Below the pieces are notes generated by a model. That model ran no database searches and was not told where the DNA came from. It was given only the letters and a program-made list of their open reading frames with translations. The position numbers and the translations under genes were made by a program. From a virus, in the IMG/VR virus record IMGVR_UViG_2149837019_000031, positions 1-22,103 of that record: a DNA stretch of 22,103 nt; one strand, given 5' to 3'. This document shows positions 1 through 22,103 of this stretch, piece by piece. Position 1 is the first letter of the stretch. The number at the start of each line of letters is the position of its first letter.

Positions 1-28
1 TAAAGAGGTTGATTATTGCGCGCGTAAA
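1..28. repeat. Terminal direct repeat or assembly overlap. Bases 1-28 equal 22076-22103, so the window is one closed 22,075-bp genome unit.
   Basis: taaagaggttgattattgcgcgcgtaaa is present at both window ends. The terL reading frame is continuous across the junction. Confidence 0.85.
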
Positions 29-487
29 AATTTTGCGTGGATTGATCCAAGCCACAAAGGCGGAGATTATACGGCCGTCGCTATTGGCGGTAGAAACGCG
101 GGCGAGTTTGTTATAGCGGGCTTTGCGTTTAAAAAAGCGTGGTATGATTGCGTAGAGGAGTTTAAATATTTATTTTCGGGCTTAAATGTATTAGGCGCTT
201 GTATAGAAACTAACGGCCTCGGCGAGTTGCCTTTAATTGAGCTTAGAAAAATCGGCTTGCCTTGCGAGGGTTATAACTCTACAGAGCATAAGCACGAGCG
301 AATTATTAACCTTGCCACCTTTGCCGACGATCTTAGATTATATAGGGCTAACGGCGATATAAGGGCGGACATAATCGAGGCCAATAATATATTTATTGAA
401 CAAACGAAAAATTACGAATATAATGCAGAACACGACGACGCGCCCGACGCTTGCGCGGGATTAGTAAACTATGTAAGGGGGTTATAA
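1..487 (+). CDS. terL: Terminase large subunit, C-terminal nuclease part. It is the same gene as 21330..22103. Codons continue in frame from base 29, and the full protein is about 410 aa.
   Basis: The frame matches across the repeat. The IDPSHKGGDYTAVAIGG and EHDDAPDA motifs are typical of the terminase RNaseH-like nuclease domain. TAA at 485-487 overlaps the next ATG (TAATG). Confidence 0.8.
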   Translation, partial: KEVDYCARKNFAWIDPSHKGGDYTAVAIGGRNAGEFVIAGFAFKKAWYDCVEEFKYLFSGLNVLGACIETNGLGELPLIELRKIGLPCEGYNSTEHKHERIINLATFADDLRLYRANGDIRADIIEANNIFIEQTKNYEYNAEHDDAPDACAGLVNYVRGL

Positions 488-1464
488 TGAGCGTATTTAA
501 ACTATTACCAAGGCGGGACGACTTCCAAGTACAGGATCTAACCGCCCCTTTTAAATTAGTAATGACCGAGGGCAATTTTGTATTAACCGAAACGAAAGAG
601 CTTTTTAAAAATCTTTTGATTGAGTGTTATAACAAAAGTACAGGCTTAAAAGAAAAAGAGGCCTCGGCTATGTGGGATAACTTCGACCGCTTAAACGATA
701 AAACAACGGCGGGCTTTATTGGTTTGATTGCGGAAGCTATGACCGAGAAAACTATAGTATATATCGTTTACGATAAAACTACGGGCGTTATCCGTAAGGC
801 CACAAGCCAAGAGCAAGCCGAGATCCGTAAAGACTACAAAGAGCAAGCTAAAAGCTCCGTAGGTATTATGGCTAACTTTACTAAATACGATAAATCGGAT
901 ATTATTAAACTCTACTATGCCCTACTCTATAACGTGGTAGACGGCCTAAACGTTTCTATTAACGTTATGAAGGCAATAAAATACCTTGCGGATCAATTAC
1001 GCGAAAAGATCAGTAAAGCAAGCTCCGAGGATATTATTAAACAGGCTAAGGCGATCATACAGAATTTAAAGGACGGCAACCCCGTATTATTGGACGCTAA
1101 CGATAAACTCGAAAGTACAACGATAGACGTTAAACCCGTTGAGAGTGCAGTAGATTTTATTTGCGGTAGAATTGCGGGCGAAATGCGCGTTAGTTTAAGT
1201 TATATAAACGGTAAAATGACTAGCGGTATAAGTTCTACAGGCGAAGCGGACGAACAAGCTAACGAGCGCGGTATAGAGATTATATTTAATTCGATCTTTA
1301 AGCCTTGCGTCGATAGTTTATTTGATACAAATATTAAATTCGTTTCGGATAACTACCACCGCCTAAAGGCCTATAGTTCTATTTTGCCTACTATTGAAAG
1401 CTCGGATATTATCGAAGAGCAACAAAAAGAGGAATTTGTTAAAGAGATGTTTAACGAGAGGTAA
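487..1464 (+). CDS. Putative portal protein (small, 325 aa)
   Basis: Immediately downstream of terL with a TAATG overlap. The call rests on position only and no motif was recognised. The ORF-track TTG start at 451 lies inside terL, and the ATG at 487 is preferred. Confidence 0.45.
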   Translation: MSVFKLLPRRDDFQVQDLTAPFKLVMTEGNFVLTETKELFKNLLIECYNKSTGLKEKEASAMWDNFDRLNDKTTAGFIGLIAEAMTEKTIVYIVYDKTTGVIRKATSQEQAEIRKDYKEQAKSSVGIMANFTKYDKSDIIKLYYALLYNVVDGLNVSINVMKAIKYLADQLREKISKASSEDIIKQAKAIIQNLKDGNPVLLDANDKLESTTIDVKPVESAVDFICGRIAGEMRVSLSYINGKMTSGISSTGEADEQANERGIEIIFNSIFKPCVDSLFDTNIKFVSDNYHRLKAYSSILPTIESSDIIEEQQKEEFVKEMFNER

Positions 1465-1467
1465 AAA

Positions 1468-1965
1468 ATGGCGGATATGTGGCTACCTAGTAGATACCTT
1501 AAAAAAGCCCTACCAAAAGGTTTTTTTACTCGTAAGCTATTAACAAACAAGCTAAACGTAAAACGCGTTTATTTGCGCGCTTTATTGACCGCTACGACGC
1601 TAACCAAGCGCGAGATAAAAACAACTCTTTATAAAGTTATTGACTTTTACCGCGAAAAGATAGAAACTTTAAAAGACGAAGGCGTTAAGGCCTATAAAAA
1701 AGAGGCTTTAAACGACGAAAAATTATTAAAGCAACGCGTAGAAAATTTGGTAACGTGGAACGAGGCGCAAGAGCAAAAGCGCGATCATATGGGCGAGTAT
1801 TATGTATGGTTGCCTAGTTCGTCAAAAGAGCCAGATCCACTACACCAATTAAAATACGGTAAAGTTTTTAGAGTTGGTAAGGGCGAATTTCCCGCCGAGC
1901 GTTTTGGTTGTAAGTGCGGAGCCTTATTTTTAACAGATGATGAAGCTAAACAGAGAGGATTATAA
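1468..1965 (+). CDS. Head morphogenesis protein, Mu F-like / SPP1 gp7-like C-terminal domain
   Basis: W..(K)RDH..G followed by the P....GCKC motif (FPAERFGCKCGALF), which is characteristic of the MuF family. The SD is GAGAGG. Confidence 0.5.
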   Translation: MADMWLPSRYLKKALPKGFFTRKLLTNKLNVKRVYLRALLTATTLTKREIKTTLYKVIDFYREKIETLKDEGVKAYKKEALNDEKLLKQRVENLVTWNEAQEQKRDHMGEYYVWLPSSSKEPDPLHQLKYGKVFRVGKGEFPAERFGCKCGALFLTDDEAKQRGL

Positions 1966-1968
1966 AAA

Positions 1969-2568
1969 ATGGCTTTTACAGAAGAGCAAGAAAAACAAAT
2001 TTTAGATTTTATAGCTAATGCAAGTAAGCAGACTACACCGCCAGAGGATAAAAAAGAGGATCCTAAAGGCGATAATATCGTAGATGAAGCTAAACAACGT
2101 TATCAAAAGGATAGCGAAACTAAAGAGCTTAACGCTAACCTTGCGCAAGCTATTAAATTTAATCTTAGTATTGATAGTTTTATTAAAGATAACGAGGCTA
2201 TTTTACCTAAAGAAGCTAAGGCGCTTTTAGACACCGTAAATACTAAAGTTTATAGTACGGACGTAGAGAAGGCTAACGTTTTACGCAAGGGGTTAATAGA
2301 TCAGTTTATCGAATTAAAAGAGAATTTCGATATATTGCCGAATAGTCTAAAGGATAAGGCTAACAGATATAAAGCCCTAACCGACGACGAAAAGGCTAAG
2401 CAATCTAGCCACTTTTGGGATATTGTCGAAATAGGCGCCTCGCACAAGGTGCTTATAAGAAAAGCCGAGCAGTTGAGTAAAAACGGCGGGCAAGTTCAAA
2501 AATCCGAGTTTACAGACTTCGAAAAGCGGGTTTTTGATATGGTTAACAAAAACAGCAAAAAGGATTAA
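1969..2568 (+). CDS. Putative scaffolding protein
   Basis: A 199-aa helical, highly charged K/E/D-rich protein directly upstream of the capsid gene. SD is AGAGAGGA. Confidence 0.4.
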   Translation: MAFTEEQEKQILDFIANASKQTTPPEDKKEDPKGDNIVDEAKQRYQKDSETKELNANLAQAIKFNLSIDSFIKDNEAILPKEAKALLDTVNTKVYSTDVEKANVLRKGLIDQFIELKENFDILPNSLKDKANRYKALTDDEKAKQSSHFWDIVEIGASHKVLIRKAEQLSKNGGQVQKSEFTDFEKRVFDMVNKNSKKD

Positions 2569-2573
2569 ACGAT

Positions 2574-2978
2574 ATGACTAAATTTTTAGGTACACCCTAC
2601 GAAAGAGGCAAAAGCGACGCTATCGTTACCCGCGAGGCTCCCGTAGCTATCGAAGAGGGTTTAGTAGTACAGCTATCGGGCGAGCATACTTGCGCCTTGA
2701 TAGCAAGCGGTAAAATTCCGTATGGTATTTCGGGTAAGCCGAACGTAGTAGCTCAAGAGTTCGTTATTAGCGGACTTAGAGTTTATGTACAAACAAGCGA
2801 CACAAGCGTTACTATTGGCGCTCCCGTTTATGTTGATATGTCTACGGGTAAAGTTACAGGTACCGCAACCGATAATACAGCAGTAAATGCCGTATTTTCT
2901 AGCGACGTTGTAGATTGTCAAAACTCTAAACGCGCTACATTTAAAGGCGTTGCTATTGACTTCCCTAACGGATTGTAA
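2574..2978 (+). CDS. Small beta-rich head-module protein, possibly decoration or cement-like
   Basis: 134 aa with G/V/T-rich composition, located between the scaffold and capsid genes. SD is AAAGGA. Confidence 0.3.
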   Translation: MTKFLGTPYERGKSDAIVTREAPVAIEEGLVVQLSGEHTCALIASGKIPYGISGKPNVVAQEFVISGLRVYVQTSDTSVTIGAPVYVDMSTGKVTGTATDNTAVNAVFSSDVVDCQNSKRATFKGVAIDFPNGL

Positions 2979-2993
2979 TAGGAGTTTTTAACT

Positions 2994-3158
2994 ATGGCCT
3001 CTAAGGGATTAAAAATTGATACGGACGAAGTAGAAGAAAAATTTACTCCTACTTTTGCCGAGGATAAAAAGCCAGAAGCCGACGACGACGCGAAAGCTAA
3101 ACCAGAGGCCAAGGCTAAAAAATCAACCTTGCGAAAACTTGCAAAATTTAAAGGATAG
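2994..3158 (+). CDS. Small lysine/acidic-rich hypothetical protein (54 aa), below the ORF-track size cut-off
   Basis: AGGAG with a 9-nt spacer before ATG 2994. Open to TAG 3156-3158. It fills the gap before the capsid gene on the coding strand. Confidence 0.4.
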   Translation: MASKGLKIDTDEVEEKFTPTFAEDKKPEADDDAKAKPEAKAKKSTLRKLAKFKG

Positions 3159-3164
3159 TAAAAA

Positions 3165-4025
3165 ATGAGTACAGATTTTCAAACAGAGATTAAAAGCAAA
3201 GAGGAGTATTTAGCTACCGCCGATTTGACTTTTACACCTTCCATTTTAAAGATTAGAAAAGTAAATAAATCTCCTATGGACGGGATCGAAAAAATTACTT
3301 TTAAACGTTTGGACGTTGAAAAAGATAATATTACCGCCGAAAATATGACTACAGGCCAGACCGAAGTAGCCCATATTAAAGTCGGAGAAGCTAAAAAGAC
3401 CTTTAATAAATATATTGAAGGTGCACAAATTTCTCAATCATACCGCAACGGCGAAGCTAATAAGCTCGGCGAAGTTCATAGTAAAGTATTACGCCAATAT
3501 TTCAAAATGTGGGATAAGGCCGGTATGGACGGTAAAAACGGCAATAACGGCGTGTTAAACTCTAATGATCCTATGGCTATTAAAAACACTTCGGCAACTA
3601 TCAGCGGAGCCACTAACGAGGTTAAACTTAACGCTTTGATCGGCGTAATTTCAGCAATGAAAGAACAAGTATCAGATAATACAGCTTCTAGCGATATTTT
3701 GCTTTACGTTTACGGTACAAATCTAAAACAATTTATGGATCAACGTTTGCCTAACCTTGGAAGCGTTAGATCTATTGTTAAAGAAACTTGGCCAGAAGCA
3801 GAATTACACGAAATTTCTGGAGTGTCCACCGCTAATAGTGGTAACGGCTTAGTAGCTATTTCACAAGGCCTCGTAACACTTAATTACGTTGCTATGCCAG
3901 ATTTGGGCGACCAAGGCACAGACAACCGCGCTAAGGAATACTGGGCAGATTATGCAATGGGCGCTATTATGATAGACGTCGAAGAAAAAGGCGCTTTAAT
4001 CGAACAGCCTTTAACCTTTGCCTAA
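3165..4025 (+). CDS. Putative major capsid protein (286 aa)
   Basis: Position after the scaffold. Size and composition are consistent with a small HK97-fold capsid protein. SD is AAGGA. Confidence 0.45.
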   Translation: MSTDFQTEIKSKEEYLATADLTFTPSILKIRKVNKSPMDGIEKITFKRLDVEKDNITAENMTTGQTEVAHIKVGEAKKTFNKYIEGAQISQSYRNGEANKLGEVHSKVLRQYFKMWDKAGMDGKNGNNGVLNSNDPMAIKNTSATISGATNEVKLNALIGVISAMKEQVSDNTASSDILLYVYGTNLKQFMDQRLPNLGSVRSIVKETWPEAELHEISGVSTANSGNGLVAISQGLVTLNYVAMPDLGDQGTDNRAKEYWADYAMGAIMIDVEEKGALIEQPLTFA

Positions 4026-4039
4026 GAGGAGTTTAGACT

Positions 4040-4300
4040 ATGACGTTAAGAGAACAAGCTAACGAGGTTTTAGACGTTATCGGCCAGAGTAATTTAACCG
4101 ACGCCGAATATATAATGTTTAGTAATCCTACACCTACAGACGCTACGGCCTTTTATACGTCTATAGCTAATATCCTAAACCGTAGAGGGGGCGAAGGCGT
4201 AGCTATCGAAAAGCTAAACGCCTACGCCCTTCTCAATGGGGTAAACCTACAGGCTAAAAAAGATAGTTTTAACAATATATTTTTAGGGGCGCCGTTGTGA
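4040..4300 (+). CDS. Hypothetical head-tail joining protein
   Basis: Perfect AGAGGAG SD. The gene ends in TGA overlapping a GTG (GTGA). Confidence 0.4.
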   Translation: MTLREQANEVLDVIGQSNLTDAEYIMFSNPTPTDATAFYTSIANILNRRGGEGVAIEKLNAYALLNGVNLQAKKDSFNNIFLGAPL

Positions 4301-4788
4301 AAATAGAGGGTAAAGGGTTAGATAAAATGATCGAGGGCGAGCTTGGTAAATATAAATTCCAAGTTGGTATACTTGAGAATAAACGCCACTTTTTACCCGC
4401 TACGGGCGACACTTATTTATCTAAAGGCCAAAATGTTTACTACAGCTACGCGGGTTTACGACTTCGTAAGCCTAGTAGTTTTAAATATAATGGTACGTTA
4501 TTTAGTGTAGCCCGCGATATGGACGAGGCCTTTAAATGGCTCCGCAAGCCTTTTATGCTCGAAAGTAATTCGGACGTTTTGGCGGTTTTAAAATATGTAG
4601 TCGATAATCTAAACGGTAAGGACACTAGACAACGTATTATTAACGCAGTACAGGCCGTAGTTAGGAATCCTATTTTACGGGGCGCCTACGGTAAAAACTC
4701 GGCCAAGACCGCCAAGACAAAAGGCTTTAATAAATTGTTAATGGATACAGGACAACTATTTAAGAATATTAAGGCGAGGCTTTTATAA
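4297..4788 (+). CDS. Hypothetical head-tail joining/completion protein. The start is GTG 4297, or alternatively ATG 4327.
   Basis: The GTG overlaps the upstream TGA, and an AGGGG lies 7 nt upstream. ATG 4327 also has an AAGGG. Confidence 0.4.
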   Translation: MKIEGKGLDKMIEGELGKYKFQVGILENKRHFLPATGDTYLSKGQNVYYSYAGLRLRKPSSFKYNGTLFSVARDMDEAFKWLRKPFMLESNSDVLAVLKYVVDNLNGKDTRQRIINAVQAVVRNPILRGAYGKNSAKTAKTKGFNKLLMDTGQLFKNIKARLL

Positions 4789-5237
4789 TGTTTAGAGATC
4801 AATTAAAAAAGGATTGTTTAGCAATTTTCGACCTTGCTAAAGTTGTTTTTGACGATATTAGCGAGGATAAAGAGCAAGACGTTTTATATATAAACGTTAT
4901 GGACGTTAAAGAAAATTTTAGTAACGGCCACGCGTTTTTTAGAGTAAGCGGAACGCTCGGAACGATCGGCCTAACCGATAAAAATAAATACGGTTATTTG
5001 TACGATCGGCTTAAACAATTTGCTAAAAGAGATACCGACAATATATTAGATCGTTTTAAATTTTGGCCTAAAGAGCGTAATATTAATTTTGCTACTATGA
5101 ATAGTTTTTACACTAAAACAGAGATAAAATTTGTTTATAGTATTAAATTAGATTATGATCCCGCGGAGAAAATGCAAGGCGGTAAATTGTCTTTTATGAA
5201 AAGATTTATAACATTTTTAAAGGATAAAATGAAATGA
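4788..5237 (+). CDS. Hypothetical protein (149 aa)
   Basis: TAATG overlap upstream and ATGA overlap downstream. Confidence 0.4.
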   Translation: MFRDQLKKDCLAIFDLAKVVFDDISEDKEQDVLYINVMDVKENFSNGHAFFRVSGTLGTIGLTDKNKYGYLYDRLKQFAKRDTDNILDRFKFWPKERNINFATMNSFYTKTEIKFVYSIKLDYDPAEKMQGGKLSFMKRFITFLKDKMK

Positions 5238-6166
5238 CAGATATTTTATTAAACTATGCAATGCCGATCGAAAAGGTAACGCCACTACTCGGCGCCGACC
5301 TCGGATTTTTGCATAATGCGCTTGTTTTGGTTAAGCCAAAAGACGAAAGCGTAGCGCGCGCCGTTGTGGAGTGTTTAAGTACGGCCGAGGTACAAAATTT
5401 AACCAATGCTAAGGCGTACGAAATGCTAGACGCGGGTATGTCGTCTATCTATGTTTTGCCTACCGATAGCCTAGATTTATCGGAGTTGGATTTATCAAAT
5501 TACGGATATTATACGATCATTATTGACGAAGCGTTTACTAAGGAAGATGTAGAGGCGCGAGATTTTGGCGAGTTCGGGGGCGTAGTATCTTATATGTCTA
5601 CCGATAGAGATTATATTAAAACTTTTAACTTGCAAGATTGGAACGCGGGCTTTTATGGTAAGATCGTAAACGGTGCCGTTAATATGTATAGATCCTTCGG
5701 TAAATTGCTAAGTGCTTTTAGTTGGAAAAATCAGCAATATATCGAAATGGAAGCCGACGACGGTATAACAACCTTAAACGAGGCTAACGTACTTTTTGAA
5801 GCTAAGGCCAATTTTGTATTAAATTCTCCTCGTTATGGCCGTCGCCTTGCGTTGTTTAGCGCGGGTAATAAGGCGATCGTAGCCCCTTATATTTACGAAG
5901 AGATTTGTAATAATATACAAGGTTGGGGTTTGCAATATATTAACCTCAATCAGCCAGACTATACAGTACGCGACGCGAAGCTAATGCAAGAGTTTATACA
6001 AAATAAACTTAATACTAACTACGTTAATAAGGGCTTAGTGCCTTCGGCTACTTGTAATATCGAAGTGGTGGACGGCTCTAACTTCGTCGCTAGTGGTGGC
6101 GTTGTTATCGGCGAGCCTAAGGCTTTATGGCGTGTAGAAACAACCATACAGCAAGGGGAGATCTAA
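5234..6166 (+). CDS. Putative major tail protein, tube- or small sheath-like (310 aa)
   Basis: First large gene of the tail module. It is followed by a 135-aa protein, the frameshifted chaperone and the tape-measure gene. The call is by position only. Confidence 0.35.
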   Translation: MTDILLNYAMPIEKVTPLLGADLGFLHNALVLVKPKDESVARAVVECLSTAEVQNLTNAKAYEMLDAGMSSIYVLPTDSLDLSELDLSNYGYYTIIIDEAFTKEDVEARDFGEFGGVVSYMSTDRDYIKTFNLQDWNAGFYGKIVNGAVNMYRSFGKLLSAFSWKNQQYIEMEADDGITTLNEANVLFEAKANFVLNSPRYGRRLALFSAGNKAIVAPYIYEEICNNIQGWGLQYINLNQPDYTVRDAKLMQEFIQNKLNTNYVNKGLVPSATCNIEVVDGSNFVASGGVVIGEPKALWRVETTIQQGEI

Positions 6167-6169
6167 AAG

Positions 6170-6577
6170 ATGTTACAGCAATGGAAAAGCGACAGCGGAT
6201 TTATTTATAACGGTACAACCTACTATTTCGACGATATAGATAGTAGCGTAGTATCTCCGCAAGAAGCGAAACACCTAACCAGAGGCGCTAACTCTAAAAA
6301 TAAGGTAGGCCTTGTATATAAAGAAGGATCTAAAACACCTTGGACTATTACCGCTAACGTAATGAATTTATCTAAGGAAGTTATGGAGATCCTTAATAAA
6401 TGCTACGACGAAGAAACAAGAATAGACTTTTTTTGCGTCGATAGTAATACAGGCGAAAACAAAATGGCTTATAATTCGCTCGTTACTAAATGGGTAAGCC
6501 AAGAAACTATTAGCGACGGCGAGGATACTTATAACGTAGCCCTTGCCTTAGAAAGTTTTGACGTTAAACCATATTAA
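6170..6577 (+). CDS. Hypothetical tail protein (tail tube candidate)
   Basis: 135 aa with an AAGGGGAG SD, located between the major tail gene and the chaperone. Confidence 0.3.
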   Translation: MLQQWKSDSGFIYNGTTYYFDDIDSSVVSPQEAKHLTRGANSKNKVGLVYKEGSKTPWTITANVMNLSKEVMEILNKCYDEETRIDFFCVDSNTGENKMAYNSLVTKWVSQETISDGEDTYNVALALESFDVKPY

Positions 6578-6587
6578 GGGGTAAAAA

Positions 6588-6965
6588 ATGAAAATCAGAC
6601 CGATAACAGGGTATAATTGCTACCGCGCCTACCAAGTTTACCGCGATATTTTATTAGCTTCGTATATCTTTTGGAACGCTAACAAAGTTTATTTATCAGA
6701 TGAGGAAGCGAAGCCCGAAAGCTACAAAGATTTTTTAATACGTTTTGAAAAATCCACAGACGAAGAAAAAAAAGATATTATTAAACTTGGTGCCGATACT
6801 TTTAATTTATCCTTAGAAGAGGTTTGTTTTTTGGTTGGCTTGGTAGAGGACGCTAACGGCGTCCCCTACTCTAAAGCCAATATAAATAACTTGCAACCGC
6901 AAGAGATTATAGATATTATAATAGCGGTATGTTTAGAGATCAGTAAGGTAACGGTTTTTTTTTAA
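6588..6965 (+). CDS. Tail assembly chaperone, 0-frame product (125 aa)
   Basis: Lies in the conserved position immediately upstream of the tape-measure gene. It ends with a T9 tract and TAA. Confidence 0.5.
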   Translation: MKIRPITGYNCYRAYQVYRDILLASYIFWNANKVYLSDEEAKPESYKDFLIRFEKSTDEEKKDIIKLGADTFNLSLEEVCFLVGLVEDANGVPYSKANINNLQPQEIIDIIIAVCLEISKVTVFF

Positions 6966-7117
6966 CGGCCGATCAAATAGATAGCTTAGAGGACTTTAGC
7001 GTAAATCTATTAGCTACCGTTAATAAGATGATCGAAACAAGAAACGATTTTACACTTGAAGAGCTTTTAAATAAGGCGTTTGTAGAGGGGTTAGTATGGC
7101 GGGCGAGTGGAATATAA
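6955..7117 (+). other. Putative -1 programmed ribosomal frameshift. The slippery run T9 (6955-6963) lies just 5' of the chaperone TAA. The -1 frame stays open for 52 codons to TAA 7115-7117 and overlaps the tape-measure start.
   Basis: The frame starting at 6953 was read codon by codon with no stop until 7115. Chaperone G/GT-type frameshifting between the major tail and tape-measure genes is an established phage pattern. Confidence 0.5.
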
Positions 7118-8085
7118 AAGTAGGTTTGCAGTTAGACAAGTCGCAAGCTCAAGCAATGGAAAAAGATTTAAACGGGCGCTTCGGCCGAGTTGCTACTAAA
7201 TTTAGCTCGCGCCTTGGTACAGGCTTAAAGCGCTTGGCTTATTCTGGTATTTTGGCCTCGGCCGTTGGTGCTTTATTGCAACCGTTAGATAAATTAAACG
7301 ATAAAATAGATAGTACACTAGATAAATTTTCGGACGTACGCGACCAAGCGCGAGGCTTTGGGGTTGACGAAGCGCAGTATTTGAAAGCGCGTATTTTATC
7401 CGAGGCCGTAGGCGTGCAAAATTTCGATACAATGTTTAGCAAATTTCGCCAAGAATTAACTAAGGCTAATAAAGGTATGCCCTCGCCTCTTGCTCAATTT
7501 AGAGGTAGAGAGGGTAGTATTGAGGACTTTTTAACATTGATAAGCTCGTTAAAAATGGCCTTGCCTACACAAAGGCAAACAATGATCGGGCAGATTTTCG
7601 GCCAAGATCAAATTAAAGAGGTTAATAAATTGGTAACGGCCGATCTAACAAGATTAGCCGAAAAGCTAAATAAAGGATTAAGCAACCAAGATATAAGGGT
7701 AGCGTTACAAGGCGTTTCGGGATTGCGTGAAGAGCAAGCCCTATTGCAAGGTAAACGTACTATTGAAGAGTTAATACAAGCGCCTAGCTTGATAAATAAA
7801 GGCGTATTACAAGAACAAGACGCTTATTTTAGAAAACAAAACGAGCTTTTAGCCGAACAGATGAAGCAGTACAGCAATGTAGCGGGATTGCAAAAAGGCG
7901 TAGATAAGATAGTAGAAAATACTAATAAATTAGCTTCGGGGCTTGGTGGTTTTATAAATCAATTTAAAGATTTTGTTACATTAACCAGACAGCTTGACGA
8001 TCAGCGTAGAGCGGGTAAAATAACGCAAGCCGAGTATGATAAAAGATTAGACGAGTTTTTTAATAGTGAAGGAGTTTATAAATAA
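7096..8085 (+). CDS. Tape measure protein (short, 329 aa)
   Basis: Helical Q/K/L/A-rich protein after the chaperone. SD is AGAGGGG. Confidence 0.5.
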   Translation: MAGEWNIKVGLQLDKSQAQAMEKDLNGRFGRVATKFSSRLGTGLKRLAYSGILASAVGALLQPLDKLNDKIDSTLDKFSDVRDQARGFGVDEAQYLKARILSEAVGVQNFDTMFSKFRQELTKANKGMPSPLAQFRGREGSIEDFLTLISSLKMALPTQRQTMIGQIFGQDQIKEVNKLVTADLTRLAEKLNKGLSNQDIRVALQGVSGLREEQALLQGKRTIEELIQAPSLINKGVLQEQDAYFRKQNELLAEQMKQYSNVAGLQKGVDKIVENTNKLASGLGGFINQFKDFVTLTRQLDDQRRAGKITQAEYDKRLDEFFNSEGVYK

Positions 8086-8585
8086 TGTTAAATGGTTTAG
8101 CTCCCGTTTTGGTTTATACATATAAGCAAGTAGATACGAGTTTTAGTATTTTTGGTTATGAGGTACCTAGTATTGGTTTGCCCGTCCCTATTTACCTAGA
8201 CGAAAGGATAACGGGTATAATGGGCGAAGGCGCCAGTAATAAGATCAGTATAGAAACTTCTACAATTAATAACCAAACATACACTAGGCAAGTAAGTAAC
8301 GACGTTAGCCTAAAATTACGTTGCCGTAATAATAACCTTGTAGGCCAAACGTTGGTAGCTATATTAGGCGAGGCTTTTAAACATACCTCGGCCGATAAAT
8401 ATAGTATTAGTTTATTCTACGATAGTACGTTTATACTTGACGCGTATTTAAAAGACTTTTACTCTAGGCCTATAGATAATACAGATATGCGCGAGATCGG
8501 TATAACGTTATCTAAAAAGTATAAAAATAGCGCTATGATCTACGAAGTTGATCCAGTAAAAAATATTATACCTTTAGGAGATTAA
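8085..8585 (+). CDS. Hypothetical tail/baseplate protein (166 aa)
   Basis: TAATG-coupled to the tape-measure gene. SD is GAAGGAG. Confidence 0.35.
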   Translation: MLNGLAPVLVYTYKQVDTSFSIFGYEVPSIGLPVPIYLDERITGIMGEGASNKISIETSTINNQTYTRQVSNDVSLKLRCRNNNLVGQTLVAILGEAFKHTSADKYSISLFYDSTFILDAYLKDFYSRPIDNTDMREIGITLSKKYKNSAMIYEVDPVKNIIPLGD

Positions 8586-8590
8586 AGATT

Positions 8591-8863
8591 ATGGACGGTT
8601 ACAAAGTTTTAAATCTTAATGACTTCGACGCGTTAGATATACCGCGCTTAGATACTAAAATTAAGACAAAAGATTTAGACGAGCAAGATATAACATTATT
8701 TAAGGCTAACCTTTATAATGTTATGTTTTTAGATCTATTATTTACGATTAACCTAAATAACAAGAATCCAGTTTTAAAGATCAATAACGATAAAAATTTA
8801 CGCGTTGCCGTTTATGTCGACGCTAACCGCGATTTATGGGTAGGCTATGAGAATATTTTGTAA
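8591..8863 (+). CDS. Hypothetical protein (90 aa)
   Basis: ORF with an AGGAG upstream. Confidence 0.35.
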   Translation: MDGYKVLNLNDFDALDIPRLDTKIKTKDLDEQDITLFKANLYNVMFLDLLFTINLNNKNPVLKINNDKNLRVAVYVDANRDLWVGYENIL

Positions 8864-9284
8864 AAATGGATATTATAAATTTTATCCGCAGAATATCGGC
8901 GACTTAAAATTTTTTACAGAGGCTACAGGATTTAAACTAAAGCCCGAAAAAGATTATTATACTTTTGACACTTTAGCGGATTTAGATAATTATATATTTG
9001 CGGGTTGGCCTTTAGGCTTATCTATTGCTATTAAAAATTATGCGGGCGACAAGGCCGAATTATTGAAAGCTAACGGCGTTATGTATAATTATACAATAGA
9101 TCAAATAGTACCTACTCTATCTATCATAGGTAAGCTAAGAATAGACGAAGGCGCGTATATGGCTACGCCAGAATTACCGCAAGCGGGTAAGTTTACAGGA
9201 TTGCTAAACAGAGTAACGGGTTTTAGTGGCTTTTATGATTGGCAATTAAAAGTTTATAAGATTGAGAGGCTTTTTTATGATTAA
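8847..9284 (+). CDS. Hypothetical baseplate protein (145 aa)
   Basis: Overlaps the upstream gene by 17 nt and the downstream gene by 8 nt. Confidence 0.35.
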   Translation: MRIFCKNGYYKFYPQNIGDLKFFTEATGFKLKPEKDYYTFDTLADLDNYIFAGWPLGLSIAIKNYAGDKAELLKANGVMYNYTIDQIVPTLSIIGKLRIDEGAYMATPELPQAGKFTGLLNRVTGFSGFYDWQLKVYKIERLFYD

Positions 9285-9594
9285 AGTATTTGAGGCAAGT
9301 TATAACGGTTTAGCGGTGCTAGTGGAAGGCAAGCCCGTAAACGTGCCTATTTTGGGCGAGGGTTTAGGATCTAGTAGCGGTTATTTAGTTATTAGTGAAG
9401 GCGAAGCCGTATATTTGCCAAAGACTACGCCAGACGTAAAGGAGTTTATAGAGATCGTTAGCGCTAGTTTGTCGATCATACAAGCGGGGATCTTTAACAG
9501 CAATCTCGGCGGGGATATTAAACAACCTACTTTTGATAATGATATTATTAGCCAAAAGCAAAAACTAGAGGATCTAAAGGGGCGTTTAAAATGA
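9277..9594 (+). CDS. Putative baseplate spike N-terminal OB-like protein (105 aa)
   Basis: ATG 9277 with GAGAGG 7 nt upstream. The ORF-track start at 9262 is TTG. The G/V-rich N-terminus resembles gpV/gp45-type spike domains. Confidence 0.3.
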   Translation: MIKVFEASYNGLAVLVEGKPVNVPILGEGLGSSSGYLVISEGEAVYLPKTTPDVKEFIEIVSASLSIIQAGIFNSNLGGDIKQPTFDNDIISQKQKLEDLKGRLK

Positions 9595-9896
9595 AAGATA
9601 TAGAGATTAAAAACGGAGTGCCAAGCGTTACCGATACTATCGTACATAAAGCGGTTAATGTTTTGCGCGTGCAAGAAGGATCTTTACATTATGCTAAAGA
9701 GTTCGGTATTGATTTAGACCAATTTTTTAGCCCAGATGTAAACATACAAACGGAGAGCTTTAAAAGCTACGCCGTACAAAAATTAGCCGAGAACGGCGTA
9801 AACGTTATAGGCGTTGATGAAGTCGAGCGTACTTTAGACGCCGTATTTAAATTTAGTGTAACAGAACAACAAACAGAGGGGCTAGTAAGTAAATGA
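9591..9896 (+). CDS. Putative baseplate wedge protein, gp25/GPW-like
   Basis: 101 aa directly before the J-like gene with ATGA overlaps on both sides. The central ..G..H.AKEFGIDL.. segment loosely resembles gp25-like proteins. Confidence 0.35.
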   Translation: MKDIEIKNGVPSVTDTIVHKAVNVLRVQEGSLHYAKEFGIDLDQFFSPDVNIQTESFKSYAVQKLAENGVNVIGVDEVERTLDAVFKFSVTEQQTEGLVSK

Positions 9897-10699
9897 GTTT
9901 TAACCTACAAAATGGATATACTCCCCGCGATTTTGATAGTATTGTATCAGAATTTCGCGAGGCGATAAATAGCGAGTACGGCCTACAAATGACGACCGAA
10001 CAGTTTAAAGGCTCAAATTGGTATAAATTGATATACTCGGCTTCGCAGTTGGTAGCCACCGCAGAAGGCCACACCGCCGAATTATCTAACAAATTGATCG
10101 ACTATATTAGAAAAGTAGACGAAGAGATACAGCTAGTAAAATCTAGCGTTGACGGTATAATGAGCCACCTAAAGAAGGATTTAGACCTTGTTAGCTCGGT
10201 TAAGCCCTCTACGGCTTCGGACGCGGGCAACCTTTATATAGCGGTAGACGTTGATAATACCGCCTCGGATTATGCAGAAAAAAAACAAATGATCCTAGAA
10301 AAGCTAAAAGAATATTGTACAGCGGGTTTATATTTTACAGGCGCCGAGAGTGGCGAAGTTGTAGCCAGTAACGGACAACCTTTTACTTTTGGTTATGATT
10401 TGCCCGAAATAGTTAATATGCAAGTAAGAATTAAAGTTACTATTAGCGATAATACAACCGCCTATATAATGAATAACCAAGCTATAGAAGAGAAGTTTTT
10501 AGATAATTTTAACTCTATGTATAAATTAGGCTTGGATTTTGAGGGCGACCGTTATTTATGCGCCCGTAGCGATCTACCTTTTGCCTCTAAAATTGTTATA
10601 GAGTGGAGTATTGACAACGGCGGAACGTGGAGCGCCAATATTTGGCAAAGTGCATACAACCAAAAATTAAACTTGTCTAACGTTGAAGTTATTATCTAG
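9893..10699 (+). CDS. Putative baseplate J-like protein
   Basis: 268 aa positioned between the W-like and I-like genes. The N-terminal region is compatible with the Baseplate_J family. This is an inference from synteny. Confidence 0.35.
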   Translation: MSFNLQNGYTPRDFDSIVSEFREAINSEYGLQMTTEQFKGSNWYKLIYSASQLVATAEGHTAELSNKLIDYIRKVDEEIQLVKSSVDGIMSHLKKDLDLVSSVKPSTASDAGNLYIAVDVDNTASDYAEKKQMILEKLKEYCTAGLYFTGAESGEVVASNGQPFTFGYDLPEIVNMQVRIKVTISDNTTAYIMNNQAIEEKFLDNFNSMYKLGLDFEGDRYLCARSDLPFASKIVIEWSIDNGGTWSANIWQSAYNQKLNLSNVEVII

Positions 10700-10707
10700 G
10701 GGGCGTT

Positions 10708-11235
10708 ATGGTTCAAAAGTTTATAGACGGCGACCAAGAGGAAAATAAATTTTTTAATGTATTTAATAAAGTTATAAATACTACTTTTGAGGATCTTAAA
10801 AAATATTATACTAACGCCTATAGTTCGCCAGAGTTAGGCCTAGCGTTGTACGAGTTGCAACGCGTGCCTATTTACAATGTACTAGAGAAAAGCCTATTTA
10901 TTCACGCGTATAGTAAGATCCTAGAGGGCGAGGCCTATATAGGTACTATCGAAGGATATTTAACGACCCTACGCGCTATATTTGGCGAAACGGCCGATAT
11001 TAAGTTAGATATTGTAGCCCCGCTACATTTAAGATTTAATATTAACGCCGGAATACAAAAATTTTACTTGTGGATAACTAAAAAAGGCAAGCAAGTAATA
11101 ACCAAAGACGGGCGGGCTATCGTCTTTAAACGAATTTTAGCCGAAGTTACCGCTAGGCAGTTGTTAGAGATTTTAAAGGACACTACTAACGCGGGGACTT
11201 ATGTAGAATTTATATTAAATGAAGAGGAGATTTAA
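10708..11235 (+). CDS. Putative tail protein, P2 gpI / YmfQ (DUF2313)-like
   Basis: 175 aa, the same size as P2 gpI, and located downstream of the J-like gene. SD is TAGGGGG. Confidence 0.35.
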   Translation: MVQKFIDGDQEENKFFNVFNKVINTTFEDLKKYYTNAYSSPELGLALYELQRVPIYNVLEKSLFIHAYSKILEGEAYIGTIEGYLTTLRAIFGETADIKLDIVAPLHLRFNINAGIQKFYLWITKKGKQVITKDGRAIVFKRILAEVTARQLLEILKDTTNAGTYVEFILNEEEI

Positions 11236-11238
11236 ATA

Positions 11239-12303
11239 ATGGCAACCGAAGAAACTACAATAACCGAGCTAGAATTAGCCGAGGAAGTTTTAGCGGATAT
11301 GGTTATACCCGTCGATACTTCGACCGATACGAAATCGGTAAGTTTAAAACAGCTTCGCGCGTGGTTAGGCTCTAGCCTTCCTACGGGTTTTATTTTGCCC
11401 GCAGTTGGTATAATTGACGACGAACGATTTACACTATTAGACGGTAAAACGTTATCTAAGCAAGGTACATACAGGGCTTTTTGCGCTAAGGTAGAGAAAC
11501 AAGTACAGGCTAGTAACTGGTACGCTTGTACGGAAGAGGAATATAACGCGGATCTTTTAGCGTACGGGCAATGCGGTAAATTTGTAATCGGTACGGACTA
11601 CGTAAGGATACCGACAATAACCCGCTTTATAGGTGCAACAATAACCTTGTCAGAAATAGGAAAGACCTATAAAGAGAGCTTGCCGAATATTACTGATGAG
11701 TTTACAACTCAAAATGATAAATTTTGTACAGGAACAGGTGCTTTTGTTGCTTCTGGAAATGTTACAAGATATACAGTCAATATAGCTAGTGGCGGAAGTG
11801 GTGCAAACGGAGAAAGTTTTGACGCTTCCCGCAGTTCATCAACCTATCAAAACGGGGCAAAAGTTCAACCAGACCACACAAAATACCCTTATTATATGGT
11901 TATATCCACCGAAGGACAGACCGCAGAAGTTCAAATTGATATAAACAAAGTTTATGAGGATTTGAACATAAAAGCAAATAGCGATTTATCAAATGTTACC
12001 GCAAACATTGATTTTGTTGTTGAAAGCTACAATGACGGCGCAAACTGGTATAGATTGTATAAAAGCGGTTGGATTGAACAGGGCGGAAGTGAATTAACCT
12101 ACGTAAATATTAAAACAATAAACTTATTAAAGCCTTATAAAGACGATAGTTTTAAGGTTTTGACTACAGGAAGAAGCTTGGCAAATAGGACTATAAATGT
12201 TGATGCGAGGACAAGTAATACTATACGAGTTGCTTGCCGAAACTACACCGACGGGACTTCCGCGTCAATTTATGATTGGTTTAGTTGTGGACAAGGTGCA
12301 TAA
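11239..12303 (+). CDS. Tail fibre protein with a mosaic C-terminal domain
   Basis: 354 aa with a GAGGAG SD. A G/S/T/N-rich distal part is typical of receptor-binding domains. Codon composition shifts at about 11630. Confidence 0.55.
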   Translation: MATEETTITELELAEEVLADMVIPVDTSTDTKSVSLKQLRAWLGSSLPTGFILPAVGIIDDERFTLLDGKTLSKQGTYRAFCAKVEKQVQASNWYACTEEEYNADLLAYGQCGKFVIGTDYVRIPTITRFIGATITLSEIGKTYKESLPNITDEFTTQNDKFCTGTGAFVASGNVTRYTVNIASGGSGANGESFDASRSSSTYQNGAKVQPDHTKYPYYMVISTEGQTAEVQIDINKVYEDLNIKANSDLSNVTANIDFVVESYNDGANWYRLYKSGWIEQGGSELTYVNIKTINLLKPYKDDSFKVLTTGRSLANRTINVDARTSNTIRVACRNYTDGTSASIYDWFSCGQGA

Positions 12304-12318
12304 AAGGAGTAAAGAAAA

Positions 12319-12798
12319 ATGTTTAATATAGGCGATAAATTAGATAAATACAATTACACAAAGGGCGCTATATGGTGCAACGAAAATAACGCCGTTATAA
12401 ATCCAGATACTTGGATTATTGAGGCTATACCCGCCCCTACTCTAAAAGAGGTAAAGGATCAAAAAAGAGCCGAGATTAACGACGCTAGAGATAACGCCAG
12501 AAAAACAGAGGGCGCAGAGTATGACGGCGATATATTCGACATTGACGAAGTTAGCCAAAGTAATATATTAGCTCAAATTAAGGTAGCCGAGATAATTGGA
12601 GATCCTAACGCGACCTATAATTATAGATCTAAAACTAATACGGATCATTTATTAACCTTGGCACAATTACAAGAGCTAGGTTTAGCTATTGCCGTTAAGG
12701 TAAACGCTATATACGTTAAATCGTGGGATCTAAAGGCGCAAGTAGATAAAGCTACTACGGCCGAGGAAGTCGAGGCTATTAAATGGACTTCGGCGTAA
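12319..12798 (+). CDS. Putative tail fibre assembly/chaperone-like protein
   Basis: 159 aa immediately after the fibre gene. SD is AAGGAG. Confidence 0.35.
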   Translation: MFNIGDKLDKYNYTKGAIWCNENNAVINPDTWIIEAIPAPTLKEVKDQKRAEINDARDNARKTEGAEYDGDIFDIDEVSQSNILAQIKVAEIIGDPNATYNYRSKTNTDHLLTLAQLQELGLAIAVKVNAIYVKSWDLKAQVDKATTAEEVEAIKWTSA

Positions 12799-13106
12799 GA
12801 GGTATAAAATACGTTACGCTATCGGATTTAAGCTATAAGGGTATAAATATACCTAAAGGTTTTGAGTTCGACGGCGTAACGGTTAAAGCTCCGTTTAGCT
12901 TGCTATTAAGTAGTAAGGATATGCGCCAAGGGATCCGCGCTAGTTGCTTCCACGATTGGCTATGTTTGCATAAAGATATTTACGGCCGAAAGTACGCCAC
13001 AAATATTTTAGTTGAAATATGGCAAGAGGACGGATTAAATACCTTTAAGGCTTGGATAGTAAAAATATCGGTAAATTTATTTCAATTTTTTAGGGGTTGG
13101 TTATGA
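12783..13106 (+). CDS. DUF1353-like protein
   Basis: The F.FDGVT....SLL......G...S.FHDWL motif matches the DUF1353 signature (FDG.S.P......HD). ATGA overlap downstream. Confidence 0.4.
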   Translation: MDFGVRGIKYVTLSDLSYKGINIPKGFEFDGVTVKAPFSLLLSSKDMRQGIRASCFHDWLCLHKDIYGRKYATNILVEIWQEDGLNTFKAWIVKISVNLFQFFRGWL

Positions 13107-13318
13107 CAAATACAAATAAAGGCGGTAACGTTAATATCAATATCGGCGATAAAGAAAAACAAGGTTATTATGTAGGATCGGCTAGTAATATGGCGCGACT
13201 TTTTATTTTAATAAGCGTTGTTTTTGGCGTTTTGGTTGGTTATATAATAGCTAAGGAAAGTTCGGACTATAATAATTTGAATCGTAGAGTAGAAGTATTA
13301 GAACGTTTAGCAAGGTAG
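13103..13318 (+). CDS. Small single-pass membrane protein (72 aa)
   Basis: ATG 13103 with an AGGGG SD. TM segment LFILISVVFGVLVGYIIA. Confidence 0.4.
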   Translation: MTNTNKGGNVNINIGDKEKQGYYVGSASNMARLFILISVVFGVLVGYIIAKESSDYNNLNRRVEVLERLAR

Positions 13319-13321
13319 CCA

Positions 13322-13498
13322 ATGGGCGCAAAATATAACGAGGCCGAAGTATATTATACGCTAAATATGGTTTACTCCGATTTTTACCCTATGTATCGAG
13401 AGAACTTGCGTAGCTACATAGATCACGCGTATTTATTCCTAACCGATAAAGATTATAAAGGCCGTTATTCTAAAGCGAAATGGTACGCCAGAAAATAA
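13322..13498 (+). CDS. Small hypothetical protein (58 aa), below the ORF-track size cut-off
   Basis: ATG with AAGG 7 nt upstream. Open to TAA 13496-13498. Confidence 0.3.
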   Translation: MGAKYNEAEVYYTLNMVYSDFYPMYRENLRSYIDHAYLFLTDKDYKGRYSKAKWYARK

Positions 13499-13550
13499 CC
13501 CTTGCAAAATATAAAAATTTATGGATAAAATAAGGTAAGGATTTAAACCA

Positions 13551-13760
13551 ATGGGTAGAGGCTTGTTAATGAATAGTTGCGAATTTTATTTTAACGCTTT
13601 TATTTGCGCGATATATAGTTTTGTAGTAAATCATATTCCCCAGTTACAAGCCTTTATCCTATTTTGTATATCCGTAGTATATATGTACTATAAAATTAAA
13701 GTTGCTAAATACGAGGCCGAAGTTAAGGAAAAAGAGGCGCACAATGACAAGCGAAATTGA
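13551..13760 (+). CDS. Putative holin (class II-like, two TM helices with a charged C-terminus)
   Basis: AAGGA SD. TM1 FYFNAFICAIYSFVV and TM2 LQAFILFCISVVYMYY are followed by a K/E-rich tail. It overlaps the endolysin start. Confidence 0.5.
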   Translation: MGRGLLMNSCEFYFNAFICAIYSFVVNHIPQLQAFILFCISVVYMYYKIKVAKYEAEVKEKEAHNDKRN

Positions 13761-14178
13761 TATTTTAGATTTAGCCCGTACTATATACGGAGAAGCCAGA
13801 GGGGAGAAAGCAATAGGCAAACGCGCTATTGCTTGCGTTGTTTTAAATAGGTATATGTCGCGCAAGGGTTATCTAAGAGGTAATACTATCTCCGAAACTT
13901 GTAAAAAGAACGCTACAGACCGTAGGACGGGGCGCGTAGTATATCAGTTTAGTTGTTGGGATCCTCAAGATCCTAACTATAAAATTATTAAGGACGCTAC
14001 ACCCGCCGAGCTTGGCGATTGCTACGAAATAGCTAAGGACGTATTAAGCGGGGTTTATAAAGATATAACTTGCGGATCTTTACATTATCACGCCCTAAGT
14101 ATTTCGCCTTGGTGGGCGGAAGGTAAAAAAGGCGTAGTTATGTTAGGTAATCACGTTTTTTATAATGATATAGACTAA
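13744..14178 (+). CDS. Endolysin, SleB-type cell wall hydrolase (Hydrolase_2 family)
   Basis: LARTIYGEARGE...AIACVVLNR matches the SleB/Hydrolase_2 signature. ATG 13744 with AAGAGG 7 nt upstream. The ORF-track start at 13702 is non-ATG. Confidence 0.8.
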   Translation: MTSEIDILDLARTIYGEARGEKAIGKRAIACVVLNRYMSRKGYLRGNTISETCKKNATDRRTGRVVYQFSCWDPQDPNYKIIKDATPAELGDCYEIAKDVLSGVYKDITCGSLHYHALSISPWWAEGKKGVVMLGNHVFYNDID

Positions 14179-14321
14179 TGAAAGAGAAGTTTAAAAAAGC
14201 CTTAGAGATATTAGCCCCCGTTATTTTAGTTTGCGTACTAATGGCGGGCGCTTATTTATTGTATAAAGGCGAGTATGAATTAGCGACTAAAATTTATATA
14301 TCTTTAGTGGAGCGGTTTTAA
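14178..14321 (+). CDS. Small membrane protein (47 aa), holin/antiholin-like. Below the ORF-track size cut-off.
   Basis: TAATG-coupled at both ends. TM segment ILAPVILVCVLMAGAYLL. Confidence 0.4.
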   Translation: MKEKFKKALEILAPVILVCVLMAGAYLLYKGEYELATKIYISLVERF

Positions 14322-14563
14322 TGTTAAATAAAGCTATTAGTTTGTTAGTTGTTTTGGTTGTTATATTTTTTATCGGCTTTTTTGCGGGTTTTTTGGCGCG
14401 TGGAAGCGAAATTAAACAAGAAACGATTAACGCACAAGAAAAAAAGATAAATAACACTACAGAGCTAAAAAAAGAGGCTTGTAAAGTAGATAAGGAGATT
14501 AAACGTTATGAAATGGGTTGTAATGATATTGTTAATTTTGATCTTAGTAAGTGCTTGCAGTAG
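14321..14563 (+). CDS. i-spanin (inner-membrane spanin subunit)
   Basis: N-terminal TM helix followed by a charged helical periplasmic domain. The o-spanin gene overlaps its 3' end in another frame. Confidence 0.55.
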   Translation: MLNKAISLLVVLVVIFFIGFFAGFLARGSEIKQETINAQEKKINNTTELKKEACKVDKEIKRYEMGCNDIVNFDLSKCLQ

Positions 14564-14693
14564 TTACCGCGGTAATTGTTGCCCTATTTTAGGATCTAAT
14601 GACGTAGTAGAAAATCCGCGTTATGTAAAGGATTTTATAAAAAATGCCAAGATGTATAAAATAGCGTTTGAAAAATGCGCTTGCAATGAATAA
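14508..14693 (+). CDS. o-spanin (outer-membrane lipoprotein spanin subunit)
   Basis: Signal peptide with lipobox LVSAC. Cys-rich mature part. It overlaps the i-spanin 3' end, the classic overlapped architecture. Confidence 0.55.
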   Translation: MKWVVMILLILILVSACSSYRGNCCPILGSNDVVENPRYVKDFIKNAKMYKIAFEKCACNE

Positions 14694-14756
14694 AAAACTA
14701 TCTTATATTATTTGGGTAATATGTTTAGTTTTTATCATATTTACAACTCCAAAAAG

Positions 14757-14786
14757 AAGCCCCCGCGTTATTGCGAGGGCTTTTTA
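14757..14786. terminator. Bidirectional Rho-independent terminator between the converging lysis operon and the leftward operon
   Basis: gcccccgcg / gcgagggc stem (8 bp with one mismatch) and loop gttatt. T-runs lie on both sides (aaaaagaa upstream, ttttt downstream). Confidence 0.6.
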
Positions 14787-14787
14787 T

Positions 14788-14910
14788 TTATTTTAACTTA
14801 GTCGCTATATAATTCGATAAACTACGATCGGCTTGTTTAGCTTCCTCTAAAAGTTTTTCGTAAAGTTCGATCGGTATAGTGATAGTTACGGTTTTAGTTG
14901 TTTTTGACAT
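14788..14910 (-). CDS. Ribbon-helix-helix (CopG/Arc/MetJ-type) DNA-binding protein, 40 aa. Below the ORF-track size cut-off.
   Basis: Translated by hand as MSKTTKTVTITIPIELYEKLLEEAKQADRSLSNYIATKLK. It shows a beta-strand followed by two helices. The AGGAG SD overlaps the TAG of the upstream gene. Confidence 0.65.
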   Translation of the reverse strand: MSKTTKTVTITIPIELYEKLLEEAKQADRSLSNYIATKLK

Positions 14911-14921
14911 TTTTTTAACTC

Positions 14922-15596
14922 CTATTTGATTGATACCCTAGCCTTTTGAAAGATTTTAAGGCCTTTTATTTCGCGCACGCCTTCGCGTATAGCTTGGCGT
15001 ACGGCTTTATCGTTTAAAATAATAAATTCTTGCGGTACGGCCGAAATATCCACAAGCTCGAAATCCCACACTTTAGAAACTATATTATTTTCGGTTGATA
15101 AATTAACAACCTCGGCCTTTGCGGTTTGGTTAATAAGTTGGTTTTGCTTATCCTCTAAAGAGCTAACCATAGCGCGGGCGGTTATCGGATCATAATTTAA
15201 GGCTTGTTTTTTAACTTCCTCTAACTCTAAGGCTTGTTTTAATGCTAACTCCTCGGCTTGGCGTTTTGCTTCGGCTTCGGCTTCGGCGCGTCTTTTAAGT
15301 TCGTCGTTTAAATATTTATTCATTTTTTCGCGTATAATGGCGTCGGCTTCGGCTAATAGCGCAAGAGGTATATTATACTTATCCTCAAGTTTTTTAATAC
15401 CGTCTTTTAATGGTTTAAGATCGGCCGTTTTATTATCTTTAATTGTCTTAGTATATTGTTTAAGTTCTTTAAGTTTTGCGCCCGCTTGCTCGTAGGTAAC
15501 GCTATCGGCAATAACTACAGCGTTTAACGTTTCTAACCACGTCCTAGCTTGTAATTCCATAGGGCTAACTTGATTATATATGCTAATTTGATCCAT
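14922..15596 (-). CDS. Coiled-coil protein, possibly Sipho_Gp157-like and recombination-module associated. It is the only sizeable minus-strand gene.
   Basis: 224 aa with an AGGAGT SD 6 nt before the ATG. Central AEAEAEAKRQAEELALKQ coiled coil. The C-terminal VWDFELVDISAVPQEFI...AIREG segment resembles the Gp157 family C-terminus, with low certainty. Confidence 0.35.
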   Translation of the reverse strand: MDQISIYNQVSPMELQARTWLETLNAVVIADSVTYEQAGAKLKELKQYTKTIKDNKTADLKPLKDGIKKLEDKYNIPLALLAEADAIIREKMNKYLNDELKRRAEAEAEAKRQAEELALKQALELEEVKKQALNYDPITARAMVSSLEDKQNQLINQTAKAEVVNLSTENNIVSKVWDFELVDISAVPQEFIILNDKAVRQAIREGVREIKGLKIFQKARVSIK

Positions 15597-15630
15597 ATTA
15601 TATACTCCTAAAAAAGTTAATTACGATTTG

Positions 15631-15659
15631 CTTATAACATACTTATTTTAATTAGTCAA
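15631..15659 (-). promoter_or_regulatory. Leftward sigma70-type promoter for the coiled-coil/RHH operon
   Basis: On the minus strand, TTGACT (plus 15654-15659), a 17-nt spacer, then TATAAG (plus 15631-15636). Confidence 0.45.
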
Positions 15660-15664
15660 TATTT

Positions 15665-15678
15665 AAAATAATTATTTT
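15665..15678. promoter_or_regulatory. Perfect 14-bp palindrome AAAATAATTATTTT between the divergent -35 boxes. Candidate operator or UP element.
   Basis: The sequence is self-complementary. It lies 6 nt from each of the two -35 hexamers (between them, in the UP-element zone of both). Confidence 0.35.
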
Positions 15679-15684
15679 TTAGGG

Positions 15685-15712
15685 TTGACATTTTAAATTT
15701 ATTGCATAAAGT
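15685..15712 (+). promoter_or_regulatory. Rightward promoter for the exonuclease operon
   Basis: TTGACA (15685-15690), a 16-nt spacer, then TAAAGT (15707-15712). Confidence 0.4.
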
Positions 15713-15735
15713 ATTTAGCGTAAGGAGTTAAAAAT

Positions 15736-16653
15736 ATGAAAGACGGAATATACTTTAATTTGCCCGCCGAGGAGTACCACGCACAAAAGCGCCTAACCTC
15801 TACGGGGATCAAAAATTTACTAATTAGCCCTACTACCTTTTGGTTTAATTCGGCTTTTAACCCACTAAGAGAAGAAAAAAAGACTAAAGCGTTAGACGAC
15901 GGCACGATATACCATAAAATTTTATTGGAAGGATCCGAGGCGCTACAGCGTGATTTTGTTGTAATGCCCGAAAGCATAGCGGAGTTAAATAAAAATACCT
16001 CTACCTTTAAGTTATGGAAGTCGGCGCAACCCGAAGGCGCTTTAATCGTTGATCGTAAATATTATAATAAGATCAAAACAAATATAGATTATCTTAACGA
16101 GTGGATCCTACCGCGTATTTTAACGGACGGCTACGCCGAAGTATCTATATTATGGACGGATAAAAACGGTATAAAAAAACAATGCCGATTTGACTACCTA
16201 AAGCGTAATATGTTTATCGATCTAAAGACCTTCGAAAAAAATAGCCCTTGCGATATTAAGACGCACGCGCAAAAACTTTTTTACGCTAATAAAACATTTA
16301 TACAATTACAATTTTATCGGAGTTGCGAGCCTTATATACAGGATCTACCCGTATTTGGCACGCCAGAGCAAGAGCAATTTATAAAAGAATTGGATTTACA
16401 AGGCCAAGCCGTTTTATACGTAGATCGAAACCTACCGCACAGCAGATTTTTTAAATACTCGGCCGAGGGTAGCCCTAACCTATGGCAATTAGGCGAGGAA
16501 AGTATAGCCAGAGCGGAGCGTTTATTTTTGGATAATTTAGCCAAGTTCGGCGAGCGTTGCGCTTGGTTAGATATGGAGCCTTTAGAAGAGTTTTTAGATG
16601 TAGACTTCCCACAATCATTTTTTAACCTATTGGAGATTAGAGATTATGAATAA
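15736..16653 (+). CDS. PD-(D/E)xK exonuclease, RecE-like (DUF3799/exonuclease VIII-type)
   Basis: N-terminal GIYFNLPAEEYHA and SP..F.. resemble DUF3799 proteins. The D...IDLKT core (RFDYLKRNMFIDLKTF) matches PD-(D/E)xK. TIR is AAGGAGTTAAAAATATG. Confidence 0.55.
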   Translation: MKDGIYFNLPAEEYHAQKRLTSTGIKNLLISPTTFWFNSAFNPLREEKKTKALDDGTIYHKILLEGSEALQRDFVVMPESIAELNKNTSTFKLWKSAQPEGALIVDRKYYNKIKTNIDYLNEWILPRILTDGYAEVSILWTDKNGIKKQCRFDYLKRNMFIDLKTFEKNSPCDIKTHAQKLFYANKTFIQLQFYRSCEPYIQDLPVFGTPEQEQFIKELDLQGQAVLYVDRNLPHSRFFKYSAEGSPNLWQLGEESIARAERLFLDNLAKFGERCAWLDMEPLEEFLDVDFPQSFFNLLEIRDYE

Positions 16654-16710
16654 ATTAGAAAAATATTTTTTAATAGTTGCATACGGATATTTATTTATTT
16701 GCTTTTTGCG

Positions 16711-16738
16711 TTGCTTTTTTGGATTTTAAACGTATAAT
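16711..16738 (+). promoter_or_regulatory. Promoter for the HNH-like/YopX operon
   Basis: TTGCTT (16711-16716), a 16-nt spacer, then consensus TATAAT (16733-16738). TTGCTTTTT is directly repeated just upstream. Confidence 0.45.
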
Positions 16739-16758
16739 ATTTTATCGGAGTTGGAAAT

Positions 16759-17121
16759 ATGAGTAAAAAACATTTAGAATTTATAGACGATTTAGAGTGC
16801 ATAGTTTGCAGATCTAAACACCCTACACACCACCACCTTTTAAGAGTGTCGCGCGAATATTTGCCAGTAAAAGAAGGCGAAGAGGATTTTTTATTACCTA
16901 AAATTAAATCTAAGGGTATGGCTACAAAATCGGACGATCGGTTTACCTTGCCATTATGCCCTAAATGCCACGCGGAAGCGCACGCCTACGGAAACGATAA
17001 GGCCTATTTTAAGAGTAAAGGAATCGACAAGCCCGAAGAAATGGCTTTAATGCTATACAAATTAACGGGTTTATATGATAAAGCTATGGATTTAATAAGG
17101 TGGTGGAGGCTTGGCCGATAA
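16759..17121 (+). CDS. HNH-like zinc-finger protein (DUF968-like)
   Basis: The CIVC...HHHH...LPLCPKCHAEAH arrangement gives a CxxC..H...CxxCH zinc-binding, HNH-like layout. TAATG-coupled to the next gene. Confidence 0.45.
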   Translation: MSKKHLEFIDDLECIVCRSKHPTHHHLLRVSREYLPVKEGEEDFLLPKIKSKGMATKSDDRFTLPLCPKCHAEAHAYGNDKAYFKSKGIDKPEEMALMLYKLTGLYDKAMDLIRWWRLGR

Positions 17122-17528
17122 TGTTATACCGAGTTGCAGAGTTTGAAAAAACACCTAACGGCCAAAAATTTAAGCGTTTTAAATATTGCGGTTATAAATT
17201 GCTATGTAGCGGGCAACTCTATAAAGGAAACGTTAAAGCAAATACAACCGATAAACGCAAGGCTAACTATTGCGAGCTTAATTTAGGCGTCGGCCGTCCA
17301 GATGTAAACGGCGTAAATATCTACGAGAAGGATTTAGTATATAACAAGCGCGAAAAATTAACGGGCGTAATTCGTTACGATCCGAAAAAAGGCGCTTTTA
17401 TTATGTACGTTAAAAACGGGATCGTTACTATACCCTACTCTTTTTTGGATTGCTACGACGTTAGCCTAGAGGTATTAGGTAACGAGTACGAGCATACGGC
17501 CAAAAACAAATTATTTAAACGATATTAA
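17121..17528 (+). CDS. YopX-family protein
   Basis: The IYEKDLVY and C-terminal VLGNEYEH motifs resemble YopX (IYEGD...GNIYENPEL). The ATG overlaps the upstream TAA. The ORF-track start at 17100 is GTG. Confidence 0.45.
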   Translation: MLYRVAEFEKTPNGQKFKRFKYCGYKLLCSGQLYKGNVKANTTDKRKANYCELNLGVGRPDVNGVNIYEKDLVYNKREKLTGVIRYDPKKGAFIMYVKNGIVTIPYSFLDCYDVSLEVLGNEYEHTAKNKLFKRY

Positions 17529-17558
17529 AAAAATAATCAAAAATAATTAAAATAAGTA

Positions 17559-17587
17559 TTGACTAATTAAAAAATGGGTGCTATATG
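17559..17587 (+). promoter_or_regulatory. Strong early promoter with extended -10
   Basis: TTGACT (17559-17564), a 17-nt spacer, then TGcTATATG. It is embedded in a 33-bp element that is also present inverted at 15646-15678. Confidence 0.45.
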
Positions 17588-17620
17588 TAATTTTGTAATA
17601 ACAAAAAAGGAGTTAAAAAT

Positions 17621-17944
17621 ATGGAAAAAACATTAACAGAAAAACTATTAGATCTATCTACAGAGTTACAAAGAAAATTAAACGAGTTAAGCGAGGAGCG
17701 CGCCGAGTATCTTTTAGAAAAAAACGAGGACGAGTATTTTATATGTTATGATAGCGATAGCGTAGACGTTGGCGTAGGTATGCTAACGGTAAGGAGCGAA
17801 AAAATATTAGATGAAGAGCGCGCCGAAGAGGACGCTAAAGAGGAAATTATAACCGAGGTAGCTAACCTAGAGGATAGTTTTTATTATTTGCTAGAGGATA
17901 ATAAAATTAGTTCATTATTGGCCGACGTTTTGAGGAGTTTGTAA
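17621..17944 (+). CDS. Highly acidic small protein (107 aa, about 30 D/E against about 12 K/R). Candidate DNA-mimic or anti-restriction type protein.
   Basis: First gene after the strong promoter. Its TIR is identical to that of the exonuclease gene. Composition was counted by hand. Confidence 0.5.
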   Translation: MEKTLTEKLLDLSTELQRKLNELSEERAEYLLEKNEDEYFICYDSDSVDVGVGMLTVRSEKILDEERAEEDAKEEIITEVANLEDSFYYLLEDNKISSLLADVLRSL

Positions 17945-18033
17945 TATATTAGATATTAGTTATAAGGAAGCTATAGCAATAGCGATAATGTTAGACGCTT
18001 TATTTTTGTATGCTATTTGGTAAAGGTGGCGCT

Positions 18034-18282
18034 ATGGTAATATTAAAAGGATATGATAAGGGGCGCGAGGTTTGGGCGGTTGCTCACACCTACGGAAGCG
18101 GAGAAACGGCAGAAACTTTTTTTTGCTATTTAGATCCTAACGCGGACGTTTTACGAGAATATGAGAGGGCTAAAAATGTTTATACTAACAAAGGAAAAAA
18201 AGCCAGTAGATCTGGAAGGGTTTTTAATGACAAAGCGCGGACGGATCTATATTTACAGAGTGCAAAACGACCGAGAGATTAG
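18034..18282 (+). CDS. Hypothetical protein, frame A. Probably the N-terminal part of a disrupted or frameshifted gene.
   Basis: AAGGTGG SD 4 nt before ATG 18034. The first 56 codons look protein-like. The tail downstream of the A7 tract is basic and low in complexity. Confidence 0.3.
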   Translation: MVILKGYDKGREVWAVAHTYGSGETAETFFCYLDPNADVLREYERAKNVYTNKGKKASRSGRVFNDKARTDLYLQSAKRPRD

Positions 18283-18367
18283 TTTATTTAATTACGGCGT
18301 TATTGTGGAAAATTTAGCGGAGTTATGGGAAATTGTCGAGAAAATTAAAAACAGGCCTAGAGTATGA
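18176..18367 (+). CDS. Hypothetical protein, frame B. It overlaps frame A and contains A_AAA_AAG at 18196-18202.
   Basis: GAGAGG SD 7 nt before ATG 18176. Protein-like hydrophobic periodicity. Confidence 0.3.
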   Translation: MFILTKEKKPVDLEGFLMTKRGRIYIYRVQNDREISLFNYGVIVENLAELWEIVEKIKNRPRV

Positions 18368-18602
18368 GCGCAAAGATAACGGCGAGCGCGTTATAGTGCT
18401 TAGACATATAGACCTATGGGATTTAGTCTATTACATAGACGAAGTATTATTTTGTAATGCTATTAGCTACCCAGAATTTAGCGAAAAGTTTACAGCTACA
18501 GGAAGGCAAAATACAGCTATTAAAACTATTTTTAAGGATCAACATTTTGAGGAGATTAAACCCTATGATAATAGAAACAAGAAAAGACTTAATAAAATTT
18601 AG
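18333..18602 (+). CDS. Hypothetical protein, frame C. Only a TTG (18333) or GTG (18396) start is available, and it overlaps frame B.
   Basis: Protein-like from about 18351 (GLEYERKDNGERVIVLRHIDLWDLVYYIDEVLF...). No in-frame ATG. It is reachable from frame B by a +1 shift at the A5 tract 18347-18351. Confidence 0.3.
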   Translation: MSRKLKTGLEYERKDNGERVIVLRHIDLWDLVYYIDEVLFCNAISYPEFSEKFTATGRQNTAIKTIFKDQHFEEIKPYDNRNKKRLNKI

Positions 18603-18930
18603 AAAAAGCCTAAAACAAAGCAAGTGAGAATTTGCCGAAAATGTCGGTTATTCTTATAGTTATATTTGCCAAGTAGAGCGCGGGGCTATAGGATTTTATA
18701 CAGGGCTTAAAAATGCCGTTAATGGTTATAAAATACGCCTAGAGGCCTACGAAAAAGCTAACGGCGCCTATATTGAAACTATGGCGCGTTGTTATTGTGA
18801 TTGCTACGAGGATCACGTACACGAGCAAATAGAGCAAGAGGATAAAGAAGTTAATAGGATCCTTTATTGCTTCGCTTTAATTGCTTTTATTGCTATTGCG
18901 GGGGTTATCTTATGGATTTACAAAAGCTAG
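18565..18930 (+). pseudogene. XRE-family HTH regulator with a C-terminal transmembrane anchor. It is interrupted by an in-frame TGA at 18625-18627 (codon 21), so it is either a nonsense-inactivated or a readthrough-dependent regulator.
   Basis: Hand translation gives MIIETRKDLIKFRKSLKQSK*EFAENVGYSYSYICQVERG...ILYCFALIAFIAIAGVILWIYKS. The TGA sits inside helix 2 of a canonical HTH_XRE motif (consensus ..LSQEELA..GVS...IS.IERG). GAGGAG SD lies upstream. Confidence 0.5.
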
Positions 18931-19133
18931 TTAATCGTATGGCCGAACGCGAGGAGCGTATTATAAAAATGCGCTCCGAAGGAAAAAAGGCAACCATTAA
19001 ATTAACAGAGTTGTATTATCAACAAAAAATAGATATGTATAAACGTTTAAAAGAGGAGTTAAAATTATGCAAGACGCAGAGTTTACCGAATAAAACGAAG
19101 AAGCCCCCGCCTCTAAGGGCGAGCTTGTTTTAG
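18912..19133 (+). CDS. Small coiled-coil hypothetical protein (73 aa)
   Basis: GGGGG SD 7 nt upstream. The N-terminal 50 aa look protein-like, but the C-terminal 20 aa are low in complexity and overlap the 19067 start region. Confidence 0.3.
   Translation: MDLQKLVNRMAEREERIIKMRSEGKKATIKLTELYYQQKIDMYKRLKEELKLCKTQSLPNKTKKPPPLRASLF
19067..19093 (+). CDS. 8-codon ORF (MQDAEFTE) with a perfect TIR, terminated by TAA. The same frame then stays open through 19435.
   Basis: GAGGAGTTAAAATTATG at 19051-19069 matches the conserved TIR used by the other early genes. TAA at 19091-19093. Confidence 0.35.
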   Translation: MQDAEFTE

Positions 19134-19165
19134 TTGAAACGGTGGCCGAAGAGCCTAAAAACACT

Positions 19166-19435
19166 ATGGACGAGATCATAGAGGAAGCCGACGAAAAAAA
19201 TAAAAAGGCTATGATCGAGGATTTACAAGAGTTAGGCGAGAGCTACGAGTACGCCGAGAATCGATTAAAAGAGGCTAAATTAAGTATTAAAAGTATTTTA
19301 GAGGACGCTAAAGACCGCGGTATATCTAAAACAATGTTAGAGGCGTACGTTTCGCTTCGTCGTATGTCTACCTTAGGTAAAAAGGCTATTTTTGGCGCCG
19401 TTGTAGATGACGGCGAAACGGCTAAAGATGAATAG
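19166..19435 (+). CDS. Acidic hypothetical protein. The frame is open from 19094, with possible starts at GTG 19142 or ATG 19166. It may be the body of a gene whose true start is ATG 19067.
   Basis: Open frame of 114 codons from 19094 to 19435, in the same frame as the 19067 ATG. Acidic N-terminal region. No good SD of its own. Confidence 0.4.
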   Translation: MDEIIEEADEKNKKAMIEDLQELGESYEYAENRLKEAKLSIKSILEDAKDRGISKTMLEAYVSLRRMSTLGKKAIFGAVVDDGETAKDE

Positions 19436-19622
19436 CGAGCTAGGAGTAGATATTACCGTACGCAAAGACGTAATTAACGATTGCTTTACCGTTGTTATGT
19501 CTAACGGCTACGATACATTTAACGGCGCTATATCTTTAAAGGATCTAAAAAGATTAGGCGCAGATATTAACAATTTGATCGAAAGAGAAGAGGAAAAAAA
19601 TAAAAATGTTGGAAATATTTAA
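19407..19622 (+). CDS. Hypothetical protein (71 aa, with an alternative start at 19428)
   Basis: ORF with weak SDs at both candidate ATGs. Confidence 0.3.
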   Translation: MTAKRLKMNSELGVDITVRKDVINDCFTVVMSNGYDTFNGAISLKDLKRLGADINNLIEREEEKNKNVGNI

Positions 19623-20031
19623 AGAGGTTGACGAGTTAGTAGAGTTGGCTAGAGAGATCGAGCGCGACGCTATTATTACCGAGATTAAAAAAGAATTGGC
19701 CGAGGTTATGATATGGCACAAAAAGACCTTTAAAGACGCTACCGTAGGCGGGCAGTTGCTTAAACTCGAAGAGGAGTATAAAGAGCTTGCGGAAGCCGTA
19801 GAAAATGAAAACGGCGACGAAACATTTAAAGAGATTGCCGACGTTTTGATAGTATGCGCGGGCTTAGTTCGTTTAAATAGTATTATTGGTAAGGTAAATA
19901 TAGAGGCTACACTTGATAAAATGGAGATTAAGGAGCTTTATAATACTTTAGAGGCTATCCGCGCTAAAATGGAAGTAAACCGCGCCCGCAAGTGGGATAA
20001 ATTAAAAGACGGTAGATTTAAACATAAATAA
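19606..20031 (+). CDS. MazG-like nucleotide pyrophosphohydrolase
   Basis: KLEEEYKELAEAV...ETFKEIADVLIVCAGL and the C-terminal K..VNRARKW match the all-alpha MazG NTP-PPase pattern (EE.gEL...E.gDvL). Confidence 0.5.
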   Translation: MLEIFKEVDELVELAREIERDAIITEIKKELAEVMIWHKKTFKDATVGGQLLKLEEEYKELAEAVENENGDETFKEIADVLIVCAGLVRLNSIIGKVNIEATLDKMEIKELYNTLEAIRAKMEVNRARKWDKLKDGRFKHK

Positions 20032-20035
20032 ACAT

Positions 20036-20060
20036 AGGGGCGCTAACCCGCCCCTTTTTT
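20036..20060 (+). terminator. Rho-independent terminator
   Basis: AGGGGCG-ctaacc-CGCCCCT forms a perfect 7-bp GC stem. It is followed by TTTTT. Confidence 0.7.
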
Positions 20061-20072
20061 GGAGATCATAAT

Positions 20073-20357
20073 ATGAAAAATAGAAACCTTAACGCGGGCG
20101 ACGATTGGAAAACGCCGAGCGATTTATACGAAAAACTAAACCAAGAATTTAATTTTGATTTTGATCCAGATATTAACACTATGCCACGTTGCGACATAGA
20201 GGCCTTAAAAAGCGAAATAAAGCATTTAAAGGAGTTGCTTAAAGAGTGTAAACCTTACATAAGTTATAGTGTTAATAAAAAGAAATATCTTGGATTTACA
20301 CCACCAGAGGCGAATATTTTAACCAAAATAGACAACGCAATAGGAGAAAATAATTGA
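20073..20357 (+). CDS. ORF fusing an N-terminal fragment of a phage Dam-type N6-adenine methyltransferase motif to unrelated sequence (94 aa)
   Basis: DDWKTPSDLYEKLNQEFNFDFD matches the (D/E)EWxTPxxLFxxLxxEFxF N-terminal signature of the phage Dam family. No (D/N)PPY catalytic motif follows. GGAG SD 8 nt upstream. Confidence 0.45.
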   Translation: MKNRNLNAGDDWKTPSDLYEKLNQEFNFDFDPDINTMPRCDIEALKSEIKHLKELLKECKPYISYSVNKKKYLGFTPPEANILTKIDNAIGENN

Positions 20358-20602
20358 TTAAATCACAAGACGATTTAAACCAAGACGACGGAGTAGGCCG
20401 TACAATGACCTTATTAAAGGCTATAGAGCAATTAGAAAAAACAGAGGTAGAGCTTGAGAAGGTGGAAAAGCAATTAAAAATAGCAGTTGAGGCTTTAGAA
20501 GATATAGGTTTTTGTAAGACCTCAATATATCAAAACAGCCCTTTTAAATTAGTTTCTTGGGCAATAGACGCAATCAGTAAAATAAAGGAGTTAGATAAAT
20601 GA
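20354..20602 (+). CDS. Small coiled-coil hypothetical protein. TTG start, with an alternative ATG at 20405.
   Basis: AGGAG 7 nt upstream of TTG 20354, which overlaps the upstream TGA (TTGA). ATGA overlap at the 3' end. Confidence 0.35.
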   Translation: MIKSQDDLNQDDGVGRTMTLLKAIEQLEKTEVELEKVEKQLKIAVEALEDIGFCKTSIYQNSPFKLVSWAIDAISKIKELDK

Positions 20603-20832
20603 TCGAAGTAATATCTACATTTTTTGAAAGTTTAATAGAAACTTTTATAATGAGTTGCTTAGTTATAATATGCTTAATTTTAGGATTGTTAGGCTTTATG
20701 ATCTACCCTATTAAGAAAGCAAGGCTATTTTTGGGTAGGCAATTATACCGAGTAGCCGACACAATGGACTATTATTTAACAGAAACGCTAGTAAAAGACT
20801 ACGAAGAGGATAACAAAAATACGGGGGCTTAA
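20599..20832 (+). CDS. Small membrane protein (77 aa)
   Basis: AAGGAG with an 8-nt spacer. Hydrophobic segment CLVIICLILGLLGFMIY. Confidence 0.45.
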   Translation: MIEVISTFFESLIETFIMSCLVIICLILGLLGFMIYPIKKARLFLGRQLYRVADTMDYYLTETLVKDYEEDNKNTGA

Positions 20833-20848
20833 ACAACCCCCTTTTTTT
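20823..20848 (+). terminator. Rho-independent terminator
   Basis: GGGGG-cttaaacaa-CCCCC followed by T7. Confidence 0.5.
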
Positions 20849-20895
20849 ATGATTGATCTTTTAAAACAAATACTATTTAATAAAGTAAAACGGGC

Positions 20896-20919
20896 GTTTT
20901 AGTTTTTTGTTTTAGTTTT
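20896..20919 (+). repeat. Tandem direct repeat, GTTTTAGTTTT x2 with a 13-bp period, immediately upstream of terS
   Basis: Read directly from the sequence as gttttagtttt tt gttttagtttt. Confidence 0.5.
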
Positions 20920-20930
20920 GGTTAAATAAA

Positions 20931-21329
20931 ATGGCGTTAAACCCTACAAAATATAGAAAAATTGAGAAGTTATTAAAAGACGGCTACGCGCAAAGAGATA
21001 TAGCGCGAGCCTTAAAACTATCTATAACTACCGTAAATAAGTATTGTAAAGCTATTGCCTCTACACTCGAGGAGAAAATAGAGCGCCGTAATAAAGTTAA
21101 AAATCTAAGCGCTAAACCGAGGCCGAAAGTAAAAGAAGAGCCTTTAGCCAAGATCGAAGCGCCTAAGGATTTGACGGCCGAAGAGTTTGAGGCTAAACAA
21201 CGCGAAATAAAATATAACGCTATGACCGCGTTTAATAATATGCTTTTAGAGCTAAACGAGCGTATTAGGACTATGGACGATACCGACTTTAAAAATACGC
21301 TAATAGAAGTATGGGAGAAAATAAAATAA
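20931..21329 (+). CDS. terS: Terminase small subunit with an N-terminal HTH
   Basis: 132 aa directly upstream of terL. HTH-like KIEKLLKDGYAQRDIARALKLSITTVNKY. Charged helical C-terminus. Confidence 0.5.
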   Translation: MALNPTKYRKIEKLLKDGYAQRDIARALKLSITTVNKYCKAIASTLEEKIERRNKVKNLSAKPRPKVKEEPLAKIEAPKDLTAEEFEAKQREIKYNAMTAFNNMLLELNERIRTMDDTDFKNTLIEVWEKIK

Positions 21330-22103
21330 ATGGGCTTCGATTTTAATTTTAGCTTTTTTGGTGCTACGGGATCTACAAATTTATCTTTTTTGGATTTTGT
21401 AGAGCGTAGCGGGTACCCGAAGCCCTACCCTAAACAAATAGAGATGTACGATTTTGCTTTTAGTGGAGAAAATACCCGTATGATCCTAGGCGCCCGCGGT
21501 TATGGTAAGACGGACTATATAACAATTTTAGGCCTTGCCTATTCTATTTATAAGGATCCTAACTATACCGCTATATTGATAACCAAGGAAAGCGAGCGCG
21601 GTAAGGAGTTAGTAGCCGAGATAAAAGAGATATTAAATAAATTTTCGGTAAGATTTAAGAGTAAGGCCAAAAAAAAGATAATTGTAGAAGGTTGTACGGG
21701 TAAAGAGCCTAACCTTATAGCGCTAACGATCAGATCTAAAGGTTTACGCGGACGCCACCCTAAAAAAATCATAATGGACGATCCAATTACACCAGAGGAC
21801 GATAGCCAAGCCGAACGCCGTAGGGCTAAAAAGTGCTACGAGGAGCTATTAAAGCTAACTCAAAACGTACTTATCATAGGGCAACCCGTACACAAGTTAG
21901 ATCTTTACCAAGAATTAAGGACTAAAATTTTAACCCTTTGTGTAATCTACGGAGATATACCCGAATTAGACAAGGATTTAAACGCCTTGCGAGCTTCGGG
22001 CGTAAGTGAGGCCAGTATATCGGCTTCGTATTTTCTAAAGATCCTAGACGATAACACGTTACCACTTGCCAGTATTAAAGAGGTTGATTATTGCGCGCGT
22101 AAA
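21330..22103 (+). CDS. terL: Terminase large subunit, N-terminal ATPase part. It continues at position 29 of the window.
   Basis: ATG at 21330 directly after the terS TAA. Walker A-like LGARGYGKT and IIMDDP motifs. The ORF runs off the window end without a stop. It is absent from the ORF track only because no stop lies inside the window. Confidence 0.8.
   Translation, partial: MGFDFNFSFFGATGSTNLSFLDFVERSGYPKPYPKQIEMYDFAFSGENTRMILGARGYGKTDYITILGLAYSIYKDPNYTAILITKESERGKELVAEIKEILNKFSVRFKSKAKKKIIVEGCTGKEPNLIALTIRSKGLRGRHPKKIIMDDPITPEDDSQAERRRAKKCYEELLKLTQNVLIIGQPVHKLDLYQELRTKILTLCVIYGDIPELDKDLNALRASGVSEASISASYFLKILDDNTLPLASIKEVDYCARK
22076..22103. repeat. Second copy of the 28-nt terminal repeat
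   Basis: Identical to positions 1-28. Confidence 0.85.

What the first reader, a model, noticed from the sequence alone, without database searches (positions are those of the whole stretch)
15646..17572. A 33-bp promoter/operator element present twice, once on each strand, plus a perfect 14-bp palindrome between divergent promoters
Read on the minus strand, plus-strand positions 15678 down to 15646 give AAAATAATTATTTTAAATATTGACTAATTAAAA. Plus strand 17540-17572 gives AAAATAATTAAAATAAGTATTGACTAATTAAAA. That is 29 of 33 bases identical, including the -35 TTGACT and 8 nt downstream. One copy drives the leftward coiled-coil/RHH operon and the other drives the acidic-protein early operon. The 15665-15678 part is the self-complementary AAAATAATTATTTT, which sits between the -35 boxes of the divergent P-left and P-exonuclease promoters. 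This suggests a shared regulator acting on both transcription units, with the 40-aa RHH protein the obvious candidate, or a duplicated early promoter cassette.
Basis: seen in the sequence. Interest (0 to 1): 0.55.

Follow-up and report, generated by a model that had tools for sequence, protein, structure and literature searches.

The report
Duplicated early promoter in gut phage
The repeated 33-bp sequence is the upstream half of a strong bacterial-type promoter that this small gut phage uses at the head of two early gene blocks; this is ordinary phage design, and there is only a weak hint that the phage's own 40-residue DNA-binding protein also reads it.

Summary
The 14-bp palindrome is also there, but it is not beyond chance and is not conserved.

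Each copy has AT-rich A-tracts phased about every 10 bp, then TTGACT, then an A-tract spacer. A TGn-extended -10 (TATAAG / TATATG) follows 17 nt after the -35, then a start near G of GTAAT(T)AAC, AGGAGT and ATG.

About 30 related 21-25 kb (some 34 kb) gut-metagenome phages keep the same synteny. They have back-to-back divergent promoters and one to three further rightward copies of the cassette. A-tracts sit about 7.5, 18 and 28 nt upstream of the -35 and 12.5 nt into the spacer in all clades, matching UP-element positions.

In relatives with about 75% DNA identity the element is kept at 30-32 of 33. Strain differences and hybrid promoters begin exactly at its right edge.

Best reading: paralogous host-RNAP early promoter cassettes with a UP-like upstream half. 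Main rival: they also carry operators for the conserved CopG/Arc-like RHH protein. A 16-mer unit in all three promoters and one RHH/promoter allele co-segregation hint at this, but a cross-clade correlation test found nothing.

This is a new member of a known kind, of modest interest.

The parts
15646..15678 (-). Copy 1 of the 33-bp element: the upstream half of P-left (AT-rich upstream region, -35 and first 8 nt of the spacer)
   Evidence: conserved at 30/33 in L037, which is about 75% identical in DNA
15654..15659 (-). P-left -35 hexamer TTGACT
15631..15639 (-). P-left extended -10, TGtTATAAG, 17 nt after the -35. The last base is G, not the consensus T.
15616..15624 (-). Predicted start region GTAATTAAC. 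The G at 15624 lies 7 nt after the -10. The motif recurs after many promoters of the family.
   Evidence: the start site is inferred, not mapped
14922..15596 (-). First gene of the leftward operon: a 224-aa helical protein of unknown function, conserved in all relatives
   Evidence: (phrog_10477)
14788..14910 (-). Second gene of the leftward operon: a 40-aa ribbon-helix-helix protein (CopG/Arc-like), the candidate regulator
   Evidence: RHH_5, 24.6 bits against a cutoff of 26; Arc-like repressor phrog_582; AvtR 2e-6, CopG 0.006
14757..14782 (-). Terminator-like hairpin that ends the leftward operon
15665..15678 (.). Perfect 14-bp palindrome AAAATAATTATTTT, centred about 47.5 nt upstream of both predicted divergent starts. 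It overlaps (15665-15674) a 13-nt match (AATTATTTTAAAT, 15662-15674) to the E. coli rrnB P1 UP element.
15685..15712 (+). P-exo core promoter: TTGACA, 16 nt, TAAAGT. It drives the RecE-like exonuclease (15736-16653), DUF968 and YopX genes.
17540..17572 (+). Copy 2 of the 33-bp element: the upstream half of P-down
   Evidence: conserved at 32/33 in L037 and L046
17527..17558 (+). Three roughly 10-bp A-tract units upstream of the P-down -35 (AAAAAAATAATC / AAAAATAATT / AAAATAAGTA)
17559..17564 (+). P-down -35 hexamer TTGACT
17579..17587 (+). P-down extended -10, TGcTATATG, 17 nt after the -35
17621..17944 (+). First gene downstream of P-down: an acidic 107-aa protein with no family match
17544..17559 (+). 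16-mer unit TAATTAAAATAAGTAT, abutting the P-down -35
15639..15654 (-). Identical 16-mer unit inside the P-left spacer. This is an off-register match, 20 nt out of phase with the 33-bp alignment.
15660..15675 (+). 14/16 copy of the 16-mer unit (TATTTAAAATAATTAT) upstream of P-exo, one helical turn further from the -35
15722..15738 (+). 17-nt ribosome-binding block AAGGAGTTAAAAATATG, identical at 17607-17623
   Evidence: D1

Best explanation
The two 33-bp copies are the upstream halves of two paralogous, strong, host-RNA-polymerase (sigma-70-type) early promoters.

Each cassette contains, in order:
- A-tracts phased about every 10 bp, lying roughly -63 to -38 from the predicted start. This is the position and composition of a UP element or intrinsically bent DNA.
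- The -35 hexamer TTGACT.
- A spacer that opens with an A-tract.
- A TGn-extended -10, 17 nt after the -35.
- An inferred start at or near the G of GTAAT(T)AAC.
- AGGAGT and ATG.

P-left fires leftward into the 224-aa/RHH operon. P-down fires rightward into the acidic-protein block and boosts transcription arriving from P-exo. P-left and P-exo stand back to back and share one AT-rich upstream stretch, which is where the palindrome sits.

The copies resemble each other because the phage lineage reuses one optimised cassette at the head of each early unit. Selection on promoter strength, and probably recombination between copies, keeps them alike. No dedicated operator is needed to explain the repeat.

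Shown: sequence, geometry, conservation and family-wide architecture. Inferred: promoter activity, start sites and alpha-CTD/UP function.
For: 1. Geometry. Both copies have TTGACT, 17 nt, TGnTATA(A/T)G, about 35 nt, AGGAGT and ATG. P-left, P-down and P-exo are the only intergenic TTGAC(A/T)-spacer-TAnnnn sites of the genome that have an AT-rich upstream region.

2. Family architecture.
- About 30 related phage contigs keep the order lysis genes, then leftward [~222 aa + RHH], then divergent promoters, then exo, DUF968 and later genes.
- Near-identical cassette pairs occur in some genomes but not all. P-left against P-down scores 0.88 in the window, 0.88 in L006 and 0.91 in L007/L015. P-down against P-down2 scores 0.94 in L023 and L026.
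- Between clades the mean is 0.56, sd 0.10, maximum 0.82.

3. A-tract phasing. In 20 promoters from all clades, runs of at least four A occupy fixed positions: about 7.5, 18 and 28 nt upstream of the -35 and 12.5 nt into the spacer. Occupancy reaches 0.95 at the first peak and falls to 0 or close to it between peaks. The bases between tracts differ among clades. From the start these positions are about -43, -53, -63 and -23. The first two match the proximal and distal UP subsites (PMC2613000; PMC4390567).

4. UP resemblance. P-left's upstream region holds 13 nt (AATTATTTTAAAT) identical to the rrnB P1 UP element AGAAAATTATTTTAAATTTCCTCA (PMC3035448).

5. Purifying selection. L037 is about 75% identical in DNA, yet its P-down element is 32/33 and its P-left element 30/33. 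Window and L004 differ by about 4% overall but show no substitution in the 139-nt divergent region.

6. Conservation across clades. The P-down upstream unit TAAT(T)AAAAAAAGTATTGAC is kept in clades whose exonuclease is about 40% identical and whose RHH is 38-47% identical to the window's. This points to a conserved reader such as host RNAP.

7. Copy number varies from 2 to 3 per genome, always at the head of a gene block.
Against: - No transcript data exist. Everything about activity is inferred.
- Both -10 hexamers end in G, where sigma-70 promoters normally need T. The TGn motif may compensate.
- The host is unknown. Relatives are binned with Gastranaerophilales, Alphaproteobacteria and Acutalibacteraceae MAGs, so E. 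coli UP rules are an extrapolation.
- The rrnB-like 13-mer sits about 5 bp closer to the -35 than in rrnB P1.
- Exact-sequence conservation of 30-32/33 is stronger than a generic AT-rich UP element would need.
- In L038 all three copies carry the same two A-to-T changes. This requires either gene conversion or a sequence-specific reader.
- A perfect 16-mer is shared off-register between P-left and P-down, with a third copy at P-exo. This looks like a discrete binding unit.
Confidence: 0.6

Rival explanations
1. The promoters carry an operator. The repeated sequence would be a phased array of binding sites for a phage-encoded regulator, most plausibly the 40-aa RHH protein made from P-left.

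The candidate sites are TAATTA-type boxes at about 15 nt upstream and 5 nt downstream of the -35 start, and at the transcription start. These fall within the 16-mer unit TAWTTAAAATAAKTAT.

Binding inside the P-left spacer would autorepress P-left. The same unit lies upstream of the P-down and P-exo -35 boxes, where binding could modulate those promoters. Together this would give a timed shut-off of early transcription, as P22 Arc and pMV158 CopG do.
For: - An RHH gene is the last gene of the leftward operon in every relative. Its profile matches AvtR (2e-6) and CopG (0.006), RHH_5 and an Arc-like repressor PHROG.
- The 16-mer unit is perfect in the P-left spacer and upstream of P-down, and 14/16 upstream of P-exo: 3 hits against 0.48 expected, reached by 0 of 100 shuffles.
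- Five of the genome's 12 TAATTA hexamers lie in 231 nt of promoter DNA, at the same offsets in both copies.
- In L038 both TAATTA boxes are TATTTA in all three cassette copies, and its RHH beta-strand has T changed to C.
- L040 has a window-like background with two separate L038-like patches. One covers the RHH gene and the other the divergent promoters.
- Exact sequence is conserved beyond what AT-richness requires.
Against: - There is no binding evidence.
- Across clades, P-down identity does not track RHH identity (Spearman 0.14, p = 0.29).
- The co-variation rests on one allele type (K).
- The box 5 nt after the -35 start in P-left is TATTTA in L037 and L046 although their RHH beta-strand is unchanged. 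The box at element position 14 varies among genomes that share the window-type RHH.
- The upstream unit is nearly the same in clades with very different RHH proteins.
- Boxes 20 bp apart are wider than the 7-11 bp spacing of adjacent RHH dimers in known operators (from established knowledge of Arc, MetJ, omega and CopG).
- The L040 mosaic can also arise from neutral patch conversion.
Confidence: 0.28
2. The element would be a recombination joint. Its main evolutionary reason to exist would be as a short block of homology at module boundaries. The phage's own RecE-like system or the host's would use it to swap or delete early-gene modules, and gene conversion would keep the copies identical.
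For: - Window and L004/L002 are identical through ...TTGACTAATTAAAA and diverge from the next base. L004 then carries an extra ORF of about 50 aa plus a hairpin.
- L045 has a hybrid P-down: a window-type spacer joined to an L041-type -10 and leader.
- The P-left/P-down similarity ends at the same base.
- Copy number differs among close relatives.
- A RecE-like exonuclease is encoded next to the element.
Against: - Joints inside conserved promoters are expected as a by-product wherever homology exists. They do not explain the promoter geometry or the family-wide A-tract phasing.
- P-left and P-down are inverted relative to each other, so a crossover would invert the exonuclease module. That arrangement is never seen in about 30 relatives.
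Confidence: 0.07
3. The element would be a replication origin or iteron region. The tandem 10-bp AAAATAAT-type repeats would bind an initiator rather than serve transcription.
For: - Three tandem units of about 10 bp lie upstream of P-down.
- No replication initiator, helicase or polymerase gene was recognised in the window, so replication control is unexplained.
Against: - Every copy sits in exact promoter register in front of a gene.
- Copies occur on both strands and 2-3 times per genome.
- Cumulative GC skew shows no turning point that is not explained by the leftward genes.
Confidence: 0.03
4. The two copies would be the inverted repeats of an invertible 1.9-kb segment (exonuclease, DUF968, YopX) that acts as a DNA switch. 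Alternatively, the match would be a chance product of AT-rich low-complexity sequence.
For: The repeats are inverted and flank a discrete gene block.
Against: - No recombinase or invertase is encoded. The 132-aa protein has only a helix-turn-helix motif.
- The orientation is the same in all relatives.
- Chance is excluded, and by the conservation in relatives.
Confidence: 0.02

Closest known systems
Sigma-70 promoters with a UP element (E. coli rrnB P1) and promoters activated by phased upstream A-tracts
   Same: - The region from about -38 to -63 is AT-rich, with A-tracts centred near -43 and -53.
- The -35 is near consensus, the spacer is 17 bp and there is a TGn-extended -10.
- Thirteen nt are identical to the rrnB P1 UP core (PMC2613000; PMC4390567; PMC3035448).
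   Different: - The host is unknown and is not E. coli.
- The rrnB-like block lies about 5 bp closer to the -35.
- The last base of the -10 is G.
- A further phased A-tract lies inside the spacer.
- Exact sequence is conserved more tightly than UP elements usually are.
Phage P22 immI region (Arc and Mnt RHH repressors acting on the divergent Pant and Pmnt promoters)
   Same: - A small RHH protein is encoded in an operon fired from one of two closely apposed divergent promoters of a phage.
- Such a protein could shut off its own and the opposing promoter late in infection. This comparison rests on established knowledge of P22.
   Different: - Arc is the first gene of its operon, whereas here the RHH gene is the last.
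- No antirepressor homologue is present.
- The P22 operators are 21-bp dyads between the -35 and -10. Here the candidate boxes are AT-rich, about 10-20 bp apart, and also occur at a promoter 1.9 kb away.
- Binding is untested.
Plasmid pMV158 CopG and pSM19035 omega (RHH repressors that bind several successive sites, or several promoters)
   Same: - The RHH profile matches CopG.
- The cassette offers AT-rich boxes on successive helical turns overlapping the -35.
- The same boxes occur at three promoters, in the way omega controls several promoters.
   Different: - The sequence match is weak (E = 0.006).
- The system is a phage, not a plasmid copy-control or partition system.
- There is no evidence of binding.
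- The box spacing differs from omega's 7-bp heptads.
Dulem virus 29 (PP511380.1) and Bdellovibrio phage phi1402 (small 'dwarf' myoviruses)
   Same: - The genomes are about 22-24 kb.
- The large terminase is 58% identical to that of Dulem virus 29 and 38% identical to that of phi1402.
- Dulem virus 29 shares the whole gene order, including the leftward RHH operon and repeated AAAAAATAATATTGAC promoters.
   Different: - The exonuclease is only 37% identical to that of Dulem virus 29.
- phi1402 has a different early region.
- No promoter analysis of these phages was found in the searched literature.

Membership tests
Sigma-70-type promoter | A -35 hexamer close to TTGACA | tested here: met
   TTGACT (5/6) in both copies, at 15654-15659(-) and 17559-17564(+)
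Sigma-70-type promoter | A spacer of 17 +/- 1 bp before a -10 hexamer close to TATAAT, with A at position 2 and T at position 6 | tested here: inconclusive
   Both spacers are 17 bp. The -10 hexamers are TATAAG (5/6) and TATATG (4/6). Both lack the final T, so the consensus scan did not list them. Both have the TGn extension. Relatives show TATAAT, TATATA or TATAAG at the same place.
Sigma-70-type promoter | Transcription starts 6-8 nt after the -10 | not testable with these tools
   No transcript data are available. The predicted starts are 15624 and 17594-17595.
UP element | AT-rich DNA at -40 to -60 with proximal (about -43) and distal (about -53) A/T tracts | tested here: met
   A-run occupancy peaks about 7.5 and 18 nt upstream of the -35 in 20 promoters of the family. 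The positions follow PMC2613000. There is a 13-nt match to the rrnB P1 UP element.
UP element | Bound by the RNAP alpha C-terminal domain, and stimulates transcription without any other factor | not testable with these tools
   Needs footprinting or reporter assays with the unknown host's polymerase.
RHH repressor with its operator (Arc/Mnt, CopG, omega type) | A ribbon-helix-helix DNA-binding protein is encoded in the unit | tested here: met
   RHH_5 at 2e-5, scoring 24.6 bits, just under the cutoff of 26. A profile of 10 orthologues hits AvtR at 2e-6 and CopG at 0.006.
RHH repressor with its operator (Arc/Mnt, CopG, omega type) | The operator is made of repeated or dyad subsites overlapping the core promoter | tested here: inconclusive
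   TAATTA boxes and a 16-mer unit overlap the -35 and spacer. They cannot be told apart from phased A-tract promoter structure. The 14-bp palindrome is within chance and not conserved.
RHH repressor with its operator (Arc/Mnt, CopG, omega type) | Protein and site co-vary, or binding is demonstrated | tested here: inconclusive
   No correlation across clades. One allele type co-segregates, in L038 and L040. Counter-examples occur in L037, L046, L043 and L045.
Invertible DNA segment | A site-specific recombinase is encoded, and both orientations are found | tested here: not met
   No recombinase domain was found. All relatives show one orientation.

The most novel reading that the evidence does not exclude
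The 16-bp unit TAWTTAAAATAAKTAT would be an operator code read by the phage's 40-aa RHH protein.

- The unit lies inside the spacer of P-left, where binding would autorepress.
- It lies just upstream of the -35 of P-down and one helical turn further upstream at P-exo, where binding could activate or tune.
- One tiny protein would then time the whole early programme of a 22-kb phage.
- The W, M and K promoter/RHH allele types would be specificity variants, comparable to the immunity types of lambdoid phages, in a phage that has no integrase.
Probability: 0.2. Interest if true: 0.55.

Novelty: new member of a known kind. Interest (0 to 1): 0.3.

Why it matters
If the main reading holds, the finding gives a usable promoter model for an uncultured family of very small gut myoviruses. 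The model is phased A-tracts, TTGAC(A/T), an A-tract spacer, TGnTATAxx and a GTAAT(T)AAC start. It marks their early transcription units, helps annotation, and predicts that their unknown host uses a sigma-70-like polymerase with UP-type upstream contacts.

It also shows promoter cassettes acting as the seams of genome mosaicism in these phages.

If the rival holds, the phage would offer a minimal, easily testable RHH circuit controlling three promoters. Neither outcome would overturn current ideas.

Tried and rejected
- Near-identical DNA in the phage collection: none.
- 224-aa protein patterns in IMG/VR: no relatives.
- The 19-mer AARTATTGACTAATTAAAA in IMG/VR: only the phage's own contig plus six unrelated chance hits with no tblastx similarity. 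The element is therefore specific to this lineage and not a widespread mobile motif.
- Rfam and tRNA scans of the window: nothing, so there is no known RNA element here.
The single-sequence model had pLDDT 53 and was not used for a fold search. Sequence searches of PDB and Pfam were empty.
- Correlation of RHH identity with promoter identity across clades: not significant.
- RHH homologue search for more beta-strand variants: only 10 clusters, and the only cysteine-bearing (C-type) allele among them is L038's own (P0041).
- Invertible-segment idea: rejected, because there is no recombinase and the orientation is constant.
- The palindrome as an operator: set aside, because it is within chance and not conserved.
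- phi1402 was checked for the same early region and does not have it.
Full report
**Observation**

The reverse complement of 15646-15678 is AAAATAATTATTTTAAATATTGACTAATTAAAA, and 17540-17572 is AAAATAATTAAAATAAGTATTGACTAATTAAAA. They match at 29 of 33.

- A degenerate 33-mer finds only these two sites, and none in 100 shuffles.
- The 14-nt core alone, allowing up to 2 mismatches, is not significant.
- The pair is the longest inverted repeat in the window: 52 nt at 79%, 15628-15679 against 17539-17590.
- Among the 764 AT-rich 33-mers of the genome, no other pair reaches 25/33.
- The 14-bp palindrome at 15665-15678 is perfect. However, the genome has 2 such palindromes against 3.6 expected, and P is about 0.10 within its own 139-nt AT-rich region.

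**Context**

Bases 1-28 repeat at 22076-22103, so the window is a complete circular contig of 22,075 bp. The layout is as follows.

| Region | Strand | Content |
|---|---|---|
| to about 14.7 kb | + | Structural and lysis genes, including a Hydrolase_2 endolysin and an overlapping spanin-like pair |
| 14922-15596 | - | 224-aa helical protein |
| 14788-14910 | - | 40-aa RHH protein, ended by a hairpin at 14757-14782 |
| 15736-17528 | + | RecE-like exonuclease, DUF968 and YopX genes |
| after copy 2 | + | Acidic 107-aa protein and small genes, up to a MazG-like gene and a terminator at 20036-20055 |

No integrase, recombinase or replication gene was recognised. The large terminase is 58% identical to that of Dulem virus 29 and 38% identical to that of Bdellovibrio phage phi1402. 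The phage is therefore a small 'dwarf' myovirus.

**Anatomy of the two copies**

| Feature | P-left (minus strand) | P-down (plus strand) |
|---|---|---|
| -35 | TTGACT, 15659-15654 | TTGACT, 17559-17564 |
| Spacer | 17 nt | 17 nt |
| Extended -10 | TGtTATAAG, 15639-15631 | TGcTATATG, 17579-17587 |
| Predicted start region | GTAATTAAC, from 15624 | GTAATAAC, from 17595 |
| Ribosome-binding site and start codon | AGGAGT, ATG at 15596 | AGGAGT, ATG at 17621 |

- P-exo (TTGACA 15685, 16 nt, TAAAGT) stands back to back with P-left.
- The palindrome lies about 47.5 nt upstream of both predicted starts.
- These three are the only intergenic sites of this kind in the genome.
- The region ahead of the late genes (20842-20930) has no such promoter.

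**Relatives**

- Searches with an exonuclease profile returned about 30 contigs of mostly 21-25 kb (some 34 kb) from gut metagenomes and four MAG bins.
- Homologues of the 224-aa protein gave closer relatives, 73-96% identical.
- All keep the same order: lysis genes, then leftward [~222 aa + RHH], then divergent promoters, then the exonuclease.
- The host is unknown. The bins name Gastranaerophilales twice, Alphaproteobacteria once and Acutalibacteraceae once.

**Family promoter architecture**

In every clade the exonuclease is preceded by back-to-back -35 boxes 11-34 bp apart. One to three more rightward promoters follow downstream.

In the 33-nt register, the identities are:

| Comparison | Genome(s) | Identity |
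|---|---|---|
| P-left vs P-down | window | 0.88 |
| P-left vs P-down | L006 | 0.88 |
| P-left vs P-down | L007, L015 | 0.91 |
| P-down vs P-down2 | L023, L026 | 0.94 |
| Same comparisons | L003, L019, L025, L028 | 0.45-0.55 |
| Between clades | all pairs | mean 0.56, sd 0.10, max 0.82 |

The strongest common feature is positional. Runs of at least four A peak about 7.5, 18 and 28 nt upstream of the -35 and 12.5 nt into the spacer. Occupancy reaches 0.95 at the first peak and falls to 0 or close to it between peaks. The bases between tracts differ among clades.

Counted from the start, these positions are about -43, -53, -63 and -23. The first two are the proximal and distal UP subsites (PMC2613000; PMC4390567). 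P-left's upstream DNA also contains 13 nt identical to the rrnB P1 UP element AGAAAATTATTTTAAATTTCCTCA (PMC3035448), but about 5 bp closer to the -35.

**Conservation within the genus**

| Type | Genomes | P-left | P-down |
|---|---|---|---|
| W | window, L004, L041, L045, L043 | AAAATAATTATTTTAAATA-TTGACT | AAAATAATTAAAATAA(GTA/TTG)-TTGACT-AATTAAAA |
| M | L037, L046 (about 75% DNA identity) | 30/33 to the window | 32/33 to the window, with a third copy present |
| K | L038 | AAAATATTTA upstream and TTGACTATTT | the same two changes, in both P-down copies |

- In L038 the two A-to-T changes are present in all three copies, which is a concerted change.
- The perfect palindrome is lost in L038 and L040. 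It is replaced by TAATTAAATTAATTA in L037.

**Seams**

- Window and L004/L002 are identical up to ...TTGACTAATTAAAA and differ from the next base. L004 then has another -10 and leader, an extra ORF of about 50 aa and a hairpin.
- L045 has a hybrid P-down.
- The right edge of the 33-bp element is therefore a real boundary. It is the end of the P-left/P-down similarity, the end of strain identity and a crossover point.

**The RHH question**

- The protein is a genuine RHH and is conserved everywhere.
- A 16-mer, TAATTAAAATAAGTAT, is perfect in the P-left spacer (15639-15654, minus strand) and upstream of P-down (17544-17559). It is 14/16 upstream of P-exo (15660-15675). That is 3 hits against 0.48 expected.
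- Five of the genome's 12 TAATTA hexamers lie in these promoters, at matching offsets.
- L038 and L040 have a T-to-C change in the RHH beta-strand together with TATTTA boxes.
- L040 has a window-like background with two separate L038-like patches, one over the RHH gene and one over the promoters.

Against this:

- There is no correlation across clades.
- Box variation occurs without any RHH change in L037, L046, L043 and L045.
- The unit is conserved in clades whose RHH proteins are about 40% identical.
- No further beta-strand variants are available to test.

**Verdict**

The repeat is real and functional, and its function is that of a promoter. I put 0.6 on paralogous host-RNAP early promoter cassettes with a UP-like upstream half. 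I put about 0.28 on these cassettes also being RHH operators, and small weights on a recombination-joint, origin or switch role.

The palindrome carries no independent weight. This is a new member of a known kind, of modest interest.

Noticed in passing
window 1-28 and 22076-22103: A 28-bp exact terminal overlap shows that the window is a complete circular contig of 22,075 bp. It is a very small myovirus: the large terminase is 58% identical to Dulem virus 29 and 38% to Bdellovibrio phage phi1402.
   Followed up: partly
window 15722-15738 and 17607-17623 (weaker copies at 19053 and 20585): The 17-nt ribosome-binding block AAGGAGTTAAAAATATG is identical in front of the exonuclease and the acidic-protein genes. 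The two genes therefore share a translation start context as well as promoter features.
   Followed up: no
window 15616-15624(-) and 17595-17602(+); also many promoters in L005, L006, L026, L027, L028: A conserved motif, (T)GTAAT(T)AAC, or GTTAAC/GTTCAAC in other clades, lies 6-10 nt after the -10 at the predicted transcript start. It could be an initial-transcribed-sequence signal or another binding site.
   Followed up: partly
L004 5290-5500 (also L002, L041) against window 17573-17606: Sister strains carry an extra ORF of about 50-87 aa plus a GC-rich hairpin between P-down and the acidic gene. The junction falls inside the promoter spacer. L045 has a hybrid promoter.
   Followed up: partly
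L040 (window-equivalent 14474-14999 and 15629-15786): This is a mosaic genome. It has a window-like background with two separate L038-like patches, one over the RHH gene and one over the divergent promoters.
   Followed up: partly
window 14922-15596(-): The 224-aa helical protein is conserved in every relative but has no Pfam or PDB match. PHROG 10477 labels it 'exonuclease', and one orthologue gives a weak Mu Gam hit (E = 0.018). The single-sequence AlphaFold model was poor (pLDDT 53).
   Followed up: partly
window 14321-14563 and 14508-14693: Two overlapping small genes resemble an i-spanin/o-spanin pair; the second begins with a lipoprotein-like signal (LILILVSAC). This points to a diderm host. 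Relatives are binned with Gastranaerophilales, Alphaproteobacteria and Acutalibacteraceae MAGs.
   Followed up: no
window 20823-20930: The late (terminase and structural) block follows a terminator. It has no TTGAC-type promoter and no clear Shine-Dalgarno sequence before the 132-aa HTH protein. Late transcription probably needs read-through or a phage factor.
   Followed up: no
window 20073-20357: This 94-aa ORF matches only the first 30 residues or so of Dam methyltransferases (Pfam Dam, E = 0.0017). Relative L038 has a 113-aa Dam-family gene at a similar place, so this may be a remnant.
   Followed up: no
window 20624-20651: The best consensus promoter match of the scan (TTGAAA, 16 nt, TATAAT; 11/12) lies inside the 77-aa ORF at 20599-20832, about 200 nt before the terminator.
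   Followed up: no
L037, L038, L046: These relatives have three copies of the cassette. The extra copy lies after the MazG-like gene. At that position the window has only a bidirectional terminator (20036-20055), directly followed by the next gene.
   Followed up: partly

What the first reader, a model, noticed from the sequence alone, without database searches (positions are those of the whole stretch)
18565..18930. In-frame TGA inside the recognition helix region of a membrane-anchored XRE-family regulator
The ORF has a good SD and encodes a textbook HTH_XRE motif followed by a C-terminal TM helix. Codon 21 is TGA (18625-18627), exactly where a polar residue such as Q, E or R normally sits (LKQSK*EFAENVGYSYSYICQVERG). 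Elsewhere in this genome TGA is used as a real stop. Seven of nine TGA stops lie in ATGA/GTGA/TTGA start-stop overlaps, and no other large gene carries an internal TGA, so genome-wide recoding is unlikely. The remaining explanations are a nonsense mutation that inactivates the only repressor-like regulator, which would make this a virulent derivative, or low-level programmed readthrough used as an expression valve. The genome also lacks an integrase.
Basis: partly seen in the sequence, partly recalled or inferred. Interest (0 to 1): 0.7.

Follow-up and report, generated by a model that had tools for sequence, protein, structure and literature searches.

The report
Real nonsense mutation in phage regulator
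The in-frame TGA is a genuine single C-to-T nonsense mutation (Arg21 to stop) that knocks out a small membrane-tethered DNA-binding protein in one clonal lineage of a 22-kb human-gut phage; it is an ordinary loss-of-function allele of a gene that this phage family loses repeatedly, not recoding or programmed readthrough.

Summary
Codon 21 of ORF 18565-18930 is TGA (18625-18627). It is not an assembly error: four other contigs from separate runs and assemblers are 100% identical to the window and carry it. All 16 non-clonal relatives have CGA (Arg) there, so this is one C-to-T change at 18625. The nearest intact allele differs only by K6R and R21stop.

The code is standard: 6,502 sense codons, 62 TGG, no other in-frame TGA, no tRNA genes, and 9 TGA terminators conserved in relatives.

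The intact protein is an XRE-type helix-turn-helix with a C-terminal tail-anchor membrane helix. It is confined to this phage group. The stop sits at the start of helix 2, not in the recognition helix.

The same gene is broken independently in five other lineages: TAA at codon 17, two frameshifts, a double deletion and a deletion-fusion. No other gene in about 20 related loci carries a stop or frameshift, apart from a second lesion in this window (TAA at 19091-19093, made by a 6-nt deletion).

The "virulent derivative" idea is not supported. The whole family lacks an integrase, no prophage copy was found, the gene lies inside a rightward early operon, and an Arc-like regulator also exists. Best reading: a dispensable accessory gene with a null, at most leaky, allele. 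Interest is low to moderate.

The parts
18565..18930 (+). Disrupted gene for a 121-aa tail-anchored XRE-type HTH protein. It is intact in relatives.
   Evidence: Translation. 15 full-length homologues at 64-97% identity. HTH_3 hit in 15 of 15 homologues. AF2 model plus Foldseek hits to XRE HTH proteins.
18625..18627 (+). Premature TGA at codon 21. It is derived from CGA (Arg) by a C-to-T change at 18625, at the N-terminus of HTH helix 2.
   Evidence: 16 of 16 non-clonal relatives have CGA. Four other contigs that are 100% identical to the window have TGA. Helix boundaries come from the model.
18565..18624 (+). Residual 20-codon reading frame, the only product expected without readthrough. GAGGAG lies 10 nt upstream.
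18655..18681 (+). Codons 31-39, the predicted recognition helix (SYSYICQVE). It lies downstream of the stop and is therefore not made.
   Evidence: AF2 secondary structure. Alignment to the Phi106 repressor, SinR and C.BclI HTH.
18859..18918 (+). Codons 99-118, the C-terminal transmembrane tail anchor (ILYCFALIAFIAIAGVILWI). Only three residues follow it.
   Evidence: Kyte-Doolittle mean of 2.67 over 19 residues. A hydrophobic tail is also present in the distant family members P0051-P0053.
18333..18602 (+). Upstream 89-aa ORF of unknown function. It overlaps the start of the HTH gene by 38 nt and is intact.
18912..19133 (+). 73-aa ORF, the homologue of a 60-aa coiled-coil gene. It is extended by 13 codons because the 6-nt deletion removed its TAG stop.
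   Evidence: Alignment to 8 relatives. Translation. The exact protein is found on 14 contigs.
19067..19435 (+). Homologue of a 123-aa acidic protein with a tentatively GapR-like domain. It is interrupted at codon 9 by TAA (19091-19093), which was created by a 6-nt deletion.
   Evidence: hhalign against the PF10073-bearing protein in the same slot of L017 gives E 1.3e-4, probability 54%.
19166..19435 (+). Residual 89-aa ORF. It starts at the invariant Met36 and holds the whole conserved, folded part of the 123-aa protein.
   Evidence: Alignment A7: residues 1-35 are variable and Met36 is invariant. AF2: residues 1-34 are disordered, with helices 35-84 and 89-103. It is called as a gene in the clonal contigs.
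17539..17590 (+). Promoter-like element (TTGACT, 17 nt, TATATG) in front of the operon that holds the gene. It is 79% identical, in inverted orientation, to the leftward promoter region at 15628-15679.
   Evidence: Inverted repeat I1. Sequences read directly.
20036..20055 (+). Terminator-like GC-rich hairpin followed by a T run. It is the likely end of the operon that holds the gene.
14791..14910 (-). 40-aa Arc/CopG-type ribbon-helix-helix gene, a second regulator candidate in the genome.
   Evidence: Pfam RHH_5, E 2e-5. PHROG 582 'Arc-like repressor', E 1.1e-4.

Best explanation
The window is a complete, circularly assembled genome of about 22.08 kb from an uncultured human-gut tailed phage.

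In this one clonal lineage, a single C-to-T transition at 18625 turned codon 21 (CGA, Arg) of an early-operon gene into TGA. The gene normally makes a 121-residue protein with three parts. The N-terminal part is an XRE/Cro-C1-type helix-turn-helix. It continues into one long helix that carries a Cys/His-rich motif. It ends in a transmembrane tail anchor, so the DNA-binding head would be held at the inner face of the cell membrane (the topology is inferred).

Termination at codon 21 leaves a 20-residue peptide that lacks helix 2, the recognition helix and the anchor. The allele is therefore a null. At most it is a weak hypomorph, through the ordinary, unprogrammed leakiness of UGA.

The phage evidently propagates without the protein, and the family has lost or truncated the gene several times. 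It is therefore a dispensable accessory function rather than an essential regulator or the lysogeny repressor.

Shown here: the mutation, its direction, its reproducibility, the standard genetic code, the fold class, and the recurrent disruption. Inferred: loss of function, dispensability, and membrane topology. The protein's biological role is unknown. My guess, unproven, is a membrane-tethered regulator or DNA tether that works with the neighbouring GapR-like protein.
For: - **Sequence and frame:**
- **Direction of the change:** 16 of 16 relatives have CGA at the aligned codon. Homologues have R, K, E or L there.
- **Nearest intact allele:** P0021 differs only by K6R and R21stop.
- **Reproducibility:** the TGA is present in 4 further contigs from different runs and assemblers, each with no mismatch to the window.
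- **Standard code:** 62 TGG against 0 TGA among 6,502 sense codons. The 9 TGA stops are conserved as stops in relatives, one of them as TAA. No tRNA genes are present.
- **No recoding signal:** no Rfam match. The hairpin around the UGA is not significant, z = -1.4.
- **Fold:** AF2 pLDDT is 79.8. The top Foldseek hits are all XRE HTH proteins, for example the Phi106 repressor at rmsd 1.4 A over 51 residues. The best PDB sequence hit is the same repressor, E 7.8e-4.
- **Independent disruptions of the same gene:** TAA at codon 17 in L027; a +1 T frameshift at codon 78 in L009, L026 and P0033; an 82-aa truncated form, P0015; -5 and -2 nt deletions in L025; and a deletion-fusion in L023/L024.
- **Background:** no stop or frameshift occurs in any other gene across about 20 loci, except the window's second lesion.
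Against: - The TGA lineage is strictly clonal in the data, with 0 SNPs over 20 kb. There has been no evolutionary time in which to see decay, or conservation, of the reading frame after the stop. All three private changes lie at or before the stop.
- UGA is the leakiest stop codon. About 6% readthrough was reported for one B. subtilis reporter, as cited in PMC7918605. Some full-length protein, probably with Trp21 at a solvent-exposed and variable position, may therefore still be made.
- The contigs that share the allele may come from one cohort, or even from the same people (MetaHIT-type accessions). Wide spread of the allele is not proven.
- Neither the host nor the function of the protein is known.
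Confidence: 0.8

Rival explanations
1. The loss is adaptive rather than neutral. The tail-anchored HTH protein, possibly together with the GapR-like protein two genes downstream, is costly or is sensed by a host defence in some hosts. Null alleles are therefore repeatedly selected.
For: - Six independent disruptive events hit this one gene, against none in the other genes of about 20 loci.
- Both loci reached through the neighbouring gene, without regard to this gene's state, are disrupted.
- The window clone also carries a lesion in the GapR-like gene.
- The two proteins are linked by fusions: the natural deletion-fusion P0034 and the XRE protein of Dulem virus 29, which joins an HTH to a homologue of that domain, BLASTP E 2e-12.
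- The window clone accounts for 8-14 of the roughly 120 family contigs on record.
Against: - Most of my loci were fetched through this gene or its truncated forms, so the count is biased. The unbiased sample is n = 2.
- About 98 distinct intact alleles exist. A gene under weak purifying selection would show the same pattern.
- The second lesion may be harmless, because the residual ORF starts at the invariant Met36 and keeps the whole conserved domain.
Confidence: 0.2
2. The UGA is kept as a leaky stop, an 'expression valve'. Near-cognate tRNA-Trp reads it at low frequency, giving a small and functionally sufficient amount of full-length protein.
For: - UGA is the leakiest stop in bacteria, and in-frame stops under purifying selection have been reported (PMC7918605).
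- Position 21 is variable (R, K, E, L) and lies on the first turn of a helix, so Trp could be tolerated.
- No further damage has accumulated downstream of the stop.
Against: - No relative has a stop at this codon: 16 of 16 have CGA.
- The lineage is clonal, so the intact downstream frame carries no information.
- Another lineage uses TAA at codon 17, and others use frameshifts or deletions, which readthrough cannot rescue.
- No stimulatory RNA structure is detectable.
- The context is UGA-G after a Lys codon. From my own knowledge of E. coli termination contexts, this is not a weak context; I did not test it here.
Confidence: 0.07
3. Sequencing or assembly artefact: the true base at 18625 is C.
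For: It is a single-base difference from all relatives. Read data could not be inspected.
Against: The same base appears in five separately assembled contigs: the window itself from JGI/IMG, plus Logan, metaSPAdes-style NODE and MEGAHIT-style k127 records from at least four accessions. All are otherwise identical. No gene caller called a 121-aa product in any of them.
Confidence: 0.02
4. TGA is a sense codon here, either through an alternative genetic code (table 4 Trp, or table 25 Gly) or as selenocysteine.
For: Stop-codon recoding is known in human-gut phages (PMC7886860, PMC9523058). A modest hairpin overlaps the UGA.
Against: - There is one TGA in 6,500 sense codons against 62 TGG. Nine TGA terminators are conserved in relatives, and seven sit in 4-nt start-stop overlaps.
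- No suppressor tRNA is present.
- Relatives have Arg, Lys, Glu or Leu at this position, never Cys or Trp.
- The hairpin has z = -1.4 and there is no Rfam match.
Confidence: 0.01

Closest known systems
XRE / Cro-C1 family helix-turn-helix proteins (Pfam HTH_3, PF01381), e.g. 434 and P22 c2 repressors, SinR, C-proteins of R-M systems, HigA, Aca2, SPbeta-like phage Phi106 repressor
   Same: The N-terminal 45 or so residues have the same fold and sequence signature. HTH_3 hits occur in 15 of 15 intact homologues. Foldseek gives rmsd 1.3-1.5 A over 47-51 residues. The best PDB sequence hit is the Phi106 repressor, E 7.8e-4.
   Different: - After three helices the domain runs straight into one long helix of about 75 residues that ends in a membrane anchor.
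- There is no peptidase or other known oligomerisation domain.
- The gene is inside an early operon, not in a divergent immunity position.
- The copy in this window is truncated at codon 21.
Membrane-bound XRE-type proteins such as BcrR of Enterococcus faecalis (XRE HTH plus four TM helices) and RodZ (XRE-like HTH plus one TM helix). These are recalled from my own knowledge and were not tested here.
   Same: A cytoplasmic N-terminal XRE-type HTH joined to membrane-spanning segment(s).
   Different: - No sequence relationship was detected beyond the generic HTH. The exhaustive profile search found only 5 clusters of true relatives, all small proteins with the same HTH plus hydrophobic-tail layout.
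- The protein has a single tail anchor with 3 extracytoplasmic residues, so there is no sensing domain outside the membrane.
- It is phage-encoded.
Ordinary nonsense (null or leaky UGA) alleles in bacterial and phage genes, as surveyed by Belinky et al. 2021 (PMC7918605)
   Same: A single-base change of a sense codon to an in-frame stop inside an otherwise intact gene. UGA may allow a trace of readthrough.
   Different: There is no evidence here that the stop is conserved or that the downstream frame is maintained by selection. The lineage is clonal.
Stop-codon recoding in gut phages (code 15 in crAss-like phages; code 4 in other gut phages; PMC7886860, PMC9523058)
   Same: An in-frame stop codon in a human-gut phage genome.
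   Different: There is a single occurrence, no suppressor tRNA, and TGA is used and conserved as the terminator of 9 genes.
Dulem virus 29 (PP511380.1) 'HTH XrE protein', and Bdellovibrio phage phi1402 as the nearest cultured relative of the phage
   Same: - Dulem virus 29 shares the genome layout and has a terminase 58% identical to that of this family.
- Its XRE protein joins an HTH to a domain homologous to this family's 123-aa protein, E 2e-12.
   Different: - The Dulem protein has no membrane anchor and lies at a different place in the early region.
- tblastn with the tail-anchored protein finds nothing in 50,697 phage records.

Membership tests
XRE / Cro-C1 HTH family (PF01381) | Significant match to the HTH_3 profile | tested here: met
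   15 of 15 intact homologues match, best E 1.5e-6. The window allele with Arg restored scores only 13.9 bits, below the 23-bit cut-off. Membership therefore rests on the family, not on this copy.
XRE / Cro-C1 HTH family (PF01381) | Helix-turn-helix fold superposable on solved XRE proteins | tested here: met
   AF2 model of the intact relative P0001 has pLDDT 88-92 over residues 1-60. The top 50 Foldseek PDB hits are all XRE-type HTH proteins, with probability 0.9-1.0 and rmsd 1.3-2 A over 47-55 residues. E-values are weak, 0.06-0.4.
XRE / Cro-C1 HTH family (PF01381) | Sequence-specific DNA binding | not testable with these tools
   No operator was identified. A 52-nt element shared by two promoter regions is only a candidate.
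Tail-anchored membrane protein | A single hydrophobic helix of about 20 residues at the extreme C-terminus | tested here: met
   Residues 99-118 have a Kyte-Doolittle mean of 2.67, and 3 residues follow. The feature is conserved in P0051-P0053, whose profile matches cover only positions 1-76 to 1-92, mainly the N-terminal region. Membrane insertion itself was not tested.
Nonsense (loss-of-function) allele | Sense codon at the homologous position in relatives, one base away from the stop | tested here: met
   CGA in 16 of 16 relatives; TGA in the window.
Nonsense (loss-of-function) allele | Real in the DNA, not an assembly error | tested here: met
   Four further contigs from different accessions and assemblers carry it. 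Read-level support could not be inspected.
Nonsense (loss-of-function) allele | No alternative start that would rescue the functional domain | tested here: met
   The first in-frame ATG/GTG/TTG after the stop is Met73 at 18781, which lies beyond the HTH.
Alternative genetic code (table 4 or 25) phage | Many in-frame TGA codons across genes, with TGA not used as a terminator | tested here: not met
   There is 1 in-frame TGA against 62 TGG. Nine TGA terminators are conserved in relatives.
Alternative genetic code (table 4 or 25) phage | Phage-encoded suppressor tRNA | tested here: not met
   ARAGORN finds no tRNA genes.
Selenoprotein gene | SECIS hairpin after the UGA, and Cys at the position in homologues | tested here: not met
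   No Rfam match. The hairpin is not better than shuffled sequences, z = -1.4. Homologues have R, K, E or L.
Programmed stop-codon readthrough | The stop codon is conserved among relatives, with a conserved coding frame beyond it | tested here: not met
   No relative has the stop. The only genomes that share it are identical clones.
Programmed stop-codon readthrough | Measurable readthrough in the host | not testable with these tools
   This needs a reporter assay or proteomics. The host is unknown.
Temperate-phage immunity (CI-like) repressor | Lysogeny module: integrase or other maintenance genes, a divergently transcribed repressor, and prophage copies in host genomes | tested here: not met
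   No integrase or recombinase family is found in any gene of the window or its relatives. No relative is found in 185,579 species-representative genomes. The gene is co-directional within an early operon.

The most novel reading that the evidence does not exclude
The tail-anchored XRE protein and the GapR-like protein two genes downstream form one functional module, as suggested by natural fusions of the two in a deletion variant and in Dulem virus 29. Under this reading the gut phage family sheds the module repeatedly under selection. Possible reasons are that a host defence senses it, or that it governs a non-integrative carrier state whose loss gives obligately lytic variants. The window clone, which has stops in both genes, would then be a successful escape variant.
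Probability: 0.15. Interest if true: 0.55.

Novelty: new member of a known kind. Interest (0 to 1): 0.25.

Why it matters
For genome annotation, this is a clean worked example. An in-frame TGA in a metagenomic phage can be settled as a true null allele, rather than recoding, readthrough or error. Three checks did it: comparison with near relatives, use of independent assemblies, and a test of the genetic code on the genome's other genes.

Biologically, the stop itself is ordinary. The mildly interesting by-products are:
- A small, previously undescribed family of tail-anchored XRE proteins confined to a group of 22-25-kb gut phages.
- A link by gene fusion between that family and a neighbouring, possibly GapR-like, DNA-binding protein.
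- The observation that this gene alone is repeatedly inactivated in nature. That marks it as an accessory function, possibly conditionally costly, and worth testing once a host is found.

Tried and rejected
- **DNA similarity of 17500-20100 to 50,697 phage records:** no match. **tblastn of the intact protein against the same records:** no match.
- **Exact search for the TGA allele** in IMG/VR and in the JGI metagenome collection: no match. The allele was found instead through a window-specific neighbouring protein.
- **Prophage search** in species-representative genomes: none, so no host could be assigned.
- **Pfam and PHROG on the window protein with W or X at position 21:** no hit.
- **Rfam on 18000-19600:** only chance-level matches. 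**Folding of 18616-18700:** a hairpin that includes the UGA, but z = -1.4. SECIS or a readthrough stimulator is therefore rejected.
- **Exact look-up of the hypothetical revertant (R21) and W21 proteins:** neither is in the 15-billion-protein collection, so the immediate ancestor is unsampled.
- **HigB-HigA-like toxin-antitoxin reading** of the overlapping upstream 89-aa ORF plus the HTH gene: considered and dropped, because there is no family match for the upstream ORF.
- **Rescue by frameshifting or reinitiation:** rejected. I saw no slippery motif at AGC AAG TGA on reading the sequence, and the first in-frame start after the stop is Met73.
- **Structure and PDB searches for the 123-aa protein:** no hits. 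Its GapR-like assignment rests only on one hhalign result (E 1.3e-4, probability 54%) and on the fact that a PF10073 gene occupies the same slot in other lineages.
- **Literature search for membrane-anchored XRE proteins in phages:** nothing relevant.
- **Clustering of window-private substitutions:** 9 in 18501-19000, against about 0.5% genome-wide (76 of 15,243 positions). This is driven by one 11-nt patch and was not pursued as hypermutation.
Full report
**1. The observation**

ORF 18565-18930 translates as MIIETRKDLIKFRKSLKQSK*EFAENVGYSYSYICQVERG...ILYCFALIAFIAIAGVILWIYKS*. The internal stop is TGA at 18625-18627, and GAGGAG lies 10 nt before the ATG.

The window begins and ends with the same 28 bases, so it is a circular assembly of about 22,075 bp and a complete genome. 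It has no tRNA genes and a GC content of about 38%.

**2. The genetic code**

- In 46 called genes there are 6,502 sense codons. Of these, 62 are TGG and none is TGA.
- Nine genes end in TGA.
- Every one of these TGA terminators is conserved as TGA in the relatives that align there. In one case a relative has TAA instead.
- TGA is therefore a stop codon in this phage, and the TGA in the regulator gene is a singular event.

**3. Relatives and the direction of the change**

- A protein search found 15 homologues of 120-121 residues at 64-97% identity. They carry R, K or E at position 21. More distant family members carry R, E or L.
- The DNA of 16 non-clonal related contigs has CGA at the aligned codon. 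The window therefore differs by one C-to-T transition at 18625.
- The nearest intact allele, P0021, is found on 10-13 contigs. It differs from the window's conceptual product only by K6R and R21stop.
- Within the gene, the changes private to the window are nt 17 (K6R), nt 30 (synonymous) and nt 61 (the stop). None is private after the stop.
- The exact Arg21 revertant is not in the 15-billion-protein collection.

**4. Not an artefact**

- The 73-aa protein that only this lineage encodes (see section 7) is found on 14 contigs.
- Four of them were fetched:
  - Logan ERR011169, 22,105 bp
  - ENA ERZ1303981, a NODE-type contig of 22,130 bp at 14.7x coverage
  - ENA ERZ916482, from ERR321143, k127-type
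  - ENA ERZ501706
- All four carry the TGA and match the window with no mismatch over up to 20 kb.
- The window itself is a JGI/IMG contig.
- The base is therefore real in the DNA. The lineage is strictly clonal in the data, and the accessions may come from overlapping cohorts, so wide epidemiological spread is not shown.

**5. What the intact gene encodes**

- All 15 homologues match Pfam HTH_3, best E 1.5e-6. The window allele with Arg restored reaches only 13.9 bits, so 'textbook' overstates it.
- An AlphaFold2 model of P0001, built with 14 sequences, has a mean pLDDT of 79.8. It has helices 6-15, 20-27 and 31-39, and one long helix 46-120.
- Its best PDB matches are all XRE-type HTH proteins: HigA, the phage Phi106 repressor (rmsd 1.4 A over 51 residues), Aca2, C-proteins, 434 and P22 c2 repressors, and SinR. 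The best PDB sequence match is the Phi106 repressor, E 7.8e-4.
- Residues 99-118 form a strongly hydrophobic segment (Kyte-Doolittle mean 2.67) followed by only three residues. This makes the protein tail-anchored.
- Codon 21 is on the first turn of helix 2, not in the recognition helix (31-39).
- An exhaustive profile search of 1.84 billion representatives found only five clusters of true relatives. The three new ones are small proteins with the same HTH plus hydrophobic-tail layout. The family is narrow and specific to this phage group.

**6. Genomic setting and lifestyle**

- The nearest database phages are Dulem virus 29, a lemur-gut metagenome phage with a terminase 58% identical to that of this family, and the Bdellovibrio phages phi1402 and MAC3UK (38%).
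- All genes but two are on the plus strand.
- The gene lies in a run of small early genes between a promoter-like element at 17539-17590 and a strong terminator-like hairpin at 20036-20055.
- No gene of the window or of its relatives matches an integrase or recombinase family.
- No relative of the protein was found in 185,579 species-representative bacterial genomes.
- A second regulator candidate exists: a 40-aa Arc/CopG-type RHH gene at 14791-14910 on the minus strand.
- The absence of an integrase is therefore a property of the whole family, including members with the intact gene. The 'virulent derivative' idea has no support.

**7.

- Relative to all relatives, the window has a 6-nt deletion at about 19091.
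- The deletion creates TAA at codon 9 (19091-19093) of the homologue of a 123-aa gene (19067-19435).
- It also removes the TAG of the preceding 60-aa gene, which now runs to 19133 and encodes 73 aa.
- In the 123-aa family, residues 1-35 are variable and predicted to be disordered. Met36 is invariant and the conserved helical domain follows it.
- The residual ORF 19166-19435 starts at that Met, so this lesion may be tolerated.
- In other lineages the same slot holds a 95-aa protein with a Pfam GapR_DNA-bd domain. hhalign relates the two weakly (E 1.3e-4, probability 54%). PDB sequence and fold searches gave nothing.

**8. Recurrent disruption of the HTH gene**

Independent events in other lineages:
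- **L027**, a more divergent lineage: CAA to TAA at codon 17.
- **L009, L026 and P0033** (GenBank DAS78823.1): a +1 T at codon 78, giving a 78-aa anchorless product.
- **P0015:** an 82-aa form truncated at about the same place.
- **L025:** -5 and -2 nt deletions, giving 53 aa.
- **L023/L024 (P0034):** a deletion that fuses residues 1-82 in frame to the C-terminal half of the 123-aa protein.

L026 and L027 were reached through the upstream neighbour gene, that is, without regard to the state of this gene. Both are disrupted.

In contrast, a tblastn screen of all genes across about 20 non-redundant loci found no stop or frameshift in any other gene, apart from the window's second lesion. My sample is biased towards this gene, and about 98 distinct intact alleles exist. 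The safe conclusion is dispensability. Adaptive loss remains only a possibility.

**9. A link between the two hit genes**

- The 'HTH XrE protein' of Dulem virus 29 is an XRE HTH joined to a domain homologous to residues 30-96 of the 123-aa protein (38% identity, E 2e-12).
- The P0034 deletion variant produces the same architecture.
- This is Rosetta-stone-type evidence that the HTH protein and the GapR-like protein act together. The window clone carries stops in both.

**10. Readthrough, selenocysteine and reinitiation**

- No Rfam family matches.
- The hairpin that includes the UGA is not better than shuffled sequences, z = -1.4.
- Homologues never have Cys or Trp at the site.
- The first in-frame start codon after the stop is Met73, beyond the HTH.
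- Passive leakiness of UGA is a general property. About 6% was reported for one B. subtilis reporter, as cited in PMC7918605. A trace of full-length protein therefore cannot be excluded.
- Nothing indicates a programmed signal, and other lineages kill the gene with TAA or indels.

**11. Verdict**

The finding is real and is explained. It is a genuine CGA-to-TGA nonsense allele that truncates a dispensable, phage-specific, tail-anchored XRE-type protein after 20 residues, in one clonal lineage of a human-gut phage.

It is not recoding, selenocysteine, programmed readthrough or an assembly error. It gives no evidence for a temperate-to-virulent switch.

The stop itself is ordinary. The side observations are modestly interesting leads: the narrow tail-anchored XRE family, its fusion-supported link to a possibly GapR-like neighbour, and its repeated natural inactivation.

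Noticed in passing
window 1-28 and 22076-22103: The first and last 28 bases are identical, so the window is a circularly closed assembly of about 22,075 bp. The terminase gene (21330-22103) continues at 2-487.
   Followed up: yes
window 19067-19435 (TAA at 19091-19093); 18912-19133: A 6-nt deletion relative to all relatives puts a TAA at codon 9 of the 123-aa gene homologue. It also removes the stop of the preceding 60-aa gene, extending it to 73 aa. The residual ORF 19166-19435 starts at an invariant Met and keeps the conserved domain.
   Followed up: yes
window 18964-18974: A patch of 6 substitutions private to this lineage lies within 11 nt of the 60/73-aa gene (IKSIRS becomes IIKMRS). All 8 aligned relatives agree with each other there. 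It looks like a multi-nucleotide event or a tiny recombination tract from an unsampled lineage.
   Followed up: partly
window 15628-15679 (minus strand) and 17539-17590 (plus strand): A 52-nt element, 79% identical, is shared by two promoter regions. One is the leftward promoter of the 224-aa plus RHH operon. The other stands in front of the operon that holds the HTH gene. Both contain TTGACTAATTAAAA. It is a candidate common operator or UP element.
   Followed up: partly
L014 (Dulem virus 29, PP511380.1) 21969-22391: The annotated 'HTH XrE protein' is a fusion of an XRE HTH with a domain homologous to this family's stand-alone 123-aa protein (38% identity over 68 residues, E 2e-12).
   Followed up: yes
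L023 4001-4432 and L024 515-946 (protein P0034): A natural in-frame deletion fuses residues 1-82 of the HTH protein to the C-terminal half of the 123-aa protein. It removes the membrane anchor and the whole 60-aa gene. It is seen in two runs, SRR25159599 and SRR25159600.
   Followed up: yes
L027 2730-3086 (OJMM01005454.1): A more divergent lineage carries an independent nonsense mutation in the same gene: CAA to TAA at codon 17, four codons before the window's stop.
   Followed up: yes
L009 3125-3491, L026 2730-3096, protein P0033; L025 2094-2460: There are further independent disruptions of the same gene. One is a +1 T in TTATTGT at codon 78, which gives a 78-aa anchorless HTH protein. The other is -5 nt and -2 nt deletions that give a 53-aa product.
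   Followed up: yes
L017 9067-9354, L018 10505-10792, L021 6199-6486: In some lineages the slot of the 123-aa gene holds a 95-aa protein with a Pfam GapR_DNA-bd (PF10073) domain. hhalign relates the two only weakly (E 1.3e-4).
   Followed up: partly
window 20073-20832 versus L002 3466-4236, L003 2516-3187, L015 11512-12183: Relatives carry an N6/N4 DNA methyltransferase after the MazG-like gene. The window has three small ORFs there instead (94, 82 and 77 aa). The first has a weak match to the N-terminus of Dam.
   Followed up: no
window 18790-18816 (codons 76-84): A Cys/His-rich motif CYC(D/N)x(Y/C)(E/D)D(H/Q), nearly invariant in the family, lies between the HTH and the membrane anchor. It may be a metal or redox site. 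Two members give weak zf-LITAF-like hits.
   Followed up: no
L015 10846-11469: In one relative the 71-aa gene and the MazG-like gene are fused into a single 207-aa ORF.
   Followed up: no
window 14922-15596 (minus strand): A 224-aa protein is transcribed leftward together with the Arc-like RHH gene. Its only match is a PHROG labelled 'exonuclease' (E 3.6e-12). It is 100% conserved at the protein level between the window and L007, and its role (recombination or regulation) is unclear.
   Followed up: no

What the first reader, a model, noticed from the sequence alone, without database searches (positions are those of the whole stretch)
19052..19435. Canonical translation start, 8 codons, TAA, then 114 open codons in the same frame encoding an acidic protein
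GAGGAGTTAAAATTATG matches the conserved TIR of the other early genes (AAGGAGTTAAAAATATG), so ATG 19067 looks like a genuine start. The frame hits TAA at 19091-19093 and then remains open to 19435, coding an acidic protein with no convincing SD of its own. Either a second early gene has a premature stop (alongside the XRE gene), or this is an 8-aa leader peptide that regulates the downstream cistron. The restored 122-aa product would be strongly acidic, like the 17621 protein.
Basis: seen in the sequence. Interest (0 to 1): 0.6.

Follow-up and report, generated by a model that had tools for sequence, protein, structure and literature searches.

The report
Six-base deletion breaks a phage early gene
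The "8 codons, stop, then a long open frame" is a conserved 123-124-residue early phage gene cut by a real 6-base deletion found only in this one phage clone, so it is an ordinary gene-disrupting mutation and not a regulatory leader peptide or a sequencing error.

Summary
SD GAGGAG lies at 19053-58 and ATG at 19067. Eight codons (MQDAEFTE) follow, then TAA at 19091-93, then 113 sense codons to TAG 19433-35.

Nineteen homologues (63-97% identical, 115-125 aa when complete) start at the same ATG and read straight through (MQDAEFTELEENEEAPASKG...). The closest intact allele reads CCGAAT[TAGAAG]AAAAC. Removing TAGAAG reproduces the window exactly over 241 nt.

That TAG is the stop of the overlapping upstream 60-aa gene. 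One deletion therefore extends the upstream product to 73 aa (new stop 19131-33) and creates TAA in codon 9 of the downstream gene.

The allele is real. The 73-aa product specific to it is on 14 contigs, and four loci from four sample accessions and several assemblers are 100% identical to the window.

It is not conserved, so it is not an evolved leader peptide. No tRNA gene was found in the window, and TAA ends 26 of 43 called genes.

The family's conserved ~80-aa helical domain begins exactly at ATG 19166, but that start has no usable SD. Expression is probably lost or weak.

Of 42 shared genes tested, only this one and the XRE-type gene two genes upstream (CGA>TGA, 18625-27) carry in-frame stops. 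These two genes are neighbours in four relatives and fused in distant ones.

The parts
18565..18930 (+). XRE-type HTH gene with a C-terminal hydrophobic helix. It is 121-122 aa in relatives. In the window it is broken at codon 21 by CGA>TGA (18625-18627), and the frame then stays open to 18930.
   Evidence: The DNA alignment and the translation of the relative are. tblastn shows one in-frame stop. This gene lies upstream of the acidic gene in L001, L016, L015 and L017.
18912..19133 (+). Small basic early gene. It is 60 aa in most relatives and 43 aa in the A7 variants. In the window it is 73 aa, because the deletion removed its TAG stop. The new stop is TAG 19131-19133.
   Evidence: The exact 73-aa product is on 14 contigs.
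19053..19058 (+). Shine-Dalgarno GAGGAG of the acidic gene. It lies inside the upstream gene.
   Evidence: The equivalent SD plus ATG is present in relatives L001, L006, L017 and L018 (AGGAG-type), with a weaker AAAGG in L015.
19067..19093 (+). Vestigial 5' end of the acidic early gene: ATG, 8 codons (MQDAEFTE), then TAA created at the deletion junction between 19091 and 19092.
19094..19165 (+). Orphaned codons for the acidic N-terminal tail, which is predicted to be disordered. Includes GTG 19142, the first possible in-frame restart, which has no SD.
   Evidence: pLDDT below 50 for residues 1-31 of the intact homologue.
19166..19435 (+). Intact coding sequence of the family's conserved ~80-aa helical domain (89 aa from ATG 19166). 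Gene callers annotate this stretch as the gene. There is no SD at working distance.
   Evidence: Alignment A5, the profile search, the structure model, the gene calls in L011-L014, and the P0037 and P0038 records.

Best explanation
The window is the complete, circularly permuted genome of a roughly 22.1-kb gut phage clone. Its relatives carry a conserved early gene of 123-124 codons. The product has an acidic, disordered N-terminal tail of about 33 residues followed by an ~80-residue helical domain of unknown function.

Its first 28 nt overlap the end of a small basic 60-aa gene.

In this clone a single 6-nt deletion (TAGAAG) inside that overlap did two things. It removed the upstream gene's TAG, so that product now runs 13 residues further to 19133. 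It also joined T and AA into a TAA at codon 9 of the downstream gene. The 8-codon ORF is therefore the stranded head of a broken gene, not an evolved leader peptide.

Shown: the deletion, its reality, its restriction to this clone, its effect on both frames, and the intact domain-coding remainder.

Inferred: ribosomes that start at 19067 terminate at 19093. The remaining domain could be made only from GTG 19142 or ATG 19166. Neither has a usable SD, so any product would depend on inefficient re-initiation after the extended upstream ORF stops at 19133, which is 8 nt before the GTG and 32 nt before the ATG. My estimate is about 60% effectively null and about 40% a low level of an N-terminally truncated domain-only protein.

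The XRE-type gene two genes upstream, next to the acidic gene in four relatives, carries a separate nonsense mutation. The clone has most likely lost the whole XRE/acidic-protein pair without losing viability.
For: - **Homologues are intact.** There are 19 homologues. The 17 complete ones are 115-125 aa, and nearly all span the whole restored protein. All 19 begin M-x-D/E-x-D/E-F/Y-x-E, and every one that carries this region reads through the site.
- **A single deletion explains the sequence.** L006-L009 read CCGAATTAGAAGAAAACGAAGAAGCC. Deleting TAGAAG gives the window with 0 mismatches over 241 nt (18975-19215), and only one placement is possible.
- **The deleted TAG is the upstream stop.** In the upstream frame the intact allele reads LPN* and the window reads LPNKTKKPP.... 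Upstream products are 60 aa in relatives.
- **The allele is real.** The 73-aa product is found on 14 contigs. L011-L014 come from Logan ERR011169 and ENA ERZ1303981, ERZ916482 and ERZ501706, built with SPAdes-type, k127 (MEGAHIT-style) and Logan assemblers. All are 100.000% identical to the window over up to 20 kb.
- **It is restricted to one clone.** In the 90% cluster of 29 members, only P0037 and P0038 (the window's own forms) among the 15 listed lack the N-terminus.
- **There is no recoding machinery.** No tRNA genes were found, and TAA, TAG and TGA end 26, 8 and 9 of the 43 called genes.
- **The lesions are localised.** Only 2 of 42 shared genes carry in-frame stops.
- **The domain boundary is at M34.** Stand-alone homologues start there (P0031, P0032, P0033, P0035, P0036). 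Others carry an XRE HTH or a zinc ribbon in place of the acidic tail.
- **The gene is dispensable elsewhere.** It is independently truncated by a Dam-module swap in L019 and L020.
Against: - All contigs with the allele are identical. They may trace to one clone, or even to related cohorts or one sequencing centre. They prove the sequence but not long-term persistence.
- Nothing here measures translation, so null and truncated product cannot be separated.
- The N-terminal tail carries conserved motifs in relatives (nearly invariant D3, E5, E8, K17, G18, L20-L22, E24). Its loss is probably not neutral for the protein's function.
- Two lesions falling within three adjacent genes could be coincidence, at roughly 1 in 10 for random placement among about 45 genes.
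Confidence: 0.85

Rival explanations
1. Sequencing or assembly error: the true genome carries a sense codon and the stop is an artefact.
For: The window comes from a metagenome assembly, and two early genes in it carry stops. That would be the pattern of a low-quality assembly.
Against: The same 6-nt deletion and the same TGA occur in contigs from four sample accessions, with at least two named runs (ERR011169, ERR321143). They come from Logan, SPAdes-type and k127 (MEGAHIT-style) assemblies, one at about 15x coverage, and all are 100% identical. A clean 6-nt deletion is not a typical short-read error. The other 40 shared genes tested are intact.
Confidence: 0.02
2. An evolved 8-aa leader peptide (regulatory upstream ORF) controls translation of a downstream cistron that has its own start.
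For: A strong SD plus ATG is followed by a very short ORF just upstream of a longer ORF. Distant family members do start at the equivalent of ATG 19166.
Against: No relative has the stop, and all close relatives use this ATG as the start of one continuous gene. There is no SD before 19142 or 19166. The RNA fold is not exceptional, z = -1.0. The allele differs from the intact one by a single recent event, with no compensating changes in 241 nt.
Confidence: 0.03
3. Recoding: TAA (and the TGA in the XRE gene) is read through or reassigned, so full-length proteins are still made.
For: Two early genes have early in-frame stops with long open frames behind them. From my own knowledge, some gut phages do reassign stop codons.
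Against: TAA is the normal terminator of 26 of 43 genes, and TGA of 9. Only 2 of 42 genes have internal stops, and these are two different codons. There is no suppressor tRNA. Relatives have ordinary sense codons at the site, and the stop arose from a deletion junction.
Confidence: 0.03
4. Adaptive remodelling: the deletion was selected because it yields a domain-only protein, made by termination-reinitiation after the extended upstream ORF, and/or a longer upstream protein. It would then be a change of function, not a loss.
For: The remaining ORF contains the complete conserved domain and starts where natural stand-alone homologues start. The new upstream stop at 19131-33 lies 8 nt before GTG 19142 and 32 nt before ATG 19166. 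The clone is found repeatedly as a complete genome.
Against: There is no SD at either restart, whereas the stand-alone homologue in L022 has an AAAGG upstream. No compensatory change has occurred. The adjacent XRE-type gene is knocked out too, which fits loss of the module better than remodelling. A different lineage simply truncates the gene.
Confidence: 0.25

Closest known systems
Natural nonsense or deletion alleles (pseudogenes) of accessory phage early genes
   Same: A conserved gene is interrupted near its 5' end in one lineage. The rest of the frame is still intact because the event is recent. The phage remains viable.
   Different: The stop does not come from a base substitution. It is created at the junction of a 6-nt in-frame deletion. 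Because the site lies in a 28-nt gene overlap, the same event also deletes the neighbouring gene's stop codon.
Leader peptides and regulatory upstream ORFs (for example the erm and cat leaders and attenuation leaders; from my own knowledge)
   Same: A strong ribosome-binding site drives a peptide of fewer than 10 codons immediately upstream of a longer ORF.
   Different: It is not conserved in any relative. No regulatory RNA structure was found. The 'downstream cistron' has no ribosome-binding site of its own. The short ORF is the truncated head of the same gene.
Translational coupling by termination-reinitiation at overlapping or adjacent bacterial genes (from my own knowledge)
   Same: The extended upstream ORF now stops 8 nt before an in-frame GTG and 32 nt before the ATG that opens the conserved domain. 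This is the only plausible route to any residual product.
   Different: Neither restart codon has an SD, and nothing shows that coupling actually occurs. In the intact relatives, coupling uses a classical SD inside the upstream gene.
XRE-family HTH regulators with a partner or fused effector domain
   Same: The acidic gene lies downstream of an XRE-type HTH gene in four relatives (L001, L016, L015, L017). Its domain is fused to an XRE HTH in P0023, P0026 and P0030 and in the 'HTH XrE protein' XCD03727.1 of Dulem virus 29.
   Different: The window protein itself has no HTH. The ~80-aa domain matches no Pfam family above threshold and no solved structure.

Membership tests
Disrupted allele (pseudogene) of a conserved protein-coding gene | Homologues encode one uninterrupted protein across the site, starting at the same start codon. 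| tested here: met
   There are 19 homologues; the 17 complete ones are 115-125 aa. All 19 start at the equivalent ATG with an SD, and every one that carries this region reads through the site.
Disrupted allele (pseudogene) of a conserved protein-coding gene | The lesion is explained by a simple mutational event and is restricted to one lineage. | tested here: met
   A single TAGAAG deletion reproduces the window over 241 nt. Only the window's clone carries it.
Sequencing or assembly artefact | The lesion is not reproducible in independent data. | tested here: not met
   The sequence is identical in contigs from ERR011169, ERZ1303981, ERZ916482 (ERR321143) and ERZ501706, built with different assemblers. 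Raw reads could not be inspected.
Regulatory leader peptide / upstream ORF | The short ORF and its stop are conserved among relatives. | tested here: not met
   None of the homologues that carry this region has a stop there.
Regulatory leader peptide / upstream ORF | A regulatory RNA structure, or an independent ribosome-binding site for the downstream cistron. | tested here: not met
   The RNA fold of 19040-19200 has z = -1.03. There is no SD before GTG 19142 or ATG 19166.
Stop-codon reassignment or programmed read-through | The same stop codon recurs in-frame in many genes and is avoided as a terminator. | tested here: not met
   TAA terminates 26 of 43 genes. Only 2 of 42 genes have an internal stop, one TAA and one TGA.
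Stop-codon reassignment or programmed read-through | A phage-encoded suppressor tRNA. | tested here: not met
   ARAGORN finds no tRNA in the window.
Stop-codon reassignment or programmed read-through | A full-length product is detectable. | not testable with these tools
   This needs proteomics or ribosome profiling of infected cells. The host is unknown.
GapR / DUF2312 DNA-binding proteins (a lead from memory) | Profile similarity to the family. | tested here: not met
   There is no Pfam hit to DUF2312.
XRE-family HTH regulator | An HTH_3-type domain in the protein itself. | tested here: not met
   The window protein and its close homologues give no HTH hit. Only the fused distant homologues do (HTH_3, E = 1e-11), together with the gene at 18565.

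The most novel reading that the evidence does not exclude
The two lesions may be linked. The membrane-anchored XRE-type regulator and the acidic helical-domain protein would form one early regulatory module. They are neighbours in four relatives and fused in distant phages. This clone would then be a natural double knock-out, an escape or 'derepressed' variant that still spreads as a complete genome in human gut samples. The ~80-aa domain would be a new, uncharacterised partner or effector domain of phage XRE regulators. It occurs alone or behind an acidic tail, an XRE HTH or a zinc ribbon.
Probability: 0.2. Interest if true: 0.4.

Novelty: already known. Interest (0 to 1): 0.2.

Why it matters
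The main value is for annotation. The gene at 19166-19435 (or 19142-19435) in public records of this genome is the tail of a broken gene. The 73-aa upstream product is a mutant form of a 60-aa protein.

The finding also gives a clean example of a single small deletion inside a gene overlap that moves a stop codon from one reading frame to the other.

The biological lead is modest. A small, uncharacterised phage domain family (18 representatives at E <= 1e-3 among 1.84 billion) is linked to XRE regulators by gene neighbourhood and by fusion. It is dispensable in at least two lineages.

Tried and rejected
- **DNA search of 18600-20100 against GenBank phages:** no match.
- **tblastn against phages:** only Dulem virus 29, 38% identity over the domain.
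- **IMG/VR, JGI metagenome and GTDB genome scans.** I scanned with the protein, with its profile, with exact DNA patterns for both alleles, and with the endolysin. None gave any relative, so no host or prophage context was obtained.
- **Function of the domain.** Pfam and PHROGs gave nothing for it: weak PIN_12 at E = 0.068 and unknown-function phrog_7847 and phrog_8743 at E about 1e-3.
- **Solved structures.** The PDB sequence-profile search had a best E of 0.066, a colicin N helix. Foldseek of the AF2 model against PDB had a best E of 4.4. The model is a long helix plus a short helix with mean pLDDT 64, which is too simple for a fold assignment.
- **GapR/DUF2312 idea from memory:** rejected, hhalign probability 9.6%.
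- **Suppressor tRNA:** none.
- **Regulatory RNA structure around the site:** none.
- **Programmed frameshift from the upstream gene into the open frame.** I considered a CCCCC run and the -1 geometry. The idea is unnecessary once the intact alleles showed two separate overlapping genes.
- **Putative ancestor protein.** An exact look-up of the window sequence with LEE restored found it is not in the collection.
- **97-aa GTG-start product.** It was not found by the encoding-contig look-up, but it exists as the JGI/IMG annotation of a 22103-nt contig.

Full report
**The observation**

The sequence is as described.
- GAGGAG lies at 19053-19058 and ATG at 19067-19069.
- Eight codons follow (MQDAEFTE), then TAA at 19091-19093.
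- The same frame then stays open for 113 sense codons to TAG 19433-19435.

The start region matches the motif used by other early genes. AAGGAGTTAAAAAT-ATG precedes the genes at 15736 and 17621, and near-variants precede 14910(-), 16759 and 20599.

With the window's stop-trinucleotide frequency of 0.071, an open run of 113 codons has a chance probability of about 2e-4. The restored product is acidic, with pI 4.46.

A second ORF in another frame (ATG 18912) runs across this start and ends at 19133. This turned out to be the key to the anatomy.

**What homologues show**

I searched 5.8 billion proteins with the restored 122-aa sequence and found 19 homologues at 63-97% identity. The complete ones are 115-125 aa, and nearly all span the whole query.

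All 19 begin at the equivalent methionine, and every one that carries this region reads straight through the site. The consensus is MQDAEFTELEENEAPASKGELVLVE....

The SD plus ATG is also present in the more diverged relatives L015, L017 and L018. The ATG at 19067 is therefore the genuine, conserved start of a single gene of about 123 codons. The stop is the exception.

**The lesion**

The closest intact allele (loci L006-L009, encoding P0002) reads CCGAATTAGAAGAAAACGAAGAAGCCCCC. The window reads CCGAATAAAACGAAGAAGCCCCC.

Deleting the hexamer TAGAAG from L007-L009 reproduces the window with no mismatch over 241 nt (18975-19215). This is the only 6-nt deletion that does so. The junction lies between 19091 and 19092.

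In the intact allele the downstream frame reads T-E-L-E-E-N-E-E-A-P and the upstream frame reads L-P-N-stop. In the window they read T-E-stop-N-E-E-A-P and L-P-N-K-T-K-K-P-P.

One event therefore removed the stop of the upstream small basic gene and created TAA in codon 9 of the downstream gene. The upstream gene is 60 aa in most relatives and 73 aa here, ending at TAG 19131-19133.

**Real or artefact**

The 73-aa upstream product can only arise from the deletion allele. It is on record on 14 contigs.

Four loci were retrieved: Logan ERR011169 and ENA ERZ1303981, ERZ916482 (run ERR321143, human gut) and ERZ501706. All are 100.000% identical to the window over 2.9-20 kb, including the deletion.

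Different runs and assemblers agree, so this is not a base-call or assembly error.

The same comparison shows that the first and last 28 nt of the window are identical, and that L011-L013 run across the junction. The window is therefore a complete, circularly permuted genome of about 22,075 bp.

All these contigs are identical. They document one clone, and possibly related cohorts. They do not show long persistence.

**Not a conserved device, not recoding**

No relative has the short ORF. No compensatory change has accumulated around the site. The RNA of 19040-19200 folds no better than shuffles, z = -1.03.

ARAGORN finds no tRNA in the genome. TAA, TAG and TGA terminate 26, 8 and 9 of the 43 called genes.

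I ran tblastn with the products of 42 genes of relatives against the window. Only two have an in-frame stop. One is this gene. The other is the XRE-type gene at 18565-18930, where codon 21 is TGA (18625-18627) in place of the CGA of relatives.

**What the protein is**

A profile of the family searched against 1.84 billion representatives finds only 18 proteins at E <= 1e-3.

Their alignment shows a conserved domain of about 80 residues (...NTMEEVxxEADEKNKK...KSIxExAKxxGITKxMIxxY...). It begins exactly at the window's M34, which is ATG 19166.

What lies in front of the domain varies between family members:
- The acidic tail, in this clade.
- An XRE HTH in P0023, P0026 and P0030 (HTH_3, E = 1e-11), and in the 'HTH XrE protein' of the 23.5-kb circular Dulem virus 29.
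- A CxxC...CxxC zinc ribbon, in P0024 and P0028.
- Nothing at all, in P0031, P0032, P0033, P0035 and P0036. One of these sits in a 24.5-kb contig and has its own AAAGG upstream.

AlphaFold2 on the intact homologue gives a disordered N-terminus (residues 1-31, pLDDT below 50), a long helix at 35-85 and a second helix at 90-106. Mean pLDDT is 64.

The domain is not assigned to any Pfam or PHROG family of known function, to any PDB sequence or to any PDB fold. A remembered resemblance to GapR/DUF2312 failed the test, with hhalign probability 9.6%.

**Consequence in this clone (inferred)**

Ribosomes recruited by the strong SD make an 8-residue peptide and terminate.

The complete domain is still encoded (19166-19435). 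The only in-frame starts are GTG 19142 and ATG 19166, and neither has an SD at working distance. Relatives also show no conserved internal SD before the equivalent methionine.

The only plausible route to a product is re-initiation after the extended upstream ORF stops at 19133, which is 8 nt before the GTG and 32 nt before the ATG. From my own knowledge, this is inefficient in bacteria without an SD.

My estimate is about 60% a functional null and about 40% a low level of a domain-only protein.

The tail that is lost carries conserved residues in relatives: D3, E5, E8, K17, G18, L20-L22 and E24. Any such product would therefore not be equivalent to the wild type.

**Context**

An XRE-type gene with a C-terminal hydrophobic helix sits upstream of the acidic gene in L001 and L016, separated by the small basic gene, and directly upstream in L015 and L017. 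Distant homologues fuse the two domains.

This clone has early stops in both genes. That is consistent with loss of one two-part module, but coincidence is not excluded. It would occur roughly 1 time in 10 for two random lesions among about 45 genes.

In another lineage (L019 and L020, two samples) the acidic gene is cut at about residue 73 by a Dam-methylase module swap, while the XRE-type gene stays intact. The acidic protein is therefore dispensable in at least two lineages.

**Verdict**

The 'premature stop in a second early gene' reading is correct, with the correction that the cause is a 6-nt deletion in a gene overlap. The leader-peptide and base-call-error readings are rejected.

The phenomenon is an ordinary gene disruption, of interest mainly for annotation. 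It also gives a small lead on an uncharacterised domain associated with XRE regulators.

Noticed in passing
window 18565-18930 (TGA at 18625-18627): The XRE-type HTH gene with a C-terminal hydrophobic helix (121-122 aa in relatives) has CGA>TGA at codon 21. About 100 open codons lie behind the stop. It and the acidic gene are the only two of 42 shared genes with in-frame stops. The two genes are neighbours in four relatives and fused in distant ones.
   Followed up: partly
window 1-28 and 22076-22103: The first and last 28 nt are identical, and other contigs run across the junction. The window is a complete circularly permuted genome of about 22,075 bp. The 410-aa gene that starts at 21330 continues into position 487.
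   Followed up: yes
window 19024-19029: A poly-A tract in the small upstream gene is A6 in the window and in L006-L010 (60-aa product) but A7 in L001-L005 (43-aa product ending ...QQKNRYV). This homopolymer length polymorphism changes the C-terminus among natural variants.
   Followed up: partly
window 18964-18974: There is a cluster of six substitutions within 11 nt in the small upstream gene (IKSIRS in all relatives examined, IIKMRS in the window), in otherwise identical flanks. It may be a small recombination or multi-nucleotide mutation patch.
   Followed up: no
window 20073-20832: This is a variable module region. ORF 20073-20357 matches only the first ~30 residues of Dam-type methyltransferases (PF05869, E = 0.0017). 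Relatives carry a 201- or 229-aa N6_N4_Mtase (L001, L006) or a 139-aa Dam (L019) in this region. The ORF may be a methylase remnant.
   Followed up: no
L019 3001-3670 and L020 628-1297: In another lineage of 23.3-23.7-kb genomes, the acidic gene is truncated at about residue 73. A Dam methylase module follows immediately and replaces the gene's 3' half and the next two genes.
   Followed up: partly
window 11239-12303 and 17621-17944: Against relatives that are otherwise 95-99% identical at protein level, the 354-aa gene is only 76% identical and the acidic 107-aa gene at 17621 only 79%, with gaps. These are local hot spots of divergence. The first lies among the genes between the capsid-related block and the lysis gene and may concern host range.
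   Followed up: no
L022 2426-2500: Directly upstream of the stand-alone 86-aa domain gene there is an uncalled 24-codon ORF for a hydrophobic peptide (MSDFLTGILTAILLIIVYQIMKGF). It recalls the hydrophobic C-terminal helix of the XRE-type gene.
   Followed up: no
whole window: This phage group was found only in ENA and Logan assemblies. There were no relatives in the GTDB species genomes, the IMG/VR scan, the JGI metagenome scan or the GenBank phage collection, apart from the distant Dulem virus 29. The host remains unknown. A 305-aa DUF3799 protein, a DUF968 protein, a MazG-like pyrophosphatase and a Hydrolase_2 lysin are encoded, and no integrase was seen among the gene calls.
   Followed up: partly
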